From: Candidatus Levyibacteriota bacterium | GTDB taxonomy: Bacteria; Patescibacteriota; Microgenomatia; Levybacterales; UBA12049 | Length of the DNA stretch: 64,000 bases | Direction: 5' to 3' | NCBI GenBank assembly: GCA_030651475.1 | Contig: JAUSEW010000029.1 | Location: 21,777-85,776 of the forward strand | Shown: positions 1 to 64,000 of the stretch, in pieces | How positions within the stretch are numbered: position 1 is the stretch's first letter | Layout of the letters: each line of letters begins with the position of its first letter | Program-made: the position numbers and the translations under genes | Notes under the pieces: generated by a model | What the model saw: only the letters and a program-made list of their open reading frames with translations | What the model was told of the DNA's origin: nothing | Database searches by the model: none

Positions 1-8
1 AAATCCCG

Positions 9-224
9 ATGGAAGTATCAGGAGACAGAAGAATGGCTTTGGCTATGCGTTGGATAATCCAAGCCGCAAGATCAAGATCGAGTAAAGATTTTCATTTATT
101 TTCAGAAAAGCTGGCAATTGAATTTATGGATGCGGCCCAGAACCTCGGAGAGGCAATTAAGAAAAGAGACGCAGTTGAAAGAATGGCCCAAGCCAACAAG
201 GCGTTCGCCCATTTTAGGTGGTAA
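9..224 (+). CDS. hypothetical protein
   Basis: 71-aa ORF in six-frame track; no recognisable motif; may start upstream of window. Confidence 0.2.
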
Positions 225-225
225 A

Positions 226-597
226 TTATTTGACCAAAATATGGTCTTCTGGTCTCCATCCGGGTTTTGATAAACAACTTACCCAAGTTTCGTTTCCTTT
301 CGCAGAATGAATTTCGCCTGGCTTTATAATAAATTTATCTCCTTTTTTTAATTTATATTTTCTCTTACCTAGCGTAATAATTAAATCGCCTCGTAGGATT
401 TCATAGAATTCAGTAGCCTTTTTATGATAATGAGGTTTTGAATCGTCAATGATGGCAATAGCAATGCCATCTTCTTCGTTATTTTTCGCCGGTTCAATCT
501 CGCAGATAATTTCTGTGGGATTTTCGGGCGGATTTAGAACGATTGTTTTATTAGGATACTTCTTTTTTAATTCAGAAACAACTTTCCTAACATTCAT
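226..597 (-). CDS. cupin-domain protein
   Basis: 123 aa; cupin-like two-motif pattern (HYHKKATEFYEILRGD ... KPGEIHSAKG) recognised by eye. Confidence 0.45.
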   Translation of the reverse strand: MNVRKVVSELKKKYPNKTIVLNPPENPTEIICEIEPAKNNEEDGIAIAIIDDSKPHYHKKATEFYEILRGDLIITLGKRKYKLKKGDKFIIKPGEIHSAKGNETWVSCLSKPGWRPEDHILVK

Positions 598-721
598 AGG
601 GTATATTTTATCAAAATTAAGAAATCATTGTATGGTTATTCCCAAAATTTTATCTCCGGGTTATTTAATGATTTTTATTCAGCGCTAGTTTAGCTAAGTC
701 AATTTAATTCTGTTTGAAAGA

Positions 722-745
722 CTATAATGATACGTATCATTATAG
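722..745. repeat. 24-bp perfect palindrome CTATAATGATACGTATCATTATAG (18-bp core TAATGATACGTATCATTA), copy 1 of 3
   Basis: read directly from sequence; self-complementary; lies 7 bp beyond the stop of the TrpR-like gene. Confidence 0.95.
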
Positions 746-751
746 TGATGA

Positions 752-1195
752 TTAGAAGGCTTTTCTCTTTACTCTTTTTTGCTTCTCATGTTCTTGTTTT
801 TGATATACCCAATTGCTTCCTTTAGATTTTGGAATTTTTGTCAAAACATCTTCGACTTTTTGCCAGAAATTATCTTGATTCTCCATAGCCAGAATCCTTT
901 CTACGACTTTTTTATATCCTTTGCCTGAATATTTGAGCCGTAAACTTACAGAGGCAATGGTTGATGGTGTAACTCGTAAAATTTCTGCAATCGCAGGATA
1001 ATTATGTCCTTTCGCAAGAAGCACGGCTATAGCAAGTCTTTTACTCAACATTATTTTTTCAACCGGGGATAGAAAATCTTCTAAGAAATCTTCGATATCT
1101 TCATTATTTTTTAAACGAGATATCGTAGATTTGAAAATTTCAAACATTCTTTTCTCTACGTCTTTATGTATTGGATATTTAGAAACTTGTGTCAT
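752..1195 (-). CDS. TrpR-like YerC/YecD-family DNA-binding protein
   Basis: 147 aa; segment FLEDFLSPVEKIMLSKRLAIAVLLAKGHNYPAIAEILRVTPSTIASVSLRLKY resembles Bacillus YerC / Trp-repressor fold by eye. Confidence 0.6.
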   Translation of the reverse strand: MTQVSKYPIHKDVEKRMFEIFKSTISRLKNNEDIEDFLEDFLSPVEKIMLSKRLAIAVLLAKGHNYPAIAEILRVTPSTIASVSLRLKYSGKGYKKVVERILAMENQDNFWQKVEDVLTKIPKSKGSNWVYQKQEHEKQKRVKRKAF

Positions 1196-1221
1196 ACTCT
1201 AATGATACGTATCATTAGAGT
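1196..1221. repeat. 26-bp perfect palindrome ACTCTAATGATACGTATCATTAGAGT abutting the start codon of the TrpR-like gene, copy 2 of 3
   Basis: read directly; identical 18-bp core to copy 1; 25 of its bases identical to the copy at 30104-30128. Confidence 0.95.
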
Positions 1222-1297
1222 GCATGTCAAGAGTAGGATTTAGAGTTAAATTAAAAAATAAAATATTAATGCAGACTAGTCTATAGGAGGTTAAATA

Positions 1298-1903
1298 TTA
1301 TTCAATAGTAATTCCGAGGATTTTGGAGCCGATTTGGAGTTTGTTTACGACGTCCATGCCTTTGGTGATGATTCCAAAATTTGTATACTGACCGTTTAAG
1401 AATTGTGAGTCTTTTTTGGTAATGAAAAATTGAGCATCGTTTTGCACTTTTCCATCGCCTCTGCTGGCAATTCCAAGAGAGCCGACAACAAATGGTTTAT
1501 TATTAAACTCAACCGGCATATTGCCTCCGCCTGTTCCATTGCCAAGCGGATCGCCACCTTGTACTACCCAATCTTCAACCCGATGAAATGTAAGATTATT
1601 GTAGAAACCGCTTTTGGCTTTTTGCACAAAATTATTTACAGTATTCGGCGCATCTTTTGAAAAAAGAGAAAGCGTAATATCTCCTTTACTGGTTTTGATA
1701 ATTGCCGTAGAAGTTGCGGTTGGATTTTCTGCCATAGGTGTTATTATAACAGTTGGCGAAGGAGTTGGTGTGGGATTCTTAGAAGGAATAGCCAAGGTTT
1801 CTTTTTGTGCGGGAGAAGCCTGTTGAGAAGATTTGTTGTTTAAGACGAGAACTGCGAAAAATCCCAAGATAAGAATAAATATAACCAAAATAAATTTATT
1901 CAT
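1298..1903 (-). CDS. peptidyl-prolyl cis-trans isomerase, cyclophilin type, with N-terminal membrane anchor/signal
   Basis: 201 aa; cyclophilin signatures FHRV..WVVQGGDP..GTGGGN and hydrophobic N-terminus. Confidence 0.75.
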   Translation of the reverse strand: MNKFILVIFILILGFFAVLVLNNKSSQQASPAQKETLAIPSKNPTPTPSPTVIITPMAENPTATSTAIIKTSKGDITLSLFSKDAPNTVNNFVQKAKSGFYNNLTFHRVEDWVVQGGDPLGNGTGGGNMPVEFNNKPFVVGSLGIASRGDGKVQNDAQFFITKKDSQFLNGQYTNFGIITKGMDVVNKLQIGSKILGITIE

Positions 1904-1916
1904 GTTGGCTATTATA

Positions 1917-2558
1917 TCAAAAATACATCAAATGTAGCCAATCAAATTCTCCTTCCTTGAGAATTTTTTTAACAGCGCCGATGGTTGTTTTGATTCTTCT
2001 TGCCCGTTGGGGTTCTCCGTCAGAAAATTTAGCTGGTTCTTGAGTAATGGTTGGTTTTGGTAAATTGAGCTCATCCAAATTTTCAAGAAATGCATCCAAA
2101 AAAGCTCCATCTCCAGATAATATATCTGACTTACGACAATGATTCGCAATTCCCCTTGCGCATCCTTCACATAGAATATCCGGTATTCCTTCTACAATTT
2201 CCGCTGGATGATTATCAGGCAAGTTTAGAAATTGTTCATCCGTTTGTCTATTATATTTTTCTACCCTATCAGCATCTTCCGTAGAAAAACCAAATAGCTC
2301 ATGAAAATATTTCAAATTTCTAAATACGTCTAGTGGTTCGATATCAGGGCTATTTCCGATAGCAAGATAGAAATAATTCTCCACTCGGAATCTCGTATAT
2401 CTTGCGTGTTCTGCTGCATATTCAACTGGGTTTTCAGCTCTAATCAGAAATGCAAAATCTTTAAGGTGGTGGCCGCGGATTACGAATGGCTTTGATCCAT
2501 CAACCTCTCCATTCACTCTTCGTACAGGATTAAGTACGTGTGTTTCAAGTTCAGACAT
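1917..2558 (-). CDS. hypothetical protein with CEGCARGIANHC cysteine motif
   Basis: 213-aa ORF; no family recognised. Confidence 0.35.
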   Translation of the reverse strand: MSELETHVLNPVRRVNGEVDGSKPFVIRGHHLKDFAFLIRAENPVEYAAEHARYTRFRVENYFYLAIGNSPDIEPLDVFRNLKYFHELFGFSTEDADRVEKYNRQTDEQFLNLPDNHPAEIVEGIPDILCEGCARGIANHCRKSDILSGDGAFLDAFLENLDELNLPKPTITQEPAKFSDGEPQRARRIKTTIGAVKKILKEGEFDWLHLMYF

Positions 2559-2783
2559 AGTGGGAAAGATTATATCATCCTACTCCTCTAGAATGCAAAA
2601 AGAAAATATGGTATACTAATTTTGCAAATTCTAAACTCTAAGCGCTAAATTCTAAACCAGCCTTCGCCAAAGGCTACGGCCGGCATAGTAATATCAAAAT
2701 CAGAATTACAGGAATTCAAAAGAGTTTCGAGCTTATAATTTTAAAAATTTGAATTTATTTAGGTTTTAGGATTTTTTATTATT

Positions 2784-4895
2784 ATGGCTGAAGATAAAAG
2801 ATATGTTGAATTAGATCACATCAGAAACATTGGCATTATTGCCCATATTGACGCGGGTAAAACCACGACTACCGAGCGTATTTTGTACTATACAGGGAAA
2901 ACCTACAAAATCGGAGATATTGATGAGGGGACAACGGTCATGGATTGGATGGAAGAGGAAAAGAAAAGAGGGATCACGATTGTGTCTGCTGCAACTACTG
3001 CATATTGGGGGGGTTACAGATTTAATATTATTGACACTCCTGGACACGTTGATTTTACAGCCGAAGTAGAAAGGTCGCTTCGGGTTTTGGACGGTGGAAT
3101 CACAGTTCTGGATGCAGAAGAAGGAGTTCAATCTCAATCCGAAACTGTCTGGAGACAAGCAGATAAATACAAAGTTCCAAGACTTTGTTTTATTAACAAG
3201 ATGGATAAGGTTGGAGCTGATTTTTTGGCAACTGTCAAAAGCATTGAGGACAGACTCGGAGCAAATACGGCAATTATGGTTTTGCCAATCGGAGCCGAAG
3301 CAACCTTTAAGGGAGTTTATGATTTACTGACCAGAAAATCCGTTATCTGGACAGGAGAAGAATTAGGCGCAAAGTTTGAAATTACTTCGGAAATCCCGGA
3401 AGGAATGGGACAGGAGATTGAAAAATACAGAGCCAAGTTGGTTGAGAAAATTGCAGAAACAGATGATGTGCTGGTCGAAAAATATCTTGCAAATCAAGAG
3501 ATTGGGGTTGAGGAATTAAAGAAAGCCTTAAGGCGGGCAGTTATTGCTTATAAATTAGTTCCGATTTTCGCCGGATCATCCTTGAGGAACAAAGGAGTGC
3601 AGCTTCTTCTGGATGGAGTTGTTGATTATCTTCCATCTCCTGTTGATCTAGATCAAGTGAAAGGAATAAATCCAAAAACAGGGGAAGAAGAAATAAGAAA
3701 ATTAGTTCCCGAAGAGTCAATTGCGGGTTTGGCTTTCAAAATTCAGAATGATCCTCACGTTGGAAAACTTACCTATTTTAGGATTTATTCAGGTAAAGTT
3801 GCGGCCGGAACTTATATTTATAACAGCACTAAAAATATTCAAGAAAGGGTTGGGCGGCTGCTTCTGATGCACTCCAATGAAAGAACGGAAATAAAAGAAG
3901 CGTTTGCCGGAGAAATTATTGCAATCGTCGGACTTAAAGACACGACCACAGGAGATACGCTTTGTGATCCGGAAAAACCAATTATTTTAGAAAAAATTAC
4001 CTTCCCGGAGCCGGTTATATCCCTAGCAATTGAGCCAAAAACGAAATCAGATCAGGAGAAATTGGGATACGCTTTAAAACGTTTGATGGATGAAGATCCG
4101 ACATTTCAGGTTAAGACCAATCATGAAACAGGACAGACAATTATTTCAGGAGTTGGAGAGCTGCAGCTTGAGGTTAAAGTAAATACCATGAAGGCTGATT
4201 TCGGAGTTGAGGCCAATGTCGGAGACCCACAAGTGGCCTACAAAGAAACTATTAGCAGGGAAGCGGAAGGTGAAGGAAAATACATCAAGCAATCCGGAGG
4301 AAAAGGACAATACGGACATTGTCTGTTGAGAGTTACGCCTAAGCCTCGCGGAGAAGGTTTTGAATTTGTTAATGGTGTCAAGGGAGGAGCAATTCCGGCA
4401 ATATTTATATCCTCGATTGAAAAAGGAGTTAAGGAAACAATGGAAAACGGAATTTTGTTGGGTTACCCGATGGTAGATATGACGGTTACGGTTTATGACG
4501 GGTCCTATCATGAAGTTGATTCTTCAGATATTGCCTTTAAGATCGCAGCTTCCCAAGCCTTGCAGGCAGCAACCAAAAAAGCAGGCCTGACACTTTTGGA
4601 ACCAATCATGAAAGTTGAAGTAACAACCCCAAATGAATTTATGGGAGATGTGATTGGAGATTTGTCTTCCAAAAGAGCGCAGATTTCAGGGACAGAAGAG
4701 AGAAGCAGAGCAACGATTATTTTGGCAATGGTGCCTTTGTCAGGGCTTCCTGGTTATGCAACTGCGCTTCGCTCTATGTCTCAAGGCAGAGCGTCTTATT
4801 ATATGGAACCTTCACATTATGAGGAAGTGCCCAAAAATATTCAAGAAGAAATGTTGGCCAAATCTACATTTACAGGAAGGGTTAATGCACAGTAA
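2784..4895 (+). CDS. fusA: translation elongation factor G
   Basis: 703 aa; AHIDAGKTTTTERIL, DTPGHVDF, NKMD GTPase motifs and EF-G domain order. Confidence 0.97.
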   Translation: MAEDKRYVELDHIRNIGIIAHIDAGKTTTTERILYYTGKTYKIGDIDEGTTVMDWMEEEKKRGITIVSAATTAYWGGYRFNIIDTPGHVDFTAEVERSLRVLDGGITVLDAEEGVQSQSETVWRQADKYKVPRLCFINKMDKVGADFLATVKSIEDRLGANTAIMVLPIGAEATFKGVYDLLTRKSVIWTGEELGAKFEITSEIPEGMGQEIEKYRAKLVEKIAETDDVLVEKYLANQEIGVEELKKALRRAVIAYKLVPIFAGSSLRNKGVQLLLDGVVDYLPSPVDLDQVKGINPKTGEEEIRKLVPEESIAGLAFKIQNDPHVGKLTYFRIYSGKVAAGTYIYNSTKNIQERVGRLLLMHSNERTEIKEAFAGEIIAIVGLKDTTTGDTLCDPEKPIILEKITFPEPVISLAIEPKTKSDQEKLGYALKRLMDEDPTFQVKTNHETGQTIISGVGELQLEVKVNTMKADFGVEANVGDPQVAYKETISREAEGEGKYIKQSGGKGQYGHCLLRVTPKPRGEGFEFVNGVKGGAIPAIFISSIEKGVKETMENGILLGYPMVDMTVTVYDGSYHEVDSSDIAFKIAASQALQAATKKAGLTLLEPIMKVEVTTPNEFMGDVIGDLSSKRAQISGTEERSRATIILAMVPLSGLPGYATALRSMSQGRASYYMEPSHYEEVPKNIQEEMLAKSTFTGRVNAQ

Positions 4896-4910
4896 ATAGT
4901 AAATAGGGTA

Positions 4911-4939
4911 TTGACTAGAAGGAAAAAATATTGTATATT
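4911..4939 (+). promoter_or_regulatory. sigma70-like promoter for tuf (TTGACT-17 bp-TATATT)
   Basis: hexamers and 17-bp spacer read directly, about 44 bp upstream of tuf ATG. Confidence 0.5.
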
Positions 4940-4982
4940 TATCAGTGACCTTCCAAAAGGTTAATTTTTTTTGTAAAATTTT

Positions 4983-6170
4983 ATGGCAGAAGCAACTAAA
5001 TATCAAAGAACCAAACCGCATGTTAATATAGGAACCATTGGTCATGTTGACCACGGTAAGACCACTCTTACTGCGGCTATTGCAACAGTTTTGTCTAAAA
5101 AAGGAATGGCGCAGGCCAAAAAGTACGAAGACATAGATAATGCTCCGGAAGAAAAAGCAAGAGGCGTTACCATAAATCTTACTCATATTGAATATGAGAC
5201 AGAAAAACGTCATTATGCTCATATCGATGCTCCTGGACATGCAGATTACATAAAAAATATGATTACAGGCGCCGCTCAAATGGATGGCGCTATTTTGGTT
5301 GTTTCAGCACCGGACGGGCCAATGCCTCAAACAAGAGAGCATATTCTTTTGGCACGACAAGTCGGAGTTCCTGCAATTGTAGTATTTCTTAACAAAGTAG
5401 ATATGGTACAGGATCAGGAATTATTAGACTTGGTAGAAATGGAAGTCAGAGAACTTTTGACTAAGTACCAATATCCGGGAAAAGACACTCCTATTATAAG
5501 AGGTTCGGCTCTTAAAGCTTTGGAGGGAGATCCGGAAGCGGAAAAACAAATAATGGCCCTAATGGATGCAGTTGATACATTTATACCTACTCCAAAAAGA
5601 GATACGGATAAGCCATTCTTGATGCCGGTTGAGGATGTTTTCTCTATTAAAGGCAGAGGAACAGTTGTAACAGGCAGAATTGAAAGAGGAATTGTCAAAA
5701 TTAACGATGCGGTAGAGATAGTCGGACTTAAAGAAACAAAACCAACTATAGTAACAGGTGTTGAAATGTTCAAAAAGCAATTGGATGAGGGTCAGGCAGG
5801 AGATAATGTCGGAGTTTTGCTTCGAGGAATTGAAAAAACAGATGTGGAAAGAGGACAAGTTGTTGCCAAACCGGGAAGTATAACACCCCATAAAGAGTTT
5901 GAGGCGGAGGGATATATTCTTACCAAAGAAGAAGGCGGACGCCATACACCATTCTTTACAGGATACAGGCCTCAATTTTACATTAGAACAACCGATGTGA
6001 CTGCGGAAGTTACTCTTCCAAAAGGTGTAGAAATGGTAATGCCTGGAGACAATACCAAAATGACAGTTAAGCTTATTGCTCCGGTAGCTTTGGAAGAAGG
6101 GCTTAGATTTGCCATCCGCGAAGGCGGAAAAACAGTCGGAGCCGGCGTTATCTCCAAAATAATCGCTTAA
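4983..6170 (+). CDS. tuf: translation elongation factor Tu
   Basis: 395 aa; [25 protein letters not shown] motifs. Confidence 0.98.
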
Positions 6171-6215
6171 GTTTTTAGATTTTAATTTTTTAATCCTCTG
6201 CCCTACAAAAATTAT

Positions 6216-6476
6216 ATGGCTCCAGAAATAGAAATATCACGAGACCAGGAAATTAAGGTATGTCAGTGGATTAAAGCAAAAGGTACGGAAGAATGGCTTT
6301 ATACAGCTGAAAACGACGAAATTGCTATGGCTTCCATCGTAGACAAAGAACCATTAATAATATTTCCGCATTATGCAAATGAAGCAAAGCCCATGCTATA
6401 TTGTAGCGAAAAACTTGCATCCGAACTTGCAAAAGATGGAATCATAACCCTTCCAAAACCTCAACAGAAGAAATAG
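6216..6476 (+). CDS. hypothetical small protein inserted between tuf and rpsJ
   Basis: 86-aa ORF, no recognisable motif. Confidence 0.3.
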   Translation: MAPEIEISRDQEIKVCQWIKAKGTEEWLYTAENDEIAMASIVDKEPLIIFPHYANEAKPMLYCSEKLASELAKDGIITLPKPQQKK

Positions 6477-6539
6477 AAATGCCCCAAATTTTTATTTTTT
6501 ATTTTTGAGTTTTGATATTTGATTTAATGTAAGTGCTCC

Positions 6540-6568
6540 TTGAATAATATTTTCTTATATAGTAAAAT
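6540..6568 (+). promoter_or_regulatory. sigma70-like promoter for rpsJ (TTGAAT-17 bp-TAAAAT), -10 ends 6 nt before the ATG
   Basis: read directly; no room for a Shine-Dalgarno leader. Confidence 0.45.
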
Positions 6569-6574
6569 AGCTGA

Positions 6575-6883
6575 ATGCCTAAAGGAAGAATACGCGTTCG
6601 TTTAAAAAGTTACGATGCAAGAGTGATAGATCTTTGCTGCCAGCAAATCCTAGATACTGCAATTAGGACTGGAGCAAAGGTTGTAGGTCCTATTCCTCTA
6701 CCTACCAAGAGAACTGTTTACGCAGTTAACAAATCTCCATTTATAGATAAAGACGCACGAGACCATTTCGAAATGAGAGTGCATAAAAGATTAATAGATA
6801 TAGTTTCCCCGACAGATAAAACAATTGATAGTCTTACTCATCTCGAACTCCCCGCAGGCGTCAACGTGGAAATAAAAATGTAA
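6575..6883 (+). CDS. rpsJ: 30S ribosomal protein S10
   Basis: 102 aa; IRVRLKSYD..LD........GA.V.GP.PLPT consensus. Confidence 0.95.
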   Translation: MPKGRIRVRLKSYDARVIDLCCQQILDTAIRTGAKVVGPIPLPTKRTVYAVNKSPFIDKDARDHFEMRVHKRLIDIVSPTDKTIDSLTHLELPAGVNVEIKM

Positions 6884-7066
6884 GTTGTTTCTTCGCGCTC
6901 CACCTAAAAATACTCCGTTTGCTAATCGGGGGATGCGATTCCCCCTCCCATCATACGCTTTGTTTCAAATGCGAACAAACAGAATGAAAGAGGGAATTAG
7001 GTAATTCCGCAGGTGTAGCTACAAAAACACCCCAAGGGTGTAAGATGTTGGTTTGCCAAAAGTAGG

Positions 7067-7510
7067 TTAGGGTTTCGTTCCCGTGTCTTTCGAGCTAAAG
7101 CCTAAGTGGCTTTTTAGCGCATTAAGCATGATTTGTTTTGCTTGTTCAATTAGCCCATCTTTCGTTTTATCATCCAGGACTTTATTCTTAAAGCGGAAAA
7201 TCATGTAGGGTTGATCTCCGTAAGCTACAAAATAGTCGTTGATTACGTCTTCTGGTATTTCTAATCCAATAAGTTGTGCTAAAGTTGCTTTTCTTACTTC
7301 CAAATCTCTTTGGTAAAGAGGTCTGAACATTGGCAGGAGAAATTGTTCCTCATCGCAATTGAATCTCCTTTTCCTGAACTCTTTTATTAATTCTTCCGAA
7401 GACGAAACCGCTCTGAGTATAACAACGTTATCTGCAATGTTTTTTTCTGGAATTCCTAATGCCAAAAGCTTTTCTTCCGAGCTTTGTCCATTAATTCTAG
7501 CTTCAGCCAT
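7067..7510 (-). CDS. hypothetical protein on opposite strand between rpsJ and rplC
   Basis: 147-aa ORF; no family recognised. Confidence 0.4.
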   Translation of the reverse strand: MAEARINGQSSEEKLLALGIPEKNIADNVVILRAVSSSEELIKEFRKRRFNCDEEQFLLPMFRPLYQRDLEVRKATLAQLIGLEIPEDVINDYFVAYGDQPYMIFRFKNKVLDDKTKDGLIEQAKQIMLNALKSHLGFSSKDTGTKP

Positions 7511-7635
7511 ATCGACGAATTATAACTTCCTGTTATTGTAAAAGCAAATTTAAACTTATTCTAGCCTCGGGAGAATGGTAGCAGAATAATTTTAAAAATA
7601 TGCTGAAATAAATTCAGAATGACAATTGGAAGCTA

Positions 7636-7664
7636 TTGCATTTATCCCCGTCTTCTTATATAAT
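7636..7664 (+). promoter_or_regulatory. sigma70-like promoter for rplC (TTGCAT-17 bp-TATAAT)
   Basis: read directly. Confidence 0.5.
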
Positions 7665-7744
7665 TACCTTTGAAAGTCATGTTTAACCGACTGGAGGTAA
7701 ATAAGGCTGCATAAATAGAAAGTTTTTGGGATTTTTTCCCTGAA

Positions 7745-7768
7745 GCGACTGTGTGCAGTCGCTTTTTT
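7745..7768 (+). terminator. intrinsic-terminator-like hairpin (GCGACTG-tgtg-CAGTCGC + TTTTTT) in the rplC leader, candidate attenuator
   Basis: perfect 7-bp stem, 4-nt loop, 6-T tract, 14 nt before the rplC ATG. Confidence 0.5.
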
Positions 7769-7781
7769 GGTTTTTGAGATT

Positions 7782-8552
7782 ATGAATGCAATATACGGTA
7801 CGAAAATAAAACAAGCGCAAATGTTCCTGCAAAACGGAACGCGTATCCCTGTTACTCAAATAAAGGTGGACGGTAATGTCGTAGCTGGAATAAAAACAAA
7901 AGACAAAGACTTATACGATGCTTTGCAAATAGGTGTTGGAGTAAGAAAAAGAGCAAATAAATCATTCCTTGGATTTGCAAAAAAAGCAAGTTTAACATTT
8001 ATTCCTAAGTTTTTACGCGAGATAAAGGTTGCGGATGGAGAAAGTCTGCCAAAATTAGGAGATGTTATAAAACCACAAGATGTATTTAAGCCCGGAGATA
8101 TTGTGGATGCCATTGGTATATCCAAGGGTAAAGGTTTTGCCGGAGTTGTTAAAAGGCACCATTTTAAAGGCGGACCCAGAACTCACGGACAATCAGATAG
8201 AGAAAGAGCCCCAGGATCAATTGGACAAACCACAACACCGGGAAGAGTTTATAAAGGAAAAAGAATGGCAGGCCATATGGGCTCGGAAAAAGTTACCATA
8301 AAAAATCTAGAAATCGTCGCAGTAGACGATATTTTTTTGTACGTCAAAGGTTTGGTTCCCGGTAGCGTTAACAGTCTTTTGAAAATAGAAAAAGTTGGAG
8401 AAAGCAAAAAGTTTGTTCCTCTGTATAAAGAGTCCTCCTCCGCTGAAGCTTCGGCGGGCAAGGAAGAGAAGATAGAAGTCGTAAAAGAGCCAAAAGCTGA
8501 AGCTAAGAAGGAAGATAATCAAACTAAGGAGGTAAAAGAAAATGCCAGTTAA
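7782..8552 (+). CDS. rplC: 50S ribosomal protein L3 with Lys/Glu-rich C-terminal extension
   Basis: L3 consensus (GTKIGMTQ-like MNAIYGTKIKQAQMF, KGKGFAGVVKRHHF); ATG at 7782 preferred over TTG at 7767 in ORF track. Confidence 0.9.
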   Translation: MNAIYGTKIKQAQMFLQNGTRIPVTQIKVDGNVVAGIKTKDKDLYDALQIGVGVRKRANKSFLGFAKKASLTFIPKFLREIKVADGESLPKLGDVIKPQDVFKPGDIVDAIGISKGKGFAGVVKRHHFKGGPRTHGQSDRERAPGSIGQTTTPGRVYKGKRMAGHMGSEKVTIKNLEIVAVDDIFLYVKGLVPGSVNSLLKIEKVGESKKFVPLYKESSSAEASAGKEEKIEVVKEPKAEAKKEDNQTKEVKENAS

Positions 8553-9321
8553 AAAAAACGCAAAACGCACCCATTCGACAGGCTCAGGGCAAAACGCAAA
8601 AAAAGTAATTAAAAAGACTGCAGTTAAAAAGCCTGTTATTAAAAAGGTTGTTGCTAAAAAACCAAAGAGCACTTTATCTTTGGAAGTTTTTGATACGAAA
8701 GGAAAATTATCCGAAACCATTTCACTGCCAAAAGAGATATTCGGAGTAGAAGTTAACGATAAACTTCTTGCCCAAGCTGTCAGAGTTTATTTAGCCAATC
8801 AAAGAGAGGGATCTGCGAGGACAAAAACACGAAGTACTGTTCACGGCACAACTAAAAAGGTTTGGCAGCAAAAAGGCACGGGAAGAGCCAGGCATGGTTC
8901 CAGAAAGGCGCCTATTTTTGTTCATGGAGGAATTGCTTGGGGACCAAGACCAAGAGATTTTTCGCTTTCTCTTTCTAAGAAAATGAGGAAAGCGGCATTA
9001 TTTTCGGCTTTATCTCTAAAACAAAAATCCAATGAAATTAAAGGCATAAAAGGTTTAGAAAAACTGACACCAAAAACGAAATTAATAGTAGAGGTTTTGA
9101 ATAATTTGGGAGTAAATAAAGACAATAAAAAAATACTTTTGATAACGCCAAAGGGAAAAGAATTTGAAAACGTTTATCGAGCGGCAAGAAATATTCAAGG
9201 AGTGAGCCTTTTGCCGGCTGACATAATTAATGCATATCAAGTTATGGATAATAAACTGATTTTGCTTATGGATAAATCTCTGGATGTTATCACAAGCAAT
9301 TTTCTAAAGGAGAAAGCATAA
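8542..9321 (+). CDS. rplD: 50S ribosomal protein L4 with Lys-rich N-terminal extension
   Basis: 259 aa; L4 core (VHGTTKKVWQQKGTGRARHGS). Confidence 0.9.
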   Translation: MPVKKNAKRTHSTGSGQNAKKVIKKTAVKKPVIKKVVAKKPKSTLSLEVFDTKGKLSETISLPKEIFGVEVNDKLLAQAVRVYLANQREGSARTKTRSTVHGTTKKVWQQKGTGRARHGSRKAPIFVHGGIAWGPRPRDFSLSLSKKMRKAALFSALSLKQKSNEIKGIKGLEKLTPKTKLIVEVLNNLGVNKDNKKILLITPKGKEFENVYRAARNIQGVSLLPADIINAYQVMDNKLILLMDKSLDVITSNFLKEKA

Positions 9322-9322
9322 T

Positions 9323-9616
9323 ATGTTGAATCTAAATGTTATCATAGCGCCGGTTATAAGCGAAAAATCAACCAAAGGAATCCAGGAGGGTAAATTTACA
9401 TTTAAGGTTGCCAAGACCGCAACAAAGAGAGAAATCAAAAAAGCAATTGAGAATCAATTTAAAGTAAATGTTTTAAAAGTAAAAACCAGTATTGTTAAAG
9501 GAAGACAAAGTAGAGTTGGTGTAAGAAGAATGGAAGTATCACAAAGCAGTTTTAAAAAAGCAATAGTGTCCTTAAAAAAAGGTCAAAAAATCGACATTTT
9601 TGAAGTGGCAGGCTAA
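9323..9616 (+). CDS. rplW: 50S ribosomal protein L23
   Basis: 97 aa; position in operon and L23 pattern (VISEKST...[15 protein letters not shown]). Confidence 0.9.
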
Positions 9617-9620
9617 ATCT

Positions 9621-10361
9621 ATGAGTAAATTAAAATTTATCAAAAAGAAACATTCAGGTAGAGATGTAACAGGAAGTGTATCTGTTCGCCATCAGGGAGG
9701 AGAGCAGAAAAGATTCTTGCGTATTATAGATTTTAAACGGGACAATGTAGGGATTGCAGGAAAAGTAGTTTTGATAGAGTACGATCCAAATAGAAACTGC
9801 GATATAGCTTTGGTCCAATACGCTAATGGAGAGAAACGCTATATCCTAAGACCGGAAGGATTAAATGTAAAAGATATTGTTAAATCAGGTAAAGACGTTG
9901 ATATCAAAGTTGGTAATGCGCTTTCTTTGGAGTCAATACCTGTTGGGACAATTGTTCATAATGTAGAATTGATACCGGGTAAAGGCGGACAAATGGTAAG
10001 AGGAGCAGGGACAGGAGCAGCTGTACAGGTAAAAGAGGGAAAGTATATTCATCTAAAACTTCCATCAGGAGAAATAAGAAGCGTTCTTGGAAAATGTTTC
10101 GCAACGATAGGCACTTTAGGAAATATTATTTTTAAAGATAGGAATTTGGGCAAAGCAGGAGCAAGTATCCATATGGGAATAAGACCTACCGTTAGAGGAG
10201 TAGCTCAAAATCCAAGGTCTCATCCGCATGGGGGCGGAGGAGGCAGAAGCGGCATAGGTATGCCTACGCCAAAAACATACGCCGGAAGACCTGCAGTTGG
10301 TAAAACAAGAAAAAAGAAAAAATATTCAGATAAACATATAATACAAAGGAGGAAGAAATAA
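9621..10361 (+). CDS. rplB: 50S ribosomal protein L2
   Basis: L2 motifs (GRNxxGxITxRHxGGGHK-like, [11 protein letters not shown]); ATG 9621 preferred over TTG 9600. Confidence 0.93.
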
Positions 10362-10362
10362 A

Positions 10363-10647
10363 ATGTCAAGATCGTCTAAAAAAGGTCCATATGTGGATCC
10401 AAAATTACTTAAGAAAGTTATTAAGCAAAAACAATCCGGAGATAGAGGAGCTATTAAAACATGGGCAAGAGCCAGTCAGATCCCACCGGAATTTGTCGGA
10501 CATACATTTGCAGTTCACAATGGACGATTATTTATTAATATTTTCGTAACAGAATCTATGGTTGGACATAGGCTTGGGGAGCTTGCTCCAACCAGAACAT
10601 TTAGAAGTCATGGAAGAGTAGTCGCGAGGGAAATCTCTAAGACTTAA
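10363..10647 (+). CDS. rpsS: 30S ribosomal protein S19
   Basis: 94 aa; [27 protein letters not shown]. Confidence 0.95.
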
Positions 10648-10661
10648 AAAGATATAAAATT

Positions 10662-11009
10662 ATGGAAATTGTAGCAAAAAGTCAATCAGTAGGAATAGCG
10701 CCCAGAAAAATTAGATTAATTGTTGATGCAATACGCAAGATGTCTTTGGAGCAGGCGCTAAACACGCTTTCTACCGTTAATAAGCGCGGAACAAGAGTTA
10801 TTTATAAAACTCTTAAAAGCGCTCTGGCAAATGCTAAAAACTTGAAAAGGCAAAATCAAGAAAACCTTTTCATAAAAAGCATAGAGGTATCCGGAGGTTC
10901 ATTTCTCAAAAGAGCTAAACCGTCAACACGCGGAAGACAGCATCCTTATAAAAAAAGAACAAGTCATATAAAAATAGTATTGGAGGAAAAAAATGGGACA
11001 AAAAGTTAA
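10662..11009 (+). CDS. rplV: 50S ribosomal protein L22
   Basis: 115 aa; operon position and L22 pattern. Confidence 0.9.
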   Translation: MEIVAKSQSVGIAPRKIRLIVDAIRKMSLEQALNTLSTVNKRGTRVIYKTLKSALANAKNLKRQNQENLFIKSIEVSGGSFLKRAKPSTRGRQHPYKKRTSHIKIVLEEKNGTKS

Positions 11010-11640
11010 TCCAAAAATTTTAAGACTGGGATCTTTATATACCTGGAGCAGTCGGTGGTTCGCAGATAAAGGATATAAAGAAACCCTTCTTGAAGATATC
11101 AATCTTAGGAAAGCTATTCTGGAAAGGCTAAAAAATGCCGGTGTATCCGAAGTTCAAATTGAAAGATCGATAAATAGCATGAAATTAATTATTTATGTGG
11201 CCAGACCGGGTATGGTTATCGGCAGAGGAGGAAGCGGTCTTGAAGAAATAAAGGAATTTGTCCATAAGACTCTTAAAATAAGTAAGGATTCCAAAACTGC
11301 GCCAAAAGTAGACATAAGAATAGAGCCGGTTAAGGAACCAAATCTGGACGCTTTCCTAATAGCGAAAAACATCGCAGAACAACTGACCAAAAGAATTCCT
11401 CATAGGCGTGTAATGACTAAGACCCTTGAAAGAATTATGGAATCCGGAGCAAAAGGAGCGAGAATTGTGCTTTCCGGAAGAGTGGGCGGAGCAGAGATAG
11501 GCAGAGTTGAAAAATTGCAGCGCGGCACTCTTCCTTTATCAACAATCAGAGCAAATATTTCATTTTCCCATGTTCCGGCTCTGACGAAAAAAGGTTATGT
11601 CGGAGTAAAAGTTTGGATTAATAGATCGGAAATCAAATAA
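10993..11640 (+). CDS. rpsC: 30S ribosomal protein S3
   Basis: 215 aa; MGQKVNPKILRLG N-terminus, KH domain. Confidence 0.95.
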   Translation: MGQKVNPKILRLGSLYTWSSRWFADKGYKETLLEDINLRKAILERLKNAGVSEVQIERSINSMKLIIYVARPGMVIGRGGSGLEEIKEFVHKTLKISKDSKTAPKVDIRIEPVKEPNLDAFLIAKNIAEQLTKRIPHRRVMTKTLERIMESGAKGARIVLSGRVGGAEIGRVEKLQRGTLPLSTIRANISFSHVPALTKKGYVGVKVWINRSEIK

Positions 11641-11656
11641 TTTTAAATTAAAAAAT

Positions 11657-12076
11657 ATGTTAGCACCAAAAAGAGCAAAATACAGAAAACAACATAGGGG
11701 AATGCTTAGAGGAGTTGCTCATAAAGGTACGGAAATTGCCTTTGGAGAATACGGGCTTATGGCGGAAGAAAGAGGTCTCGTATCAAGCAGACAATTGGAA
11801 GCAGCACGAAGAGCAATTACTCATTATACTCAAAGAGGGGGAAGAATTTGGATAAGAGTTTTTCCTCATAAGCCTATTACGAAAAAACCGCCGGAAACAC
11901 GAATGGGCGGAGGAAAAGGCGATGTTTTTGAATTCGTTGCTGCAGCTAAACCCGGTACGATATTATTTGAAATGGGTGGAGTTTCAAGAGACATAGCGGT
12001 TATGGCATTAAGACTTGCATCGCACAAAATAGGCGTAGCAACGAAATTTATAGAGAAAAAAGCATTACAAGTATAG
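11657..12076 (+). CDS. rplP: 50S ribosomal protein L16
   Basis: 139 aa; MLAPKRAKYRKQHRG. Confidence 0.95.
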   Translation: MLAPKRAKYRKQHRGMLRGVAHKGTEIAFGEYGLMAEERGLVSSRQLEAARRAITHYTQRGGRIWIRVFPHKPITKKPPETRMGGGKGDVFEFVAAAKPGTILFEMGGVSRDIAVMALRLASHKIGVATKFIEKKALQV

Positions 12077-12078
12077 AC

Positions 12079-12282
12079 ATGAAAACAAAAGATAAACAAG
12101 CATTACATACGAAAACAATAGAAGAACTTAAAAAGCTTTTGCAGGATTTAAAGAGCGCTTTGTTCTCTTTATCTCTTGACAAAACACAAAATAAGCTTAA
12201 GAATACAAGGTCAATCTATTTGAAGAGAAAAGAAATTGCGCAAATAGCAACTGTTTTAAGAGAAAAGGAGCTTAAGCTATGA
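12079..12282 (+). CDS. rpmC: 50S ribosomal protein L29
   Basis: 67 aa; position and helical L29 pattern. Confidence 0.85.
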   Translation: MKTKDKQALHTKTIEELKKLLQDLKSALFSLSLDKTQNKLKNTRSIYLKRKEIAQIATVLREKELKL

Positions 12283-12325
12283 CCCGTTCGACAAATGCTC
12301 AGGGTCATAGTGAGGAATTCGAACT

Positions 12326-12562
12326 ATGAAAAAAATATTGGAAGGAATTGTTGTTTCGTTGAAAATGTCAAAGACAGCAGTAGTTAAAATAACAATCGTA
12401 AAGGAACATCCGATGTACAAAAAGCTTGTTAAAAAGCATAGGAAAATAAAAGCAGATACGTCAGATTTAAAATTGTCTTTGGGAGATAAGGTAAGAATGG
12501 AAGAAACAAGACCTATTTCTAGAGATAAACATTTTAAGATTTTGGAGGTTATAAAAAAATGA
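12326..12562 (+). CDS. rpsQ: 30S ribosomal protein S17
   Basis: 78 aa; G.VVS.KM.KT..V..... HP.Y.K pattern. Confidence 0.9.
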
Positions 12563-12933
12563 TTCAACAGAGAACAATTATGCGTCCGGCAGATAATTCG
12601 GGAGCCAAAGAGTTGATGGTTATTCATATTTTTGGCGGATCATCAAGGAAATTTGGATACATAGGAGATATAATAAATTGCGTTGTTAAGGAAGCTAATC
12701 CCATAGGGCAGGTAAAAGACGGACAGGTTGTGAAGGCAATTGTAGTTAGGACAAGAAAAGAATATCGGAGGCCTGACGGTTCGTATATTAGGTTTTCCGA
12801 TAATGCAGCGGTTATAATAGATAATCCGCAGGATAAAAATCCTATAGGTACAAGGGTTTTTGGTCCAATCGCTAGGGAAGTAAAAGAAAAAGGATTTGCA
12901 AAAATCGCCAGTATGGCTGTAGAGGTATTATAA
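12559..12933 (+). CDS. rplN: 50S ribosomal protein L14
   Basis: 124 aa; MIQQRT...ADNSGAK. Confidence 0.95.
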
Positions 12934-12936
12934 GCT

Positions 12937-13242
12937 ATGAAACTTAGAAAAAACGATCAGGTGAAAGTCGTAGTAGGAAAAGATGCCGGCAAGACAGGAA
13001 AAGTAGAAAAGGTTTTTTATAAAAAAGGTTTGGTTTTGATAACCGGTATTAATCAATATAAAAAACATATGAAGGCTAAATCTCAAAATCAACCATCAGA
13101 AATAGTTACTCTAACTAAACCATTGGCGGTTGGAAATGTAATGTTTGTCTGCCCAAATTGCCACAAGCTGGCGCGAATAGGCTTTAAGACTGACGGTAAA
13201 GTTAAAATTAGAATTTGCAAAAAATGTCAGGAGAAAATATAA
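12937..13242 (+). CDS. rplX: 50S ribosomal protein L24 with C-terminal CxxC...CxxC zinc-ribbon-like tail
   Basis: KOW motif KNDQVKVVVGKDAGKTGKV; C-terminus FVCPNC...RICKKC. Confidence 0.88.
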   Translation: MKLRKNDQVKVVVGKDAGKTGKVEKVFYKKGLVLITGINQYKKHMKAKSQNQPSEIVTLTKPLAVGNVMFVCPNCHKLARIGFKTDGKVKIRICKKCQEKI

Positions 13243-13245
13243 ACT

Positions 13246-13797
13246 ATGAATAACTTACAGGTTCAATTTATGAAAACGGGTTTGAAGGAATTGCAAAAAG
13301 AATTGGGAATTAAAAATCCAATGGCTGTTCCGGCTTTAGCAAAAATAGCAATTAATGTAGGAGTTAAGGACGCAATTTTGGATAAAAAGAATGTTGAAAA
13401 AGCAAGTTCTATTTTCGCTCAGATTACCGGTCAAAAGCCAAAAGTGACCAAAGCAAAGAAAGCCATTTCCGGATTTAAGCTAAGAGAAGGAGTAGAAATA
13501 GGTCTTATGACAACTCTAAGGGGTAAAAAGATGTATGATTTTTTTGAGAAATTAGTGTTTATTGTTTTGCCAAGATTACGGGATTTCCATGGAGTGAGTA
13601 CGAAAAGTTTTGACAATAGAGGAAATTACAGTTTGGGTTTTGAAGAGTCTTCCGTATTTCCGGAAGTTGATACGGGAAAAGTAGAAAAAGTTCAGGGTTT
13701 CGAAATGACTATAGTTACGACAGCCAAAAGCAAAAAAGAAGGATTTTTACTACTGCAAAAATTAGGTATGCCTTTTCAAAAGGACGGTAAGATATAA
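13246..13797 (+). CDS. rplE: 50S ribosomal protein L5
   Basis: 183 aa; L5 pattern and operon position. Confidence 0.92.
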   Translation: MNNLQVQFMKTGLKELQKELGIKNPMAVPALAKIAINVGVKDAILDKKNVEKASSIFAQITGQKPKVTKAKKAISGFKLREGVEIGLMTTLRGKKMYDFFEKLVFIVLPRLRDFHGVSTKSFDNRGNYSLGFEESSVFPEVDTGKVEKVQGFEMTIVTTAKSKKEGFLLLQKLGMPFQKDGKI

Positions 13798-13816
13798 AAT
13801 CGTAGTTTAAGAATTT

Positions 13817-14002
13817 ATGGCTAAAGTATCTAGTATTTTAAAATTTAAAAAAAAGCAGAAATTTGAAGGTAGACAAAGAAACCGATGTAATCTTTGTGGA
13901 AGAGCTAGAAGCTATATGAGGCGTTTCGGATTATGCAGATTATGTTTTAGGGAATTAGCGATGAAAGGAGAATTACCAGGGGTTCTTAAATCTACTTGGT
14001 AG
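13817..14002 (+). CDS. rpsZ: 30S ribosomal protein S14 type Z (zinc-binding)
   Basis: 61 aa; CNLCGR...CRLCFRE. Confidence 0.93.
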
Positions 14003-14011
14003 TTTTATTTT

Positions 14012-14404
14012 ATGAATCATAAAGTCTCAGATTTTGTTATCAGAATAAAAAATGCGGTTTTAGCCAGAAGGAAAAAATTTTCCGTTCCTTCATCTAATCT
14101 TATTAAAATAATAGCTGAAACTTTAGTTAAGGCTGGTTTTTTAGACAGCGTAAAAGAAAATAATGTTGACGATAAGAAAGTTTTGGAAATAACCTTAAAA
14201 TATTACAAAAGAATACCTTCCTTAACTGATGTAAAGATTATTTCTAAGCCATCGTTAAGGATTTATGTAGCAGCCAAGTCTCTTCCGGAAGTTTACAGAA
14301 GAGGCAAATACACGCTTATACTTTCAACCAGCAATGGAGTGATGACGGGAAAAGAAGCATATAAGAAAAAGATTGGAGGAGAATTACTTTTTAAGATTTG
14401 GTAA
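14012..14404 (+). CDS. rpsH: 30S ribosomal protein S8
   Basis: 130 aa; D.I.RIKNA pattern. Confidence 0.92.
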   Translation: MNHKVSDFVIRIKNAVLARRKKFSVPSSNLIKIIAETLVKAGFLDSVKENNVDDKKVLEITLKYYKRIPSLTDVKIISKPSLRIYVAAKSLPEVYRRGKYTLILSTSNGVMTGKEAYKKKIGGELLFKIW

Positions 14405-14411
14405 ATAATAT

Positions 14412-14966
14412 ATGTCAAAACTTGCTAAAATTCCGGTTATTTTAACAGAAGGGGTATCGTTTACCTTGGATAACGGTATTGCTAAAATAAGCGGTCCTAA
14501 AGGAAATCTTTCCTTTGCTATTCCGGAAGGTATAGATGCTAAGTCTTTCGAAGGTCGGCTTTTATTTACTCTAAAAAATAAAGATGCTGAAAATAAAAAG
14601 CCGTTGCTGGGACTTACAAGAGCGACTCTTGCAAATATGGTAACCGGTGTTTCCAAAGGTTTTGAGAAGAAACTTGAACTTTCAGGAGTAGGTTATAGAG
14701 CTGCCGTTTCCGGCAACGAACTTAGTCTTTCGATAGGATTTTCGCATCCTGTAAAAGTGTTGGCTCCGCAAGGAATTGCTTTTTCGGTTGCGGAAAGCAC
14801 CATTGTTGTCTCCGGGATAGATAGGTATTTAGTAGGCAATACAGCGGCAAGAATTAGAGCTGTTCGTCCCCCAGAACCATATAAGGGAAAAGGAATTAAA
14901 TATCTCGGAGAAAAGATAAGAAGGAAAGCAGGAAAAGTAGCTAAAGCATTGGGAGCAACGAAATAA
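14412..14966 (+). CDS. rplF: 50S ribosomal protein L6
   Basis: 184 aa; two-domain L6 pattern, operon position. Confidence 0.92.
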   Translation: MSKLAKIPVILTEGVSFTLDNGIAKISGPKGNLSFAIPEGIDAKSFEGRLLFTLKNKDAENKKPLLGLTRATLANMVTGVSKGFEKKLELSGVGYRAAVSGNELSLSIGFSHPVKVLAPQGIAFSVAESTIVVSGIDRYLVGNTAARIRAVRPPEPYKGKGIKYLGEKIRRKAGKVAKALGATK

Positions 14967-14969
14967 AGT

Positions 14970-15314
14970 ATGATAAATACAGTACGAAAATATAAAAAGA
15001 AACTTAGAACCAGGTCAAAGATAAAAGGAAGTCAAAGACCAAGACTGTCTATCTTTAGATCTAACCGTTTTGCGTACGCTCAAATTATTGACGCTGAAGG
15101 AAAAAGCACAATTGTTAGCGCAACAGAAAAAGAATTGGGGAAAGTAGAAATAAAGGGAAAAGTGGAAAAAGCAAAAGCATTGGGATTGCTTTTGGCTAAA
15201 AAAGCGTTAGCGAAAAAAATTAAAGAAGTAGTTTTTGATCGGGGAAACTATGCGTATCATGGAAGAGTAAGCGCTATAGCAGCAGGCGCCAGAGAAGGAG
15301 GATTAAAATTCTAA
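14970..15314 (+). CDS. rplR: 50S ribosomal protein L18
   Basis: 114 aa; RPRLSIFRSNRF..AQIID, DRGNYAYHGRV. Confidence 0.92.
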   Translation: MINTVRKYKKKLRTRSKIKGSQRPRLSIFRSNRFAYAQIIDAEGKSTIVSATEKELGKVEIKGKVEKAKALGLLLAKKALAKKIKEVVFDRGNYAYHGRVSAIAAGAREGGLKF

Positions 15315-15811
15315 TGATGAATACGGGATTTTTACAAAAAAAACCACAAAGCGAATTTGAGGAAAAAATAATCCAAGTAAATAGGGTTTCTAAGAAAACA
15401 AAGGGAGGAAACAAAATTGGATTTTCGGTATTAATGGTGATTGGAAATAAAAAAGGAAAAGTAGGAGTAGGTTTGGGTAAAGCGTTAGACGTATCTTCGG
15501 CAATTAGAAAAGGCGTTGCTCTTGCTAAGAAGCATATGATAGATGTTCCTATTGTGAACGGAACTATTCCATTTGAGCTTTTGGTAAAATTAGGTGCGGC
15601 TAAAATTTTACTAAAACCTGCTCCTAAAGGTAGCGGAGTAATTGCCGGGGGTGCGGTAAGAAGTGTTGTTTCCGCTGCGGGAATTGAAAATATTTCATCT
15701 AAAGTTCTAGGGACGAAAAATAAAGCAAGTAACGTATACACCGCAATGGAAGCTTTGAAAAGATTGGGGCAAAGATATAGAAATATTAAGGAGGCATCCG
15801 CAAATAAATGA
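15314..15811 (+). CDS. rpsE: 30S ribosomal protein S5
   Basis: 165 aa; VNRVSKKTKGGNKIGFSVLMVIGN, GSGVIAGGAVR. Confidence 0.95.
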   Translation: MMNTGFLQKKPQSEFEEKIIQVNRVSKKTKGGNKIGFSVLMVIGNKKGKVGVGLGKALDVSSAIRKGVALAKKHMIDVPIVNGTIPFELLVKLGAAKILLKPAPKGSGVIAGGAVRSVVSAAGIENISSKVLGTKNKASNVYTAMEALKRLGQRYRNIKEASANK

Positions 15812-16248
15812 ATTTAAATAATCTTATAACGATAATAAGGAGAAAAAAAAGGCGTCTTGGTCAGGGTTATGGTTCAGGACGAGGCAAGACAGCAGGTAGA
15901 GGAACAAAAGGACAGAAAGCGCGAGGAATGGTCTCAATTTCATTTGAGGGAGGAGGAGTGTCTCTTATCAAAAGACTCCCCTTTATGCGTGGTAAGGGAA
16001 GATTCAAGCCAGTTAGCGAAAAGCCAATTATTCTAAATCTTGATGCGCTCAATAGTCTGAAAAAGAACAGTAAGGTAGATATAAAAACCTTGATAGAGAA
16101 TAAGTTGGTTGATAAAGACCGCGCAAAAGCAAACGGTGTAAAAATTTTAGGGCGCGGAAAAATAAATATTCCTTTAGATGTAAATTTACCTGTTTCTAAA
16201 TCTGCCGCTTTGAAGATTGAGAAGGCAGGCGGAAAAATACTAAAATGA
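15808..16248 (+). CDS. rplO: 50S ribosomal protein L15 (directly follows rpsE; no L30 gene)
   Basis: 146 aa; [25 protein letters not shown]. Confidence 0.93.
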
Positions 16249-17531
16249 ATAACATTTTGGGGATTTTCAAGAACAGCATTAATACTCCTGAAGTAAGGAA
16301 AAAACTTATTTTTACAGCTTTAATATTCATAGTATTTAGAATATTTGCCCACATACCTGTGTCAGGAGTAGATCTCGTTGCTCTTAAAACCCTTTTTTCT
16401 CAAAATCAATTTTTAGGACTTTTGGATGTTTTTTCAGGGGGAACGCTTGCTAATTTTTCCATTATGGCATTGGGTTTAAATCCCTATATTAATGCTTCAA
16501 TAATTTTGCAACTTTTAACCATGGTATTTCCCAAACTTGAAGAGTTATCGAAAGAAGGAGAAGCGGGTAGGCAAAAAATAAATCAATATACGAGAATGCT
16601 AACGGTGCCTTTGGCGCTTGTACAGGGTGTTGGTATGTACGCACTTTTAAAAAGTCAAAATATTATTTCATTTCTTCCGCCGATAAATTTAATTTCTTTT
16701 CTTCTTACGATGGTAGCAGGGACAATGCTTATGGTTTGGTTTGGAGAACTTATTTCGGAAAAAGGTGTTGGTAATGGAATATCACTTCTTATTTTTGCCG
16801 GAATAGTTGGAAGAATCCCGGTTATTTTTGCTCAAACAGCCGCTACGACAACAGCGACCAACATACTAAATATTATTGTTTTTCTCGTAATGGGGCTTTT
16901 AGTAATTGCTTCAATAGTCATTATAAACGAAGCAACAAGGCAGATAACTGTGTATTATGCCAAGAGAGTTAGGGGAAATAAAATGTATGGCGGTCAGTCA
17001 ACCCACCTTCCCCTTAGAGTTAATCAAGCTGGAGTAATCCCTATAATTTTCGCAGTGTCTTTAGTTCTTTTGCCCTCTTTAATTGCTAATTATTTAACGG
17101 CGTCCAGCAATCCTTCCTTAAGAAGCGTTGCGACAACGATCTCTTTGTGGTTTAATCCAGAAGGGATATTCTATAATGCTTTGTATTTTTTCTTGGTAGT
17201 AGGATTTACGTATTTTTATACGGCAGTGATTTTTAATCCAAAGAAAATTTCCGAAGAGATCCAAAAATACGGAGGTTTTATTCCAGGTATTAGGCCTGGC
17301 AGCCCTACGGCTTCGTATCTAAATTATATTCTAACAAGGATAACTTTGGCCGGAGCAATTTTCCTAGGTATTATAGCCATATTTCCTACAATCGCCAAAC
17401 TTTTTTCAAACGTTCAGACTCTTATTCTGGGAGGCACAGGGATATTGATTGTCGTATCGGTTGTCCTGGAAACAATAAAAGCGATAGAAGCGCAGCTTGT
17501 TATGAGAAATTACGAAGGATACAATAAATAG
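16245..17531 (+). CDS. secY: preprotein translocase subunit SecY
   Basis: 428 aa; 10-TM pattern and SecY signatures; spc operon position. Confidence 0.95.
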
Positions 17532-17548
17532 TGAGCGGAGTCGAATCT

Positions 17549-18085
17549 ATGAAGATAATTTTAATAGGAATTCAGGGAGCAGGAAAATCAACTCAGGGGA
17601 ATTTACTTTCGGAAAAATTAAAAATTCCTTATCTCTCAACAGGGCATATTTTTAGATTTCTGGCAAAAGAGAAAACTAAACTTGGCCGCTATATAAAAGA
17701 GATAATGAATGCCGGATATCTTATTCCGGATAAAAAAACAGTTTCTATTGTCAGCAATTATCTTAAACGTCCGGAATATGCTAATGGCTATATCTTGGAT
17801 GGTTTTCCGAGAACCCTTGATCAGGTAAAAGAATTTAAAAACGGAGTTGATAAAGTAGTTTATTTAAAAGTTTCAGATAAAGAGGCTCTCTGGAGACTTT
17901 CCTATAGAAATGGAGACAACAGAGAAGACGAGACCCTAGCTGCTCTTAGGAAAAGAATTGAGCTTTTTCATAAGCTCACAGAACCTGTTTTGGATTATTA
18001 TAAGAACAAAGGGAATTTAGTTGAGGTAGACGGAGAAAAAGCAGTTGAGGAAGTGCATAAAGAAATTTTGGAAAAGATAAAATAA
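17549..18085 (+). CDS. adk: adenylate kinase (short type, no zinc lid)
   Basis: P-loop GIQGAGKSTQ, GFPRTLDQ motif; ATG 17549 preferred over GTG 17531. Confidence 0.85.
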   Translation: MKIILIGIQGAGKSTQGNLLSEKLKIPYLSTGHIFRFLAKEKTKLGRYIKEIMNAGYLIPDKKTVSIVSNYLKRPEYANGYILDGFPRTLDQVKEFKNGVDKVVYLKVSDKEALWRLSYRNGDNREDETLAALRKRIELFHKLTEPVLDYYKNKGNLVEVDGEKAVEEVHKEILEKIK

Positions 18086-18107
18086 TATATCCTCTTAATT
18101 TTAAAAA

Positions 18108-18662
18108 ATGATCATTGTTTTTATCGGGCCACCATATGCCGGCAAAGATACTCAAGGAAGACTTTTAAGTCAGGAGTTTGGAAATATGCCCATTTTTAGT
18201 ATGGGTCATTTAATTCGTGAAGCACGAGAGTCTGGCAACGAAACGTTTATAAAAGCTTACGATGCATATGCTTTGAAAGGATTCCATCTTCCAACAGCGA
18301 TAAAATTTCCTTTACTTAAGGAAAAAATGGATCAAGCAAGAGACGGATTTATATTGGATAATTTTCCGGCAACAAAAGATGATCTTGTGATGCTTAATAA
18401 CTATTTATTGCAGGCAAATAAAAAAATTAATAAAGTAATATATATAGATATATCAGAGGAAGAGATGAGAAAGCGTTTTAAAAACGCATTCCGTGGCAGA
18501 AAAGACGATGATCCAGATATCGTAGCCACAAGGAGGGAAATTCAAAATCAGGATAGAGTTCCTGTCCTTGAATTTTATAAAAGTCAAAATCTTCTCTCGG
18601 AAATAAATGGCGAAGAAGATATAGATAAAATTCATAAAGAAATTTTGGAAAAGTTACAATAA
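18108..18662 (+). CDS. adenylate-kinase-like paralog with degenerate P-loop (GPPYAGKDTQ)
   Basis: 184 aa; same length and shared C-terminus HKEILEK with adk; DNFPATKDD in place of GFPRT. Confidence 0.65.
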   Translation: MIIVFIGPPYAGKDTQGRLLSQEFGNMPIFSMGHLIREARESGNETFIKAYDAYALKGFHLPTAIKFPLLKEKMDQARDGFILDNFPATKDDLVMLNNYLLQANKKINKVIYIDISEEEMRKRFKNAFRGRKDDDPDIVATRREIQNQDRVPVLEFYKSQNLLSEINGEEDIDKIHKEILEKLQ

Positions 18663-18674
18663 AGAACAATTAAT

Positions 18675-19478
18675 ATGATTAATATTAAAACGAATGAAGA
18701 GATTGAAATAATGCAACTGGGGGGGGAAATTTTAGCTGATGTTTTGTTTAAGGTTTTAGAGCATGCGAAAGTTGGGGTTTCGGAACTTGAATTAGATAAA
18801 TTGGCAGAAGAGTTGATTCTGAAAGCAGGAGGAGAACCTGGATTTAAAAAAGTTGCAAATTATAATCATACAATATGCGTATCCACGAACAATGTTGTGG
18901 TACACGGAATACCGACTAATTATAAATTTAAAAAAGGGGATGTTGTCGGAATAGACTGCGGAGTGTATTTTAAAGGATTTCATACGGATGCCGCACATAC
19001 GGTGCGAGTTAAAAGTTTCCCGCCTCAGCGGGATCCCTCAAGCGATGGGACAAAGTTTAAAGTTCAAAGTTCGGATGGGGTAGATAGGTTTTTAGAAACT
19101 GGAAAAAAAGCGTTGGAAAAAGGAATAGAGCAGGCGAAAATTGGCAATAGAGTGGGGCATATTTCTAAAGCAATACAGGATACGGTTGAAGGAAAAGGTT
19201 ACTCCATAGTTAGAAGTTTGGTTGGGCATGGGGTAGGCAGAAAACTTCATGAGGATCCTGAAGTTCCCGGATTTTTAAATGTTCCCATTCAGAGAACACC
19301 GCTTCTTAAAGAGGGAATGACTATAGCAATTGAAGTCATTTACAATATGGGCAAAAGAGATGTTGTATATGCTAATAATGATGGATGGACGATTAAAACT
19401 AAAGATGGAAGTATTTCCGGCCTTTTCGAAAGAACAGTTGCCATAACCAAAGAGAGTCCTAGGATACTAACCGTATAG
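18675..19478 (+). CDS. map: methionine aminopeptidase type I
   Basis: 267 aa; pita-bread motifs (GIDCGV, GHGVG, EPEV), operon position. Confidence 0.9.
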   Translation: MINIKTNEEIEIMQLGGEILADVLFKVLEHAKVGVSELELDKLAEELILKAGGEPGFKKVANYNHTICVSTNNVVVHGIPTNYKFKKGDVVGIDCGVYFKGFHTDAAHTVRVKSFPPQRDPSSDGTKFKVQSSDGVDRFLETGKKALEKGIEQAKIGNRVGHISKAIQDTVEGKGYSIVRSLVGHGVGRKLHEDPEVPGFLNVPIQRTPLLKEGMTIAIEVIYNMGKRDVVYANNDGWTIKTKDGSISGLFERTVAITKESPRILTV

Positions 19479-19549
19479 CATTGCTCTTTCTAGGCCAATT
19501 TGATATAATTTAAGATTACAAGCCAAAAGTTTGGTTTGATAATTTTTTT

Positions 19550-19768
19550 ATGGCTCATCAGGGGTCTTTTGAAGTAGAAGGAGTAGTAAAGGAATCATTG
19601 CCCAACACTCTTTTTAGAGTAGAATTATCTAATAAGAGTATTATTCTTTGTCATTTATCAGGCAAGATGAGGGTGCATTTTATAAAGATTTTGCCCGGAG
19701 ATAAAGTTCGGATAGAAATGACACCGTATGATAAGGCAAAAGGAAGAATAGTATATCGTTATAAGTAA
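19550..19768 (+). CDS. infA: translation initiation factor IF-1
   Basis: 72 aa; S1-like IF-1 consensus (G.V.E.LPN..F.V.L.N......SGKMR...I.ILPGDKV..E.TPYD..KGRI..R). Confidence 0.95.
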
Positions 19769-19847
19769 ACGGTTAGTTAATTAGCGTCTAGCGGTTAGTT
19801 TGAAACGAACTAAACGCTGAATGCTAGCAAACTAAACGCTATATGAT

Positions 19848-19961
19848 ATGAAAGTTCAAGCCAGTATAAAAGCAAGATGTGCTAAATGTAAAATTCTTAA
19901 AAGAAAAGGTGTTCTAAGAGTGGTGTGTGAGAACCCTAAGCACAAACAAAGACAAGGATAA
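19848..19961 (+). CDS. rpmJ: 50S ribosomal protein L36 (not in ORF track, below length cut-off)
   Basis: translated by hand: [37 protein letters not shown]; Cx2C...Cx4H zinc ribbon. Confidence 0.9.
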
Positions 19962-19962
19962 T

Positions 19963-20388
19963 ATGAGAATTGCCGGATTTAATATACCTGACGAAAAAAG
20001 AGTAGACATAGCGCTTACTTATCTTTATGGTATAGGAAGAAATAATGTGGTTAGCGTTCTTGCCAAGGCTCAAGTTGATCCTACAGTAAGAGTTAAGGAT
20101 CTTTCTGAAGATGAGCAGAAGAAAATCCAGCAGGCACTAGATAAATACAAAATAGAGGGGGATTTGAGAGCGGAAGTTACATCGAACATTAAAACCCTAA
20201 AAGAAATTGGTTCCTACAGGGGACAAAGACATGCCAAAAATCTACCTGTAAGAGGACAAAGAACCAGATCTAATGCGCGAACAAAAAGAGGTAAGAGGTT
20301 AACGATTGGTGCTATCAAAAAAGAAACGGCTGTGAAGATGGGTATTGTTGATAAAGAAGCTGATTCTAAGGAGCCGGTTAAAAAATAA
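19963..20388 (+). CDS. rpsM: 30S ribosomal protein S13
   Basis: [14 protein letters not shown] start (ATG 19963 preferred over 19927); S13 consensus. Confidence 0.93.
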
Positions 20389-20393
20389 TTTTT

Positions 20394-20795
20394 ATGGACG
20401 AACTTAAAAAAATTAAAAAAGAGGAAAAAAAGAAGAAAAATGTTTCCGTATCGAGTAGAGGCAGAATATACATAACTTCTACATTTAATAATACGTTAGT
20501 TACAATTACCAACGATAAAGGAGATACTATTGCTTGGAGTTCGGCCGGCGCTGCAGGATTTAAGGGTACCAGAAAATCAACGCCATATGCCGCAAGTTCA
20601 GCTGGAGAAGCGGTCTCCAGGAAAGCAGCAGAAAAGGGTTTAAAAACGGTTGATGTGTACGTAAAAGGTCCAGGTTCAGGCAGAGATTCTGCTCTTAGAG
20701 CGATTAAAGCAGGCGGATTATCAATATCGTCAATTTCCGATATAACGCCCATTCCCCACAACGGACCTAGGGCAAAAAAGAAAAGGAGAATATAA
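20394..20795 (+). CDS. rpsK: 30S ribosomal protein S11
   Basis: 133 aa; S11 pattern (NNT.VT.TD..G......SAG..GFKG.RKSTP.AA). Confidence 0.95.
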
Positions 20796-21400
20796 TGGCT
20801 AGATATATAGGACCAAAACATAAATTAGCAAGAAGAGAAGGAGTAAATATTTTAGATAAGCAATCTCCGAGTCTTTTGAGGCGTTTAAATACGCCGCCCG
20901 GAATGCATGTGGTAAGGGGAAAAAAGCGAATGTCTGAATATGGAGAACAGCTTAGAGAAAAACAAAAAGCAAAAGCAGTATACGGACTTTTGGAGAAACA
21001 ATTCAAGAGTTTAGTAAGAACCGTAGAAAAGAAAAAAGGAGAAACAGGAGAGATGCTTATTCAGCTTTTGGAAACAAGATTGGATAATATCGTATACAGA
21101 TTGGGTTTTGCGAAAACAAGAGCACAGGCTCGTCAATTTGTTTCCCACAAACACATACTCGTTAACGGTAAAAAAATTAATATTCCCTCTTTCCCGATAA
21201 AAATAGATGACGTTATTTCACTTGTCCCAGCCATACAGAATAATCCGCAAGTTGTAGCTCTGACTAAGGAAAAAAATGAGAATCTTTTACCTTTCTTAAA
21301 AAGAGAAGCCTTAGTTGGGAAACTTATAAGAATGCCAAAGAGAGAAGATCTAGTATTTCCGTTCGATTTGCAACAGATTATTGAATATTATTCAAGATAG
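20795..21400 (+). CDS. rpsD: 30S ribosomal protein S4
   Basis: 201 aa; [16 protein letters not shown]. Confidence 0.95.
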   Translation: MARYIGPKHKLARREGVNILDKQSPSLLRRLNTPPGMHVVRGKKRMSEYGEQLREKQKAKAVYGLLEKQFKSLVRTVEKKKGETGEMLIQLLETRLDNIVYRLGFAKTRAQARQFVSHKHILVNGKKINIPSFPIKIDDVISLVPAIQNNPQVVALTKEKNENLLPFLKREALVGKLIRMPKREDLVFPFDLQQIIEYYSR

Positions 21401-22337
21401 TGGTACAATACACTTTATGTTAAATCCTAAGTTTACAGTGAAAGAAGAAAAGGCCAGCGCAGAGTATACAGAGTTTATTATTGAGCCTTTAGATCCTGGT
21501 TATGGGCAAACATTGGGAAATGCGTTGAGACGCGTACTTCTTACTTCTATCCCTGGAGCAGCGGTTACATCCGTTAGGATTTCCGGAGTAAAGCATAGAT
21601 TTTCTACAGTTCCGGGCCTCAAAGAAAATATAGTTGATCTTTTGCTTAACATTAAAGGTCTCAATATCCGTTTGCTCAATTCGAAAACATCCAGCACGAT
21701 CAAGCTTTCAGTTAAAGGGCAAAAAAAGATATTGGCGCAAGATCTGGATCTTTCGGAGGACGTTGAAGTTGTAGATAAAAATCACTATATAGGATCTCTA
21801 AGCGACAAAAAGGCAAAATTGGAGATAGAGCTAACAGTTGAAAGAGGTATGGGTTATTCATTGGCTACTGAAAGAAAAATTGCGACTGTTGGCGTAATCC
21901 CAACAGATGCCGTCTTTAGTCCTGTTAAAAGAGTCAGTTATGAAATTCAAGCGACCAGGGTTGGCAGACAAACAGATTTAGATAAGTTAATTCTTAAAGT
22001 TTGGACCAATGGCGTAATTACTCCTCGTGAAGCATTAGATGAAGCCGCAAGAATCGCATCATCTTACTTTCTGCAAATTTATGAACCAAAAACTTTCGTA
22101 AGTTCAGAAAGCTCTTCCTCCAGTGCAGTTTCCGATAGTCTTTTAAAACTTACGGTAGATGAACTTGATTTGCCAACTAGAATCTACAATAGTCTTAGAA
22201 ACGGAGAAATAGAAACAATAGGGCAACTATTAGAGAAATCAAAAAAAGACTTAATGTCAATGAGAAATATGGGAATAAAATCTATAGCAGCAATAGAAGC
22301 AAAACTTAAAGAAAAAGGCGTATCGTTAACGGTTTAA
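21381..22337 (+). CDS. rpoA: DNA-directed RNA polymerase subunit alpha
   Basis: 318 aa; N-terminal dimerisation domain and C-terminal domain pattern (VDELDLPTRIYNSL). Confidence 0.93.
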   Translation: MNIIQDSGTIHFMLNPKFTVKEEKASAEYTEFIIEPLDPGYGQTLGNALRRVLLTSIPGAAVTSVRISGVKHRFSTVPGLKENIVDLLLNIKGLNIRLLNSKTSSTIKLSVKGQKKILAQDLDLSEDVEVVDKNHYIGSLSDKKAKLEIELTVERGMGYSLATERKIATVGVIPTDAVFSPVKRVSYEIQATRVGRQTDLDKLILKVWTNGVITPREALDEAARIASSYFLQIYEPKTFVSSESSSSSAVSDSLLKLTVDELDLPTRIYNSLRNGEIETIGQLLEKSKKDLMSMRNMGIKSIAAIEAKLKEKGVSLTV

Positions 22338-22452
22338 GACGCTCGGGGGTCCTGTCAGAAGTTTCCCTCCCGCCAGTGCTCCTGAAGCTTCGCTCAGATG
22401 CGCGCTGTCGGGAACCTTTCCACTTCTGCCACCCCTTTAGTTTTTAATTCAT
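22338..22452 (+). other. GC-rich, highly self-complementary intergenic element between rpoA and rplQ
   Basis: about 105 nt of markedly higher GC than surroundings; long imperfect pairing GGGGTCCTGTCAGAAG.../...CTTCTGCCACCCC with nested inner stems. Confidence 0.5.
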
Positions 22453-22950
22453 ATGAAAAAAAATGTTTTCGGAAGACAATTTAAAAGAGACAAAAATCAA
22501 AGAACTGCTTTGTTTAAAGGCTTAATGTCAGCGTTAATTATAAATGGCAGAATAAAAACAACGCAAGAAAAAGCAAAAGCGATTAAGGGAGATATAGAAA
22601 AATTAGTAACCAAATCCAAAAAAGGCGAGGCTTCGAGAAGGCTCTTGCAAAAAGTTTTGGCCCCAAATTTAGTAGACAAGTTGATAAAAGAAATAGGGCC
22701 AAGATTTTCTAAAAGACCGGGAGGATACACGAGGATTATAAGAATCGGACGAAGAGTATCTGATAATGCGTCAACGGTTTTCATAGAATGGGTGGAAGGG
22801 GAAACAGTAAGAATAGAAAAGCCCGTGCTCCAAATAAGTGAGCCAAAAAAGAAGGAAGTCACAAGGGAAGTTGAAAGTAAAAAATCCCAGCCAAAGGCTG
22901 GTCGTCCAAAGGATGGAAAAACAATAGTTAAAAAGGAGTCTAAAAAATAA
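22453..22950 (+). CDS. rplQ: 50S ribosomal protein L17 with Lys-rich C-terminal extension
   Basis: 165 aa; L17 core and operon position. Confidence 0.9.
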   Translation: MKKNVFGRQFKRDKNQRTALFKGLMSALIINGRIKTTQEKAKAIKGDIEKLVTKSKKGEASRRLLQKVLAPNLVDKLIKEIGPRFSKRPGGYTRIIRIGRRVSDNASTVFIEWVEGETVRIEKPVLQISEPKKKEVTREVESKKSQPKAGRPKDGKTIVKKESKK

Positions 22951-23393
22951 TGAGAAAAGATACCCAAGCAACAAAAGCAACGGATATAAAAAGAGTGTGG
23001 CATTTAATCGATCTTAAAGGACAAACCTTGGGAAGAATTTGCAGTAAGATCGCCAATCTTTTAATGGGTAAATCAAAGCCATACTTCATAAGAAATTTGG
23101 ATTGCGGAGATTACGTAGTGGCAATAAATGCGAAAGAAGTAAAAGCTACGGGTAACAAAGAGCTATTAAAAAAATATTATTATTATTCCGGTTATCCTGG
23201 CGGTTTGAGAACAGAAACCCTTGAGAATTTAAGAGATAAAAACCCTAAGGAAATTATCCGCCATGCGGTATCGGGAATGTTGCCGCAGAATAGATTAAGA
23301 GATAGAATGTTTACCAGATTGTTTATTTTTCCAGATGCCAACCATTCATACAAAGACAAATTTTCGGCCAAAGGCCGATCAGCCTCTGGCTGA
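22950..23393 (+). CDS. rplM: 50S ribosomal protein L13
   Basis: 147 aa; WHLIDLKGQTLGR. Confidence 0.93.
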   Translation: MRKDTQATKATDIKRVWHLIDLKGQTLGRICSKIANLLMGKSKPYFIRNLDCGDYVVAINAKEVKATGNKELLKKYYYYSGYPGGLRTETLENLRDKNPKEIIRHAVSGMLPQNRLRDRMFTRLFIFPDANHSYKDKFSAKGRSASG

Positions 23394-23399
23394 AATAAT

Positions 23400-23861
23400 A
23401 TGGAGGATAAAAAAATAATAGAACCAAAAGTTGATAAAAAGGATTATATCTTCGCAGTTGGCAGACGTAAGGAGGCCATAGCCGGAGTGCGTTTTCATAA
23501 AAAAGATAAAGTTTCGTGGGGGGATATAACGGTAAACAAAGGAGAAATATTTGTTAATAAAATGCCGGCAGAAAAATATTTCGGAAGCCAAGCTGTAAAT
23601 GTATATAGCGAGCCATTGCGTCTTGCTAATATGGAGAATAAGTTTGCCATAACGGTTATTGTCAGAGGCGGAGGAAAATTTGGACAATTGGATGCTATGG
23701 TTTTGGGTATAGCAAGAGCGTTAAATCAATTAGACAGAGATAAATTTCGTCCGGCTCTTAAAAAACAGGGATTTCTTACTCGGGATTCCAGAACTAGGGA
23801 ACGTAGGAAAGTGGGAATGGGCGGTAAAGCAAGAAGAAGAAAACAAAGTCCTAAGAGGTAA
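23400..23861 (+). CDS. rpsI: 30S ribosomal protein S9
   Basis: 153 aa; C-terminal GGKARRRKQSPKR. Confidence 0.93.
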   Translation: MEDKKIIEPKVDKKDYIFAVGRRKEAIAGVRFHKKDKVSWGDITVNKGEIFVNKMPAEKYFGSQAVNVYSEPLRLANMENKFAITVIVRGGGKFGQLDAMVLGIARALNQLDRDKFRPALKKQGFLTRDSRTRERRKVGMGGKARRRKQSPKR

Positions 23862-24456
23862 ACTTTTTATAAAGTTTTATAAATTCTTCATTTTTTGACA
23901 AGAGTTTAGTTTCTTGCTCGCACCAGACAGAATAAGTACCGGGTTTTTGTTCGATTTCCCTTAAGAACTCCTGCCATTTTATCCATCTTACCCTCTCTAC
24001 CTCGCCGCGATTTAATAAAGGTTTTTTATCGCTAAACGCAATAAGGACAGGACAGATCTCATTTTCAACAATACCATTCATTTCTGCTTTGTAAGAAAAG
24101 TCGGGTAAAATTTCAAATAACTTATCTATCTTAATCCCCAATTCAAAATTTAATCTTCTCTTAGCAGCATCTATATTTGATTCATTAAGCATTGGGTGTC
24201 CGCAGACGGAATTTGACCAAACCAGAGGCCACGTCTTTTTCTTACCGCTTCGTTGCTGAAGAAGTAATTGTCCCTTAGAATTGAAAAGAAAAACGGAAAA
24301 TGCCCTATGTAAAGGAGTATTACTGTTATGTGTTGCTAATTTCGGAGCAATCCCCAATACGTTATTATTTTTATCAACTAAAACTACATAATCTTCTACT
24401 TTTTCCATAATGCAAACAAAAAACTTATCAGTAAGTAGATTAACAAAATCTGCCAA
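23851..24456 (-). CDS. idi: isopentenyl-diphosphate delta-isomerase type 1 (Nudix)
   Basis: HRAFSVFLFNSKGQLLLQQRSGKKKTWPLVWSNSVCGHP matches IDI-1 signature; true start possibly internal Met (MEKVEDYVV). Confidence 0.85.
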   Translation of the reverse strand: MADFVNLLTDKFFVCIMEKVEDYVVLVDKNNNVLGIAPKLATHNSNTPLHRAFSVFLFNSKGQLLLQQRSGKKKTWPLVWSNSVCGHPMLNESNIDAAKRRLNFELGIKIDKLFEILPDFSYKAEMNGIVENEICPVLIAFSDKKPLLNRGEVERVRWIKWQEFLREIEQKPGTYSVWCEQETKLLSKNEEFIKLYKKFTS

Positions 24457-24728
24457 AGCATAACTGAAATGAAAACAGTGCTAAGAAATAGAGAGATAGC
24501 TTCTCTTTTTAATCCATACGTATTTATCAGAACAGACCCAATTCTCCCAAACATAAATAAAATAATAAGCCCAACGAAGGGAGAGAAAATTACAGGTAAA
24601 AGGACAGGACGTCTTGTAACTTGCCTTATGGTTATAAATGGGTGAAATATAAGACCAATAAGAGTTTTTGTAAAAATGTACGCGCTAAAAATTAAAAATG
24701 TACTTTTTTTCATAGTCCTTCGATACAT
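24396..24728 (-). CDS. small integral membrane protein
   Basis: 110 aa, three hydrophobic segments. Confidence 0.35.
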   Translation of the reverse strand: MYRRTMKKSTFLIFSAYIFTKTLIGLIFHPFITIRQVTRRPVLLPVIFSPFVGLIILFMFGRIGSVLINTYGLKREAISLFLSTVFISVMLWQILLIYLLISFLFALWKK

Positions 24729-24781
24729 TCGATAAACTCAGTATCGCACTGAGCGAAGTCGAATGTGCGACAAGCTCAGGA

Positions 24782-25009
24782 TTATAACTTTCCAAAAATT
24801 TTCAAAATAAATTCACTGTAATTTTTCCCCAAAATGAAATGCAGGATTAAAGTAAAAATAATAGAAAGGGGAATTAAGATTCGCCAAGGATGATTTCCTA
24901 GCCAAGAACTTACGGAAAGAAATACTTTAGGCAGAAACATGCTCCTTAAAATTTTCTCCTGCTCTTGCGCCCTTTCTTCCAAAGTCTTAAGGAATTCGTG
25001 TTCGTTCAT
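24782..25009 (-). CDS. small membrane protein immediately downstream of ECF sigma factor (candidate anti-sigma factor)
   Basis: 75 aa, one TM segment; 4-bp overlap with sigma gene. Confidence 0.35.
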   Translation of the reverse strand: MNEHEFLKTLEERAQEQEKILRSMFLPKVFLSVSSWLGNHPWRILIPLSIIFTLILHFILGKNYSEFILKIFGKL

Positions 25010-25575
25010 GGTTCGACTTCGCTCACCATCTTCGATACTTCTGCACGGTCATAGGCGAGCTTAAAGCTTTGCCGAGCTCTAAAAAGAAGAGATTCGGCAG
25101 CTTTAAATGATAACTTTAATTTTACGGCAAGTTCTTTTACCGGAACTTGATCTTCGTAGTGTAGCTTGAGAACTTTTTGGTAGCTAATTGATAGACTCTG
25201 AAGAGATAATTCAATTCTGTCACGGATTTTATTTTTTTCAAACTGGAACTCCGGTTGATTTATTTCAGCTGCGGCAATTTGCAGAAAAGGCATTTGAGAT
25301 AAAAGTATGGATTTAATTTTCTGTTTGCGATAAAAATCAACGGTTTTATTATGGGCGATTCCATAAAGCCAAGCCAAAACGCTTTCATGCCTTCTTAGCA
25401 AAGATAACGAATCAATTGCTTCCAAGAAAACATCATTTGTTAATTCTTGAGCATCTTCGTGTCTCGCAAGCCTTTTTAAAAAATAGGATAAAATTTTTGG
25501 AGAATAAGATTTATAAAACTCAATTACTGCCTTACTATCTCCAGAAAGAATACGTTTTATGAAAGAAAAAGACAT
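25006..25575 (-). CDS. RNA polymerase sigma-70 family, ECF-type sigma factor
   Basis: 189 aa; region 2 (DAQELTNDVFLEA, VLAWLYGIAHNKTVDFYRK) and region 4 HTH. Confidence 0.75.
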   Translation of the reverse strand: MSFSFIKRILSGDSKAVIEFYKSYSPKILSYFLKRLARHEDAQELTNDVFLEAIDSLSLLRRHESVLAWLYGIAHNKTVDFYRKQKIKSILLSQMPFLQIAAAEINQPEFQFEKNKIRDRIELSLQSLSISYQKVLKLHYEDQVPVKELAVKLKLSFKAAESLLFRARQSFKLAYDRAEVSKMVSEVEP

Positions 25576-25653
25576 AGGGAGATTATATCAGATTTTTGCT
25601 GCGAATGATTTTGGGAAATTTTACGACTAGATAGAAGGAGGTATTGACGTACT

Positions 25654-26808
25654 ATGGATTTTCGTGCTTATGTAAGTGTTGATAAGAGACGTAAGGCAGT
25701 AGAAGATAATTTAAAAGTTAACCTTTCTAATATTGGCAATTATTCCTTTGATTCAAAGCTGGCATCTTCAAGAAATTGCGAGAATATGATTGGAGCAGTT
25801 CAAATTCCATTAGGGATTGCTGGGCCTTTAAAAATAAAAAGCGATTTCTCTGAAGATGAAGTTTTTTTACCGTTAGCTACAACAGAAGGGGCTTTAGTTG
25901 CATCTGTAAATAGGGGATGTAAGGTAATTACTCTAAGCGGAGGAGTAACTGTTAATAGCCAAAGGATAGGAATAACAAGAGCTCCGGTTTTTGTGGTGAA
26001 TAATCAAAAAGAAGGTAAAAAGTTCGTAGAGTGGGTAAATTCTAGCTTTAAACTTCTTAAGCAAGTTACGGAATCCACTTCATCTCATCTGACCCTTTTA
26101 GATATAAAATCTACCTTCATGGGAAGAAATGTTTATTTAAGATTTAGATTTGATTCACAAGATGCAATGGGCATGAATATGGCAACAATTGCGTGTACCA
26201 AAGCGGCATCTTTTATAGAAAAAGAAACAAAAGCGCGATTAGTGGCGATTTCCGGGAATATGTGTGTTGATAAAAAGCCTAGTTTATTAAATTTTATTGA
26301 AGGAAGAGGGTATTCCGTTTCAGCTGACATATTAATCCCACGAAAAATTGTAGAATCTACGTTAAAGTCTAAAACAGAAAGTATCGTCGAAGTCGCGCAG
26401 CGCAAGCTAATGTACGGGTCTTTACTTTCGGGCAGTGTTGGGGCAAATGCTCACTATGCAAATATTTTATCAGCTATGTTTATAGCGACTGGACAAGACG
26501 CAGCGCATGTGGCAGAATGTTCTGTAGGTATAACAACAGCGGAAGAAATAAAGGGTGATCTCTATGTCTCAATATATCTACCCGATCTCGTGGTAGGAAC
26601 AGTTGGCGGAGGAACATCTCTTGAAACCCAAAAAGAAGCATTATCAATTATGGGAATTAGTGGTGGCAATAATGGAAAAAATGCAAGAAAATTAGCAGAA
26701 ATTATTGGAGGAGCTGTGCTCGCAGGAGAGATTTCCTTATTAGCATCTTTAGCGGATAATTCTTTAGCATCAGCTCATCGGAAATTAGGGAGGGGAGAAA
26801 AAATATAA
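25654..26808 (+). CDS. hmgA: 3-hydroxy-3-methylglutaryl-CoA reductase (class-I-like catalytic domain)
   Basis: 384 aa; ENMIG, DAMGMNM, GTVGGGT signatures. Confidence 0.9.
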   Translation: MDFRAYVSVDKRRKAVEDNLKVNLSNIGNYSFDSKLASSRNCENMIGAVQIPLGIAGPLKIKSDFSEDEVFLPLATTEGALVASVNRGCKVITLSGGVTVNSQRIGITRAPVFVVNNQKEGKKFVEWVNSSFKLLKQVTESTSSHLTLLDIKSTFMGRNVYLRFRFDSQDAMGMNMATIACTKAASFIEKETKARLVAISGNMCVDKKPSLLNFIEGRGYSVSADILIPRKIVESTLKSKTESIVEVAQRKLMYGSLLSGSVGANAHYANILSAMFIATGQDAAHVAECSVGITTAEEIKGDLYVSIYLPDLVVGTVGGGTSLETQKEALSIMGISGGNNGKNARKLAEIIGGAVLAGEISLLASLADNSLASAHRKLGRGEKI

Positions 26809-26812
26809 AATT

Positions 26813-27850
26813 ATGACAGGAATTGTTGGATACGGAACCTATATTCCGAAATATCGTCTTAGACTTTCTGAAATTGCCAAGGTGTGGGGAAAGGATACGG
26901 CCGAAATAGAAAATGGACTGCGTATTTCTGAAAAAGCTGTTCCTGGTTTTGATGAAGATGCCGTAACTATGGGAGTGGAAGCATCAAAAAAAGCCATTGC
27001 TATGGCAGGTATTAATCCTTCTTCTCTGCAAAGCGTATATTTTGGTTCAGAAAGTCATCCTTACGCTGTTAATCCTTCTTCAACAACACTTGGAGAATAT
27101 TTGGGTATAGGAAATAATTATTTTGCGGCAGATTTGGAGTTTGCCTGCAAAGCCGCTACAGCCGGCATGCAGATAACAGTGGGATTAATAGATAGCAAAA
27201 ATATAAAATATGGTTTGGTTGTGGGAAGTGACACTGCTCAAGGTAAACCTCACGATGCGTTAGAATATACAGCAGCGAGTGCCGCATGCGCGTACATTTT
27301 GGGGAATAAGGAAACAGAAATTATTGCAAAAATTCTGGAAATGTCATCCTTCTCATCCGACACTCCTGATTTCTGGAGAAGGGATGGAGCCAAATATCCA
27401 TCCCATTTTGGAAGATTTACTGGCGAACCGGCGTATTTTACTCACATAATTCAAGAGGGGAAAAATTTACTTGCAAAAAGCAAACTTAAGCCTGAAGATT
27501 TTGACTACTGTGTTTTTCATATGCCTAACGGTAAATTTCCAAGAGTTGTTGCTAAAAAACTTGGATTTACCTCCGGGCAACTAGCACAATCTCTTATAGT
27601 TGATAAAATTGGCAATCCGTATTCAGCATCTGCATTGATGGGATTAGCAAGCGTCCTAGATATTGCAAAACCAAAACAAAAAATATTCTTTGTTTCTTAC
27701 GGATCGGGTGCAGGATCAGATGGTTTCATATTTGAAACTACGAGTAGAATTTTACAAAAACAAAAAAAGATAATTACAGTCTCAAAGCAAATGGAAGATA
27801 AGATTTATATTTCCTATCCAACTTATTTAAGACAAACACACGTCATATGA
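26813..27850 (+). CDS. hydroxymethylglutaryl-CoA synthase (archaeal / short type)
   Basis: 345 aa; thiolase-fold HMGCS pattern, N-terminal GIVGYGTYIPKYRL. Confidence 0.85.
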   Translation: MTGIVGYGTYIPKYRLRLSEIAKVWGKDTAEIENGLRISEKAVPGFDEDAVTMGVEASKKAIAMAGINPSSLQSVYFGSESHPYAVNPSSTTLGEYLGIGNNYFAADLEFACKAATAGMQITVGLIDSKNIKYGLVVGSDTAQGKPHDALEYTAASAACAYILGNKETEIIAKILEMSSFSSDTPDFWRRDGAKYPSHFGRFTGEPAYFTHIIQEGKNLLAKSKLKPEDFDYCVFHMPNGKFPRVVAKKLGFTSGQLAQSLIVDKIGNPYSASALMGLASVLDIAKPKQKIFFVSYGSGAGSDGFIFETTSRILQKQKKIITVSKQMEDKIYISYPTYLRQTHVI

Positions 27851-28995
27851 AAATAAATATATTGGGAACTCATGCAACGAAATTTGGAGAGTTATGGAAT
27901 ATATCTCCGCGTGCATTAGCAAGGGAGGCAATGGAAAATGCATTAAATGCATCCGGCTTGAAAGCATCTGATATAGACGCTTTATATGTAGGGAATATGT
28001 TGTCCGGAATTTTGGGTAATCAAGCGAATTTAGGATCCTTGCTCGTTGAAGAGCTGGGTGTTCAAGTTCCCGCTTTTAGAATAGAAGGCGCTTGCGCTTC
28101 AGGAGGTTTAGCTTTGCATAACGCGATTAACAGTCTTAAAGCGGGGCAATATAAAACAGTTTTGGTTTTAGGTATAGAAAAAATGACAGATCATAGTCAA
28201 GATGAGATTACAAATGCTTTAATGTCTGCGGGATCGGACGAAGAGCGTTTGGCTGGTGCAACATTTCCCGGAGTATATGCGCTAATGGCCCAAGCCTATA
28301 TGCAGCAATATAAAGTAAGCGAAGAAGATTTGGCTTGCGTTTCCGTAAAAAACCATTATCATGGAACGCTAAATCCCAAAGCTCAATTCCAATTTCCCAT
28401 AACCATAGCCGATGTTATGAGAAGCGCAAAGATTGCTGATCCGCTCAAACTTCTAGATTGTTCTCCGATTTCAGATGGGGCTGCGGCAGTTGTTATTACC
28501 AGCGAAAATATTCTTAAAAAAAATAAGAAACCCATACAGATTATTGCAAGCGAAGTAGCCACAGACACGCTTAGTCTTCATGACAGAAAATCTTTTACCA
28601 GTTTGAGTGCCGTTGTTGAAGCATCTACGAAAGCGTATGGAAAAGCAGGATTAAAACCTTCGGATATTGATGTTGCTGAAATTCATGATTGTTTTTCAAT
28701 TTCAGAGGCGATTGCAACAGAAGATTTAGGTTTTTCTAAAAAGGGCGAAGGTGCAAGGGATATTGCCAAAGGCAAGAGAACGCTTTTTAAAGGGGATATT
28801 ATTTGTAATCCATCGGGAGGACTAAAAGCCTGCGGTCATCCTGTTGGAGCAACAGGCATAAAGCAGATAGTCGAGCTTACGGAACAGCTTAGAGGAGAAG
28901 CTGGGAAACGTCAGGTTGAAAAAGCAAGGATTGGTTTGGCTCACAATGTCGGGGGAAGCGGTACGATAGCGGCAATTCATATTTTACAAAAATAG
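27847..28995 (+). CDS. acetyl-CoA C-acetyltransferase (archaeal-type thiolase)
   Basis: 382 aa; thiolase pattern with active-site Cys (EGACASGG), HDCFSI, NPSGG. Confidence 0.85.
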   Translation: MKINILGTHATKFGELWNISPRALAREAMENALNASGLKASDIDALYVGNMLSGILGNQANLGSLLVEELGVQVPAFRIEGACASGGLALHNAINSLKAGQYKTVLVLGIEKMTDHSQDEITNALMSAGSDEERLAGATFPGVYALMAQAYMQQYKVSEEDLACVSVKNHYHGTLNPKAQFQFPITIADVMRSAKIADPLKLLDCSPISDGAAAVVITSENILKKNKKPIQIIASEVATDTLSLHDRKSFTSLSAVVEASTKAYGKAGLKPSDIDVAEIHDCFSISEAIATEDLGFSKKGEGARDIAKGKRTLFKGDIICNPSGGLKACGHPVGATGIKQIVELTEQLRGEAGKRQVEKARIGLAHNVGGSGTIAAIHILQK

Positions 28996-29000
28996 ATATT

Positions 29001-29303
29001 ATGATAACATCACCGGTAAAACTTTGGAGAAGGCAAAAAAATACATCAGCTCTTATAGGGAAAAAAGGGAAAATTTTGCAGTGGACAATTATTCGGGTTC
29101 CGGCTAAATCTTTTATTGATCAAGCGCCGTACCCTGTTGTAATTGTGAAAATGCAAAATGGAGAAAATATGATTGGGCAATTAGTTGACTGGCAGGAAAA
29201 AGATTTGATAGTAGGGAAAGACGTTATTGCTGTTTTGCGAAGATTGAGAACGGAAGGGAAAGAAGACGTTATCTACTACAACATTAAATTCAAGCCTCTA
29301 TGA
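29001..29303 (+). CDS. DUF35-family OB-fold protein (thiolase/HMGCS partner), lacking zinc-ribbon
   Basis: 100 aa; OB-fold pattern; no cysteines; position right after thiolase as in archaea. Confidence 0.6.
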   Translation: MITSPVKLWRRQKNTSALIGKKGKILQWTIIRVPAKSFIDQAPYPVVIVKMQNGENMIGQLVDWQEKDLIVGKDVIAVLRRLRTEGKEDVIYYNIKFKPL

Positions 29304-30367
29304 AAAAAATTCAAGTTTCTGCCCCGGGTAAGTTACATTTATTGGGCGAACACGTGGTAGTACACGGAAAACCAGCTATTATTGCAACGGTAAATAAACG
29401 CTGTTTTGTAGAAATTACTCCCCGAAAAGATAGGAAAATAGAAATTATTTCTGAAAATTTGAAAGCAAGTAAGATAGTTACGGAAAAAGAAATTATTGCA
29501 AAAACTAAAGAAGCGCAAACAAAATGGGAAACTTATATAAAAACTAATGAGATATCTCTTCTTAAGTCTATAGCTTCAGATCCCTTAGACTTTCCGATTA
29601 TTGTTATTGGTGAGACTTTAAAATATCTTAACAAAACTTTACCATTTGGTTTTACTCTATCAATAAAATCAGATATTCCAATTGGTTCCGGGATGGGATC
29701 TTCTGCGGCACTTAGTGTTTCTATAGCTGGTGCCATGTATTTATTGTTTAATAAAAATTTAGATAAAGAAGTTATAAATGAAATTGCCTATCTTGCAGAA
29801 CAAAAGAAACACGGCCTTCCGTCCGGAGGAGACAATGTTGCTAGTTGTTTTGGAGGAATGGTTTGGTATCGTAAAGAAACACCAGACTTAAAAATTATCA
29901 AACCAATTCCTTTTTCCTTCCCCCGAAAATTGGCAAAGAATTTTGTCGCCATTCATACAGGTATTCCAATTGAATCAACAGGCGAAATGGTAAGTATCGT
30001 ACGGGGACTATATCAAACAAAAAAAGATTTTGTTGAAAATATTTTATCAAGCCAGGAAAAACTAACACGAGAGCTTCTATCTGCAATAAAGGATGGCGAC
30101 GACACTCTAATGATACGTATCATTAGAGCGGGAGAGAAAAACCTTGAAGCGTTAGGGGTTGTAGGAAAAAAGGCACAAGCTATAATTAGGGAAATAGAAA
30201 AGTTAGGAGGAGCGGCAAAAATATCTGGAGCAGGAGGTATTAAGAATGGGTCGGGAATGCTTCTTGCTTACCATAAAACACCAGTAGCTCTTGATGAAGC
30301 TTGTTTGCAATTTAAACTTACGAATAGTAAAATAGCGCTTGGAGACGAGGGCTTAAGACAGGAGTAA
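29300..30367 (+). CDS. mvk: GHMP kinase, mevalonate kinase-like
   Basis: 355 aa; APGKLHLLGEHVVV N-terminus, PIGSGMGSSAA motif 2; contains 24-bp palindrome copy 3. Confidence 0.75.
   Translation: MKKIQVSAPGKLHLLGEHVVVHGKPAIIATVNKRCFVEITPRKDRKIEIISENLKASKIVTEKEIIAKTKEAQTKWETYIKTNEISLLKSIASDPLDFPIIVIGETLKYLNKTLPFGFTLSIKSDIPIGSGMGSSAALSVSIAGAMYLLFNKNLDKEVINEIAYLAEQKKHGLPSGGDNVASCFGGMVWYRKETPDLKIIKPIPFSFPRKLAKNFVAIHTGIPIESTGEMVSIVRGLYQTKKDFVENILSSQEKLTRELLSAIKDGDDTLMIRIIRAGEKNLEALGVVGKKAQAIIREIEKLGGAAKISGAGGIKNGSGMLLAYHKTPVALDEACLQFKLTNSKIALGDEGLRQE
30105..30128. repeat. 24-bp perfect palindrome CTCTAATGATACGTATCATTAGAG inside mvk coding sequence, copy 3 of 3
   Basis: read directly; 25 nt (30104-30128) identical to 1196-1220. 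Confidence 0.95.
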
Positions 30368-30371
30368 AATT

Positions 30372-31226
30372 ATGGTACCCATAAACTATGGAGGAAGAAT
30401 TGAAAGTAGAGGTCCTGAAACCTATAGGAGTCAGTCCTTATTAGACACTATTTTTCAAGCAACTGGTTTAGAAAATTTTCAAGGAAGTGCAGTTGTTATC
30501 GATTTAATGTCGGGTCCTGGAGGAATAGCGCTTAATCTTCAGAAAAAAGCCTCCAGACATTCTTATGCTGTTCTAGATTATGATCAGGAACAATTAGCCA
30601 AAATAGGGGAGCACGAGCCCGTAAATAAGATATTGGCTGATGTAAGGAATGTATCTTCTGTTGTTAAAGGAGAATCTGTAGATATCGCAACTGCTCGTTA
30701 TGGGATTAAGGATATACCTCAAGGGCAACAGCTTCAAGCGCTCAAAGGTATTAATGAGATATTGAGACCAGGAGGAGTTTTTGTGCTTACAGATATGATT
30801 TCCTTGGAAGGTGAAGGATTGCAGAGGTGGCTTAACATACAACATAGTCAAAAGCAGCAGCTTAGCGGAAGAGAAATTGAAAAAGAGGGAGAGTGTTATA
30901 TCCCGACAGAAAAAGAGTGGCTAGCGATGTTAAAAGAAGTGGGTTTTGAAGCGGAAGTTTTTGGTTATTATACAAGTCCTATTTCTACTGGGGATTGGCT
31001 TACGGGAAATCAATTTGGTAATCCAAAATCACCGGAAGCGGCCAGGAAAAAAGCTATTATGGACGAGATAATAATGAACGCTCCAGAAGGTGTGAAAAAA
31101 GCGTTTAATGTGCGACAAGGAGTGAATGGTATGGAAATTGATTATCCAGTTGTTATAATAAGAGCAGTTAAGAAAGTAGCAGAGTCTGGTTTGCCTACTG
31201 CTGGTGATTTATATGCCGCAAGCTAA
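30372..31226 (+). CDS. class I SAM-dependent methyltransferase
   Basis: 284 aa; motif I VIDLMSGPGGIA, motif post-I ILRPGGVFVL. Confidence 0.7.
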   Translation: MVPINYGGRIESRGPETYRSQSLLDTIFQATGLENFQGSAVVIDLMSGPGGIALNLQKKASRHSYAVLDYDQEQLAKIGEHEPVNKILADVRNVSSVVKGESVDIATARYGIKDIPQGQQLQALKGINEILRPGGVFVLTDMISLEGEGLQRWLNIQHSQKQQLSGREIEKEGECYIPTEKEWLAMLKEVGFEAEVFGYYTSPISTGDWLTGNQFGNPKSPEAARKKAIMDEIIMNAPEGVKKAFNVRQGVNGMEIDYPVVIIRAVKKVAESGLPTAGDLYAAS

Positions 31227-32190
31227 AAAGATTACTGTTTCGGCGCCGGGGAAATTAATGCTTTTAGGTGAGCATGCTGTTGTCTATGATCATCCCTGTT
31301 TGGTAACTGCTGTTGACCAAAGAATGCGGGCAACTGTTGAAACTTTAGATTCTTTAGAATTCCAATTGGAAGCAGAAGACGTAAAGGTTACCGGTTATAA
31401 AAAGCCTTTAAGCGAAGTTGGTATTGGAGATATCCCAAAGGGCGCAAAATTTGTAGAAATTGCTCTAAAAAATATTAATGAAAAATATCCTCTTAAAACA
31501 GGATTAAAAATAACAACTACATCGGAATTCTCTTCCCAATTCGGATTTGGATCTTCTTCCGCATCAACAGTCTGTACGATAAAAGCGGTTTCTGAAATTC
31601 TGGGTTTGAATTTATCTGAAAAAGCAATTTTTGATCTTGCGTTTAAAACTGTTTTGGATATTCAGGGAAAAGGATCGGGTTTTGATGTGGCAGCTGCGGT
31701 TTATGGCGGAACTCTGTATTTCGTAACCGGCGGAAAAGTAATTGAGCCTTTAGATATTAAATCATTGCCGTTAATTGTTGGATATAGCGGAGTAAAAGGA
31801 GACACAGTAACGTTGATGAACAAAGTAAAAGAGACTTTTGCCGATAAACAAGGTCGTCTTAATCAAATTTATAATAGTATTGAAGCCTTGGTTGATCAAG
31901 CAAAAATGGTACTTCTTAAAAGCGATTGGAAAACATTTGGAGACCTAATGAATCAGAATCAGAAATATTTAAGCGAATTAGGAATTAGTATTGAAAAACT
32001 TGATAATATGATTAAAGGCGCACTTGATGCAGGCGCTTATGGCGCAAAGCTTTCCGGCGCAGGAGGAGGGGATTGTATGATTGCTATTGCGACAGAAGAA
32101 AAAAAACAAGCAGTTGAGCAAGGCATCAATGCAGTTGGCGGAGAAGTTATCAATGTTGGCACCAACGCAGAAGGCGCAAGAGTGGAATAA
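31204..32190 (+). CDS. GHMP kinase (mevalonate / phosphomevalonate kinase; assignment ambiguous)
   Basis: 328 aa; APGKLMLLGEHAVVY, GFGSSSAS, KLSGAGGGDCMIA motifs; 23-nt overlap with upstream methyltransferase gene. Confidence 0.7.
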   Translation: MIYMPQAKKITVSAPGKLMLLGEHAVVYDHPCLVTAVDQRMRATVETLDSLEFQLEAEDVKVTGYKKPLSEVGIGDIPKGAKFVEIALKNINEKYPLKTGLKITTTSEFSSQFGFGSSSASTVCTIKAVSEILGLNLSEKAIFDLAFKTVLDIQGKGSGFDVAAAVYGGTLYFVTGGKVIEPLDIKSLPLIVGYSGVKGDTVTLMNKVKETFADKQGRLNQIYNSIEALVDQAKMVLLKSDWKTFGDLMNQNQKYLSELGISIEKLDNMIKGALDAGAYGAKLSGAGGGDCMIAIATEEKKQAVEQGINAVGGEVINVGTNAEGARVE

Positions 32191-32194
32191 AATT

Positions 32195-32971
32195 ATGGGA
32201 CATGAAGCATCATTAGTGCCAGATATTTTGCCTCCAGGTAGAAGAATTGCTCTGATAGATATAGATGGTACATTGACTGAGGGTCTTACCATCTCTTCGT
32301 TTGCTGAATACTTAGACAATAACGATTCTTTTAATTCATCTTCGTGGGATCATATGCAGGAAGATTTTTCTCGTTATAGCGCCAGCGATCATGGACATGC
32401 TGCTTATGAGCAATTTGCCGTAGATTTAGTATTGCATTATGCTGATGGATTAAGAGACTACAGAGTAAGCGATGTCGAAGCTATGGCTGGCAAGTTTTTT
32501 GTTTCTGTGCAAAGAAATGAGGTTCCTGAATACAGAGTGTATCCATTTTCTCCTCAGCTAGTTCATCTTATGAATAAAATAGGAACAACAATAGCAGTTT
32601 CCGGTTCTCCAGCTGAGTCACTTGCTCCGTTAAAACGCATTCTTAATTTAGGAGATTTAAGAGCTACTGCTATTGGACAAAAGAATGGAATCTATACAGG
32701 AAGAGTAGATATTAATTTGGCATTAGACTCTGAAAAGAAAAAGGTAGTTGGGGAATATATAGCTGAAGATACAGATAGCGCACGCTCTTTTGCTTTTGGA
32801 GATACGATGCATGATTTGCCCATGCTGGAAGCTGTGGGAAATCCTTTTGTGGTTGGAGATAATTCGCATTTACTAGCTGTTGCAAGAAGAAGGGGATGGT
32901 CTATAATTAATTCTGACAATGCTATTGATCAAGTAGCGCAGAGAATAAACACTTTATTTAAGAATACTTAA
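32195..32971 (+). CDS. HAD-superfamily hydrolase, subfamily IB-like
   Basis: motif I IALIDIDGTLTE, motif IV GDTMHDLPML; ATG 32195 chosen because ORF-track start 32081 overlaps upstream gene. Confidence 0.65.
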   Translation: MGHEASLVPDILPPGRRIALIDIDGTLTEGLTISSFAEYLDNNDSFNSSSWDHMQEDFSRYSASDHGHAAYEQFAVDLVLHYADGLRDYRVSDVEAMAGKFFVSVQRNEVPEYRVYPFSPQLVHLMNKIGTTIAVSGSPAESLAPLKRILNLGDLRATAIGQKNGIYTGRVDINLALDSEKKKVVGEYIAEDTDSARSFAFGDTMHDLPMLEAVGNPFVVGDNSHLLAVARRRGWSIINSDNAIDQVAQRINTLFKNT

Positions 32972-33948
32972 TGAAAGCAACTGCAGTAGCCCCGTCAAAT
33001 ATAGCATTCGTCAAATATTGGGGTAAAAAAGACGAAAAGCTTCGACTTCCTGAAAACGGCAGTATCTCCATGAATTTAAATAATCTTCAGACTACAACAA
33101 CTGTTGAGTTTAATAAAGATTTTAGAGAAGACTTAATTATCATTAACGATCAGAAAGAGGAAAATGAAGGAAGCAGAGCTATAAAGCATTTAGATAGAAT
33201 TAGAATTCTTGCAAAAATAAATTACAAAGCAAAAGTAGTAACTAAAAATAATTTTCCTACAGGTACCGGACTTTCTTCATCTGCATCAGGTTTTGCAGCG
33301 TTAACTTTAGCCGGCGCAAAAGCAGCTGGATTAAATCTGTCGGAAAAAGAATTGTCAATTCTTGCAAGACAAGGATCTGGTTCTGCTTGCCGTTCTATTC
33401 CAGGTGGATTCGTAGAATGGTTAGATGGGGATACAAGCGATACATCTTATGGCGTGTCGTTATATCCTAAAAATTATTGGGACATTGTTGATGTGGTTGC
33501 TGTTGTTAGTAAAAACAAAAAAGAAGTTAGCACGACTGAAGGACAAAAATTGGCAAAATCAAGTCCGTTTTTTCCGATTCGTTTAGCAAGAATAAAAGAA
33601 AAAATTAGATTAATAAAACAATATTTGAAGGAAAAAGATTTTAAAAATTTCGGAGAATTGTTGGAAGCGGAAGCATTGGAACTTCATGCAATTATGTTAA
33701 CCTCAACACCTTCGCTTATATATTGGTTGCCGGGAACTTTGAAAGTTATGCATGCTGTTAAAAGATGGAGAGCTGAAGGATTACAAGTTTATTTTACTGT
33801 TAATACAGGGCAGGATATTCATCTGATTTGTCAAAAAAAAGACGTTGAAAAAGTTGTTAAAAAAGCAGAAGAGATATTAGATGTTCAAAAAACAATTGTC
33901 AATTATCCTAGCAAAGGAGCGCATTTAATTTCAGCACATCTTTTTTAA
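32971..33948 (+). CDS. mvaD: diphosphomevalonate decarboxylase
   Basis: 325 aa; SNIAFVKYWGKKDE, GLSSSASGFAAL. Confidence 0.88.
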   Translation: MKATAVAPSNIAFVKYWGKKDEKLRLPENGSISMNLNNLQTTTTVEFNKDFREDLIIINDQKEENEGSRAIKHLDRIRILAKINYKAKVVTKNNFPTGTGLSSSASGFAALTLAGAKAAGLNLSEKELSILARQGSGSACRSIPGGFVEWLDGDTSDTSYGVSLYPKNYWDIVDVVAVVSKNKKEVSTTEGQKLAKSSPFFPIRLARIKEKIRLIKQYLKEKDFKNFGELLEAEALELHAIMLTSTPSLIYWLPGTLKVMHAVKRWRAEGLQVYFTVNTGQDIHLICQKKDVEKVVKKAEEILDVQKTIVNYPSKGAHLISAHLF

Positions 33949-34838
33949 AAAGTTCTTTTTTCTATAATTTCAACTAAATCTAAAAATTTCTTTTTATATT
34001 TTATTTCCATTTCCATATTTGCAATAATTATTTTAGCGCTCTTTATATTATCTTTAACTATCTCTTTTTGAGATGCTAAGTCTTTATGTTTTCGGTTGGT
34101 ATCAAATATATCGTCTTGAGATTGAAAAGCTATGCCCAATCCCAATCCTAATTCTTTGCAAAACCTTTCTGCGTGCGAAGTTAATTCTCCTGCCAAGGAC
34201 GCACCAATCAATAAGGGATAAATAAAAGAGTATCTTGCTGTTTTTAGATAGTTTATCTTAGAATTTAAAGTCGGTATTATTTTTTGGCGTGATTGAGAAT
34301 CAATATCGAGCATTTGACCCACTATTGTTCCATCAACCATATCGAAAAAAAACTTTCTTACTCTTTGAATTGCAGATTGATCAAAGTCCAAATTTAAATT
34401 TATAATTTCCGTAGCCCAATTGAAGAAAAGATCTCCTAAAAGAATTGCCTGTGAGTTACCGAAATGTTCATAATTTTTATTTCCCCTTTCTTTTTTTAAT
34501 TTCTCACCAATATATATATGAGAGGCATATATTCCATGACGCATGTTTCCTTTATCCATAATATCATCATGGATAAGTGCAAATATATGAAAGATCTCGA
34601 GTGCAATTAATAATTTCAGAACTTTTTCTGTTTCCTTTCCTCCAAAAGCCTGATATGTTAGAAATGCGATAAATGGGCGTATGCGTTTTCCGCCTGATAA
34701 AGTAATTTTTTTAGCATAGTTAATATAGTCAATAATTGAAGAATCTTTGGTATAATTAATAATGCTCTTCATTTTTTTATCAAGGTAGTCCTGGAGATAG
34801 GGGTCAAATTTTTGTTTAAATACTTCTAAGTCGTTCAT
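33945..34838 (-). CDS. short-chain trans-polyprenyl diphosphate synthase (FPP/GGPP synthase family)
   Basis: 297 aa; first DDxxD (LIHDDIMD) and second (FQSQDDIFD) Asp-rich motifs. Confidence 0.85.
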   Translation of the reverse strand: MNDLEVFKQKFDPYLQDYLDKKMKSIINYTKDSSIIDYINYAKKITLSGGKRIRPFIAFLTYQAFGGKETEKVLKLLIALEIFHIFALIHDDIMDKGNMRHGIYASHIYIGEKLKKERGNKNYEHFGNSQAILLGDLFFNWATEIINLNLDFDQSAIQRVRKFFFDMVDGTIVGQMLDIDSQSRQKIIPTLNSKINYLKTARYSFIYPLLIGASLAGELTSHAERFCKELGLGLGIAFQSQDDIFDTNRKHKDLASQKEIVKDNIKSAKIIIANMEMEIKYKKKFLDLVEIIEKRTF

Positions 34839-34842
34839 TGTT

Positions 34843-35625
34843 TTATTTTAATCTTGCTCCAAATCTTCTTTCTCTTTTAGAATAATCAATTAAAGCTCTT
34901 ACGAAGTCCTTCATATCGGCGTCCGGTAAAAGCTTTGAGATAGAGTAAAATTCTGAATTCTGGTTAAGCCAGCCAATGTCGGAAGTTCTTTGTTCGCCGC
35001 TAGTTCTTATTATTAGATCTGCAGGATGAATTTCTCCTTGACCATCTCTTAACCTTTTTAACATATCATGAGTAATTTTGGTATTTTTTGGAAGTTTTTG
35101 TATTTCCTGCATGATTCTTAATTCCTGATCTTCTCCTCCAAAATCAATTGCGATGCAAAGAATTTTTCCTTTGTTGTTTTTTGTCATATCTTCAACTTTT
35201 CGCATAGTATCTTTTAAGTTCAAGGGGATTCTATCTTTTCTGCCAATATGGATAAAGCGGCTTTTATTTTTTAAAAGGTCTGGCGTAATTTCTTTTATTG
35301 CTCCTTCAAAAAGTTTCATTAAATCCTCAACTTCTTTTTTTGACCTTTTCCAGTTATCGGCAGCAAATCCCCAAATAGTAATAGTATTTATAGGTAATTC
35401 CTGTAAATTACTTAAGACATTTTTTAGAACCCTATATCCTTGTTGATGTCCAATAATAGGAATGCTGTTTAGCCTTCTTGCCCATCGTCCATTACCATCA
35501 GGAATAATTAATAGATGATTAGGAAATTTTCCTTCAGGGATACTCTTTAAATCCGGAAATCTTTCGAAAATACTCTTTTTCATAAAGCAGATTGTAATTG
35601 TATCCTGAAAAATAGCAAAATGCAA
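34843..35625 (-). CDS. uppS: undecaprenyl-diphosphate synthase (cis-prenyltransferase)
   Basis: 260 aa; HLLIIPDGNGRWA, TIWGFAADNWKRS. Confidence 0.88.
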   Translation of the reverse strand: MHFAIFQDTITICFMKKSIFERFPDLKSIPEGKFPNHLLIIPDGNGRWARRLNSIPIIGHQQGYRVLKNVLSNLQELPINTITIWGFAADNWKRSKKEVEDLMKLFEGAIKEITPDLLKNKSRFIHIGRKDRIPLNLKDTMRKVEDMTKNNKGKILCIAIDFGGEDQELRIMQEIQKLPKNTKITHDMLKRLRDGQGEIHPADLIIRTSGEQRTSDIGWLNQNSEFYSISKLLPDADMKDFVRALIDYSKRERRFGARLK

Positions 35626-35654
35626 TTTATTATAGTTTCTGATATAATGCTTTA

Positions 35655-36299
35655 ATGGTTAAGAAAGCAAAAGCCGTAGCGAAAATTAAAGAAGATAAAA
35701 AATCATTTATTCTTGAAAAGCTTAAGACCCCAAGGGTTTTTATAACTCTTATCGTCATTCTTGTTGCAGGATTATTATTCTACTTCAGGGGACTTTTCGT
35801 AGCAGCTGTAGTTAACGGAGAACCCATTACAAGGCTTTCGTTAATTTCGCAGATGGAGAAAAAAGACGGTAAGCAAATGCTTTCTACTCTTGTAACCCAA
35901 ACTCTTATTTCCCAGGAGGCAAAGAAAAGTAAAATAGACGTTAGTCAGCAGGAAATAGATGCAGATATCAAAAAGATTGAAGCAGGCCTTACGAGCCAAG
36001 GTCAGACTCTTGACCAGGCGATGCTTGCTCAAGGGATAACCAGAGAAGATTTATCAAAAGACATTAGAATTCAAAAATTGGTAGAGAAAATGTTCGCCAA
36101 AGATGTGAAAGTTGCAGATAGTGAAGTCACAGATTATATAGATAAAAACCAAAGCTCAATTCCTACAAATTTAACTTCAGATGATGTTAAGAAACAGGTA
36201 AGACAGCAATTGGAACAACAGAAATTGTCAACAGTTTTCCAAGCTTGGTTGGATAGTGCCCAGAAGAACGCCAAAATAAACTACTTCGTAAACTATTAA
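35655..36299 (+). CDS. membrane-anchored SurA N-terminal-domain-like chaperone protein
   Basis: 214 aa; N-terminal TM then helical SurA-N-like region; no PPIase domain. Confidence 0.45.
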   Translation: MVKKAKAVAKIKEDKKSFILEKLKTPRVFITLIVILVAGLLFYFRGLFVAAVVNGEPITRLSLISQMEKKDGKQMLSTLVTQTLISQEAKKSKIDVSQQEIDADIKKIEAGLTSQGQTLDQAMLAQGITREDLSKDIRIQKLVEKMFAKDVKVADSEVTDYIDKNQSSIPTNLTSDDVKKQVRQQLEQQKLSTVFQAWLDSAQKNAKINYFVNY

Positions 36300-36305
36300 G
36301 AATAA

Positions 36306-36572
36306 ATGGTAAAATTTAAAATAGACCAGAAAATTGTAGAAAAGATCGGTTGGGCGGCTTCAATAATAGCTATTCTGATGTGGTTTTCATTTTTTGACCA
36401 AATTCGTTTAAATCTTGCCGGACAAAAAGGCTCATTAATAATTCCAATAGTAGTTACGGTAAACTGTATTTTATGGACATTGTTTGGACTAGGAAAGAAG
36501 AATTGGCAAATAGTTGCTTCTAATGTGCCGGGGATATTCATTGGGATTATTACAGCAATAACCGCGTTATAA
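36306..36572 (+). CDS. small 3-TM membrane protein, SemiSWEET / PQ-loop-like
   Basis: 88 aa; resembles SemiSWEET layout (TM1 ... FFDQIRL ... ) by eye. Confidence 0.35.
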   Translation: MVKFKIDQKIVEKIGWAASIIAILMWFSFFDQIRLNLAGQKGSLIIPIVVTVNCILWTLFGLGKKNWQIVASNVPGIFIGIITAITAL

Positions 36573-36598
36573 GATAAAATCCAATACCTCGTAAGCTG

Positions 36599-36856
36599 TT
36601 AATCTAAGATAGGTTTACCAAATTTTATTAAATTATCTTTCTTTTTCCTGCGCCATCCTTTAATTTGTTTTTCGCGTCTTCTAGCTTGTAATAGTGTTAA
36701 AAACTTTTCTGAATAGACTAATTTAAAATTTTTATTTCTTTTTGTGAATTCCGCACCATCCCCTTTATTATGTCTTTGAAGTCTCGCTTGAAGATTATCG
36801 GTAACACCAACATATAGATGATTTTTGGAGTTTTTTAGGATATATAAAGAGTACAT
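36599..36856 (-). CDS. GIY-YIG nuclease family protein (stand-alone)
   Basis: 85 aa; YSLYILKNSKNHLYVGVTDNLQARLQRHN ... LVYSEKF ... IKGW. Confidence 0.75.
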   Translation of the reverse strand: MYSLYILKNSKNHLYVGVTDNLQARLQRHNKGDGAEFTKRNKNFKLVYSEKFLTLLQARRREKQIKGWRRKKKDNLIKFGKPILD

Positions 36857-36929
36857 TCTGATTTGCCCTTCGGTAAACTCAGGGCTCTTCGCCTACGCTC
36901 ATAGTCGAAGACTCTGAGCTTGTCGAAGA

Positions 36930-37000
36930 GTCGGGGCGCTGAGAATCGAACTCAGACCACATGACCCCCAGCCACGCATTCTACCACTAAACTACGCCCC
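36930..37000 (-). tRNA. tRNA-Pro (anticodon GGG)
   Basis: folded by hand: 7-bp acceptor stem starting C1-G72, T-arm CTGAG-TTCGATT-CTCAG, anticodon loop CTGGGGG with U33 and G37; no encoded CCA. Confidence 0.8.
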
Positions 37001-37068
37001 GTTTTGCAAAGCAGAATCGAATTTGATCTATTGCATTATAACAAAATATTGCTACAATAAACATAATT

Positions 37069-38145
37069 ATGGGCAGGACACCTAATTCTCAAAAATCTAC
37101 AGCTTCAATTAGTAATTCAGAATCTTCACATAAATTAGATGCAGTTAAGCTCGCCATGGAGCAAATAGAAAAACAGTACGGAAGGGGCTCTATAATGCGG
37201 TTTGGCGAAGCTGGCCAGAAGCTGGATATCTCTGTCATCTCAACAGGGTGTCTTCCCGTAGACTTGGCGCTTGGAGTAGGCGGAGTGCCAAGAGGAAGAA
37301 TTATAGAAGTCTTTGGTCCCGAAGCCTCGGGAAAAACCACGATTTGTTTATCAATCATCGCCCAAGCCCAGAAGCATGGAGGAATTGCAGCCTTTATAGA
37401 TGCGGAGCACGCTTTGGATCCTCTGTGGGCAAGAACCATTGGGGTTAAGCTGGATGAACTTCTTATTTCCCAGCCGGATACAGGAGAACAAGCTTTGGAG
37501 ATCGCAGAAAGTTTGATTCGAAGCGGAGGAGTAGACGTTCTGGTTATAGATTCTGTGGCAGCGTTAGTTCCTCGAGCGGAAATAGAAGGAGAAATGGGAG
37601 ATTCCATGATGGGGCTTCACGCAAGACTTATGTCGCAAGCTTTGAGAAAACTTACAGGGGCTATTTCTAAATCCAAGACAATAGCAATTTTTACCAACCA
37701 GCTAAGGCAAAAAATAGGAGTTATGTTCGGAAACCCTGAAACCACAACCGGAGGTTTGGCGCTTAAGTTTTACTCTTCCGTTAGGATGGATGTTCGCAAA
37801 ATAGAAACGATAAAAGATGGAGATAGGGCTATCGGCTCAAGACATAGAGTAAAAATAGTTAAGAATAAGGTGGCTACGCCTTTTAGGATTGCAGAATTTG
37901 ACGTGATGGCTGATACGGGAATTTCCAGAGAGGGAGGAATAGTAGATGTAGGTGTTGAGATGGGAATTATTCAAAAGTCAGGAGCATTTTTCAGATTTGG
38001 GGAATTAATGCTTGGCCAAGGTAAGGAAGCAGCGAAAATATTTCTTAAGGAAAAGCCTGATATTGCTAAAAAGATTGTGGATGAGATTTTGAAAAAAAGC
38101 AAAACCTCCGGCACCCCTGTTGAAGTAGGAATTGAAGAGAAATAG
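37069..38145 (+). CDS. recA: recombinase RecA
   Basis: 358 aa; GPEASGKTT Walker [18 protein letters not shown]. Confidence 0.95.
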
Positions 38146-38151
38146 ATAATC

Positions 38152-38622
38152 ATGGAGGAGTTTGAGAAGTTTTACAATAAGGCGCTGAAGTTCTTATCCT
38201 ATCGTCCTCGATCGGAAAAAGAAATCCGCGATAAATTATTTCAAAAAAAGACGCCTCAAGATTTAATTGAAAAAATTGTTTCAAAGCTTAAAGAACAGAA
38301 GTTTATTAATGATGAAGAATTTGCGAAATTGTGGATTGAAAGCAGAAATAGATCTAAGCCACGCAGTTTACGTTTGATTAAATTAGAATTAAAGCGAAAA
38401 GGAATCGAAGGAGACATTATTGACAAAATGACTAATGATGAAGGATTAATGATTAAAGATTTGGAATCGGCTAAAAAGCTTGTTGCAAAGAGAATGGCAA
38501 GATTGAAGGGTTTGGATAGGCAAAAGATTTATGAAAAACTGGGGAGGTTTTTGGCTTCAAAGGGATTTGGTTGGGATACGATAAAACAGGTGATTGACGA
38601 AGTATTAAGCGAAGGAGTATAA
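38152..38622 (+). CDS. recX: regulatory protein RecX
   Basis: 156 aa; helical repeat pattern typical of RecX; directly downstream of recA. Confidence 0.75.
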   Translation: MEEFEKFYNKALKFLSYRPRSEKEIRDKLFQKKTPQDLIEKIVSKLKEQKFINDEEFAKLWIESRNRSKPRSLRLIKLELKRKGIEGDIIDKMTNDEGLMIKDLESAKKLVAKRMARLKGLDRQKIYEKLGRFLASKGFGWDTIKQVIDEVLSEGV

Positions 38623-38792
38623 TATTTCTAAGGATAAAGACAATAGATTTGTCAGCCCCACTTCGTCCCGATTAGATCGGGACTTCGAGGGGCAAGAGGT
38701 AATTTTAGGAAGTTATGGCTATAAATCCTAAATCGACAAATATTCAAAAAGGGCATTAGTTTGCTCTTTTCTTCTATTGTCTCCATAAAATT

Positions 38793-40064
38793 ATGAATTC
38801 GCCGCAAAATGATTTATTAACTCTTGAGAGGAAACTTCTTGAAAAAGAGGAGAAGCTTGAGCGTGCAAAAGAGGAAATAGAAAAAGAAAAACAAAACCTT
38901 GCAAAGAAAAAAGAAGAATATATAGAAAAACTGCATAAAGCTTCAGGAATGACAGGAGAGGAAGCCAAGCAGCAGCTTATCAAAGAGACGGAAGAAAAAG
39001 AAGCTCAAGTAACAGCAAGAATTATTAAGCAAAGGGAAGAAGAGGCAAGGTTAACAGCCGATAAGAAAGCGCAGGAAATCCTCATCGACAGCATGCAGCA
39101 TGGGGCCTTAAATTACATCGCCGAATATACCGTGTCTACGGTCAAAATCACAGATGAAGATATTAAGGGAAGAATTATCGGTAAAGAAGGCCGCAATATT
39201 AAGGCATTTGAACAGGCAACAGGGGTAGATGTTGATTTGGATGAGGAAGGCATTATTAGGCTTTCCTGTTTTAACCAGGTAAGAAGAGAAATAGCCAGGC
39301 GGGCGTTGGAAAAACTTATTAAAGATACAAGAATACAGCCTTTTAGAATAGAAGAGATTGTAAATCAAACAAAACAAGAGCTGGAAAAAATTATGTCCGA
39401 AGAAGGAGAAAAACTTGCGCATGAAGTTGGAGTTTTCAATCTGGCGCCGGAACTTTTAGCGATGTTGGGTAAATTTAAATTCAGAACCTCATATGGGCAA
39501 AATTTAATTGTCCATACGCTTGAAGAAACCAAAATTGGTATTCATATTGCTCAAGAGGTTGGAGCAGATGTCAATATTGTGAGACTGGGATGTTTATTTC
39601 ATGATATCGGTAAAGTTGTTGATGGAGAAGGAAGTCATGTAAAACTCGGAGTAGAATTTCTAAAAAGATTTAATCTGCCGGAAAAAATTGTTAACTGCGT
39701 TGCCGAACATCATGAAGACAAGCCTTTTTCTGCGATGGAATCGGTGATAGTTTATATAGCGGATGCGATTTCCGGAGCTCGCCCCGGCGCAAGATACGAA
39801 GACGTTGAAGAATATGCAAAAAGATTGAAAGATATGGAGGATATAGCCAAAAGTTATGAAGGCGTTGAAGATGCGTATGCTTTCGAAGCAGGCAGAGAAT
39901 TAAGAGTTATTATAAATCCGGGTGAACTTGATGATAGCCAAACAGTTATAGTGGCAGGAAAAATTAGAGAAGAAGTAGCGAAAAAATTAGCAGTTCCCGG
40001 AGAAGTTAAGGTTACGGCAATTAGAGAATTTCGCGCAATATCTTCTGAAACCCCGAACTTTTAG
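38793..40064 (+). CDS. rny: ribonuclease Y (KH + HD domains; no N-terminal TM segment in this ORF)
   Basis: 423 aa; KH motif IIGKEGRNIK, HD motif LFHDIGK; downstream of recA-recX as in Firmicutes. Confidence 0.85.
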   Translation: MNSPQNDLLTLERKLLEKEEKLERAKEEIEKEKQNLAKKKEEYIEKLHKASGMTGEEAKQQLIKETEEKEAQVTARIIKQREEEARLTADKKAQEILIDSMQHGALNYIAEYTVSTVKITDEDIKGRIIGKEGRNIKAFEQATGVDVDLDEEGIIRLSCFNQVRREIARRALEKLIKDTRIQPFRIEEIVNQTKQELEKIMSEEGEKLAHEVGVFNLAPELLAMLGKFKFRTSYGQNLIVHTLEETKIGIHIAQEVGADVNIVRLGCLFHDIGKVVDGEGSHVKLGVEFLKRFNLPEKIVNCVAEHHEDKPFSAMESVIVYIADAISGARPGARYEDVEEYAKRLKDMEDIAKSYEGVEDAYAFEAGRELRVIINPGELDDSQTVIVAGKIREEVAKKLAVPGEVKVTAIREFRAISSETPNF

Positions 40065-40145
40065 TAATTTGATATATTGACAACTCGCAATTTACATTGT
40101 ATTGTTAAGCTAATTATTCTGTCCAAGAATAGGAGGTGAAACAAT

Positions 40146-40418
40146 TTGACAAAAAGAGAATTAACAGAGGTTGTTGCTAAAAAAGCTAATTTAACCATTA
40201 AAGCTGCAAGAGATTCTGTGCAAGCAGTCATAAACTCCATTAGGGATTCATTAAAAAGAGGAGAGAAGGTTGTGATCACAGGATTCGGAACATTTTCAGT
40301 TAGACAAAGAGTCGAAAGAGTCGGAAGAAATCCAAAAACAGGTGAAAAAATAACCATAACGGCGAGAAAGGCTCCCGGATTTACTCCCGGAAAGACTCTT
40401 AAAAAAGCAGTAAGATAG
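40146..40418 (+). CDS. hup: DNA-binding protein HU
   Basis: 90 aa; GFGTF..R....RNP.TGE signature. Confidence 0.9.
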   Translation: MTKRELTEVVAKKANLTIKAARDSVQAVINSIRDSLKRGEKVVITGFGTFSVRQRVERVGRNPKTGEKITITARKAPGFTPGKTLKKAVR

Positions 40419-40433
40419 AATTAGGTAATTTGT

Positions 40434-41468
40434 ATGACCATCAGACTTAGGACAGCTTTTTATCTAGGGCTGACCATTCTTGCGTTATGGTTTATTTACA
40501 TAGGAAGAGAAATACTCATTCCTTTTATTTTGGCAGGTATTTTTGCTTACATATTTAATCCTGTTGTTAATTTCTTTTCGAATAGGATAAAACTTTCTAG
40601 GTCACTCTCGATAATTATCATTTATCTTATCATTGTTTCTATTTTTGTAGTTTCAAGTTTATTTTTGGTAAGACAGATAATTGACGAATCATCGGAACTT
40701 AAAAATCTTACAAATAATCTACTAAAAACTACAAAATCCCAAATCGAAACTCTTCCGTATTGGCTTAAACCAACCGCTCAAGAAACAATTTCTTCTTTAG
40801 AAAAATCAAGAATATTTTTGCCGTTGGATATATTCAGTTTTTTCCCCGGCGCAATATCCAGAATAGTAAGTTTTTTCATTTTCCTTTTTTCAGGATTCTA
40901 TTTTCTGAAAGAGGGAAAAAGTATGATTGATAAACTTTTAAATTTTGTACCCAAAAATCATAGGATAGATGTTGAAATATTGCTTTTTAAAATAAATAGT
41001 GTATTGGGGGCTTACCTTCGTGGCCAAATCCTGATAGTAGCCATAGTATCCCTTATGCTTTTTGTAGCTCTTTCCATACTTGGAGTTAGATTTTCTTTAA
41101 TTTTGGCGATTTTCTCCGGCTTCGCAGAGATAGTTCCGATTATAGGACCGATTGTGGCAGGAGGCGTGGCGGCTTTGGTGGTTCTAGTAACGGGAACCGT
41201 TAATTTTTCGTTAACCCCCATTTATGGAGCTCTAGTTGTAGCAGTTGTTTATTTTGTAATTAGGCAATTTCAAGATTATTTTATAAACCCCTATGTTATG
41301 GGCAAGATAACTAAACTTCATCCCTTAATTATCCTTTTTGCGGTATTGGCAGGAGGACACGTATGGAGTCTTTTGGGAGTTATATTGGCGGTTCCTATAG
41401 CCGCAATTATTAAAATTCTCTTAGAGTTTTCCGTAAATAAGATAAACGAACAAACGAACAAAAAGTAA
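40434..41468 (+). CDS. AI-2E family transporter / UPF0118 membrane protein
   Basis: 344 aa; about 8 TM segments with architecture typical of PerM/AI-2E family. Confidence 0.45.
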   Translation: MTIRLRTAFYLGLTILALWFIYIGREILIPFILAGIFAYIFNPVVNFFSNRIKLSRSLSIIIIYLIIVSIFVVSSLFLVRQIIDESSELKNLTNNLLKTTKSQIETLPYWLKPTAQETISSLEKSRIFLPLDIFSFFPGAISRIVSFFIFLFSGFYFLKEGKSMIDKLLNFVPKNHRIDVEILLFKINSVLGAYLRGQILIVAIVSLMLFVALSILGVRFSLILAIFSGFAEIVPIIGPIVAGGVAALVVLVTGTVNFSLTPIYGALVVAVVYFVIRQFQDYFINPYVMGKITKLHPLIILFAVLAGGHVWSLLGVILAVPIAAIIKILLEFSVNKINEQTNKK

Positions 41469-41477
41469 GCCTTTCAT

Positions 41478-41506
41478 TTGCCTTTAGTTCTTCAATGTAC
41501 TACAAT
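41478..41506 (+). promoter_or_regulatory. sigma70-like promoter for rnpB (TTGCCT-17 bp-TACAAT)
   Basis: read directly, about 10 nt upstream of predicted RNase P RNA 5' end. Confidence 0.5.
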
Positions 41507-41516
41507 ACGTTCTGCT

Positions 41517-41916
41517 CTAGGAAGAAGATCCGTTACTCCGCCAATCGGCGGAGAGGAAAGTCCAGACAGGCGTAAACCCTTGCACCAGTAATGGTGCAGG
41601 GTAAAGACGGGGATGGAGCGTAAGCTCCGACTAGCAATAGCTGGTATTCTAATCCTTTACTCACATGCGGGATTAGAAGCAGGTTCTGAATTAACAGGAC
41701 TTGAGAGCAACAGAGACGAGTGAGAGTGAAACGGGTAATCCCACCTGCTGCAACTTTCGAACGATGCGTTTGACCATCTTTACGGGAGCATCAAAGAAAG
41801 GCATCACTTAAAAAGTGGCGTATGTGACTAATTATCACAAACGAGATAGATTACGGACTATAGTCCTGAGAGAAATCGAAGGATTAAAAACAGAATCTGG
41901 CTTATTCTCTTCCTAG
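41517..41916 (+). ncRNA. rnpB: RNase P RNA (bacterial type A-like)
   Basis: universally conserved P4 strands GAGAGGAAAGTCCAGAC and ACAGAATCTGGCTTA; P1 pairing CTAGGAAGA/TCTTCCTAG; P3 hairpin CTCCGCC-aatc-GGCGGAG. Confidence 0.85.
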
Positions 41917-41944
41917 AGCACTTTATTTGTTATTCTCCTAGTTT

Positions 41945-42634
41945 ATGGCTGAAAAACAAACTGCTTTAAGTAATGAAAACAGGGATTCTTTTGAAGCAAG
42001 ACTGTTCGGATGCTTCTCGCCTCTTGATACGAAAAATATAATGTATGCATATGATGTTGCAAAAATTGCTCATGGTCAAAAATTACAAAAAAGAGATAGC
42101 GGTGAACGATATTTTGAACATCCCAGAGCTGTTGCCTTGATTTTGCTTGATGAGTGTGAGATAAAAGACGCAGCAATTATAAAAGGCGCTCTAATACATG
42201 ACGTATTAGAAGACACGGGATTTTTTGGAAATGCTCATTACTTAACTTACCAGCAATTAATCGAGGAAGCAGAGTATAGAATTAGTTTGTTATTTGGAGA
42301 GGAGACAGCGGGAATTGTAATAGATGTATCGAAACCAAATGGTACAGACATGGTGGGAAAAACAGCAGGTGAAATAGACGACATGTATCATAGAAATCTT
42401 GAAAACGCTCCGGCAAAGAGTTTGTTGGTAAAGATGGCAGATGTTCTACATAATAATCGTACACTTCTATCTACAACACTTAAGAAACAACACCATCGGG
42501 TGGAGGAGACAGAAGGAGTCTATTTAGACATGTTTAAAAGAAAAGTTCTTCCAGAATATCCAAATGAAGGAGGCTATCTTTTGGATCAAATAAAGTTAGC
42601 CGTAAATAGAACTCGTTTAAGTTGGCGAAAATAG
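41945..42634 (+). CDS. HD-domain (p)ppGpp hydrolase, small alarmone hydrolase-like
   Basis: 229 aa; RelA/SpoT HD signature EHPRAVA...ALIHDVLEDT. Confidence 0.65.
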   Translation: MAEKQTALSNENRDSFEARLFGCFSPLDTKNIMYAYDVAKIAHGQKLQKRDSGERYFEHPRAVALILLDECEIKDAAIIKGALIHDVLEDTGFFGNAHYLTYQQLIEEAEYRISLLFGEETAGIVIDVSKPNGTDMVGKTAGEIDDMYHRNLENAPAKSLLVKMADVLHNNRTLLSTTLKKQHHRVEETEGVYLDMFKRKVLPEYPNEGGYLLDQIKLAVNRTRLSWRK

Positions 42635-42640
42635 CTTTAG

Positions 42641-45508
42641 TTAATTTGTACTGCAAAGCATTTTGTATTCGCAAGTTACGCAGAGCATATTTTTACTGCA
42701 TTTGAAATCACTTTTTTCAATTTCTGCAATTTTTTGAATTAGTTCGTTTTCTAATTTATCCAAATCTTCCTGCTTGAAGTTCATAGATTTTTTGGTATTT
42801 CCCTCAAGGAAATGAAGCGTTAGGGCTATATCTTTGGGATTTCGATTAAGTACGCTATCTTTAATCCGTGTTGCTGCCAGGGCATACATGGCAAGCTGAA
42901 GTTCGTGAGCCTCATGTGCTTTGGGATTATCTTGCCCTGTTTTATAATCAATAATTTCGATACCGTTACCTTTTTTGTCTATTCTATCGATTTTACCAAA
43001 AACTTTGACGCCATTCTTAAGCATAAAATTAAATGGCATTTCAAGTCCAAGAATTTTGGTTTTTGGGTTATACTCTTTTTTATAAAATTCTTCCAGTATT
43101 GCAATCGCTTGGGTGAATCTTTCTTCTTCATGTTTTTTATTTGTGTATCCTTCACTAATCCATTCGGTTTTAAGTATATTCAGTAAATCTTTTAGTGATT
43201 GGGTTTTCCCATCTTGAATATTTTTGTAAAAATTGTACAAAGTGCTGTGAATAGAAATACCAAAACTCTGGACACCGGCAATGGGAGTTGGGATGTTGAA
43301 AATAACCTTTGCTTTATAGTGAAGGGGGCAGATATCAAAACTCTGAAGATTTGAATATGTAATGTAGGAGACTTTATATGATTGTTTTGTCTCTTTGACT
43401 TCTTCTTTCTCCTCATAGTCGGATAGTATTTCCGTAAGGGATAGCTGTTGGGTTTGATTTTTTATTTCCTCTTGTTCCTGCAATTTTGGAAGCGCTTCGT
43501 AAATAAAAGGGGAAAGTTTTTTTGTCCGTTTAGCAGTTGCATAAAAATTAGCTGCTGTAAAATATAATCTTTCTTTTGCCCGCGTCATGCCAACATAAAA
43601 AAGTCTTCTTTCTTCTTCCAGATGAAAATCACTATTAGGATCTATTTTTTCCTTAATAATTCCCAGAGGCAGTGGGATTTTTTCATTTCTTTCACGCGAC
43701 GGGAAACGGTCGGATACAAGATTTACCAAGAATACAACCTTAAATTCAAGTCCTTTTGAAGAATGAACGGTCAAAATATTAACTGCATTTCTGTCTTTCC
43801 TGTCAATGTCCGCTGCTTGAGGACTGTCTCCCATTTGAAGCATGAGATTTAACCATTCGACGATGGTAAATATGTTAGCGTCATGACGTTCTGTCTCAAA
43901 ACTTTTTATTCTGTCAAAAAACTTTGCAATATTCTGGACTCTTCGTTCTTCTTTGACTGAATCTGTAGAATTAAGAGTCTCAAATAATCTTGAATCAAGC
44001 AGGAAATAATAGAGAATTTGTCCGGCTGTTTCTTTTTTGCTTTTCTCCAGATGTCTTTCTGCCATTTTTCTAAAATTTGTTAATTTTTCTTGCGTTTCAG
44101 GTTTTAGGAAAGATTGTTCGACATTGAAAAGTGCTTCAAAAAGAGTAAGATTTCTTTTTTTGGCAAAATTAAGTAAATAATTCAGTTCAATGTAGGGGAT
44201 GCTAAATATATCCATCGAAAGAACTCTGAAAAGAGATACTGAATCTGAAAGATTTGTCAGGAACATAAGATAAGCAATTAAGTCTTTTATTTCTTCCTGC
44301 TGGAAAAGATATCCGGGGCCTAAAAATTGAAAGGGGATTCTGTGTCTTTGTAAAGAAGCTGTAATTATACTTGCATGATTATTGGCTCTTACCAAAATCG
44401 CGACATCTTTATATTCATATTTGCTTTGAGTTAGCTCTTGGATTTTCTTGGCAATGGTATCTGCTTCGTCTTCCGATCGATTTTCATGAATGAATTCGAC
44501 TTCTTGTTTGTGTGCCTTGGAATTACTTTTGAGTTTTTTATCAATACCCTCAACAACTTCTAGTCGGTTGGGATTATTGTGTTGGATAAGTCGATACGCT
44601 GCATCCAAAATAGTCTGGATAGATCTATAATTATTATTCAAAGTGACAGTTTTGGCAGTTGGGAAATTTTTTTTAAATTGCAAAACATTGGAAACCGCAG
44701 CGCCTCTAAATCTGTATATTGATTGATCGTCATCAGCAACTACGGCAATATTTTTATCTTTTCCGGCGAGGGCAATTGCCAACTCATTTTGCGCATAATT
44801 GGTATCCTGAAATTCATCAACCAGAATAGATTTGAATTGATTTTGATATTTTTTCAGAATATTCTTTCTTGTCCGGAATAGCAGTAGGGTATTTGAAATA
44901 AGATCTGAAAAATCCATAACTGATTCTTTTATTTTCAATTCTTCATATTTTTTATAAGCATTTGCCAATTCCAAATATTGATCTTTTTCCTCTATCGATT
45001 TTTGAGTTTTCGCCCAATTAAGATATTCACCGGGTGATACATCTTCATCCTTAAGTCTTGAGAAATGCGAAAGCAGAGCATCCAGAAATTTTGTAGGATT
45101 TCCAAGAGGTCTAAAAAGTTTAAGATCCATATTGAAAATGTTTTTTCGGAGCAAAAGCATGGATTCTGCTTCCGAAATCAATTTATATCCTGGATCCAGT
45201 CCTATGGTATGCGCGTCGTCTCGAAGAATTCTGTCACAAAAACCATGAAAGGTCATAATCCACATTTGGGTATAACCATACGGCATTGCGATATCTACGC
45301 GTTCTTCCATTTCGCGGGCTGCCTTATCCGTAAAAGTTAGGGCTAGAATTTGGGAGGGAGGAATATTTTTTTCCAAAACTAAGTATTTTATTCTTTCTGT
45401 TATGACAGTTGTTTTGCCTGTTCCTGCGCCTGCAATAATGAGAAGCGGTCCGTTTCCATGGCGTACTGCTTCAAGCTGTTCCTTATTGAGGATTTTTTTG
45501 TCTTCCAT
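42641..45508 (-). CDS. UvrD/PcrA-family helicase fused to C-terminal PD-(D/E)xK nuclease with Cas4/AddB-like cysteines
   Basis: 955 aa; Walker A AGAGTGKT, helicase motifs; C-terminal EIIDYKTG and C...CxxCx5C cluster. Confidence 0.8.
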   Translation of the reverse strand: MEDKKILNKEQLEAVRHGNGPLLIIAGAGTGKTTVITERIKYLVLEKNIPPSQILALTFTDKAAREMEERVDIAMPYGYTQMWIMTFHGFCDRILRDDAHTIGLDPGYKLISEAESMLLLRKNIFNMDLKLFRPLGNPTKFLDALLSHFSRLKDEDVSPGEYLNWAKTQKSIEEKDQYLELANAYKKYEELKIKESVMDFSDLISNTLLLFRTRKNILKKYQNQFKSILVDEFQDTNYAQNELAIALAGKDKNIAVVADDDQSIYRFRGAAVSNVLQFKKNFPTAKTVTLNNNYRSIQTILDAAYRLIQHNNPNRLEVVEGIDKKLKSNSKAHKQEVEFIHENRSEDEADTIAKKIQELTQSKYEYKDVAILVRANNHASIITASLQRHRIPFQFLGPGYLFQQEEIKDLIAYLMFLTNLSDSVSLFRVLSMDIFSIPYIELNYLLNFAKKRNLTLFEALFNVEQSFLKPETQEKLTNFRKMAERHLEKSKKETAGQILYYFLLDSRLFETLNSTDSVKEERRVQNIAKFFDRIKSFETERHDANIFTIVEWLNLMLQMGDSPQAADIDRKDRNAVNILTVHSSKGLEFKVVFLVNLVSDRFPSRERNEKIPLPLGIIKEKIDPNSDFHLEEERRLFYVGMTRAKERLYFTAANFYATAKRTKKLSPFIYEALPKLQEQEEIKNQTQQLSLTEILSDYEEKEEVKETKQSYKVSYITYSNLQSFDICPLHYKAKVIFNIPTPIAGVQSFGISIHSTLYNFYKNIQDGKTQSLKDLLNILKTEWISEGYTNKKHEEERFTQAIAILEEFYKKEYNPKTKILGLEMPFNFMLKNGVKVFGKIDRIDKKGNGIEIIDYKTGQDNPKAHEAHELQLAMYALAATRIKDSVLNRNPKDIALTLHFLEGNTKKSMNFKQEDLDKLENELIQKIAEIEKSDFKCSKNMLCVTCEYKMLCSTN

Positions 45509-45581
45509 GGAGATATTTTACCACACCCAAAACACCTTAATTAAAGGAAACTTACTGTCATTTTCGTAGCTTACTACATTC

Positions 45582-46001
45582 CTACTCAACAACTATTGTT
45601 CCCGTCTGACTTGGATTTAGATGGTCATGATAGCTGTATGTTCCAGGTTTATCAAACCCAAGCTGCACGGATGATCCGTCACCAAACTCCCCTAAATTAA
45701 GAGGAGGATAGGCAAGATGAGTTGGATGTACTGCTGAATTCACAGTAACTGTCGTTCCACTTTTATTCATCCAAACAACTTTTGTCCCGGCCTTAATTGT
45801 TAAAGTTTGAGGTACGAATCCGGAAGTCGTTACAGTAACGATAGCCTCGCTTTGCTTCTGTTCTTGAGCAGGAGAAGTTGTTACTTGTTGACTTTGAGAT
45901 CCTTGTTGAACTGGAGCTTGGTTCGAGCTCTTTTTAGCTCCAAATATAAATACTCCGGCAATTATAGCAATAGCGATTATGACAATTAAAAATTTACCCA
46001 T
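45582..46001 (-). CDS. membrane-anchored cupredoxin-like protein (Cys ligand replaced by Asp)
   Basis: 139 aa; C-terminal PGTYSYHDHLNP..GTIVVE resembles plastocyanin/pseudoazurin copper site but without Cys. Confidence 0.4.
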   Translation of the reverse strand: MGKFLIVIIAIAIIAGVFIFGAKKSSNQAPVQQGSQSQQVTTSPAQEQKQSEAIVTVTTSGFVPQTLTIKAGTKVVWMNKSGTTVTVNSAVHPTHLAYPPLNLGEFGDGSSVQLGFDKPGTYSYHDHLNPSQTGTIVVE

Positions 46002-46042
46002 TTCGTTTTATTCACCTCCCTTATTCCATAAGTGACTTTTTC

Positions 46043-47032
46043 TTAATCTTCTATTTCTTTTACGGCGACTTCCTCAAGGCTTTTAGTTGAATTAAGTTTT
46101 TGGCCAAGCTGTCCGAACACATTGCTGACATTGGAAAACTGTCCCGAAGCATTATTGATATGTCTGCCCAAGATTTCCATATTCCCCGAAACTTTTTCGT
46201 AGTCACCCTGCATAGCTCTTAACATTTTGAAAACCTCACGGGAACGTCCTTCAATTTTCTTCCCTTCAAATGAAAGAAGTATTGTTTGAAGATGGGCATA
46301 AAGAGTACTTGGGGATACAACGTAGACTCTGGATCTTTTCGCAAAATCCATAACCTCGGTTATATTGACTAGCTCATAGTATACGGACTCGCTTGGTACG
46401 TACATTAACGCAAAATCCATTGTACCTTCTTCAGGAAGAATATATTTCCTAGCGATATCTGTTATATGTTTTTTTACATCCCTAATAAATTCTTTTTGGA
46501 TATCATTTTTTTCTTTTTCACTTTCTGCTTTGGTCATTTTCTGGAAATTCTCCATGGGGAATTTTGAGTCTATGGGCAAAATGCCCGCATCGGTTTTTAT
46601 CGCCGCATCAACTCTTTGTCCTGATTTAAATTGATATTGCAAATTGAAACTATTTTTAGGAAACATCTGCGATATAAGGTCTTTAAGAACCTGTTCTCCG
46701 ATATTTCCTCGTAGTTTCGGACTTTTAAGAAAATCCTGAAGTTCCCGCATGCCTCTTCCGATTTCACTCATCTCCCCAACTTCTTTGCCAACATCTCTAA
46801 TAACAGCAGCTGCCTTGTCAAGCCGTTCATTTAATTGTTTTGAATTTTCCTGAAGGGTTTTTACCATGTTAGTTGAAGATGAGTTAATAGAGCCCTGCAT
46901 GCTTTTTAGCCATTCAAGCAGGGTATCGTCAGGTTTATTGCTGGAAGATGATAGCTTTTTGTTGATGATAAAAATAATAATACCAAAGCCTACAAATACG
47001 AGAACTAGAATAAGGATAATTTGGATATTCAT
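46043..47032 (-). CDS. rmuC: DNA recombination protein RmuC
   Basis: 329 aa; N-terminal TM, coiled-coil, C-terminal DFALMYVPSESVYYE region typical of RmuC. Confidence 0.65.
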   Translation of the reverse strand: MNIQIILILVLVFVGFGIIIFIINKKLSSSSNKPDDTLLEWLKSMQGSINSSSTNMVKTLQENSKQLNERLDKAAAVIRDVGKEVGEMSEIGRGMRELQDFLKSPKLRGNIGEQVLKDLISQMFPKNSFNLQYQFKSGQRVDAAIKTDAGILPIDSKFPMENFQKMTKAESEKEKNDIQKEFIRDVKKHITDIARKYILPEEGTMDFALMYVPSESVYYELVNITEVMDFAKRSRVYVVSPSTLYAHLQTILLSFEGKKIEGRSREVFKMLRAMQGDYEKVSGNMEILGRHINNASGQFSNVSNVFGQLGQKLNSTKSLEEVAVKEIED

Positions 47033-47106
47033 TATATTAATAACTATTTCTACTATACACCATTGACAAAGTTTTTTTAATAGTTTAGGATATTTATTGT
47101 TCTTTT

Positions 47107-47397
47107 ATGTCAAATTTTTCTACGTCCAGAACTATAATCTTTGCAGTATTTGCAATTGCGTTACTAATTGTTGCCTTTGTATTAGTTTTTAATAAAAAAG
47201 GAATACAAGTTACGAGCCAATTGCTATCGCCTATAAGCCAAGTTTCTCCAACAGTAGTGAATGTGACTTCCCAAAATGCGGATAAGGTGGTGGAAGATAC
47301 AGACAAAGCAATACAAGAATCTACTAGTCAATTAGACAGTGATCTTAATTCTTTGGATAACATAGATCAAACACAGGATAGTACAGCCGGATTATGA
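47107..47397 (+). CDS. small membrane-anchored hypothetical protein
   Basis: 96 aa; N-terminal TM. Confidence 0.3.
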   Translation: MSNFSTSRTIIFAVFAIALLIVAFVLVFNKKGIQVTSQLLSPISQVSPTVVNVTSQNADKVVEDTDKAIQESTSQLDSDLNSLDNIDQTQDSTAGL

Positions 47398-48224
47398 AAA
47401 AATATATTATTAGCGCTTCATTATTACTATTAGTACTTTTGGCAGCTCAATCTGCTTTAGCAAAATCTGCTGATGGGGAAGGTAATGTCGTGAAGGATGC
47501 AAATAACTTGCTTAGGCAAGCGCAGAATACGATAAATAATTCAAGTAAAGCCGCTGTTAGAGAGCAGGAGCAGATTATCAGATTAAAACAGCAGGGAGAC
47601 AAAATGGTTACGCAAAGGATAGCATCTCTAAATATCCTTATTGCTCGTATAAACAACGATAAACGTCTTACAAGCGATGAAAAGACAGCATTATCGTCAG
47701 ATGTGCAGAATGCTATAAGCGGTTTAACTGCTCTTAAGACAAAAATTGACGCGGATACAACAGTTGGAGATTTAAAGGCAGACATAAAACAAATTGCTAC
47801 AAACTATAAAGTTTATGAAGTGCTTGAGCCCAAGATGAGGATTTTAGTTGTTATAGATAATCTTCAGGATATTTCTAATAGACTTAGTCGGCTTTCACCA
47901 AAGCTGCAAGTCTTTATTGATGATCTTAAAGGTCAAAATAAAAATGTTTCAGATCTCCCGATTTTACTTAACGATATTAATTCCAACCTTTCGGCAATCA
48001 ATACCAAATTGTCTGCGGATAAAATTGCAATTATGAATATTAGCGTAAATACAGTTAATGCTAAGGATGCTTTCGTTTCAGTACGAAAAGACTTGGCGCA
48101 AGTTCGGGCTGATTTCGCCAAAATACGCCACGATATAGCGTTGATGAGAGAAAACCTTAAGGGAGTTCTTAAAAATACAACTGCCGGTCCCTCATTAGCT
48201 CCAAGCGCAGTACCCCTCAACTAA
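47394..48224 (+). CDS. secreted helical/coiled-coil hypothetical protein
   Basis: 276 aa; signal peptide MKKYIISASLLLLVLLAAQSALA. Confidence 0.4.
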   Translation: MKKYIISASLLLLVLLAAQSALAKSADGEGNVVKDANNLLRQAQNTINNSSKAAVREQEQIIRLKQQGDKMVTQRIASLNILIARINNDKRLTSDEKTALSSDVQNAISGLTALKTKIDADTTVGDLKADIKQIATNYKVYEVLEPKMRILVVIDNLQDISNRLSRLSPKLQVFIDDLKGQNKNVSDLPILLNDINSNLSAINTKLSADKIAIMNISVNTVNAKDAFVSVRKDLAQVRADFAKIRHDIALMRENLKGVLKNTTAGPSLAPSAVPLN

Positions 48225-48368
48225 ATAATTCAGTTTTCGTAAAGTCTTTAATCAAAATATAATTCAGGATTAGCTTTTATTTTTTGCCCCACCTTATCTT
48301 ACCGTTCGCCTTTTCAATCCTATTCGAATACGGCTCTCGGAGCGATTGATCGGTGGGCAAGCATGATT

Positions 48369-49463
48369 CTACTCAAAGTAAAGTTCAGGATTTGCTATAA
48401 TATTTCTCCAATCCTCCTGTTTGCCATTGAAAAAGGCTGCCGAAGCGATCATTGCAGCGTTGTCAGTACATAACCTTTTTTCTGGACAGAAAAAAGGAAT
48501 TTTCAATTTTAAATTTTCAATTTTCAATTGGAACTCGTCACGGAGTTTTTGATTTGCTGCGACTCCGCCTCCAAGGAGAATTGATCTAACTTTATATTGT
48601 TGCGCGGCTTTAATTGTTTTGGAAACTAAGACATCAATAATTGCCTGCTGCGAAGAAGCAGAGATATCTTGAATGTATCTTTGGCTAAACTTTTCATTTT
48701 TATTTTTCAATGTTTCTCTTAAAACTGCGGTTTTAAGACCGGAAAACGAAAAGTCATAATCTTTTGAACCAATCATTGGTCTTGGAAAAGAAAATGCTTT
48801 TGGATTACCGTTTTTTGCAAATTTTTCAATTTCTGCGCCTGCAGGATAGGGAATTCCCAAAAGTCGTCCTATCTTATCAAAAGCTTCTCCCGCCGCATCA
48901 TCGCGTGTACCGCCAAGCCAGTGAATGCTGCCATGTTTTTCCATAAGGACTAAATCTGTATGTCCTCCAGATACAACGAGAGTAATTAATGGGAATTCTA
49001 TATTAGCGTTTAGCGTATAGCGTTTAGCGTTTAGTTTAGGATTTAGGATTTCGGATTTAGGATTTGCGCGAATGAAATTCGCGTAGATGTGTCCGATAAG
49101 ATGGTTAACCGGAACTATTGGTTTTTTTAAAACATAAGCAAGAGTTCTTGCGGTTTCTACTCCTACCAATAGAGATCCGATTAGTCCCGGACCAACAGTA
49201 ACGGCGATTACGTCGATCGAACCCGCGGGGTTTTGTACGTCAACCCCGCGGGTTGAACTCAATGCTTCTTTTATGACCGGAATCATATATTTCACTTGTT
49301 CACGGGCAGCAATATTGGGTATAATTCCTCCTGTTTTAGAATGAAGCGCCAACGAAGAAGCAACTACATTGGATAAAATTTTCAACTCTTTAGTTTTAAT
49401 ATTGGCATCTATAATTGCGACTCCTGTTTCATCGCAGCTTGTTTCTATACCTAAAATTTTCAT
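48369..49463 (-). CDS. tsaD: tRNA N6-adenosine threonylcarbamoyltransferase TsaD
   Basis: 364 aa; MKILGIETSCDETGVAIID, HxxGH metal site; contains repeat-encoded insertion. Confidence 0.9.
   Translation of the reverse strand: MKILGIETSCDETGVAIIDANIKTKELKILSNVVASSLALHSKTGGIIPNIAAREQVKYMIPVIKEALSSTRGVDVQNPAGSIDVIAVTVGPGLIGSLLVGVETARTLAYVLKKPIVPVNHLIGHIYANFIRANPKSEILNPKLNAKRYTLNANIEFPLITLVVSGGHTDLVLMEKHGSIHWLGGTRDDAAGEAFDKIGRLLGIPYPAGAEIEKFAKNGNPKAFSFPRPMIGSKDYDFSFSGLKTAVLRETLKNKNEKFSQRYIQDISASSQQAIIDVLVSKTIKAAQQYKVRSILLGGGVAANQKLRDEFQLKIENLKLKIPFFCPEKRLCTDNAAMIASAAFFNGKQEDWRNIIANPELYFE
49003..49065. repeat. nine tandem heptamers (TTAGCGT x4-like then AGGATTT x4-like) inside tsaD
   Basis: read directly: ttagcgt ttagcgt atagcgt ttagcgt ttagttt aggattt aggattt cggattt aggattt; 63 nt, in-frame. 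Confidence 0.9.
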
Positions 49464-49467
49464 AAGA

Positions 49468-49902
49468 TTAAGGGTTCTCTATCTTTACGAAATCTCCCTT
49501 TTTAAAGTTATACTTCTCGGATAATCCCGCATTTATTTCCAGAACCGTATCGGATAGTTTTTCAGGACGATAAATAGCAGGATTTTGGTCTTTTTGCGGA
49601 GGCTGTAAGTTTTGATAAATTGCAACGATTCTATTATTGCCAATAAAAATAATATCAATTGGAAATTTCATATCTTTCATCCAAAAAGAATAATAAGAGG
49701 CAGTACCGAATGGAAAAAGCATACCTTGGTTTTGGGGAAGATTTGAGTATTTAGCCAAACCTATTTCTTTATCCCTAGAGCTTTTGGCAATGTAAAGATT
49801 AAAGCTGTGATTATTTATTGTAATTTTTGGCGTTTTTGCCAAAGTTGAAACACCAATTAAAAAAAAGGAAAGCGCCAAAAGGAAAAAAAACCTCTTTCTC
49901 AT
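49468..49902 (-). CDS. DUF192-family protein with signal peptide
   Basis: 144 aa; MLFPF...SFWMKDMKFPIDIIF pattern typical of DUF192. Confidence 0.6.
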   Translation of the reverse strand: MRKRFFFLLALSFFLIGVSTLAKTPKITINNHSFNLYIAKSSRDKEIGLAKYSNLPQNQGMLFPFGTASYYSFWMKDMKFPIDIIFIGNNRIVAIYQNLQPPQKDQNPAIYRPEKLSDTVLEINAGLSEKYNFKKGDFVKIENP

Positions 49903-50384
49903 AAATCTTTAGAAATTAATTCTGCGAGCCGGGTTGTAGATTGATCTTTTATTATTTCCGTAACTATAACAACAATTCCATTCACTTTTTTTGCCTGTCG
50001 TTCTTTATGATGTATTGAGGAATCACCTTTCGTTATTGCAATTATAGAGGGTTTGATTCGCGTTATTATCTCATCGTATTGATCATTGGTAATTAAATCC
50101 GGCAAAAGAACTACGTAGGTCACAATTTCAAGAGCTTCCAGAAGAGATGCTCTATCTTCTTGGGTATTTATGGGGCGATTTTTTCCTTTAAGTTTTTTGA
50201 TATTAGCGTCACTTTCCAAGAGAACAAATAAAGTATCTCCCTGTTTTTTCGCGTTTTCCAGGAAAGTTAAATGTCCGATATGCAAAATATCAAAGCATCC
50301 CCCAACCAGAATAATGCTTTCGTTATTTTTCCGGATTTCTTCTGCAATGATGGCAGCTTCTTCCACTGTTAAAATCTTTTTCAT
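49899..50384 (-). CDS. cytidylyl/adenylyltransferase-fold protein (RfaE domain II / TagD / RibL-like)
   Basis: 161 aa; (H/T)xGH motif GGCFDILHIGH. Confidence 0.6.
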   Translation of the reverse strand: MKKILTVEEAAIIAEEIRKNNESIILVGGCFDILHIGHLTFLENAKKQGDTLFVLLESDANIKKLKGKNRPINTQEDRASLLEALEIVTYVVLLPDLITNDQYDEIITRIKPSIIAITKGDSSIHHKERQAKKVNGIVVIVTEIIKDQSTTRLAELISKDL

Positions 50385-50385
50385 A

Positions 50386-51801
50386 TTACTCTTTGGTTCC
50401 CCGAAGATAAATAGCCCGCCAAGCTTGAAAATTAGAAGTAAATTTATCGGATAAATATTCTTTATTATCTTTCATTACTGTTCTTGCAAAAGAAACATTT
50501 GCGCCCCAAGCGGAAAAGTCAATCTGTTTAATGGTTCCTTTAGGCAGAGTTGGATCATCTTGATAAACATCCGGCGGGGGAGGAACTTCATTTGTAACAA
50601 TAGGCTTGGTCAAAGTTACACTTCTTCCGTCAGTTGTCCCATAAAGAGAAAATGTCAGCTGTTCAATATCCGGATTGATTGAAGTTTGGATAAGAATATA
50701 TTTATCGGTATCATTTTTGAACTTAAAATCTACGTTGGGAGAGTATACTGTCGCATCAATTCCCGGAGGGCTATCTTGCTCGTAATAACCAACTCTATAT
50801 GCATGAGCATGCCTTTCTATTATCGGAAGTCCTGCATTGAGAACTGCTCTAAAAAGCGTTGTGGAAACCTGACATACTCCTCCTCCGTCTCCAAGCACTG
50901 TTCTTCCGTTTTCTATAACATACGCCTGCTGATATCCTGTAAATGCGGATACGTCTCCCAAAGCTTTATTGAAAGAAAATACCTCGTTTGGCGCTACCAA
51001 AATTCCATTCAGTCTGGTTGCCGCCAAAGTTACGTTATAAACTCTATTTACTATAGAATGCTGGAAAAGAGAATTTCCTTCCCCAATGAGCTCTTTAATT
51101 CCAAGGTTATTAATCTTATCTATTGTGATTTTTGGTTTTAGTATTTTAACAGGAATAGAAATAATTAAGCTTTTAATTTTCCCTGTTGCTACGAGCTGGA
51201 TGTTGGAATTAAGTTCACTTTTTATAGCGTCAATATCTATTTCCTGGCCATCGGAGGAAGGAGTAAAAACAGACACTTTGCCATTTTGCAGATTAAATAC
51301 TGCGTCAACAGGCGCTACATACATTTTATTGGCAATTGGCGTTAATAAGCTTTGCAGTCTTTCTTCCGAGTAATGATAAGAAGTCTTAAGATTTATCTCG
51401 TTAAGGTAAGCACTTAGAATTAGATTTATGTTTGAGAGTATTCCTTCGGAGCGCCCTAAACTAATTGCCTGTTTTGCGATAAGATTTTCGTCAAATCCGT
51501 AATTAATATCTTTAGCATAAATTGTGATAGTCTCGTCATTGCTTAAGAAAACAAATTTCGTATTGCCAAATGCGTCATTTTTTTTAGAAAAATAATCTTT
51601 TATTTGCTGTTCGGTTTTTCCGCCCAAAGTTATCTTGTCGGCTGTGATACCGGGATAAACTACGTTGGCATTTATTTTCTCAAAAATAATAAGAGCAAAA
51701 CTCGCCAATAAAAAAATGCCCAAAGACGCGCCAATGATAACCCATAGAGTTTCTTTGGCAATTTTAGCCAATTTATGTTTCTTAGTATGCAAGATTTTCA
51801 T
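50386..51801 (-). CDS. VanW-family protein with N-terminal TM anchor
   Basis: 471 aa; VanW core LGDGGGVCQVSTTLFRA. Confidence 0.7.
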   Translation of the reverse strand: MKILHTKKHKLAKIAKETLWVIIGASLGIFLLASFALIIFEKINANVVYPGITADKITLGGKTEQQIKDYFSKKNDAFGNTKFVFLSNDETITIYAKDINYGFDENLIAKQAISLGRSEGILSNINLILSAYLNEINLKTSYHYSEERLQSLLTPIANKMYVAPVDAVFNLQNGKVSVFTPSSDGQEIDIDAIKSELNSNIQLVATGKIKSLIISIPVKILKPKITIDKINNLGIKELIGEGNSLFQHSIVNRVYNVTLAATRLNGILVAPNEVFSFNKALGDVSAFTGYQQAYVIENGRTVLGDGGGVCQVSTTLFRAVLNAGLPIIERHAHAYRVGYYEQDSPPGIDATVYSPNVDFKFKNDTDKYILIQTSINPDIEQLTFSLYGTTDGRSVTLTKPIVTNEVPPPPDVYQDDPTLPKGTIKQIDFSAWGANVSFARTVMKDNKEYLSDKFTSNFQAWRAIYLRGTKE

Positions 51802-51841
51802 TTGATATGGGGCATATGTGGTATTATACTAAATATAGCAT

Positions 51842-53242
51842 ATGGATGAGAATACGATTTTTCAAAACCCTAAGGTATTTGTGCCCTCCCAGCAAGAAGT
51901 TCCTTCTCCCTTGCCTGAATCGGAATTACCTCAAGATATGCAAGCGCAAAGCCCCAATAGGAATATTTTAAAATTTATTATAGCGTTAATTACTGTTGCT
52001 GTCTTAGTTTTTCTTTTTGTTAAGATGGTGATTCCCGGTTTGCAGAAACCAAAAGAAACTCAAGTTACGCTGTCGTACTGGGGTTTATGGGAAAGTCCTT
52101 CGGTAATGCAGTCGGTAATAACAAAGTTTGAAAAAGAGAACCCAAATATTAAAATTAGCTACGCAGTCCAGGATGTAAAACAGTATAGAGAAAGACTTGG
52201 TACCAGAATTAAAAACGGTACGGGACCTGATATTTTCAGTTTTCATAATACATGGCTACCAATGTTGTCTTCGGATCTTTTGCCTTTGCCAAAAGAAACA
52301 CTTACCAAAGAGGACTTTACGAAGTGGTTTTATCCTGTCGCAGGAAACGATTTAATTAAAAATGGGGCAATATATGGAATTCCGGTTGGAATAGATACTC
52401 TTTCTCTTTATGTCAACACGACACTTTTCGAGGGAGCTAATCTTCAGCCGCCGACCACCTGGGTTGATTTTGCCAATTATGCAAAAAGACTTACGATTAA
52501 AGATGCCGGTAATAAAATAACAACTTCAGGAGCCGCTTTGGGAACGTTCAATAACATTACTCATGCTCCGGATATAGTTTCTTTGCTTTTCGCTCAGAAC
52601 GGAGTAAATTTGTATGATATTCCTAAAACCTCTCAAGCCGCAAGCGAAGCGTTAATTTTCTATACAGCATTTGCAATGGGGAATAGTAATATTTGGGATA
52701 GCACTTTGGATCAATCAATGTTAGCTTTTGCGAAAGGAAATCTGGCTATGTATTTTGGTTACTCTTGGGACTTTTTTGCGATAAAAGCCATAAATCCCAA
52801 TCTTGCGTTTGCTATCTATCCTGTGCCTCATCTTGGCAGTCAAAATATGACAATCGCAAGTTATTGGGCAAATGGCGTTTCCGTAAAGAGCAGTCACCAG
52901 AAAGAAGCGCTTTTATTTATTAAATTTTTAGCCAAAAAAGAAACTGAAGAAAAACTTTTTACGGAAGAATCAAAAACCAGATTTTTTGGACAACCTTACG
53001 CGAGAACGGATTTAGCGGATTCTTTGAAAACTAATACTTTTGTATATCCTTTTATCTTACAGGCAAAAGATGCGGTTTCTTCGTTTTTCGTAGACAGCAC
53101 GTATGATAATGGTTTAAATTCCAAAATGAATGCTTATCTTGGCAAGGCAGTAGAGTCTGTTTTGGGAAATACGTCTCCTCAAACTGCGGTAGATGCTCTT
53201 TCGCAAGGAGTAACGCAAGTTCTCAAACAGTACGGCCAGTGA
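51842..53242 (+). CDS. extracellular solute-binding protein (sugar-type ABC transporter substrate-binding family) with N-terminal TM anchor
   Basis: 466 aa; size, TM anchor and SBP family-1-like pattern. Confidence 0.5.
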   Translation: MDENTIFQNPKVFVPSQQEVPSPLPESELPQDMQAQSPNRNILKFIIALITVAVLVFLFVKMVIPGLQKPKETQVTLSYWGLWESPSVMQSVITKFEKENPNIKISYAVQDVKQYRERLGTRIKNGTGPDIFSFHNTWLPMLSSDLLPLPKETLTKEDFTKWFYPVAGNDLIKNGAIYGIPVGIDTLSLYVNTTLFEGANLQPPTTWVDFANYAKRLTIKDAGNKITTSGAALGTFNNITHAPDIVSLLFAQNGVNLYDIPKTSQAASEALIFYTAFAMGNSNIWDSTLDQSMLAFAKGNLAMYFGYSWDFFAIKAINPNLAFAIYPVPHLGSQNMTIASYWANGVSVKSSHQKEALLFIKFLAKKETEEKLFTEESKTRFFGQPYARTDLADSLKTNTFVYPFILQAKDAVSSFFVDSTYDNGLNSKMNAYLGKAVESVLGNTSPQTAVDALSQGVTQVLKQYGQ

Positions 53243-53273
53243 AACGCCTCACCAATAATAGTATAATGCCCTC

Positions 53274-54155
53274 ATGCAAAAAAGTATAAAAAAGGCAGTT
53301 TTACGGACTCTTATTTATAGTGATATTTTCGACTATCCTCTTTCAAAAGAAGAGATTTGGAGATTTTTGATTGGGCAAAAAATTGGCAGGGAATCTTTTA
53401 AAAAAGAGTTAAAGAGTTTGGCTAAATCTGAATCTACGCCCTTGGGGTGTAGCTATAAAAATAATTTCCATTATCTTTTGGGTCGGGAAAAAATTGTAGA
53501 AAAAAGAATCGAAAGAGAAAAAATAAGCAGAAGAAAACTTAAAATTGCGAGAAAAGCAGCGAGATGGCTTTCGTATATTCCCACCACGCTTTTTGTAGGA
53601 GTAAGCGGAGCATTGGCGTTAAAAAATTCCCATAAAGATGATGACATAGATTTATTTATTGTCACTTCCAAAAACACCCTTTGGTTTACGAGATTATTGA
53701 TGGTTATCTTGCTTATGTTGATCGGACAGTACAGGAAGCGCAATGCAAAAGATGTTTGTGATAAAATTTGTTTGAATATGTTAATTGACGAAACGTCCTT
53801 GCAATTGCCGTTGAAACAGCAGGATTTATACGGCGCGCATGAAGTTATTCAACTAATGCCAATTTCTGTCAAAAACAATATGCATCACAGATTTTTGCAA
53901 GCAAATAAATGGACGGAAAAGTTTCTGCCAAACGCAATAGAAAGAACCAAAAGCGGGCAAAAAAAATCATTATTCTTAATTCATAATTCATTATTCATTT
54001 TAGAGTGGTTAGCAAAACAACTTCAACTTTGGTTTATTAATAAACATAAAACAATAGAAGTGGTTTCCGATAATTTTCTTGCTTTTCACCCCTTAAATTA
54101 CAGGAGAAAGATCCTTAATTTATATAATCAAAAAATAAAAAAATATGGAATTTAA
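53274..54155 (+). CDS. hypothetical protein with nucleotidyltransferase-fold motif
   Basis: 293 aa; GVSGALALKNSHKDDDIDLFIV fits GS-x9-13-DxD of Pol-beta-type nucleotidyltransferases. Confidence 0.4.
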   Translation: MQKSIKKAVLRTLIYSDIFDYPLSKEEIWRFLIGQKIGRESFKKELKSLAKSESTPLGCSYKNNFHYLLGREKIVEKRIEREKISRRKLKIARKAARWLSYIPTTLFVGVSGALALKNSHKDDDIDLFIVTSKNTLWFTRLLMVILLMLIGQYRKRNAKDVCDKICLNMLIDETSLQLPLKQQDLYGAHEVIQLMPISVKNNMHHRFLQANKWTEKFLPNAIERTKSGQKKSLFLIHNSLFILEWLAKQLQLWFINKHKTIEVVSDNFLAFHPLNYRRKILNLYNQKIKKYGI

Positions 54156-55155
54156 TTTAGTAGCTTGCGGGGGAACGTTTGACCATTTTCATAAAGGACA
54201 TAGGGAATTATTGAAGTTAGCTTTTTCTTTAGGTAAAAAAGTGATTGTTGGAGTAACAAGCGATAATTATCTCAAGGGTTCAAAATTCAAAATTCAACAT
54301 TCAAAGTTTGTAGAATCTTACGAAAAAAGAAAAGAGGAGGTTTTAGGTTTTATAAAAGAGGAGAAGGTCTTAGATAGGGTAGGGATAGTGGAAATAAATG
54401 ATTTGTTTGGACCTACGTTGTCCTATGATTTAGCAATAGACGCGATTGTCGTATCGGAGAGTACCAAAGAGGGTGCAAGAACTATAAATAAATATCGTAC
54501 GGATAAAGGATTACCCCGGCTAGAAATGTTCATCTTGCCAATGGTTTTGGCGAAAGACGGAGGGGAAATATCTTCTTTTAGGATAAGAAACGGAGAAATA
54601 GATAGGGAAGGGAGACCCTACATTAATCCTTTATGGCTTAAGCATAAGTTACTTTTAACGGAAGCAATAAAAAGAAGATTGGAAAAACCATTTGGCGTTA
54701 TCATAAAAGACCTTAAAGAATTACCTAGCCAAAATATTCAGTTTGTCATAACGGTCGGAGATGTTACTACGAAGAAGTTCAACGATTTGTATTTAAAACA
54801 GAATATCGCGGTTGTAGATTTTAAGGTGGGCAGAAAAATTATGTTTTCCAGAATCGAAGAGTTGGGATTTTCAGGGATAGAAATAGTAGTTAAAATTAAT
54901 AATCTGGCAGGCTGTCTTACTCCGGACATTTTTAAAGGAGTGCGGAATGCATTGAAGCAGGGATTGGAAAATAGGATAATTATTAAGATAGAAGGAGAGG
55001 AAGATTTGTCAGTATTGCCTTTGGTTTTAGCTTCGCCTCTTAACTGCGTTGTTTTCTATGGACAGCCGAATGAAGGAATAGTGCGCGTAGTGGTTTCGGA
55101 GGAAATTAAGAAAATTGCTTATGGGTTAGTTGATGGGTTTGAGATGCTGAAATAA
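54145..55155 (+). CDS. archaeal-type phosphopantetheine adenylyltransferase fused to putative DUF359 (GTP-dependent dephospho-CoA kinase-like) domain
   Basis: N-terminal domain GGTFDHFHKGH ... SSFRIRNGEID matches archaeal PPAT; C-terminal half has VGDVTT, VDFKVGR and GEEDL motifs. Confidence 0.55.
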   Translation: MEFNLVACGGTFDHFHKGHRELLKLAFSLGKKVIVGVTSDNYLKGSKFKIQHSKFVESYEKRKEEVLGFIKEEKVLDRVGIVEINDLFGPTLSYDLAIDAIVVSESTKEGARTINKYRTDKGLPRLEMFILPMVLAKDGGEISSFRIRNGEIDREGRPYINPLWLKHKLLLTEAIKRRLEKPFGVIIKDLKELPSQNIQFVITVGDVTTKKFNDLYLKQNIAVVDFKVGRKIMFSRIEELGFSGIEIVVKINNLAGCLTPDIFKGVRNALKQGLENRIIIKIEGEEDLSVLPLVLASPLNCVVFYGQPNEGIVRVVVSEEIKKIAYGLVDGFEMLK

Positions 55156-55195
55156 ATTCAGCATGATATTGAGAAAGAGCTAGTACTAGAGGTTA

Positions 55196-55224
55196 TTGAC
55201 AAGCAGTCTGTTTTAGGATATATT
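55196..55224 (+). promoter_or_regulatory. sigma70-like promoter for greA (TTGACA-17 bp-TATATT)
   Basis: read directly. Confidence 0.5.
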
Positions 55225-55235
55225 TGCGTTGTAAT

Positions 55236-55270
55236 ATCCCTCAAAATTAAACGCGGAGGGATTTTGTTTT
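55236..55270 (+). terminator. intrinsic-terminator-like hairpin (ATCCCTC...GAGGGAT + TTTGTTTT) in greA leader
   Basis: 7-bp perfect stem, 13-nt loop, U-tract, 12 nt before greA ATG. Confidence 0.45.
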
Positions 55271-55282
55271 AATAAGGAATAT

Positions 55283-55753
55283 ATGGATAGTAAGAAAACA
55301 TATTTAACAAAAGAAGGATTAGGCGAACTTAAAAAAGAGTGCGAGGATCTTATTAACGTAAAAAGACCGGATGTTCTTTCCAGAGTTTCTCAAGCAAGAA
55401 ATATGGGAGACTTGTCTGAAAACGCAGAGTATACGGCAGCAAGAGAAGAACTGACGTTGATAGACACCAGAATTGACGAACTGGAAGAGCTTTTGAAACA
55501 AGTAATTTTGATAAACGAACGGGGCCAAAATGGCCATAGTATCGTTAAATTGGGTTCAAAGGTAACGGTTGAGGTAAAAGGCAAAAAAGAGGAATTTGCC
55601 GTAGTTGGAGAAATGGAAGCAAACCCTGAAGAAAAGAAAATTTCCCATAAATCTCCTATAGGCAGCGCGCTTCTTGGTAAAAAGGTTGGAGAAAAAGTCG
55701 AAGTAGAAGCCCCGGCAGGGAAAATAACCTACGCCATAGTATCGATTAATTAA
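55283..55753 (+). CDS. greA: transcription elongation factor GreA
   Basis: 156 aa; coiled-coil N-domain and FKBP-like C-domain pattern. Confidence 0.9.
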   Translation: MDSKKTYLTKEGLGELKKECEDLINVKRPDVLSRVSQARNMGDLSENAEYTAAREELTLIDTRIDELEELLKQVILINERGQNGHSIVKLGSKVTVEVKGKKEEFAVVGEMEANPEEKKISHKSPIGSALLGKKVGEKVEVEAPAGKITYAIVSIN

Positions 55754-55768
55754 GGCTATTTAAGATAA

Positions 55769-56446
55769 TTGTCAATGGATGATCCTACGGTTGAAAAAGA
55801 AATGTTGAATCAAGTAATCGTTGAATCAGTAACAAAGATTCCCTTAGGTGGAAAAGAAGAATTTCTAACCGAAGTAATAGATGTTGAAAAAAGTGCTTGG
55901 CGTCCCGAGCTTCAGGCTTCAAAGAAAAAATTCGTTTCTAGATTAGAGATATTTCCTCAAGGTTTTATAGTTGCAAAAGTAGAAGGTAGAATAAAGGGAG
56001 TTACTACTTCCCAAATTACCACATATGATCCGTTAGAGAAAAAAACATGGAATGAGATTACAGATAACGGTATGATCAAAAGAACTCATAATCCCGCTGG
56101 AAATGCATTATACGTTGTGTCAGTTGCGGTAGCAGCGGACGCTCAAGGAATGGGTGTAGGAAGTAAATTAGTAGAAGAGCAAAAAAAAATAGCTAGGCAA
56201 TTAGGACTTAAGTTAGTCTTTCTAGGGGCTAGAATTCCAGGATACAATAAGTATTGCGAACAAAACGGAGAAATTTCCGTAGAAGAATATTTAGCGCTCA
56301 AGAATCAGAACGGCGAGTCAGTTGATCCCGAAATTAGATTTTATGAAAGACAAGGATTACGTGCCTCTAAAATTATTCCGGAATTTGAGCCAGATATCGA
56401 TAGCAGAAACTACGGAGTCGTGGTAGCTTGGGAGAATACGGATTAG
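55769..56446 (+). CDS. GNAT-family N-acyltransferase (paralog 1)
   Basis: 225 aa; motif A AQGMGVGSKL, motif B-like EIRFYERQG. Confidence 0.5.
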   Translation: MSMDDPTVEKEMLNQVIVESVTKIPLGGKEEFLTEVIDVEKSAWRPELQASKKKFVSRLEIFPQGFIVAKVEGRIKGVTTSQITTYDPLEKKTWNEITDNGMIKRTHNPAGNALYVVSVAVAADAQGMGVGSKLVEEQKKIARQLGLKLVFLGARIPGYNKYCEQNGEISVEEYLALKNQNGESVDPEIRFYERQGLRASKIIPEFEPDIDSRNYGVVVAWENTD

Positions 56447-56473
56447 GCTAAAAACCCGCACACAATATACAGG

Positions 56474-57127
56474 CTAAACCGTGAAGAGAGATTTTAAGAT
56501 AGAGAAAGCTTTATTGATATCTTCATCTTGAAAAACTAATGTTAATTCGCGACTCGTCGAAACAATTTCTATTATATTGACGTTTTCCCAGACTAGCGAC
56601 TTTAGAAATGAGTAGATTACGCCTGGTGATCTTGCAGCCTCCTCAGGTAAGTAAATAGTAATAGAAGACAAATTGTCAATGTCGGAAATAATAGTTTCTT
56701 TTTGAAGATAGAGAAGTATTTCTTTTTTTAAACTATCACTTATAATCATCGTCGTTTCAGAAAGCCCTTCGGTTAATGTAAGAAAATGTCGTTTTTTTAT
56801 AGGGTGCACTTGAAAGAAGGTAGAGCAGGATTCATAAAGAGTGTCAGAATTAACCAGAGTTACAAGGGATAGGCGAGAACGGATAGCGATTTCAGGTTGG
56901 GTTTTAAATATATTTTTATAATTGATATTGGGCTTAATCCTATTTTTCAATCTATTGATAGCCATGATTATAGAACTCTGACTCGTTTTTTTTATCAACA
57001 TTTTTTCAATTTCTGGTTTTATATATTTTGCAAGAGCAGAGCTATTTATAATTCCCTTAGCAAAGGCTTCAGTTAAGTAACGAGACCTTTTTATTATTGT
57101 TTCTGTTACCTGAGGTACAGTAACCAT
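56474..57127 (-). CDS. hypothetical protein, possible ACT-like regulatory domains
   Basis: 217 aa; C-terminal beta-alpha-beta-beta-alpha pattern; weak. Confidence 0.25.
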   Translation of the reverse strand: MVTVPQVTETIIKRSRYLTEAFAKGIINSSALAKYIKPEIEKMLIKKTSQSSIIMAINRLKNRIKPNINYKNIFKTQPEIAIRSRLSLVTLVNSDTLYESCSTFFQVHPIKKRHFLTLTEGLSETTMIISDSLKKEILLYLQKETIISDIDNLSSITIYLPEEAARSPGVIYSFLKSLVWENVNIIEIVSTSRELTLVFQDEDINKAFSILKSLFTV

Positions 57128-57243
57128 ATGTTAAAATTTTAACATAATGTATGGGATTTGTCAATAATTTATCAAAATTTGACATCGTTACTAATAAATA
57201 ATATAGTGTTTTTTATGTTCCCCAAGAACAGTTAATTAAAATT

Positions 57244-58077
57244 ATGACAAATTTAAGAGAAAATGGCGTATTAATGGGTGTTGCTGTAGGCGTAAGGCAA
57301 GAATCGTTACTCGGTAAATACGAAGTTAGACCTTATAAGCCTGAAGATGCAATTACAATATATAACGAGCTGGAGGTACCAAATTGGGCACCTTGGCTAA
57401 GGGCATCAGCCGAAACTTTGGCAAAAAGAGCAGAGGTTTTCCCAGATGGGCAGCTTGCTGTATGGGAAGGAAAACGTCCAATAGTTAATATATCTCTATC
57501 TAGGTTTAATTACGATGGAAACCCAGACAACCTTTCCACATGGGATGAACTAATGGGAGTTCCCGCTACGGGCAAAGATACATTTGATCTAAATGGAAAT
57601 GCTTTAGGAATGATGTCAATTAATGTCCATCCAGATTATCAAGGTAAAGGTTTGACAAAAGTTGTAATTGATGCTGTTAAAGATAGAGCAGTTAAATTAG
57701 GCGTAACTCATATAATGGGTTCATTTAGACCGAGTCAGTTTGGCGAATATAGTACCCAGAATCCAAATGCTAGTATTAAAGAATATATTGATAAAAAAAG
57801 AAAAGAAGATAATATGCCTCATGATGCATGGTTAAGAGCATTGACAAAAAATGGCATGAGAATGTTGCGTATAGATGATGCAGCAATGGTAATACCAGAT
57901 GTAACAAGAAGTGAATTTGAAGATTATAAAAAATCATATAAGCCAGAAAAATGGAAACAAATAGCTCCTAGTGTATGGAGATGTGGGGAAACGGGAGTAT
58001 GGTTAGCTGGAGAGAGATCAGCCGTTTATGTCGAAAGTAATGTTTGGGGAATTTTGGACAAAAACGGAACCTCTTAA
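57244..58077 (+). CDS. GNAT-family N-acyltransferase (paralog 2)
   Basis: 277 aa; motif A YQGKGLTKVV; alignable by eye with 55769..56446. Confidence 0.5.
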   Translation: MTNLRENGVLMGVAVGVRQESLLGKYEVRPYKPEDAITIYNELEVPNWAPWLRASAETLAKRAEVFPDGQLAVWEGKRPIVNISLSRFNYDGNPDNLSTWDELMGVPATGKDTFDLNGNALGMMSINVHPDYQGKGLTKVVIDAVKDRAVKLGVTHIMGSFRPSQFGEYSTQNPNASIKEYIDKKRKEDNMPHDAWLRALTKNGMRMLRIDDAAMVIPDVTRSEFEDYKKSYKPEKWKQIAPSVWRCGETGVWLAGERSAVYVESNVWGILDKNGTS

Positions 58078-58122
58078 TTGAAAAAATAAATTAAAACTTT
58101 CAAGATGATATAATACCTCTTA

Positions 58123-59082
58123 ATGACTGTTTTTGAAAATTTTCCACTTTCAGATATTATTTATTACGGAATTGGCGGGAAAGCTAGGTTTGTTTTGAGA
58201 GTTCAAAATAAAAAAGATCTTCTCGAGGCTTTGGAGTTTATCAGAACAAAGAAGATTAAAAAAGTATTGACTGTTGGATTTGGATCGAATCTCTTAGTGT
58301 CAGATAGTTTTTTTAATGGCGCAGTTTTGTGGTTCTGCAGGGCAGAATTTCCGCAAATAAAGTTTTTAGAAAATGGTTTAGTAAAAGTTTTCGCAGGAGA
58401 AAATCTTGACGACGTTATTCAATTCTCATTTCAGCATAATTTGATTGGTTTGGAATGGGCAGGAGGACTTCCCGGAACAATCGGAGGGGGAATTCGGGGA
58501 AATGTCGGTGCATTTGGCGGAGAAATAAAAAATTCAATTGAAAAAGTAGAAGTTTTCGATATTATCACTAACGAAATAAAAGTTTTAGACAATAAAGATT
58601 TAAAATTTTCGTATAGAAATAGTTACGTAAAAGAGAATAAAAACTTAATCGTTGTAAACGCATTTTTTAAGCTCTCAAAAGCAAATGAAAAAGAACTAGC
58701 GCAGGCAAAAAAGATTTATTTTTCCCATATAGATTACAGGAAGAAAAATCATCCTCTGGATTATCCATCCTGCGGATCTGTTTTTAAAAATATCACCGAC
58801 AAAGAGAATGTTGAGAGAATATTAAATGTTTGGCCGGATATAAAAGAGCAAACTGAAGACAAATGGCATGGGAAAGTGGCAATGGGCTATGTAATAAATA
58901 GATTGGGATTTTCAGGAAAAACATACGGAGGGGCGCAGGTTGCCGAAAAACACGCAAATTATATTCTCAATAAAAACAATGCTACATTTAATGATGTTGA
59001 AACTTTGATCCAGGAGATAAAAGATAAGTTTAATAAAACATTTGGTTTTTACCCCGAAGTTGAGGTGGAAATTATATCTTGA
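58123..59082 (+). CDS. murB: UDP-N-acetylenolpyruvoylglucosamine reductase
   Basis: 319 aa; FAD-binding GIGGKA, GFGSNLL, C-terminal MurB domain. Confidence 0.85.
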   Translation: MTVFENFPLSDIIYYGIGGKARFVLRVQNKKDLLEALEFIRTKKIKKVLTVGFGSNLLVSDSFFNGAVLWFCRAEFPQIKFLENGLVKVFAGENLDDVIQFSFQHNLIGLEWAGGLPGTIGGGIRGNVGAFGGEIKNSIEKVEVFDIITNEIKVLDNKDLKFSYRNSYVKENKNLIVVNAFFKLSKANEKELAQAKKIYFSHIDYRKKNHPLDYPSCGSVFKNITDKENVERILNVWPDIKEQTEDKWHGKVAMGYVINRLGFSGKTYGGAQVAEKHANYILNKNNATFNDVETLIQEIKDKFNKTFGFYPEVEVEIIS

Positions 59083-59150
59083 CAACGATAATAGTCTGTG
59101 GTAAATTGGCTTAAGCTTAATGAATATTAATTTTGTTTTTTCAAAAAAAA

Positions 59151-59184
59151 CCAAGAAAAACCCTCTATAGGGGTTTTGTCTTGG
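59151..59184. terminator. long imperfect hairpin CCAAGAAAAACCCTCTATAGGGGTTTTGTCTTGG flanked by A8 / T-rich tracts (bidirectional terminator candidate)
   Basis: read directly; downstream of murB. Confidence 0.4.
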
Positions 59185-59213
59185 TTAAGTTTTAAATTTC
59201 AGAACCAATACGA

Positions 59214-59236
59214 ACCCCTCAAAAGAGGGGTTTTTA
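59214..59236 (+). terminator. intrinsic terminator ACCCCTC-aaaa-GAGGGGT + TTTTT
   Basis: perfect 7-bp GC-rich stem plus T5; lies inside the ORF-track N-terminus of 59176..60315, arguing for the later start. Confidence 0.6.
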
Positions 59237-59250
59237 TTTGGAAAAAAGAT

Positions 59251-60315
59251 ATGGGAAACATAGAGGAAAGTGAAAAATTTATACATCAAGACGTTCCGAA
59301 GATTGAGCCAGGACTAGAGAGTTCTGTGGGGCCATTGTGGCCACCAGCGAAAGCTTCCTCCGAGCGATTAAAAGGTATTTATACTTTGGGAGTAGTTCGA
59401 GATGTACATGATTTAAATAATATTTTTGGGCATCTTCAGAATAGTGACCCAAACATAAGCCGTGTAAGTCTAAGAGCTGTTGTTGACAATTCCTTTATTA
59501 AGGATATAGCGAGTAATGGGGATGGAGAATTCATTGAGGCGATAATTCCATTGGAAGGTACGCAAGAAGCATTTGCGCCAACAAGTATCGTATACTTTGG
59601 GCACAATAATTCGAATAGGACTCCTGTCACAGAAGAGATAGAACAGTATAGGAGGAATCTTTTTGATGCGCTTCGTATAATACCTCGGTCTGCTGATGAG
59701 GTGCTTGAGCGACCAAAAGCAGATGGCTACAAAATTTCTATCTGTAAACTTCCTGAAAATAGTTCTCTGCGTGAGGCAATTCTAGATCAAGTAACAGAGC
59801 TATATGCACGATTTGGATGGGGAAGAGTTGAAGTATCGAAGATACTTTTTAAATCAAGTAATATAATTGGTATTGCTACAAAAGATGAGCGTATCGTTTC
59901 AGCAGGTATTGCGGAAACAGCGGTAATTCCTATAGGTAGCAACACATTACGTATGGTTGAAATTACAGAAGCTGCGACCCGAGATGGTCATGACCGCCGA
60001 GGTGTATATACTGCGGTTTCAACGCAATTGCTTTTAGAAATTGCGCAACGATCAAAAGCACGCAATATCTTTGACGGAGAGGTAGATGTGGTATTTGGAG
60101 AATGCAATGGAAATGCTAAAGGTGTTCTTCATACTGCACGAATTCAAGGCAGAACTTTTGCAACAGAAGTAGGCGCGCAATTTGGTCTTTCTAATAGTGG
60201 AATTTTACCTCAACACGTGCCAATATCTGGCGCGCCAAGAACGACTAGATATAATGATTTATTCCCTGCATATATTGCGAGAAACAAGTTGTATGAAATG
60301 TATGGAAAACAATAA
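59251..60315 (+). CDS. hypothetical protein (possibly GNAT-fold)
   Basis: ATG 59251 chosen downstream of terminator; no confident family. Confidence 0.35.
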   Translation: MGNIEESEKFIHQDVPKIEPGLESSVGPLWPPAKASSERLKGIYTLGVVRDVHDLNNIFGHLQNSDPNISRVSLRAVVDNSFIKDIASNGDGEFIEAIIPLEGTQEAFAPTSIVYFGHNNSNRTPVTEEIEQYRRNLFDALRIIPRSADEVLERPKADGYKISICKLPENSSLREAILDQVTELYARFGWGRVEVSKILFKSSNIIGIATKDERIVSAGIAETAVIPIGSNTLRMVEITEAATRDGHDRRGVYTAVSTQLLLEIAQRSKARNIFDGEVDVVFGECNGNAKGVLHTARIQGRTFATEVGAQFGLSNSGILPQHVPISGAPRTTRYNDLFPAYIARNKLYEMYGKQ

Positions 60316-61387
60316 TAGCCCTATAGATTTGCTAGAAAAGTTAGTAAGTATTTTTTCGGTAACTGGGAGTGAGAATGCTATTCACTTGCTGATCGAAAAG
60401 CTTCTTTTGAAAAATAATTTTAATGTTCAAAAACAGAGGATAGCTAAAGATAGATGGAATCTGTTTGCCCAAAGAGGAAATGGAAAATCGGCAATTTTAT
60501 TTTTAGGACACATGGATACTATACCTGCCGGTAATGGTTGGAAAACAAATCCCCACGTGTTAGTTAAAAATAATGGCAGACTTTATGGCTTAGGGGCGAG
60601 CGACATGAAAGGAGGAATTGCAGCATTTCTTTCTGCAGCTACGAAAACGAATGCGTACGTTAAGATCTTGCTGACAGTTGATGAAGAAAATATTTCCGAA
60701 GGCGCATGGAAAGCAATCAAAATAAAAAGTTTTTTCAAAGACGTAAAGCTGATTATTTCAGCAGAGTCAAATTTCACTCTTAAGGAAAATGATATTACAG
60801 TTGGTCGAACAGGGCGTTGCGTATACGAGGTACTTTTTAAGGGAAAAGAAGAGCATATCATACGATATAAAGAAGGAACAGATGCAATAGAGCTTCTTGG
60901 AAAATTTGTTAATAAGCTTTATGAAAGACGATCGGTTTTATTTCAATCGTCACAAACAATAGCGCAAGTTAGAAAAATTGAAGGTGAGTCTGTAGGTATG
61001 AGTGTATGCGGAATGGCAAAACTTGAAGTAGAAGTGTTATTGGGATCAGGGGATTCTATAGGCAGTGTCTGTCGTGTTCTTAAGCAGCTTGGTGCTTCAA
61101 AAGTAAATATTAAAAAAAGAAAAACACCATATCTAGAGTCTTATTATTTTGATAGTTTTCCGTATGGCGATTTGATCGGAAAAATAGTAAAAAAACATAT
61201 TGGTAATTCTATGAAATTGACCACAAGGATCTCTGTTGCCGACGATAACGTGCTGGCAACGCTAGGGATACCAGTTATTACGTGGGGAGCAATAGGCGGA
61301 AATGAGCACACAGCAAATGAGTTCGTGAACGAAGATAGTTTGCTGAAATTACATAATGTATATTTGGAATTTCTTAATTCGATATAA
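60302..61387 (+). CDS. M20-family metallopeptidase / deacylase (ArgE/DapE-like)
   Basis: motifs LGHMDTIPAG, GASDMKGG, EE pair; ATG 60302 preferred over upstream in-frame start. Confidence 0.7.
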   Translation: MENNNSPIDLLEKLVSIFSVTGSENAIHLLIEKLLLKNNFNVQKQRIAKDRWNLFAQRGNGKSAILFLGHMDTIPAGNGWKTNPHVLVKNNGRLYGLGASDMKGGIAAFLSAATKTNAYVKILLTVDEENISEGAWKAIKIKSFFKDVKLIISAESNFTLKENDITVGRTGRCVYEVLFKGKEEHIIRYKEGTDAIELLGKFVNKLYERRSVLFQSSQTIAQVRKIEGESVGMSVCGMAKLEVEVLLGSGDSIGSVCRVLKQLGASKVNIKKRKTPYLESYYFDSFPYGDLIGKIVKKHIGNSMKLTTRISVADDNVLATLGIPVITWGAIGGNEHTANEFVNEDSLLKLHNVYLEFLNSI

Positions 61388-61453
61388 TTTAGTACAATAC
61401 AATTATGTTTTGGGTGGATGGAGTAAATTTCAGATTTAAAGTATACTAATAAA

Positions 61454-62896
61454 ATGCAAGATACAGATTTTAGGAAAGTTCGTTTGGAAAAACTTGAAAA
61501 AATAAAAGCTTTGGGGTGGAATCCATATCCAGCCTCTTTTGATAAGAAGCAAACAATTGCTGATGCTTTAGGAAGCGAGGGGAAAGTTGTCAAAACCGCA
61601 GGAAAGATCTTCTCTTATAGAGAGCATGGAAATATCGCATTTGCGGATCTGAAAGATGAAACAGGAAAAATACAGATTTTCTTTCAGAAAAAATTGCTTG
61701 GAGAAGATTACAAAAATCTCAAGCTTTTGGATATAGGAGATTATATAGGCGTTGAGGGAAAAGTTATCAAAACAGTCGCAGGTGAAATTTCTATAGCTCC
61801 AACTTCTTATACCTTACTTACGAAATCACTTAGTCCTCTTCCTAGTGAATTTTTTGGCTTAAAAGATACGGAACTTCGTTATCGTCAACGCTACCTGGAT
61901 CTTTTAATTAATCCAGAGATACGAATGCATTTTAATAATAGAACGAAATTAATTAGTGGCGTTCGAGAATATCTTGATAATTTAGGTTTTTGGGAAGTGG
62001 AGACGCCTACTCTCCAGCCTCTGTATGGTGGAGCAAATGCAAAGCCTTTTAAAACTCATGTAAACGCATTGGATACTGATATGTATTTAAGAATTGCTGA
62101 TGAGCTATATCTAAAAAGACTTGTTATTGGTGGGTACGAAAAAGTTTATGAGATCTGCAAAGATTTTCGTAACGAAGGAATAGACCACACTCATTTTCCG
62201 GAATTTACAATGATTGAGTGGTACGAAGCATACGCAGATTATCAAAGAGTTATGGATGTTGCAGAAGGTTTGTTTAAACATCTAGGAAAAAAATTGTATG
62301 GACACACAACGCTTGAAGTAGAAGATAAGAAAATAGATATTGGTAAAAAATGGCCAAGAATAGAAATGTCAGTTATTATGAAAGAAAAGTTGGGATTGGA
62401 TGTTGAAAAAGAAACTACGGAAAATTTAAATGCTTATGCGAAAAAGAATTGTTCAGGAATGCAATTATTGGGCGGAGAAACAAAAGGACAGGTTATTTTT
62501 GCGATTTTTGAACATAAAATTCCGCAACTTCTTAATGAACCGACTTGGATTGTTGATTACCCGGAAGATGTAAGTCCATTATCAAAACCCCATAGAAGTA
62601 AGCTGGGATGGGTTGAAAGATTTGAGGGATATATTGGCGGAAAAGAGATTTGTGATGGGTGGAGTGAGTTAACAGATCCACAAGTGCAAAGACAAAGGTT
62701 TACTCAAGACGTTAAGGCTGCAAGAAAAGATAAAGAAGAGGCGCAGCAAGTTGATGAAGATTTTCTAACGGCAATGGAATATGGAATGCCACCACTTGGC
62801 GGAATTGGAATTGGCATAGATAGGCTAGTTATGTTTTTTACAAATAAATGGGCGATAAAAGAAATAGTTCTTTTTCCAACTCTTCGCTCAAAATAA
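61454..62896 (+). CDS. lysS: lysine--tRNA ligase (class II)
   Basis: 480 aa; N-terminal OB anticodon-binding domain, class II motifs (FRNEG, GGIGIGIDRL). Confidence 0.93.
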   Translation: MQDTDFRKVRLEKLEKIKALGWNPYPASFDKKQTIADALGSEGKVVKTAGKIFSYREHGNIAFADLKDETGKIQIFFQKKLLGEDYKNLKLLDIGDYIGVEGKVIKTVAGEISIAPTSYTLLTKSLSPLPSEFFGLKDTELRYRQRYLDLLINPEIRMHFNNRTKLISGVREYLDNLGFWEVETPTLQPLYGGANAKPFKTHVNALDTDMYLRIADELYLKRLVIGGYEKVYEICKDFRNEGIDHTHFPEFTMIEWYEAYADYQRVMDVAEGLFKHLGKKLYGHTTLEVEDKKIDIGKKWPRIEMSVIMKEKLGLDVEKETTENLNAYAKKNCSGMQLLGGETKGQVIFAIFEHKIPQLLNEPTWIVDYPEDVSPLSKPHRSKLGWVERFEGYIGGKEICDGWSELTDPQVQRQRFTQDVKAARKDKEEAQQVDEDFLTAMEYGMPPLGGIGIGIDRLVMFFTNKWAIKEIVLFPTLRSK

Positions 62897-62897
62897 A

Positions 62898-63515
62898 ATG
62901 CAGAAAATCCTCATTGCAACTAGGAACGAAGGAAAACTTAAGGAATTCAAACATTTTCTTTCCGGCCTTAAAGCGAATATTGTTTCTCTTGCGGATTTAG
63001 GTATTAAAGATAAAGTTGAGGAGGTTGGAGAAACTTACAAAGAAAATTCGCAAGCTAAGGCATTAGCTTATTCTAAGAAGAGCGGATTACCCGCAATAGC
63101 GGATGATGGAGGAATAGAAATAGAAGCTTATGGTGGTGCACCGGGAATAAAAAGCAAAAGATGGTTAGGAGAAGAATCAACAGAAGGAGATATTATAAAT
63201 TACATGAGAAAAGTTGCAAAAGAATTGCCTAATAACAATAGAAGAGCATTTTTTAAAACTGTTGTGTCATTAGCGATGCCGAACGGAAAAGTTTGGAGCG
63301 TTAATGGTGAGATTGAGGGAATTATCGCAGAAAAACCTTATTTAAAACCTTTAAAAGGATATCCGTACCGTTCATTTTTCTATTTGCCAAAAATTAAAAA
63401 ATATTATCATGAAGATCAATTGACCGACAGAGAACAAAAGCTCTATAATCATAGATATAAGGCGGTTCAGAAATTAAAACCAATAATCAAGAAAGTATTA
63501 ATGATAAATGATTAA
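62898..63515 (+). CDS. rdgB: non-canonical purine NTP pyrophosphatase (RdgB/HAM1 family)
   Basis: 205 aa; ATRNEGKLKEF N-terminus. Confidence 0.8.
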   Translation: MQKILIATRNEGKLKEFKHFLSGLKANIVSLADLGIKDKVEEVGETYKENSQAKALAYSKKSGLPAIADDGGIEIEAYGGAPGIKSKRWLGEESTEGDIINYMRKVAKELPNNNRRAFFKTVVSLAMPNGKVWSVNGEIEGIIAEKPYLKPLKGYPYRSFFYLPKIKKYYHEDQLTDREQKLYNHRYKAVQKLKPIIKKVLMIND

Positions 63516-63524
63516 GGATTAATT

Positions 63525-64000
63525 ATGATTGATTTAAAGTTTTTACGGGAGAATCCGAAAATTGTTCAAAAAGCAGCAAAAGATAAAAATATTGATATTA
63601 ATATTAATCATATCTTAGAGATTGATGCAAAATATAAAGAGCTGCAATTAAAAGTACAAAAAATAAGAGAGGAAAGAAACGTATTGGTTGGCGAAATAAA
63701 AGGAAGGCCTACTTCAGATCAAATAGAAAAAGGAAAAAATATAAAAGTAAAACTGGAAAAAGAAGAAAACTCATTGAATGCGGTAGGAGATGAATTAAAA
63801 ACATGGCTTTTAAAAATTCCTAATCTTCCAAAGTCTGATGTGAAAGTTGGCAAAGATGAAAGCGAAAATGAAATTATTAAAAAAGTTGGAGATCCAAAGC
63901 AATTTTCATTTACCCCGAAAGACCATCTGGAATTAGGAGAAGCGTTGGACATTATTGATGTAAAACGAGCAACAAAAGTTTCTGGTTCGAGATTTGGATA
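63525..64000 (+). CDS. serS: serine--tRNA ligase, N-terminal part (3' end beyond window)
   Basis: MIDLKFLRENP... coiled-coil N-domain typical of SerS; not in ORF track because no stop in window. Confidence 0.8.
   Translation, partial: MIDLKFLRENPKIVQKAAKDKNIDININHILEIDAKYKELQLKVQKIREERNVLVGEIKGRPTSDQIEKGKNIKVKLEKEENSLNAVGDELKTWLLKIPNLPKSDVKVGKDESENEIIKKVGDPKQFSFTPKDHLELGEALDIIDVKRATKVSGSRFG

What the first reader, a model, noticed from the sequence alone, without database searches (positions are those of the whole stretch)
722..1221. TrpR/YerC-like regulator gene bracketed precisely by two copies of an identical 18-bp-core perfect palindrome
CTATAATGATACGTATCATTATAG (722-745) ends 7 bp beyond the stop codon. 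ACTCTAATGATACGTATCATTAGAGT (1196-1221) abuts the start codon, leaving no room for a ribosome-binding site. Long perfect palindromes are classical dimeric HTH operators, so the gene may be autoregulated from the upstream copy, perhaps with a leaderless mRNA. Alternatively the gene plus palindromes is a small cassette.
Basis: seen in the sequence. Interest (0 to 1): 0.65.

Follow-up and report, generated by a model that had tools for sequence, protein, structure and literature searches.

The report
Repressor gene bracketed by its operators
A small Trp-repressor-like gene of an uncultivated Levybacteria (CPR) bacterium is flanked by two copies of a perfect palindrome that is almost certainly its own binding site. 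The same 28-bp palindrome also recurs, letter-perfect, at gene ends and inside housekeeping genes, where it dictates the encoded amino acids.

Summary
Perfect 26-nt palindromes at 721-746 and 1196-1221 bracket a 147-aa TrpR/YerC-fold gene (752-1195, minus strand).

The upstream copy lies inside a near-consensus promoter, TTGACA-17-TATCAT. The A of the ATG is 7 nt after the -10, so a leaderless, autorepressed mRNA is well supported. Leaderless starts are common in this genome.

In related Microgenomates loci, most genes of this family carry a cognate palindrome both before the start and just after the stop. The palindrome sequence changes with lineage and with paralogue.

In metagenomes, 73 of 95 exact hits extend to a 28-bp palindrome. 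They lie at the regulator, a few promoters, many gene 3' ends, and in frame inside CysRS, ArgRS, MetRS, TGT, G6PD and mevalonate kinase. In mevalonate kinase the peptide changes (TLMIRIIR to TLMIYIIK) to match variant palindromes.

It is not REP-like (low copy number), not a canonical terminator (no T-run), and not an insertion.

Best reading: an autoregulated DNA-binding protein with a sparse set of all-or-none sites. The role of the downstream and dispersed copies (looping, roadblock or architecture) is unresolved. This is a new variant of the TrpR/HisR kind, and no binding data exist.

The parts
752..1195 (-). 147-aa TrpR/YerC-fold DNA-binding protein. The TrpR-like core spans about aa 10-105. 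A conserved C-terminal extension spans aa 106-147 and ends in a basic tail.
   Evidence: Pfam PF01371 at 8e-12. TIGR02531 YerC/YecD scores 39.4 bits, below its cutoff of 42.2. PDB sequence matches to 3g1c, 3kor and 3frw at 3e-9 to 3e-8. The AF2 model has pLDDT 76.6, and Foldseek top hits are the same YerC-like structures followed by E. coli TrpR. There is a 100% match to a protein annotated Candidatus Levybacteria on a 90-kb contig. The family has 713 50%-identity clusters at E<=1e-10, mostly 145-152 aa.
1196..1221 (.). Upstream 26-nt perfect palindrome. It is the putative primary operator, overlapping the promoter spacer and the -10 and abutting the ATG.
   Evidence: In 59 related loci a cognate palindrome lies within 60 nt of the start codon.
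1225..1230 (-). -35 hexamer TTGACA of the regulator promoter.
   Evidence: The promoter scan scored 11 of 12 matches with a 17-nt spacer. A TTGACA-like hexamer (>=5/6) lies left of the palindrome centre in 21 of 59 related loci, against 10% in controls; in 14 of these 21 it is 16-17 nt from the centre.
1202..1207 (-). -10 hexamer TATCAT, contained in the promoter-distal half of the palindrome.
   Evidence: It is followed by TAGAGT and then ATG, as read.
1193..1195 (-). ATG start codon. Its A (position 1195) lies 7 nt after the -10, the predicted transcription start, which implies a leaderless mRNA.
   Evidence: Geometry. The conserved N-terminus fixes the start codon. Leaderless-type starts are common in the window.
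721..746 (.). Downstream 26-nt perfect palindrome, 5 nt after the stop codon. It is a second binding site. Its role is inferred (auxiliary operator, roadblock or anchor), not shown.
   Evidence: In most of the 53 related loci tabulated, a cognate palindrome starts within about 10 nt of the regulator's stop, whether the next gene is co-directional (39) or convergent (14).
30105..30128 (.). Third copy, a 24-nt perfect palindrome inside the mevalonate kinase CDS. It is read in frame as T-L-M-I-R-I-I-R.
   Evidence: The same site occupies the same codons in orthologues picked by protein similarity (L174). Variant forms occur in L170, L173 and L175.
29300..30367 (+). Mevalonate kinase gene that hosts the third palindrome at codons 270-277.
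   Evidence: TIGR00549 at 9e-54, above its cutoff. Homologue alignment.

Best explanation
The 147-aa protein is a dimeric TrpR/YerC-fold DNA-binding protein. Its cognate site is the perfect palindrome [CT]ACT[CA]TAATGATACGTATCATTA[GT]AGT[GA], 26-28 bp long.

**Step 1: cognate pairing (shown by comparison).** Gene and palindrome form a cognate pair. The palindrome flanks the gene across the family and changes with lineage and paralogue.

**Step 2: autorepression (shown by sequence geometry, inferred as function).** The upstream copy fills the spacer and the -10 of the gene's own sigma-70-type promoter. Bound protein should therefore exclude RNA polymerase, giving negative autoregulation. The transcript should begin at or within a few nucleotides of the ATG, so it is a leaderless mRNA without a Shine-Dalgarno sequence. 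This is usual in this genome.

**Step 3: role of the other copies (inferred).**
- The copy just after the stop codon, and a sparse set of further letter-perfect copies, are additional high-affinity sites for the same protein. I estimate about 10-20 per genome. They lie at a few other promoters, at many gene 3' ends and in frame inside housekeeping genes.
- My preferred mechanism is that dimers bound at the two flanking sites cooperate through the conserved C-terminal extension. They would close a loop of about 475 bp or block polymerases entering or leaving the gene, which would stabilise the autoregulatory loop.
- The dispersed sites would act as promoter operators where they overlap a promoter. 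Elsewhere they would act as position-independent roadblocks or anchor points.
- The effector of the TrpR-like pocket, if there is one, is unknown.
For: **Fold and family.**

**Promoter geometry.** TTGACA-17-TATCAT-6 nt-ATG.

**Family-wide bracket.**
- 80 loci from Levy-, Shapiro-, Curtiss-, Woese-, Gottesman- and other CPR groups were examined.
- Most carry a palindrome before the start and after the stop.
- Cores differ by lineage (ATGATACGTATCAT, ATGATATATATCAT, ATGATTTAAATCAT, ATGATTCGAATCAT, ATGAATCGATTCAT, GGTTTGAACC and others). The two copies match each other within a locus.
- Genomes with 2-3 paralogues have a distinct palindrome for each (L016/L032/L034, L022/L026).
- Recognition-helix residues change along with core type.

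**Lineage-specific extra sites.** They occur within 10 kb of the gene in L017, L044, L053 and L070.

**Dispersed sites of the window's type.**
- 73 of 95 exact 18-mer hits extend to the 28-bp palindrome.
- They are all-or-none. In 503 kb there were 73 exact sites, 6 with 1-2 mismatches, none with 3, and 4-5 mismatches occurred at chance level.
- 56% are intergenic, which exceeds what these gene-dense loci would give by chance.

**DNA-level selection inside CDSs.**
- In mevalonate kinase the ancestral peptide SELMRIIKEG is replaced by TLMIRIIR, with no indel.
- The peptide becomes TLMIYIIK or TLMIHIIR exactly as the ATAT- and ACAT-type palindromes require.
- This includes a symmetric double change, CTA..AGA to TTA..AAA.
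- Elsewhere in the gene, identical amino acids share the same codon only 54-66% of the time.

**Independence from the next gene.** The downstream copy stays close to the stop regardless of the next gene's orientation.
Against: - **No experiment.** Binding, the transcription start site and repression are all inferred.
- **The metagenome scan finds only exact 18-mers.** Perfection of the core is therefore partly an ascertainment effect, although the flanks, the mismatch spectrum and the protein-picked loci are not biased in this way.
- **Looping has no positive support.** Distances between the two copies (450-534 bp) show no helical phasing, Rayleigh p 0.94. Neither copy is systematically the stronger. 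Oligomerisation through the C-terminal extension is untested, and that part of the model has pLDDT of only about 65.
- **Site placement is not typical of a regulon.**
  - Few dispersed sites have a -35.
  - Among 13 non-self sites between co-directional genes, 10 lie closer to the upstream gene's stop than to the next start. In six of these the stop codon lies inside the palindrome.
  - Four contexts lie between convergent genes.
- **A roadblock placed right after a stop codon could be overridden.** A trailing ribosome can push the polymerase through such a block. This rests on general knowledge, not on a test here.
- **Half-sites co-vary at one position.** The counts are C..G 49, A..T 9 and mixed 4. 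Independent half-site recognition does not predict this.
Confidence: 0.6

Rival explanations
1. The protein is mainly a chromosome-architecture or landmark protein rather than a transcription factor. In this reading its sparse perfect palindromes are position-independent anchor sites, like parS, matS, ram or Noc-binding sites. They would be bridged by the C-terminal extension, and promoter overlap at its own gene would merely provide homeostasis.
For: - Sites are all-or-none, with no tail of weak sites.
- Many lie in 'neutral' places: at stop codons, between convergent genes and inside CDSs at positions conserved between genomes.
- Only a minority overlap a promoter.
- The host genes are a functionally mixed set: aaRSs, TGT, Mur enzymes, ThyA/DHFR, G6PD, glycosyltransferases and mevalonate kinase.
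- The conserved C-terminal extension has no counterpart in canonical TrpR or HisR.
Against: - Genomes carry 2-3 paralogues, each with its own palindrome type and its own dispersed sites (L153). This is typical of an expanding transcription-factor family, not of a segregation system.
- Several non-self sites have exact promoter geometry (L081:2640 and L093). In about 11 loci the downstream copy abuts the next gene's start exactly as the upstream copy abuts the regulator's.
- No positional clustering on a chromosome could be tested.
Confidence: 0.2
2. The palindrome works mainly as an RNA or single-stranded-DNA hairpin at gene 3' ends. It would be a REP-like mRNA stabiliser or a non-canonical bidirectional terminator. 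The flanked gene would then be its associated protein, by analogy with REP elements and the RAYT gene they flank.
For: - Many sites sit at or within a few nucleotides of stop codons, or between convergent genes.
- In other lineages the arms extend to 30-36 nt. The outer arms differ between the up and down copies while each copy stays self-complementary (L022, L043, L058).
- Half-sites co-vary at one position.
- The architecture of a gene flanked by its own dispersed palindrome resembles REP/RAYT. This comparison rests on general knowledge.
Against: - There is no T-run after the palindromes: a mean of 2.3 T in 8 nt, which equals background, and only 5% have 5 or more T.
- Canonical GC-rich terminators with T-runs do exist in these genomes (L124, L110).
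- The hairpins are weak, -10 to -13 kcal/mol.
- What is conserved across unrelated sites is the sequence, not only the pairing. Within a lineage it tracks the regulator type.
- The outermost conserved position shows no pairing covariation.
- The upstream copy lies upstream of its gene's transcription start.
- Copy number is tens, not hundreds.
- There is no Y1 transposase.
- Rfam gives no match.
Confidence: 0.1
3. Gene plus palindromes is a mobile or formerly mobile cassette. It would be a domesticated transposase DNA-binding domain between former terminal inverted repeats, with the dispersed copies as solo repeats left by transposition.
For: - There are weak hits to transposase-type HTH models: HTH_23 at 3e-6, HTH_38 at 6e-6 and IS630 at 0.008.
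- The gene and both palindromes occupy two different contexts in Levybacteria. In the window and in L001 they lie between ribosomal protein S7 and EF-G, splitting the str operon. Elsewhere they lie in PRPP synthetase - RecR - x - REG - FeS-assembly protein - x - CysRS.
- Paralogues always carry their own pair of palindromes.
Against: - No catalytic domain, recombinase or integrase lies in or next to the unit.
- Synteny is conserved across many genomes.
- Intragenic copies sit at orthologous codons in several genomes. They replace existing sequence with no length change: none in mevalonate kinase, a 1-residue offset in TGT and none in G6PD against solved homologues. They are therefore not insertions.
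- Matches to TrpR and YerC are much stronger than those to transposase HTH models.
Confidence: 0.07

Closest known systems
E. coli TrpR and its autoregulated trpR promoter
   Same: It has the same fold (Foldseek matches to 1tro, 1trr and others; Pfam PF01371). It is a dimeric HTH protein with a palindromic operator that overlaps the gene's own promoter, giving negative autoregulation.
   Different: - The protein is 147 aa rather than about 108, with a conserved C-terminal extension.
- The site is a 26-28-bp perfect palindrome rather than about 18-20 bp.
- There is a second copy after the stop codon.
- Dispersed copies lie at gene ends and inside CDSs.
- The targets are not tryptophan genes, and the ligand is unknown.
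HisR (B. subtilis YerC) subfamily of the TrpR family (PMC9413887)
   Same: It is the closest by sequence and structure (3g1c, 3kor and 3frw at about 3e-9). That paper (read) reports that its operators are lineage-specific 20-bp palindromes and that its gene is autoregulated in roughly half of the genomes studied.
   Different: - HisR proteins are under 100 aa and control his genes and histidine transporters from promoter sites.
- The window protein scores below the YerC/YecD equivalog cutoff (39.4 against 42.2).
- Levybacteria also have a separate canonical 98-aa YerC-like gene with its own, different operator, ACTTTAGTATACTAAAGT.
Repressors with auxiliary operators and DNA looping (LacI O1/O2, GalR OE/OI, lambda CI OL/OR bracketing cI)
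   Same: A repressor site at the promoter is paired with a second site some hundreds of bp away, downstream or on the far side of the repressor gene. This comparison rests on general knowledge.
   Different: Looping is not shown here. There is no helical phasing, no hierarchy of site strength and no evidence of oligomerisation.
REP elements and their RAYT genes
   Same: The gene is flanked by copies of a palindrome that is also dispersed in the genome, often at gene 3' ends.
   Different: - There is no Y1 transposase.
- Copies number in the tens rather than hundreds.
- The copies are perfect, not imperfect, palindromes.
- They also occur in frame inside genes.
- They arose by substitution rather than insertion.
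Site-specific chromosome proteins (ParB/parS, MatP/matS, RacA/ram, Noc/NBS) and Tus/Ter
   Same: A few to a few dozen near-perfect sites occur per genome, many of them inside genes. In some of these systems (tus/TerB) the protein's gene lies next to a site that autoregulates it. This comparison rests on general knowledge.
   Different: The fold is different. Several paralogues with distinct sites occur per genome, and some sites have clear promoter-operator geometry. Chromosomal position could not be examined.

Membership tests
TrpR family (Pfam PF01371) | Sequence match above the family's gathering score | tested here: met
   45.5 bits against a cutoff of 27, E 8e-12, covering aa 20-100.
TrpR family (Pfam PF01371) | TrpR-like all-helical fold with an HTH | tested here: met
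   The AF2 model has pLDDT 76.6. Foldseek top hits are 3kor, 3frw and 3g1c (TM on target 0.73-0.81), followed by E. coli TrpR structures.
TrpR family (Pfam PF01371) | Palindromic operator overlapping a promoter, with autoregulation | tested here: met
   Met by sequence geometry and comparative conservation only. Binding itself was not tested.
TrpR family (Pfam PF01371) | Amino-acid corepressor bound between the subunits | not testable with these tools
   No ligand prediction was possible, and pocket residues were not mapped.
YerC/YecD = HisR equivalog (TIGR02531) | Score above the curated equivalog cutoff | tested here: not met
   39.4 bits against a cutoff of 42.2.
YerC/YecD = HisR equivalog (TIGR02531) | Length under about 100 aa; regulon of his genes and histidine transporters | tested here: not met
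   The protein is 147 aa, with a conserved extension across the family. Its sites lie at aaRS, TGT, Mur, ThyA/DHFR, mevalonate kinase and other genes. Only one site is next to a his gene (the end of HisF, L115).
REP/RAYT system | The flanked gene encodes an IS200/IS605-type Y1 transposase | tested here: not met
   The protein matches only HTH and TrpR models.
REP/RAYT system | Hundreds of intergenic copies per genome | tested here: not met
   There are 3 copies in 64 kb, and 1-2 exact copies on contigs of 100-370 kb. 44% of the extended copies are intragenic.
Intrinsic (Rho-independent) terminator | GC-rich stem followed by a T-run | tested here: not met
   The stem is AT-rich, at -10 to -13 kcal/mol. 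There is no T enrichment after the palindrome. No minus-strand terminator call was made here.
Integron gene cassette / IS-like mobile unit | Associated integrase or transposase, and insertion polymorphism | tested here: not met
   No such gene lies in the window neighbourhood or in L176. Synteny is conserved. The dispersed copies are not insertions.
ParB/parS-type or MatP/matS-type chromosome systems | Sites clustered in an ori or ter domain, with the protein bridging or spreading | not testable with these tools

The most novel reading that the evidence does not exclude
Microgenomates (CPR) bacteria carry an expanded family of TrpR-fold proteins. Their letter-perfect 26-36-bp palindromes would be position-independent genomic landmarks, serving as protein roadblocks or insulators at gene ends, or as chromosome anchor points, rather than as ordinary promoter operators. 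Selection for these sites would be strong enough to write fixed peptides (TLMIRIIR, HYNDTYHYS) into essential enzymes and to rewrite them when the protein's specificity drifts.
Probability: 0.22. Interest if true: 0.85.

Novelty: new variant of a known kind. Interest (0 to 1): 0.6.

Why it matters
CPR/Patescibacteria are largely uncultivated, and I found no literature on their gene regulation.

- **A testable pair.** This is a protein-DNA pair defined purely from sequence. The protein is small and soluble-looking, and its 28-bp site is unambiguous. It could be tested directly in vitro or in E. coli.
- **A promoter model.** The locus comes with a promoter model (-35/-10, leaderless start) for these organisms.
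- **A clear case of a general effect.** The intragenic copies show a DNA-binding site constraining, and co-evolving with, the amino-acid sequence of housekeeping enzymes.
- **If the dispersed sites are roadblocks or anchors,** this would be a new use of the TrpR fold.
- **If they are ordinary operators,** it is a well-documented autoregulated member of a CPR-specific TrpR subfamily.

Tried and rejected
- **Canonical terminator.** Rejected. There is no T-run, the hairpins are weak, and no scan hit lies on the right strand.
- **Known RNA family.** None in 1-3000 at E<=1.
- **REP-like abundance.** Rejected on copy number.
- **In-frame insertion of a mobile 28-30-bp unit into genes.** Rejected. 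Mevalonate kinase and G6PD show no indel relative to homologues that lack the site, and TGT shows only a 1-residue offset.
- **Downstream copy as the promoter of the next gene.** True in about 11 loci, where it abuts the next start. It is not general: 14 of 53 next genes are convergent, and many are 30-350 nt away. In the window the cupin gene has its own extended -10, TGATAAAAT at 613-605, 7 nt before its ATG.
- **Helical phasing of the two copies as a sign of looping.** None.
- **Weak primary plus strong auxiliary operator.** No difference between the copies.
- **Hairpin covariation.**
  - Mixed result. Pairing extends 13-14 nt from the centre.
  - At variable positions 8-12, 22 of 41 differences between copies keep both copies paired.
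  - The outermost conserved position of the Levybacteria element varies independently.
  - Quasi-palindrome correction could explain this as well as selection could.
- **Second TrpR-like gene in the window as an alternative binder.** None found.
- **Same-genome pairing of an ATAT-type regulator with an ATAT-type mevalonate kinase site.** It could not be obtained, because the two loci are about 28 kb apart and flanks are limited to 10 kb.
- **Literature.** I found nothing on this family or these palindromes in CPR.
Full report
**1. The observation**

- The downstream palindrome is 26 nt, ACTATAATGATACGTATCATTATAGT at 721-746, and lies 5 nt from the stop codon at 752-754.
- The upstream palindrome is ACTCTAATGATACGTATCATTAGAGT at 1196-1221 and abuts the ATG at 1193-1195.
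- The two differ at a single symmetric pair of positions.
- The shared 18-mer occurs three times in the window against 0.03 expected.
- Only one other perfect palindrome of 16 nt or more exists in the 64 kb.

**2. The gene**

- ORF 752-1195(-) encodes 147 aa. It matches Pfam Trp_repressor above threshold. It falls just below the YerC/YecD equivalog cutoff.
- By sequence it is closest to the solved YerC-like proteins 3g1c, 3kor and 3frw.
- An AlphaFold model (pLDDT 76.6) superposes on these structures and on E. coli TrpR over about aa 10-105.
- Residues 106-147 form a conserved extension with nearly invariant F110, W111, D116, P122, K125, G126, Y131 and F147, and a basic tail. It has no counterpart in TrpR or HisR.
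- The protein is 100% identical to one annotated from a 90-kb Candidatus Levybacteria contig.
- Orthologues are almost all 147 aa with a conserved N-terminus, M[TSA]Q[VI]S[KR]YP[IV], so the ATG is the true start.
- The family is large: 713 clusters at 50% identity with E<=1e-10, mostly 145-152 aa.

**3. Promoter and leaderless start**

- On the minus strand the sequence reads TTGACA (1230-1225), 17 nt, TATCAT (1207-1202), TAGAGT, ATG.
- The palindrome fills the spacer and the -10. The A of the ATG is 7 nt after the -10, which is where transcription should start.
- Across 59 related loci with an upstream palindrome:
  - the distance from palindrome centre to ATG is mostly 13-23 nt;
  - a TTGACA-like hexamer lies left of the centre in 21 loci, against 10% in controls, and in 14 of these it is 16-17 nt away;
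  - only 5 have an SD-like motif.
- More distant lineages (L017, L021) keep the promoter-operator overlap but add an AGGAGG leader.
- In the window only 17 of 74 ORFs have an SD-like motif. Fifteen have a TATAAT-like hexamer, often TGnTATAAT, 5-9 nt before the ATG. These include the neighbouring PPIase and cupin genes.
- The absence of a ribosome-binding site is therefore normal for this genome. It supports a leaderless mRNA rather than a mis-called start.

**4. The bracket is a family trait and the palindrome is cognate**

- A scan of one genome per species returned 80 loci from Levy-, Shapiro-, Curtiss-, Woese-, Gottesman-, Daviesbacteria and other CPR groups.
- Most have a palindrome just before the start and another just after the stop, in most within about 10 nt of it.
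- The palindrome core differs between lineages, but the two copies in a locus match each other.
- Genomes with several paralogues have a different palindrome for each.
- The recognition helix varies along with the core type. This is consistent with co-evolution, though it is confounded by phylogeny.
- In most 10-20-kb loci only the two flanking copies are present.
- In L017, L044, L053 and L070, further copies of the lineage's own type occur nearby.
- This is the strongest evidence that the flanked protein recognises the palindrome.

**5. The palindrome is dispersed, sparse and letter-perfect**

- An exact-match scan of metagenome contigs for the 18-mer returned 89 stretches.
- Including the window, 73 of 95 hits extend beyond the query to [CT]ACT[CA]TAATGATACGTATCATTA[GT]AGT[GA]. 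Conservation stops abruptly at 28 bp.
- In 503 kb of these loci there are 73 exact sites and 6 with one or two mismatches. Most of the six are the partner copy beside a regulator. None has three mismatches, and four or five mismatches occur at chance frequency.
- Long contigs carry one or two exact sites per 100-370 kb, and the window carries three in 64 kb.
- One metagenome holds at least four related genomes, judged by four ArgRS contigs, and about 30 sites. I therefore estimate roughly 10-20 sites per genome.
- This is far from REP-like abundance.

**6. Where the sites lie**

- **(a) At the regulator.** Sites lie before its start and after its stop.
- **(b) At other promoters with exact geometry.**
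  - L081:2640 has TTGACA-17-TATCAT before a 373-aa gene.
  - L093 lies before a 5'-3' exonuclease gene.
  - Several sites lie 7-20 nt before a start codon (MurD, DHFR and others).
- **(c) At gene 3' ends.**
  - In L085, L086, L088, L094, L106, L133, L145 and L158 the stop codon is the TAA of the palindrome.
  - In L103, L110, L115, L116, L124, L137 and L169 the site lies within 8-22 nt of the stop.
  - Four contexts lie between convergent genes.
  - The genes that end there include class I LysRS, GatA-type amidase, glutamate racemase, ThyA, HisF, a canonical YerC-like gene and a NUDIX gene followed by tRNA-Arg.
- **(d) Inside CDSs (44% of sites).** They sit at orthologous codons in several genomes and use only two reading frames.
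  - TLMIRIIR[VA] occurs in mevalonate kinase, CysRS, ArgRS, a methyltransferase-like protein and a double-zinc-ribbon protein.
  - H[YS]NDTYHYS occurs in MetRS, TGT, G6PD, two GT4 glycosyltransferases and a membrane protein.
  - The second frame requires TAT in the right half to avoid a TAG stop. The left half follows suit in six of nine contexts.
- By my count, seven of about 32 distinct contexts are tRNA- or aaRS-related. This is suggestive, but I did not test it statistically.

**7. The intragenic sites are selected as DNA**

- An alignment of 120 mevalonate kinase homologues shows no indel at the site.
- The ancestral peptide (..SELMRIIKEGE.., ..EIIRIIR.GE..) is replaced in one subclade by TLMIRIIR[AV]. 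In some members it is replaced by TLMIYIIK[AV], TLIIYIIKA or TLMIHIIRV.
- These are exactly the translations of the ATAT-, AATAAT- and ACAT-type palindromes that flank regulators in L002-L012, L011 and L003/L005.
- DNA from loci chosen by protein similarity confirms this.
  - L174 carries the exact palindrome.
  - L175 carries the ACAT form.
  - L170 and L173 carry ACT TTA ATG ATA TAT ATT ATT AAA G.
- Relative to the window there is a symmetric double change, CTA..AGA to TTA..AAA. It combines a synonymous Leu change with Arg to Lys. There is also a central CGT to TAT change, Arg to Tyr.
- Elsewhere in the gene, identical residues share the same codon only 54-66% of the time.
- TGT and G6PD, compared with solved homologues, likewise show replacement of a variable segment rather than an insertion.
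- The palindromes were therefore built in place, and the protein sequence follows them. This argues against a mobile-element origin and for selection on the DNA sequence.

**8. What the downstream copy does**

- It stays next to the regulator's stop whether the next gene is co-directional (39 loci) or convergent (14 loci).
- In about 11 loci it abuts the next gene's start in the same geometry as the upstream copy, so it doubles there as that gene's operator. This is not general.
- In the window the next gene (cupin, 226-597) starts 124 nt further on. It has its own extended -10, TGATAAAAT at 613-605.
- No canonical terminator separates PPIase, regulator and cupin on the minus strand.
- I could not discriminate between these roles:
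  - an auxiliary operator that loops to the promoter copy;
  - a protein roadblock that insulates the autoregulated gene from neighbouring transcription;
  - an architectural site.
- There is no helical phasing and no strength hierarchy, and oligomerisation is untested.
- An RNA-hairpin role is unlikely as the main function. There is no T-run, the stems are weak, and sequence rather than structure is conserved. Canonical terminators also exist elsewhere in these genomes.

**9. Context**

- The block of 213-aa gene, PPIase, regulator and cupin lies on the strand opposite to, and between, ribosomal protein S7 and EF-G/EF-Tu. It therefore splits the usually contiguous str operon. L001 shares this placement.
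- Most other Levybacteria have the regulator in PRPP synthetase - RecR - x - REG - FeS-assembly protein - x - CysRS.
- Gene and both palindromes thus moved as one unit at least once, within otherwise conserved synteny.

**10. Comparison with what is known**

- The closest described systems are TrpR and HisR/YerC. They have 20-bp lineage-specific palindromes, frequent autoregulation and proteins under 100 aa (PMC9413887).
- The window protein is a member of the TrpR family by sequence and fold, but not of the HisR equivalog.
- It differs in five ways:
  - the C-terminal extension;
  - the length and perfection of the site;
  - the conserved two-sided bracket;
  - the dispersed copies at gene ends and inside genes;
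  - the mixed set of host genes.
- I found no literature on this family or on such palindromes in CPR.

**11. Verdict**

Its scope was too narrow.
- I rate the finding a new variant of a known kind, with interest 0.6.
- The well-supported part is an autoregulated, CPR-specific TrpR-fold DNA-binding protein with a cognate 28-bp palindrome.
- The open part, which is potentially the more interesting, is why letter-perfect copies are kept at stop codons and inside essential genes.

Noticed in passing
window, whole (for example 605-613, 1904-1925, 57127-57170): Leaderless-type starts are common. 15 of 74 ORFs of 100 aa or more have a TATAAT-like hexamer, often the extended TGnTATAAT, 5-9 nt before the ATG. 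Only 17 of 74 have an SD-like motif.
   Followed up: partly
window 1-4900 and L176: Four minus-strand genes (cupin, regulator, cyclophilin PPIase and a 213-aa protein with no Pfam match) sit between ribosomal protein S7 and EF-G/EF-Tu. They split the normally contiguous str operon. L001 shares this arrangement with partly different cargo.
   Followed up: partly
window 57127-57146: A different 20-nt perfect palindrome, TATGTTAAAATTTTAACATA, overlaps the -10 (TTGACA-17-TAAAAT) and the start codon of a 217-aa gene (56474-57127, minus strand). It may be another operator at a leaderless promoter.
   Followed up: no
window 30372-31226: A class I SAM methyltransferase gene lies between the two GHMP-kinase genes of the mevalonate cluster, directly downstream of the gene that holds the third palindrome. 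It is absent at this position in L170 and L174. L175 has a shorter 203-aa methyltransferase-like gene there.
   Followed up: no
L124:2040-2200 and L110 (reverse strand): Levybacteria also have a canonical 98-aa YerC-like gene (Pfam Trp_repressor 1e-22). It has its own, different palindrome, ACTTTAGTATACTAAAGT, abutting its ATG. A palindrome of the 147-aa protein's type lies 9-14 nt after its stop.
   Followed up: partly
L124:2525-2665, L110 (reverse strand): Downstream of that palindrome lie a short conserved ORF of about 21 codons (MKREILNKNISHNHTPLFGRV in L124) and two canonical GC-rich hairpins with T-runs. This could be a small peptide gene or a small RNA, and it shows that ordinary intrinsic terminators exist in these genomes.
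   Followed up: no
L153:1516-1533: A TTTAAA-type palindrome, GCTTTAATGATTTAAATCATTAAAGC, is the operator type of another paralogue group. It lies on the same contig as an ACGT-type site (L153:1090). One genome can therefore carry two independent sets of sites.
   Followed up: no
L088:4640-4774, L116: One palindrome overlaps the stop codon of a NUDIX gene and lies 42 nt upstream of a tRNA-Arg(CCG) gene on the same strand. By my count, tRNA- or aaRS-related genes (CysRS, ArgRS, MetRS, LysRS, GatA-type amidase, TGT and this tRNA) make up about 7 of 32 distinct site contexts.
   Followed up: partly
62 distinct 28-bp sites in the window and L081-L169: The base next to the 18-mer core co-varies between the two half-sites (C..G 49, A..T 9, mixed 4), whereas the outermost conserved position varies independently. 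Part of this reflects avoidance of a stop codon in one reading frame, but the symmetric change in the other half is unexplained. Quasi-palindrome correction is one possibility.
   Followed up: partly

Follow-up and report, generated by a model that had tools for sequence, protein, structure and literature searches.

Gene order in the str-S10-spc cluster is the textbook case of conservation, and the cluster forms the backbone of the concatenated ribosomal-protein trees in which the CPR lineages are placed. In E. coli terms, the tuf/rpsJ interval is the boundary of the str and S10 operons, and the rpsJ/rplC interval alone lies inside a classical operon. The leader of the E. coli S10 operon exerts L4-mediated, NusA-dependent transcription attenuation together with translational control. 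Such ribosomal-protein leaders are narrowly distributed (PMC3616713). A ribosomal-leader candidate, L4-Archaeoglobi, was reported with its motif rated as uncertain (Eckert and Weinberg, 2020, PMC7247131). In Pseudomonadales, GU_19737823, a gene of unknown function, has a conserved location between rpsF-rpsR and rplI (Vanni et al., 2022, PMC9132574). Our literature search found no description of the rpsJ-rplC junction in CPR, and no CPR ribosomal-protein regulatory RNA was found in Rfam 15 or in the literature, which was searched to a limited extent.

In our study, a stretch of 64,000 nucleotides (the window) from a MAG of Candidatus Levybacteria (CPR) was found to contain the gene order tuf, ORF86 (plus strand), rpsJ, ORF147 (minus strand) and rplC, with the following features.

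2784-4895: fusA
4983-6170, plus strand: tuf (EF-Tu), a 395-aa ORF, closing gene of the str-type block fusA-tuf
6216-6476, plus strand: ORF86, 86 aa, between tuf and rpsJ
6540-6568, plus strand: promoter-like site for rpsJ (TTGAAT, 17 nt, TAAAAT), from a consensus scan
6575-6883, plus strand: rpsJ (ribosomal protein S10, also known as NusE), Pfam PF00338 Ribosomal_S10, E 3.4e-34
6928-6945, plus strand: hairpin GGGGGA-TGCGAT-TCCCCC, read in the sequence and recovered in both folds, MFE and centroid
7027-7041, minus strand: intrinsic-terminator-like hairpin for ORF147, ACACCC-CAA-GGGTGT, from a terminator scan
7067-7510, minus strand: ORF147, 147 aa, between rpsJ and rplC
7519-7547, minus strand: promoter-like site for ORF147, TTGCTT (7547-7542), 17 nt, TATAAT (7524-7519), from direct reading
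7782-8552, plus strand: rplC (ribosomal protein L3), Pfam PF00297, heading the block rplC-rplD-rplW-rplB and onwards
8542: start of rplD

The first-pass annotation had described both junctions as interrupted, by ORF86 at tuf-rpsJ and by ORF147 at rpsJ-rplC, and we recovered the same gene order, coordinates, spacer length and sequences of both hairpins. The tuf gene shared 83-91% identity with tuf in 77 Levybacteria loci, and rpsJ shared 86-95% identity with its counterparts in 80 loci. The start of rplC was set at ATG 7782, from which the N-terminus, MNAIYGTKIKQAQMFLQNGTRIPVT, can be aligned with relatives; starts at TTG 7767 or at position 7781/7783 were ruled out on this ground. The promoter-like site of rpsJ ends 6 nt 5' of the ATG, a closeness which suggests that the rpsJ mRNA may be leaderless or near-leaderless, and the block 'cttcttgaata...tatagtaaaata' was also found 5' of rpsJ in the loci L010, L018 and L030. 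The spacer between rpsJ and ORF147 (6884-7066, 183 bp) had been called structured. The fold of the entire spacer did not stand out from those of shuffled sequences (z = -0.40; 67 of 200 shuffles folded equally well), and the spacer was dismissed as a structured RNA on this score; it contains two short hairpins. The hairpin at 6928-6945 starts 45 nt past the rpsJ stop, is devoid of a U-run and was not conserved in L002 or L003; from its sequence, it is possibly a non-canonical rpsJ terminator. The hairpin at 7027-7041 reads ACACCCTTGGGGTGT on the minus strand, followed by TTTTG, and lies 26 nt beyond the ORF147 stop; the counterpart site in L030 has a similar hairpin. Rfam searches of the spacers gave chance-level matches only, at the gathering threshold as well as at E <= 10.

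The junctions were compared in 80 Levybacteria species representatives (80 of the 409 rpsJ-linked loci). The rpsJ-rplC gap had a minimum of 111 bp and a median of 229 bp in 73 loci, and it was 898 bp in the window. Gaps of at least 430 bp were found in 26 of these 73 loci, and tuf-rpsJ gaps of at least 200 bp in 10 of 77. The insertions had been held to be unusual against a norm of tight rpsJ-rplC coupling; in this lineage, however, gaps are routine, and rpsJ and rplC were never found in the canonical S10-operon adjacency of a few tens of bp at most. The description of the site as lying inside the most conserved operon is correct for rpsJ/rplC, whereas tuf/rpsJ is an operon boundary in E. coli. 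In relatives, the rpsJ-rplC slot was found to contain HsdR, HsdM/S, a PIN toxin, Gp49/HigB-like genes and RelE/Phd-like pairs, as well as peptide deformylase, deaminase, tRNA_edit, DedA/VTT, PMT_2 and CAP genes. The same conserved flanks enclose differing cargo in related genomes, as in a variable islet, and both junctions are habitual variable sites in Levybacteria. Several contigs of relatives end in the rpsJ-rplC gap, so the region may break assemblies, which is of relevance to binning and phylogeny using these genes.

Hallmarks of an IS or an integrative element were found at neither ORF86 nor ORF147. No integrase or transposase genes were present within 2784-9321, and no convincing terminal repeats were found around either ORF in the window. 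The repeats at the flanks (12 nt around ORF86; 17 nt with 76% identity around ORF147) were at chance level, and target-site duplications were dropped for this reason. No tRNA lies near the ORFs, the sole tRNA of the window being at 36930-37001.

The region upstream of rplC was found to contain the following elements, all on the plus strand.

7636-7664: putative rplC promoter, TTGCAT (7636-7641), 17 nt, TATAAT (7659-7664), from direct reading
7665-7781: conserved rplC leader, from alignment, folding and a covariance model
7693-7697: GGAGG box in the leader
7706-7713: putative antiterminator box GCTGCATA in the leader
7728-7740: small hairpin in the leader
7742-7765: terminator hairpin GAAGCGACTG-TGTG-CAGTCGCTTT, with a U-run to 7775, 7 nt before ATG 7782

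The first-pass annotation had assigned rplC its own promoter, and the TTGCAT-17 nt-TATAAT motif agrees with such an assignment at the level of the sequence: its -10 box was nearly invariant in 30 aligned relatives, and its -35 hexamer was too weak for the threshold of the consensus scan. The more unusual feature of the region, a conserved terminator/antiterminator leader 5' of rplC, was overlooked in the same annotation. In 68 of 74 loci (about 92%), a hairpin resembling a terminator and followed by a T-run was present no more than about 160 nt 5' of the rplC start codon, mostly at a distance of 8-40 nt, in company with a TATAAT box and a GGAGG box. In the window the hairpin and its U-run lie between the promoter and the rplC start codon, as in an attenuator. 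Pairing was kept in different stem classes (among them GCGAC/GTCGC, GTAGCC/GGCTAC, GTGGCC/GGCCAC and GGTCGC/GCGACC), a conservation across classes which is partly ascertained, since the hairpins came from a search that required pairing. RNAalifold recovered the same terminator hairpin. The terminator cells were 93.7% paired, compared with 27-66% when the partner was slid; the antiterminator pairing, of the box to the loop and 3' arm of the terminator, was 90.4% paired, compared with 25-48%, and showed changes on both sides, such as CTACAT/ATGTAG versus CTACTT/AAGTGG. The covariation of the class-1 leader was modest (two pairs changed on both sides, and the score was reached by 3-5 of 500 shuffles), and the antiterminator duplex test gave a mean z of only -1.5 in 71 loci. 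The leader of the window had an MFE of -30.4 kcal/mol (z -3.17), and its MFE structure was the antiterminator form. The covariance model R1 matched the window once (7651-7784, 102 bits) and, in 41 relatives, once per locus, just 5' of rplC; no Rfam family matched the leader. A 3-codon mini-ORF follows the GGAGG box in many loci. As a general sensor, this leader peptide (TTG GCT ACA TAG) was rejected; it is missing in the window, L030, L045 and L052. No Shine-Dalgarno sequence was found between the U-run and the rplC ATG.

The insertions were always upstream of the rplC leader, and the terminator stays with rplC, not with rpsJ. The locus L030 has a near-identical leader and contains a RelE/Phd-like pair and a 191-aa gene instead of ORF147; the similarity between the window and L030 begins exactly at the rplC -35 box, with different cargo upstream. 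In the window, the antisense ORF147 with its own predicted terminator separates rpsJ from the conserved TATAAT and leader of rplC.

ORF147 is a real gene. Its homologues occupy the same rpsJ-rplC junction with dN/dS of 0.15-0.31 (about 0.25), and it has been kept at the site across lineages (dS up to about 0.8) under purifying selection, a retention that looks more like that of a domesticated host gene than of a selfish one. The family is rare and uncharacterised, with 101 clusters, and is all-helical in structure models, which were confident for both ORF147 and ORF86. No match to ORF147 was found in Pfam, NCBIfam, PHROGs or PADLOC, and 61 family members and fused relatives had none in Pfam, NCBIfam or PADLOC. 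A 5-sequence family alignment retrieved one metagenome locus and no relative among 2.9 million viral contigs. Elsewhere, relatives adjoin HicAB (L004), PemK (L086) or a RelE-like gene (L095), or lie near Mrr and DinB (L088); in L090 the relative is fused and forms part of a type IV secretion cluster of the TrbC/VirB4 type, with an IS110 transposase as its neighbour. The HicAB, PemK or RelE-like modules are complete, and the relatives replace no partner there. ORF147 itself stands single between rpsJ and rplC, which is not the layout of a type II toxin-antitoxin pair. The promoter-like site of ORF147 lies 8 nt 5' of its ATG and was conserved in L001; the consensus scan missed this site and gave TTGTCA(7625)...CATATT(7597) instead. 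Between the latter two boxes lies the palindrome CTGAA-ATAAA-TTCAG (7603-7617), which was also conserved in L001. A role of ORF147 as divergent regulator of rplC was discarded, since its divergent neighbour in L002 is an unrelated gene of 216 aa. The ORF147 family is not near rplC elsewhere, it came out negative in the test for co-location and co-orientation with ribosome genes, and no homology of ORF147 to a known ribosomal protein or factor was found in Pfam, NCBIfam or PDB sequences. Most likely, ORF147 belongs to the accessory, mobilome-type genes and not to the ribosome.

ORF86 is likewise a real gene, and its synteny is locked: the family was directly 5' of rpsJ, on the same strand, in 8 of 8 other contexts examined, often in tandem copies. 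A direct search with ORF86 retrieved only itself; ORF86 matched a small-protein profile far above shuffles, and its GC by codon position was coding-like. The family was present in about 6 of 80 species representatives and is fast-evolving (19-31% identity, dN/dS up to 0.65) under purifying selection. The structure model of ORF86 has a predicted TBP-like alpha/beta fold. ORF86 and its family alignment matched nothing in Pfam, NCBIfam, PHROGs or PADLOC, the PDB-sequence profile search with the family gave nothing, and no resemblance to a known ribosomal protein or factor was found in Pfam, NCBIfam or PDB sequences. Co-transcription of ORF86 with tuf or rpsJ is probable. With the family directly upstream of rpsJ in all other contexts examined, it is plausible that ORF86 is linked to translation genes, and ORF86 is a better candidate than ORF147 for a role related to nucleic acids or translation. 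The earlier suggestion that both ORFs have ribosome-associated or selfish functions divides accordingly between them: a translation link is plausible for ORF86, and ORF147 fits an accessory or selfish gene better than a ribosome-associated one.

The explanation that we favour, and hold to be rather probable as a whole, combines split transcription units around rpsJ, permissive slots, the accessory ORF147, the ORF86 family and the rplC attenuator. We infer that the str/S10 cluster of Levybacteria would be broken into separate transcription units around rpsJ, where rpsJ would go with tuf and the rplC-led block would start from a promoter of its own, with a leader of about 100 nt that ends in an intrinsic terminator just before the rplC start. 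The interval from the rpsJ stop to the rplC promoter would be free to vary because rplC transcription would be independent of rpsJ; the own promoter and the conserved terminator-type leader of rplC probably explain the tolerance of insertions at this junction. The rpsJ-rplC interval would act as a recurrent accessory-gene slot, and tuf-rpsJ likewise to a lesser degree. In the window, the rpsJ-rplC slot would be filled by ORF147 as a self-contained cassette, encoded on the minus strand and equipped with a promoter and a terminator, and the tuf-rpsJ slot by ORF86 as a member of a fast-evolving, tandemly duplicating family found only there. Transcription attenuation is the most likely function of the rplC leader. 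Pairing of the box GCTGCATA with the terminator loop and 3' arm would allow read-through, and a factor blocking this pairing would favour termination. By analogy, this factor could be one of the proteins L4 and L3, or else a ribosome or 30S subunit that stays bound at the GGAGG box.

A bolder form of the favoured explanation, which we regard as unlikely, would take the leader as a new attenuator class that senses the ribosomal-protein level or ribosome availability in CPR, and the ORF86 family as a small, TBP-like and CPR-specific nucleic-acid-binding protein. The attenuator would then replace the classical control upstream of rpsJ, and the ORF86 family would act on the tuf/rpsJ transcript or on the ribosome. 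If true, this would be a lineage-specific rewiring of the expression of the most conserved prokaryotic cluster, opening the cluster to accessory-gene traffic.

Several other explanations were weighed. It is hardly credible that AT-rich intergenic DNA was wrongly annotated as ORFs here and that rpsJ-rplC is co-transcribed through the region. Both lack a family annotation, the direct search with ORF86 returned itself alone, and neither ORF has a clear Shine-Dalgarno sequence; however, the homologues under purifying selection, the profile match and the dN/dS values effectively refute an artefact, and the coding-like composition of ORF86, the confident models and the position of ORF147, antisense to any rpsJ-rplC read-through and with its own terminator, point the same way. 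Both ORFs being genuine, conserved genes, the refutation that the first-pass annotation had foreseen (spurious ORFs without conservation) did not occur. It is also improbable that both ORFs are lineage-specific ribosome-associated or translation factors sited for co-expression with ribosomal proteins. ORF147 is encoded on the minus strand and has a predicted promoter and terminator to itself, its family is missing from the site in all of the 80 other Levybacteria species representatives, where unrelated cargo is found instead, and its relatives occur in toxin-antitoxin or conjugation contexts; the ORF86 family is too rare and fast-evolving to resemble a core ribosomal factor, and neither protein resembles a known one. 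Somewhat less doubtful, and still short of an even chance, is the proposal that ORF147 is part of a selfish or defence module (an orphan toxin, an antitoxin or an immunity gene) in a permissive site and that ORF86 is a similar immunity or anti-defence gene. The PIN, Gp49/HigB-like, RelE/Phd-like and type I restriction-modification genes in the slot of relatives agree with it, as do the HicAB, PemK, RelE-like and type IV secretion neighbours of the ORF147 family, the conserved palindrome upstream of ORF147, as in autoregulated modules, and the ORF86 family with its tandem copies and rapid divergence, both typical of conflict genes. On the other hand, ORF147 matched none of 5027 PADLOC models or the Pfam toxin/antitoxin families, it has no partner gene in the window, viral contigs held no relative, and the strict position of the ORF86 family speaks against free mobility.

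The hairpin and U-run before rplC could instead terminate either a distinct small RNA gene (about 100 nt) or transcription arriving from upstream, with rplC expressed by constitutive partial read-through, which we also consider unlikely. The promoter, the body of roughly 100 nt and the strong terminator make up a complete small transcription unit, and with the U-run just 8-40 nt from an rplC ATG devoid of a Shine-Dalgarno sequence, the RNA could function itself. However, there is no space for a promoter after the terminator, and transcription of the essential rplC operon must therefore pass through the latter; the alternative pairing with the terminator 3' arm is conserved and partly covarying, the element stays with rplC regardless of the upstream content, and no Rfam small RNA matched.

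Levybacteria, a whole CPR phylum, tolerate toxin-antitoxin, restriction-modification and uncharacterised genes between rpsJ and rplC, so the constraint on this junction would stem from shared transcription and would not be intrinsic to it; the separate rplC promoter and putative attenuator are the likely cause of the tolerance. The rplC leader is a short, concrete candidate for a ribosomal-protein regulatory RNA in CPR, and the ORF86 and ORF147 families are now defined by alignments, models and contexts.

Among the known systems, the N-terminal TBP-like domain of RNase HIII shares 15-17% identity with ORF86 with no Pfam or PDB sequence match, and the ORF86 family, unlike RNase HIII, is stand-alone (86-120 aa) without a catalytic domain. 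Like ORF86, GU_19737823 is lineage-restricted with a conserved placement in a ribosomal-protein gene neighbourhood; it belongs to another operon, lineage and family, and fitness data, tied to spectinomycin, exist for GU_19737823 alone. The rpsJ-rplC slot shares constant flanks and varied cargo rich in toxin-antitoxin and restriction-modification genes with chromosomal integration hot spots and defence islets. Unlike typical hot spots, it lies inside the most conserved prokaryotic gene cluster, has no integrase, tRNA or clear repeats, and carries cargo that is partly housekeeping-like (peptide deformylase, deaminase and tRNA-editing domain). The L4-Archaeoglobi candidate, like the leader of the window, is directly upstream of an operon starting with rplC, rplD, rplW and rplB; it comes from another domain of life, had no Rfam match to the window and is likened by position alone. 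The Levybacteria leader differs from the E. coli S10 leader in preceding rplC and not rpsJ, which is detached and located with tuf, in having no sequence or Rfam similarity to it, in being shorter (about 100 nt), and in containing a GGAGG box and an explicit antiterminator pairing. Like the E. coli S10 leader, it ends in a hairpin of the intrinsic-terminator type, placed a few tens of nt 5' of the leading cistron in the L3/L4/L23/L2 operon, and by analogy the two would likely share one purpose, the feedback control of ribosomal-protein synthesis.

The tuf-rpsJ-rplC junctions were found to be interrupted by two ORFs, one of them on the opposite strand, and gene order and coordinates agreed with what the first-pass annotation had described. 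The two hairpins it had named were also read in the window, at 6928-6945 and 7027-7041. Exact-match look-ups assigned the window to a 90-kb contig of a Candidatus Levybacteria MAG (CPR/Patescibacteria), in which both ORFs are recorded as hypothetical proteins (Q7R31_04035 and Q7R31_04045). The features are as follows.

2784-4895, fusA
4983-6170, tuf
6216-6476, plus strand, ORF86, a hypothetical protein of 86 aa
6575-6883, rpsJ (Pfam)
183-bp spacer between rpsJ and ORF147
7067-7510, minus strand, ORF147, a hypothetical protein of 147 aa
271-bp spacer between ORF147 and rplC
7636-7781, rplC leader with its promoter: TATAAT, GGAGG box, antiterminator box, terminator hairpin and U-run
ATG at 7782, rplC (start matching the alignment of relatives; Pfam)
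from 8542, rplD

The 3′ end of rplC (8400-8552) encodes a Lys-, Glu-, and Ala-rich C-terminal tail of L3 of ~45 aa, and the 5′ end of rplD (8542-8700) a Lys-rich N-terminal extension of L4 of ~50 aa; rplC and rplD share 11 nt in the window. Neither stretch belongs to the Pfam core, and they may be ribosomal-protein extensions specific to the lineage.

In our study, tuf, rpsJ, and rplC were mapped in 80 Levybacteria species loci around rpsJ, drawn from 409 related loci; the relatives are MAGs, and some records are wrongly labelled "uncultured Gammaproteobacteria". The tuf-rpsJ gap (n = 77 loci) had a median of 63 bp, ranged from 4 to 1887 bp, and reached at least 200 bp in 10 loci. The rpsJ-rplC gap (n = 73) had a median of 229 bp and ranged from 111 to 3839 bp; it was 111-330 bp in 47 loci and at least 430 bp in 26, and in three further loci, outside the 73 measured, rplC was >4 kb from rpsJ. 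The genes carried in the rpsJ-rplC gap were heterogeneous: they included type I restriction-modification genes (HsdR in L044, HsdM/S in L017) and toxins (PIN in L006, Gp49/HigB-like in L032). Also encoded there are the enzymes peptide deformylase and cytidine deaminase, an enzyme with a tRNA-editing domain, DedA/VTT, a PMT_2 glycosyltransferase, and a CAP protein, besides many unknowns. Locus L030 possessed an rplC leader nearly identical to that of the window, yet carried other genes in place of ORF147, namely a RelE-like and Phd-like pair (our own reading) and a 191-aa gene, each on the minus strand; ORF86 was absent. Similarity between the window and L030 started exactly at the rplC -35 box, and this point marks where the variable slot ends on the right. 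We read rpsJ as uncoupled from rplC in this phylum, with permissive slots on both of its sides; the interruption is unusual for bacteria in general, as had been claimed, but not for this phylum. Contigs of several relatives, for example L006, L014, L034, and L039, end inside the rpsJ-rplC gap, 300-700 bp after rpsJ, and that of L012 begins at rpsJ; these breaks suggest strain-variable cargo that disrupts assembly.

A direct sequence search with ORF86 returned only ORF86 itself. Small ORFs were found between tuf and rpsJ in several relatives as well, sharing the pattern MP.(I/A)E..., W, EP(M/L)(F/L)I, LYYP, G(V/I)IF(E/D). A profile of eight such ORFs, built without ORF86, scored ORF86 at 34.6 bits against 10.9 for the best of 2000 shuffles, and ORF86 was its sole match among 386 six-frame ORFs of the window. 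Ten further members were obtained by an alignment-based database search. In every other context that could be examined, the family lay immediately before rpsJ and in the same orientation, often in tandem, with one copy in L010 and L014, two in L096 and L097, three in L011, three to four in L018, and four in L013/L092. The dN/dS of the family was 0.13-0.65, and by codon position the GC content of ORF86 resembled that of tuf and rpsJ. Fold assignments are those of predicted models (pLDDT ~79). On these comparisons, ORF86 is a lineage-specific small protein locked in position, not an orphan. Scanning and reading of the window revealed no terminator and no clear promoter between tuf and ORF86, so the two are likely co-transcribed. 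A perfect 12-nt direct repeat, AGAAATAGAAAT, lies near the ORF86 start (6224-6235) and across its stop (6469-6480); chance alone would give about one such repeat in AT-rich sequence of this kind. A second small-ORF family (95-111 aa, ending in ...HNGSTGE(K/I)G) accompanies ORF86-family genes in some tuf-rpsJ arrays (L014, 3212-3499; L018, 2423-2758; L092, 96-1060) and is missing from the window.

The block cttcTTGAATaat...tataGTAAAATa was conserved before rpsJ in the window (6519-6574), L010, L018, and L030. It ends 6 nt ahead of the rpsJ ATG without a Shine-Dalgarno sequence, which suggests, for this sub-lineage, that rpsJ is transcribed from a promoter of its own and that its mRNA is leaderless or nearly so. 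Another Levybacteria group contained a different, strongly conserved motif, ttctttaacagtctgttgg, ~10-30 nt upstream of rpsJ (L022, L037, L048, L051, L058, L064, L068, L069, L072, L074, L075, and L080-L083), or its variant gcacattgactgtctgtt (L035, L053, L056, L070, L073, and L079). This motif, which may be an rpsJ leader or operator, is missing from the window in both forms. An ATGCCC(C)AAA motif also recurs: inside the spacer from the -35 to the -10 box of the rplC promoter in many relatives, just past ORF86 and upstream of rpsJ in the window (6476-6500), and directly after the rpsJ stop in L053, L068, L069, L074, L075, L079, and L081-L083.

Four homologues of ORF147 were found, with 49-76% identity. 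Three occupy the same junction, divergent from rplC in L001 and convergent with rpsJ in L002 and L003, and the fourth (L004) follows a HicB-HicA pair. In L002, where the slot contains at least two cargo genes, the gene from which the homologue diverges is not rplC but an unrelated hypothetical one of 216 aa (68-718, minus strand in the locus). Pairwise dN/dS was 0.15-0.31 and dS reached ~0.8 among same-site copies, which argues that ORF147 has long been kept at the site under purifying selection. Searching 1.84 billion cluster representatives with a profile gave 101 clusters at E <= 1e-3, mostly stand-alone proteins of 130-150 aa, a few being C-terminal domains of longer proteins; no member examined had a meaningful Pfam match. 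ORF147 is a genuine gene, and the family to which it belongs is rare and unnamed. Distant members adjoin a PemK module (L086) or a RelE-like pair (L095) or lie near Mrr and DinB (L088), and in L090 a member is a fusion within a TrbC/TraC/VirB4-type conjugation cluster, with an IS110 transposase next to it. No relative was found on viral contigs. Conserved TTGCTT-17-TATAAT was read by eye 8 nt upstream of the ORF147 ATG (window and L001), and a scan of the window placed a terminator-like hairpin with a T-run 26 nt after its stop. ORF147 behaves as a self-contained cassette and is best read as accessory cargo. Upstream of ORF147 lie a palindrome, CTGAA-ATAAA-TTCAG (7603-7617), kept in L001, and an inverted repeat, ATTCT..AGAAT (7558-7576), a perfect 8-bp stem in L001; these may be an operator or 5′-UTR structure.

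The conserved terminator/antiterminator leader of rplC is the feature of most general interest at this locus. Of 74 loci, 68 (~92%) had a hairpin with a T-run before the rplC ATG, mostly 8-40 nt away, in a survey partly ascertained because the search criterion itself requires pairing; most of the remaining six visibly have both and fail strict criteria. By chance the terminator scan would give ~2.3 sites per 3.2 kb, counting both strands, or ~0.06 per 160 nt; the observed frequency lies far above this. Several stem sequence classes occur, each of them able to pair (GCGAC/GTCGC, GTAGCC/GGCTAC, GTGGCC/GGCCAC, GATAGCC/GGCTATC, and GGTCGC/GCGACC). On their 5′ side follow, in order, a near-invariant TATAAT, the GGAGG box, a conserved box (CTACATAG in leaders of sequence class 1, AGCCTAA in class 2), and a variable small hairpin. 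A covariance model matched the 64-kb window exactly once (7651-7784) and 41 relatives once per locus, immediately before rplC; Rfam 15 gave no match to the leader. In all loci with insertions the leader stays beside rplC, and it would therefore belong to the rplC transcription unit, as far as such units can be read from sequence. A short repeated insert, TTCGGCAGGCTCAGGA or TTCGACTTTGCTCAGG, lies between the U-run and the rplC ATG in L009, L011 (two copies), L018, L023, and L030, and looks like a miniature interspersed repeat.

Among 30 class-1 leaders aligned with MAFFT, the terminator was 93.7% paired, against 27-66% with the partner slid, and RNAalifold predicted the same hairpin. The conserved box was complementary to the terminator loop and 3′ arm (90.4% paired against 25-48% slid), with two-sided changes from CTACAT/ATGTAG to CTACTT/AAGTGG or CTGCAT/GTGCAG; covariation statistics for the helices were modest. 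In a duplex-energy test of 71 loci this pairing lay at a constant offset from GGAGG, with a modest mean z of only -1.5. The window leader (7672-7775) folded at -30.4 kcal/mol (z -3.17), and its MFE structure was the extended antiterminator form. A 3-codon mini-ORF, which follows GGAGG in many loci and is missing from the window, was rejected as a basis for reading the leader. There is no room for a promoter between the U-run and the rplC ATG, so the operon must be read through the terminator. Such read-through before rplC is an attenuator architecture, from which we infer attenuation. L4 as a possible effector of the rplC leader has a precedent in the S10 leader of E. coli. In Archaeoglobi, a candidate L4 leader located ahead of rplC (PMC7247131) is the other precedent.

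Follow-up and report, generated by a model that had tools for sequence, protein, structure and literature searches.

A conserved promoter-proximal leader upstream of rplC in Microgenomates, a candidate ribosome-mediated attenuator of ribosomal-protein genes

In a stretch of 64,000 nucleotides of DNA from a Candidatus Levyibacteriota bacterium (referred to here as the window, with all positions counted from its first letter), the ribosomal-protein gene rplC is preceded by a short leader that is probably undescribed so far and that probably throttles ribosomal-protein transcription. The interpretation that we favor, with a probability of about one half, is that this leader constitutes a ribosome-mediated (leader-peptide-type) transcription attenuator of the rplC operon. 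To our knowledge, the means by which ribosomal proteins are balanced in bacteria outside the model phyla are largely unknown, and our search of the literature found no match to the rplC leader. For the candidate phyla radiation (CPR), this would be the first description of a leader that regulates the rplC operon, and it would offer a concrete handle on regulation in organisms that cannot be cultured alone.

The rplC leader in its genomic setting

The rplC gene (ribosomal protein L3; plus strand, 7782-8552, start ATG at 7782-7784), as assigned by Pfam PF00297 and the ORF map, is the first gene of a co-directional ribosomal-protein cluster that runs to ~19478. Here it is separated from rpsJ (S10; plus strand, 6575-6883), which has a promoter-like site of its own (TTGAAT-17-TAAAAT, 6540-6568, 6 nt before its ATG), and between the two lies an inserted minus-strand gene without a Pfam match, orf147 (7067-7510), which likewise has its own promoter, of a leaderless type (TTGCTT-17-TATAAT, 7547-7519, minus strand). 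The closest relative, L081, lacks the inserted gene, and the junction between rpsJ and rplC is a hot spot at which insertions recur among relatives of the window; with a promoter of its own, rplC would tolerate such insertions. The nearest relatives originate from groundwater of Hainich well H14 (ERZ1292645) and from runs SRR22388013 and SRR22388088. No tRNA, tmRNA or SRP RNA was found in the rpsJ-rplC spacer, and neither the window nor the relatives' loci contain an rRNA.

The promoter of rplC that the preliminary description had placed at 7636-7664 is confirmed directly from the letters of the plus strand, with TTGCAT (7636-7641) as the -35 hexamer, TATAAT (7659-7664) as the -10 hexamer and a spacer of 17 nt. 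It appears to be of the sigma-70 type, and from the usual distance of ~7 nt from the -10 hexamer transcription is predicted to start at ~7671. Since TTGCAT shares just 3 of 6 positions with TTGACA, this promoter is missing from the list returned by our promoter scan. The pattern TTG-N20-TATAAT occurs four times in the window, where 1.5 occurrences are expected, and after the rplC promoter the next one on the same strand lies at 19481.

A hairpin begins 77 nt past the -10 hexamer on the plus strand, and it was the top site both in the terminator scan and in a ranking by hairpin stability. Its core, GCGACTG (7745-7751) and CAGTCGC (7756-7762) around the loop TGTG, extends to GAAGCGACTG-tgtg-CAGTCGCTTT (7742-7765; GAAGCGACUG-UGUG-CAGUCGCUUU as RNA), with 10 pairs, 5 of them G-C, and a 4-nt loop, and the U-tract UUUUUUGGUUUUU (7763-7775, plus strand, as read from the sequence) consists of T6 (7763-7768), GG and T5. 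The element therefore has the GC-rich stem, the short loop and the directly following run of at least six U residues of a canonical intrinsic terminator. Its stability, -13.9 kcal/mol, is unmatched by any other terminator-like hairpin in the 64-kb window, both strands considered; the runner-up has -8.8 kcal/mol. The hairpin and T-run reported earlier in front of rplC are thus real, with the small correction that the T6 run ends 13 nt, not 14 nt, before the ATG. There is no space for a promoter between this terminator and rplC. In some relatives, start codons of L3 have been annotated inside the terminator loop, an annotation artefact for which the leader terminator accounts.

Neither motif taken alone stands out from chance; terminator-like sites number 5 within 5-12 kb, where 6 are expected, and it is the conservation described below that makes the case for the leader. 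The weakness of the rplC ribosome-binding site, which had also been pointed out, is genuine, only GAG being present before the ATG, but it is not unusual in this genome: a Shine-Dalgarno-like (SD-like) motif precedes just 22 of the 65 genes of the window, and many first genes are leaderless, with the -10 box 6-8 nt before the ATG, so that translation starts at or near the 5' end of the transcript.

Conservation across the Microgenomates

A GC hairpin followed by a T-run is present no more than 130 nt upstream of rplC at 34 of 51 Microgenomates (CPR-like) loci, as compared with a background of 0.037 per 130 nt. The rplC terminator is absent where the spacer between the S10 and L3 genes is 11-20 nt, as in Chloroflexi. 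Promoter, leader (~100 nt) and terminator form a unit that is conserved in front of rplC across the Microgenomates, and this unit remains attached to rplC whether S10 (in L081), orf147 (in the window) or other insertions (in L162, L164, L166, L174 and L175) lie upstream of it. At most loci the gap between terminator and rplC is 6-45 nt and contains no promoter. The pattern TTGCA[AT]-N17-TATAAT is kept, with a variable spacer sequence, in L081, L162, L164, L166, L169, L171-L175, L083 and L006/8/87, and other classes of leader have a promoter of similar form.

What is conserved is the layout of the leader; the stem sequences of the terminators differ between lineages, and the leaders themselves are short (80-105 nt) and fast-evolving, falling into several unrelated classes within one class-level lineage. 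The leader class of the window, which we call class A, comprises 14 sequences with 12 distinct leaders. In the alignments of this class, 95% of the cells of the terminator helix pair and two pairs are changed on both sides. Some relatives lack a leader promoter (L048 and class B), and in these the hairpin directly follows rpsJ.

An antiterminator that competes with the terminator

Folding by minimum free energy brings out a second pairing with which the terminator would be incompatible. The 5' strand of this antiterminator (7705-7718, plus strand) consists of GGCUGCAU (7705-7712) and AUAG (7715-7718), and its 3' strand is made up of terminator bases 7749-7760, i.e., the distal 5' arm, the loop and the 3' arm; in the core of the helix, 7705-7712 pairs with 7753-7760. 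The duplex has a predicted energy of -14.3 kcal/mol in the window, as against -9.0 kcal/mol for shuffled sequences (p=0.015), and in constrained folds the terminator and antiterminator conformations are nearly isoenergetic (-29.1 vs -29.4 kcal/mol for the window). RNAalifold, when run on the class-A alignment, returned the terminator only, and the antiterminator needed an explicit test. In the 14 class-A sequences, 94% of the antiterminator cells pair, vs 24-59% when the partner is slid along, and two pairs are altered on both sides; in a set of nine sequences the figure is 100%. The second block covaries, appearing as AUAG:CUGU, UAGAGUC:GACUCUA and GGGGU:ACCCU. Covariation within the class is modest, 18-38 of 500 column shuffles reaching the observed scores. 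When all 37 leaders of all classes are considered together, a leader matches its own terminator better than in permuted pairings (z ~ -6; 0 of 20,000 permutations). No antiterminator was detectable in L017, L018, L016 or L020.

Further pairings would accompany these two folds. Region 1, AGUC (7675-7678, plus strand; constrained folds), could form a short helix with GGCU (7705-7708) in the antiterminator strand, closing a hairpin over the mini-ORF that is described below, and can in such models act as an anti-antiterminator; it pairs in 73-94% of the cells of the class-A alignments, with a shift of register in the L006 and L174 types. A small hairpin, P2 (GGGA-UUUUU-UCCC, 7728-7740, plus strand), is predicted by the folds within the antiterminator loop, and its position is taken by AAGCU/AGCUU in L083 and by GAUUAAG/CUUAAUC in L006.

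Two other pairings were considered and abandoned. An outer helix seen in the first fold, UACCUUU:GGAGGUA (7665-7671 with 7693-7699), was set aside: with its 5' strand located between the -10 hexamer and the predicted start, it would be absent from RNA made from this promoter, though it could still form in read-through RNA that arrives from upstream. The long-range pairing GAUGCC:GGC(U)AUC in class B was dropped as an antiterminator, being lost when the terminator changes (L002, L004).

A mini-ORF at the start of the leader

Reading of the ORFs in comparison with relatives reveals that an ATG located 14 nt after the -10 hexamer, directly preceded by region 1, opens an ORF of 11 codons (7679-7714, plus strand) that encodes MFNRLEVNKAA and ends in TAA. 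All 12 distinct class-A leaders preserve the ATG, the frame and the position of the stop codon, with ORFs of 11-12 codons, and the two clean indels in the class-A mini-ORF are of 3 nt each. Beyond this class, an ATG situated 4-20 nt past the -10 hexamer and opening an ORF of 4-13 codons was found in 25 of 25 promoter-bearing leaders, where 2.9 are expected; the excess has P ~4e-25 if the leaders are treated as independent, and they represent ~12 independent classes. The class-A mini-ORF has a 5' UTR of ~7 nt and no SD, and is neither strictly leaderless nor SD-led.

The encoded peptide is another matter. No bias between codon positions was detected within class A (entropy 0.68/0.69/0.70), and nonsynonymous differences outnumber synonymous ones (265 vs 76); the case for coding therefore rests on conservation of the ATG, the frame and the stop, not on the peptide. 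Class A does have a loose consensus, M-x-x-R-[LM]-E-V-x-L-[AT]-T. Peptides of different classes are unrelated, with no shared enriched residue, and we found no regulatory codons for a cognate amino acid. Within the mini-ORF, an SD-like GGAGG (7693-7697, plus strand) is kept in 13 of the 14 class-A sequences, and most relatives, though not the window, have a TTG 5 nt downstream of it. The three-codon ORF UUG-ACU-ACA-stop that this would open in most class-A relatives was rejected as a conserved feature, the window having AAG in place of UUG.

It is the placement of the mini-ORF relative to the antiterminator that suggests a function. In the window the antiterminator 5' strand takes in the final two codons of the mini-ORF together with its stop, and in class A, counted from where the stop codon ends, it extends from about -11 to +6 nt. 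In most of the 25 leaders the end of the mini-ORF coincides with the antiterminator strand or falls slightly ahead of it, and among the leaders examined outside class A roughly half have the best-scoring part of this strand no more than ~15 nt past the mini-ORF stop; in L089, L010 and class D the strand is located 13-55 nt beyond the stop codon.

A model for the leader and its alternatives

We propose that transcription from the promoter at 7636-7664 would yield a leader of ~110 nt in which the mini-ORF opens almost at once and which ends in the terminator at 7742-7768. With a terminator between promoter and rplC, every transcript begun at this promoter would have to read through it in order to reach rplC and the genes beyond, and the leader RNA could adopt two mutually exclusive folds, the terminator or the antiterminator. 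Since the 5' strand of the antiterminator is formed by the end of the mini-ORF and the bases that follow, a ribosome finishing the mini-ORF would cover this strand and allow the terminator to form; in a leader that goes untranslated, the antiterminator would fold and RNA polymerase would continue. The expected result is a feedback, many initiating ribosomes giving more termination and few ribosomes giving more ribosomal-protein mRNA. What the sequences show is the anatomy and its conservation, the alternative pairings and the mini-ORF as such; the start of transcription, the translation of the mini-ORF, the conditional nature of termination and the sign of the response are inferred, and the sign in particular does not follow from sequence. 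An opposite, trp-like logic, in which a ribosome stalled early brings about read-through, may apply instead. The earlier proposal that rplC has its own promoter and a leader terminator gating the ribosomal operon is supported by the conservation of promoter, leader and terminator and by the covarying, competing antiterminator, which make such gating plausible.

A wider and more tentative suggestion, possible though not probable in our estimation, is that Microgenomates (CPR) control their main ribosomal-protein operon by an attenuator that senses ribosomes and not by a leader that binds a ribosomal protein. A leaderless or near-leaderless mini-ORF would report free ribosomes, its completion masking the antiterminator and stopping transcription, and where no ribosome arrives some 20 ribosomal-protein genes would be transcribed; the mechanism would have been kept while the leader sequence turned over completely.

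Of the alternatives, the one that survives best, rather improbable as we judge it to be, is autogenous attenuation, in which a surplus of L4, of L3 or of some other protein encoded in the operon would act by binding the leader and stabilizing either the terminator or a paused complex, and the mini-ORF would be incidental. The element precedes rplC-rplD, genes that L4 regulates in E. coli (PMC3616713), and a candidate L4 leader of Archaeoglobi is likewise situated upstream of rplC (PMC7247131). The conserved hairpins, P2 and the terminator, could be protein sites, and a class-B hairpin, AGCCUAAUUAGGC, is similar to the upper part of the terminator, GCCUAAGGC, and could be a repeat of a binding motif. 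A mimic that binds a protein would, however, be expected to share a motif, and the classes of leader are unrelated although L4 and its rRNA site are conserved. Likeness to the S10 leader of E. coli, which the preliminary description had raised, holds to the extent that a leader terminator stands before an operon that includes rplC, but the element follows rpsJ instead of preceding it, and neither sequence nor Rfam similarity could be found: blastn with a cutoff of E<=1 gave no match to the leader in 5,426 genomes of E. coli, Rfam 15 at gathering score returned nothing besides one tRNA for the window and the loci of 12 relatives representing all leader classes, and homology to the S10 leader of that species, with its HA-HG hairpin set, was therefore rejected. 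This alternative also leaves unexplained the universal promoter-near ATG with its short ORF and the explicit antiterminator; the conserved mini-ORF points to ribosome-mediated rather than L4-mediated attenuation.

The hairpin might also be a constitutive, leaky terminator that ends or insulates transcripts from tuf-rpsJ or from inserted genes at a fixed ratio and without a switch, the complementarity of the antiterminator being incidental. In L048 and class B a hairpin after rpsJ could indeed lower ribosomal-protein mRNA relative to tuf and rpsJ, and a hot spot for insertion between S10 and rplC might need insulation. In the window and most relatives, however, there is a conserved promoter upstream of the terminator, which must therefore act on the operon's own transcripts. 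The antiterminator moreover covaries with and is specific to its own terminator, the folds are near-isoenergetic and the mini-ORF is conserved, all of which makes a fixed terminator a quite unlikely explanation. We consider it very unlikely that the unit is an independent small gene, for an sRNA of ~100 nt or a peptide of 11 residues, with rplC expressed by leak-through: a promoter, ~100 nt and a terminator do make up the anatomy of a bacterial sRNA, and the loose peptide consensus of class A fits a peptide gene, but the unit is always directly upstream of rplC, mostly with no promoter between, rplC and ~20 essential genes would be left without a dedicated promoter in the window, and the peptides are unrelated between classes and Rfam yields no match. 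An attenuator of a riboswitch-like or factor-dependent kind, with a small molecule (e.g., ppGpp), a tRNA or a transcription factor as its signal, is the least credible of all, for while terminator/antiterminator architecture is common to riboswitches and growth-rate signals would be a sensible input, no aptamer-like core is common to these short, fast-evolving leaders, and Rfam at E<=10 gave no riboswitch or ribosomal-protein leader between 6800 and 7900, only sub-threshold noise, for instance SraC/RyeA on the other strand.

Comparison with known attenuators

Attenuation by L4 at the S10 leader of E. coli involves NusA, and we know of no antiterminator or leader ORF in that attenuator. The S10 leader, associated with the work of Lindahl and Zengel, is located upstream of rpsJ, has five hairpins, interacts with L4 and is confined to the Gammaproteobacteria (PMC3616713). 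In both systems an intrinsic terminator would gate an operon that contains rplC and rplD, and in both the terminator is near the first start codon and could also affect translation; the present element differs in lying between rpsJ and rplC and in having an antiterminator and a mini-ORF.

The leaders for L20 (infC-rpmI-rplT) and L10 of the Firmicutes (RF00558, RF00557) are terminator/antiterminator switches that bind the cognate ribosomal protein through a motif that mimics rRNA, and they have no leader ORF. They share with the rplC leader the attenuation of a ribosomal-protein operon through alternative RNA folds, whereas here there is a leader ORF and no Rfam model of a ribosomal-protein leader matches. 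The Archaeoglobi candidate is similar in being structured and directly upstream of rplC-rplD; it is archaeal and has another motif, and the portion of that source drawn on here reports no terminator or ORF architecture for it (PMC7247131).

With leader-peptide attenuators the rplC leader has in common a short promoter-proximal ORF, three mutually exclusive pairings (1:2, 2:3/4 and 3:4), a terminator close ahead of the first structural gene, and an ORF that ends at the antiterminator strand. Such attenuators include those of the trp, his and pheST type, that of pyrBI and the antibiotic-responsive ones found by Term-seq. Unlike these, the leader has no run of regulatory codons, its targets are ribosomal proteins and not biosynthesis or resistance genes, and many of the Microgenomates versions are leaderless; the signal would be translation itself and not one amino acid. 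The element would be unusual in placing an attenuator of the leader-peptide type, rather than a mimic of rRNA that binds a ribosomal protein, over ribosomal-protein genes.

Genomic setting and the promoter-terminator unit

The genome is low in GC (about 37%) and belongs to the candidate phyla radiation (CPR); the best relatives of its L3, L4, S10 and EF-Tu come from Candidatus Levybacteria and other Microgenomates MAGs. Genes in this region run in the order tuf (4983-6170), an 86-aa ORF (orf86, 6216-6476), rpsJ (6575-6883), the minus-strand orf147 (7067-7510), rplC (ATG at 7782) and rplD, followed by a long co-directional ribosomal-protein cluster; neither orf86 nor orf147 has a Pfam match. 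Where rpsJ and orf147 converge, their ends flank a hairpin that lacks a T-run (GGGGGATGCGATTCCCCC, 6929-6946), and a small terminator-like hairpin with a T-run follows orf147 on the minus strand (7041-7027).

The promoter reported upstream of rplC in the preliminary description is present as described, with -35 TTGCAT at 7636-7641, a 17-nt spacer and -10 TATAAT at 7659-7664; our promoter scan overlooked it solely because TTGCAT agrees with TTGACA at 3/6 positions. The hairpin and T-run were also found (GAAGCGACTG-TGTG-CAGTCGCTTT, 7742-7765, 77 nt past the -10, then T6-GG-T5), although the T6 run lies 13 nt from the rplC ATG rather than the 14 nt first given. With so short a gap no promoter fits between terminator and gene, and any transcript reaching rplC must traverse the hairpin. 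At -13.9 kcal/mol it ranks first in the terminator scan and is the most stable terminator-like hairpin on either strand of the 64-kb window. Canonical intrinsic terminators are rare there, with ~16 weak candidates on both strands, those outside the rplC leader all being at the next-best value of -8.8 kcal/mol or weaker. The bare motifs do not exceed chance, either for TTG-N20-TATAAT (4 versus 1.5 expected in the window) or for terminator-like sites (5 versus 6 expected in 7 kb), which leaves comparative evidence to carry the case.

Conservation and linkage to rplC

For comparison, 160 loci carrying L3 relatives were drawn from genome and metagenome collections, and 15 more were obtained by exact-protein look-ups (handles beginning with L). 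The S10-L3 spacer is 11-20 nt and free of hairpins in matches from Chloroflexi and other non-CPR bacteria, and 100-250 nt in CPR-like loci, reaching kilobases in those with inserted genes. Under a strict definition, 34 of 51 CPR-like loci have a GC-rich hairpin with a T-run in the 130 nt preceding rplC, against a background of 0.037 sites per 130 nt in the same scan over the same loci. Such a hairpin also occurs in 6 of 102 other loci, which appear CPR-like too from their titles or L3 identity and most of which have no tuf on the fetched piece. The stems differ wholly among lineages (GCGACUG/CAGUCGC, GGUAGCC/GGCUAUC, GCCCC/GGGGC, GGCGCC/GGCGCU and others); what is conserved in the terminator is structure, not sequence. 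Some public L3 gene calls begin at an ATG in the terminator loop (GCGACTCT-ATG-TGGTCGC; L166 1501, L169/L170 1501, L173 1201), giving falsely N-extended L3 proteins (e.g., P0017, P0038 and P0115).

All members of the window's own leader class (class A, 14 sequences, alignment A3) have TTGCA[AT]-N17-TATAAT upstream of the terminator, and most other leader classes have a similar promoter, TTGNNN-17/18-TAnAAT, with spacer sequences that are unrelated between leaders. The closest relative with a full spacer, L081 (L3 92%, S10 100% identical), has the same leader and no orf147, its -35 beginning 8 nt past the S10 stop codon; its alignment places a ~740-nt insertion in the window directly upstream of the -35. 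Insertions recur where rpsJ meets the rplC promoter (6893-7633 in the window; 0.7-3 kb in relatives), a site also occupied in L162, L164-L166, L174, L175, L006, L008, L011, L015-L017, L020 and L027. The inserts include two minus-strand genes (L162), PIN/MazE toxin-antitoxin pairs (L164, L166), a HicA toxin gene (PF07927; L174) and other ORFs (L175, L006, L008). The promoter-leader-terminator unit remains joined to rplC in every one of the insertion-bearing relatives L162, L164, L166, L174, L175, L006 and L008, as would be expected of the operon's own control region.

Three further classes of rplC leader are unrelated in sequence, with strongly conserved motifs, and each could be defined as its own RNA family: class B (GATGCCCAAA... 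plus hairpins; L003-L005, L007, L082, L084-L086, L088), class C (GTTAGTNAGCCCTAAACTCNCTAAC..GGATGTAGGG; L012, L017, L018, L048, L049, L096) and class D (CAGTAGATCGCGCGTCG..GATACGGCGATTG; L027, L035, L040, L113). Class C and several other leaders contain a CGGAT[GT] motif that pairs with the terminator loop. The window's cluster ends with a gene at 18675-19478, past which another promoter of the rplC type (TTGCTC-17-TATAAT, 19481-19509) precedes a weak hairpin (CAAGCCAAAAGTTTGGTTTG, 19519-19538, -7.3 kcal/mol), a T-run and, directly after it, the ATG (19550) of an infA/IF1-like ORF of 72 aa; this promoter-hairpin-U-run-ATG layout (19481-19552) is without a mini-ORF.

Alternative folds of the leader

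In the minimum free energy fold of 7665-7800 (z-score -3.0 versus shuffles) the terminator is absent and is replaced by an antiterminator helix of two blocks, GGCUGCAU (7705-7712) with GUGCAGUC (7753-7760) and AUAG (7715-7718) with CUGU (7749-7752). Folded from the predicted start, the terminator and antiterminator forms are nearly isoenergetic in the window (-29.1 versus -29.4), L164 (-20.1 versus -20.4) and L083 (-23.7 versus -24.1); L166, L169 and L006 favour the terminator form by 1.8-4.3 kcal/mol. Standard pairs fill 94% of 102 antiterminator cells in class A, compared with 24-59% when the partner columns are slid; among the 14 sequences both bases differ in two pairs (G-C, A-U; U-A, C-G) and one base in two others. 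In a 9-sequence set pairing of this helix reaches 100%. Covariation links the second block to the distal terminator arm and loop (AUAG:CUGU in the window and L006, UAGAGUC:GACUCUA in L164, GGGGU:ACCCU in L083), and 95% of terminator-helix cells are paired, two pairs having both bases changed. The third pairing is between AGUC(A), which immediately precedes the mini-ORF AUG, and (U)GRCU in the antiterminator strand; the 9-sequence set keeps it in 94% of cells and the 14-sequence set, with fixed columns, in 73%, L006 and L174 having shifted partners. Together the three pairings give the 1:2 / 2:3-4 / 3:4 topology of classical attenuators.

Covariation within the class is modest, exceeding shuffle controls only moderately (18-38/500), and all classes were therefore tested jointly as well. 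Across 37 leaders, the 85-nt stretch before the terminator is far more complementary to the terminator loop/3' arm of its own leader than in permuted leader-terminator pairings (z about -6; 0/20000 permutations); dinucleotide shuffles give a mean z of -1.4, with p<=0.05 in 30% of leaders. No such complementarity was found in L017, L018, L016 or L020.

The mini-ORF

An 11-codon ORF ending in TAA, MFNRLEVNKAA*, begins at 7679, 14 nt past the -10. The ATG keeps its place in all class-A leaders and is followed, after 11-12 codons, by an in-frame stop whose structural position is likewise constant; the two clean indels within the ORF are 3 nt each. An internal GGAGG (7693-7697) is also conserved. 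The sequence-unrelated classes carry mini-ORFs too (MPK... in the GATGCCCAAA class, MLVSPKL(T/A/S)N, MKLFLAQEF, MIFFFVRDNRE and others). All 25 promoter-bearing leaders (~12 independent sequence classes) have an ATG 4-20 nt past the -10 that opens a leader-contained ORF of 4-20 codons, the observed lengths being 4-13; the number expected from dinucleotide shuffles is 2.9 (Poisson-binomial P about 4e-25 if independent). Codon-position periodicity is absent from the class-A mini-ORF and nonsynonymous differences dominate, which argues against a conventional coding reading; if the mini-ORF is translated, the act of translation, rather than the peptide, would matter.

The ATG lies 6-8 nt from the -10 in several classes, a distance that implies a leaderless transcript. 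A TATAAT-like box likewise stops 6-8 nt short of the ATG in many first genes of the window, including rpsJ and orf147, implying leaderless mRNAs (e.g., 1903-1925(-), 2558-2580(-), 6540-6575(+), 7510-7547(-), 25575-25597(-), 35633-35655(+), 53252-53274(+) and 58101-58123(+)); leaderless starts appear to be this organism's normal mode for first genes. An SD-like motif is found for 22 of 65 window genes, and SD motifs (GGAGG) belong mainly to internal operon genes. The 5' strand of the class-A antiterminator spans about -11 to +6 nt from the end of the stop codon, and roughly half of the remaining leaders examined have the best-scoring antiterminator part within ~15 nt past the stop; a strand so near the stop is reachable by a terminating ribosome.

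Proposed mechanism

From its conserved, rplC-linked promoter-leader-terminator unit and competing antiterminator, the leader terminator would indeed gate the rplC operon, as first proposed, and the leader is probably a conditional terminator with an antiterminator. The best-supported reading, to which we assign a probability of roughly one half, is a ribosome-mediated transcription attenuator in which the ribosome acts as sensor. With no ribosome, the antiterminator would nucleate on the distal terminator arm once this is made and polymerase would continue into rplC; a ribosome completing the mini-ORF would cover 7705-7718, allowing the terminator to form and transcription to end at ~7768. We hold this sign only tentatively, and rather doubt it; if true, ribosomal-protein transcription would be inversely coupled to the availability of initiating ribosomes. 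The same topology offers a trp-like alternative, in which 1:2 and then the terminator form without a ribosome and a ribosome held early in the ORF leads to the antiterminator.

Three points lower the likelihood of autogenous control by L4 or L3, the former suggested earlier by likeness to the E. coli S10 leader: leader sequences turn over completely even among close lineages, the mini-ORF is universal, and neither the E. coli leader nor any Rfam r-leader resembles the element. A constitutive leaky terminator would leave the upstream promoter, the covarying antiterminator and the ORF unaccounted for. A free-standing sRNA or peptide gene does not account for the strict rplC adjacency.

Comparison with known systems

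The E. coli L4-interacting RNA lies upstream of rpsJ, has five hairpins and is limited to Gammaproteobacteria (PMC3616713). A survey that describes 20 new r-leader candidates places an L4 candidate before rplC only in Archaeoglobi and does not mention CPR (PMC7247131), and a genome-wide attenuator survey covers rpsL and rimP leaders, not rplC (PMC2965389). A full-text literature search on Patescibacteria/CPR returned nothing relevant on r-protein leaders, leader peptides or attenuation. The rplC element belongs to no described family; it occupies the position where an r-protein leader would be, and it would work in the manner of the leader-peptide attenuators.
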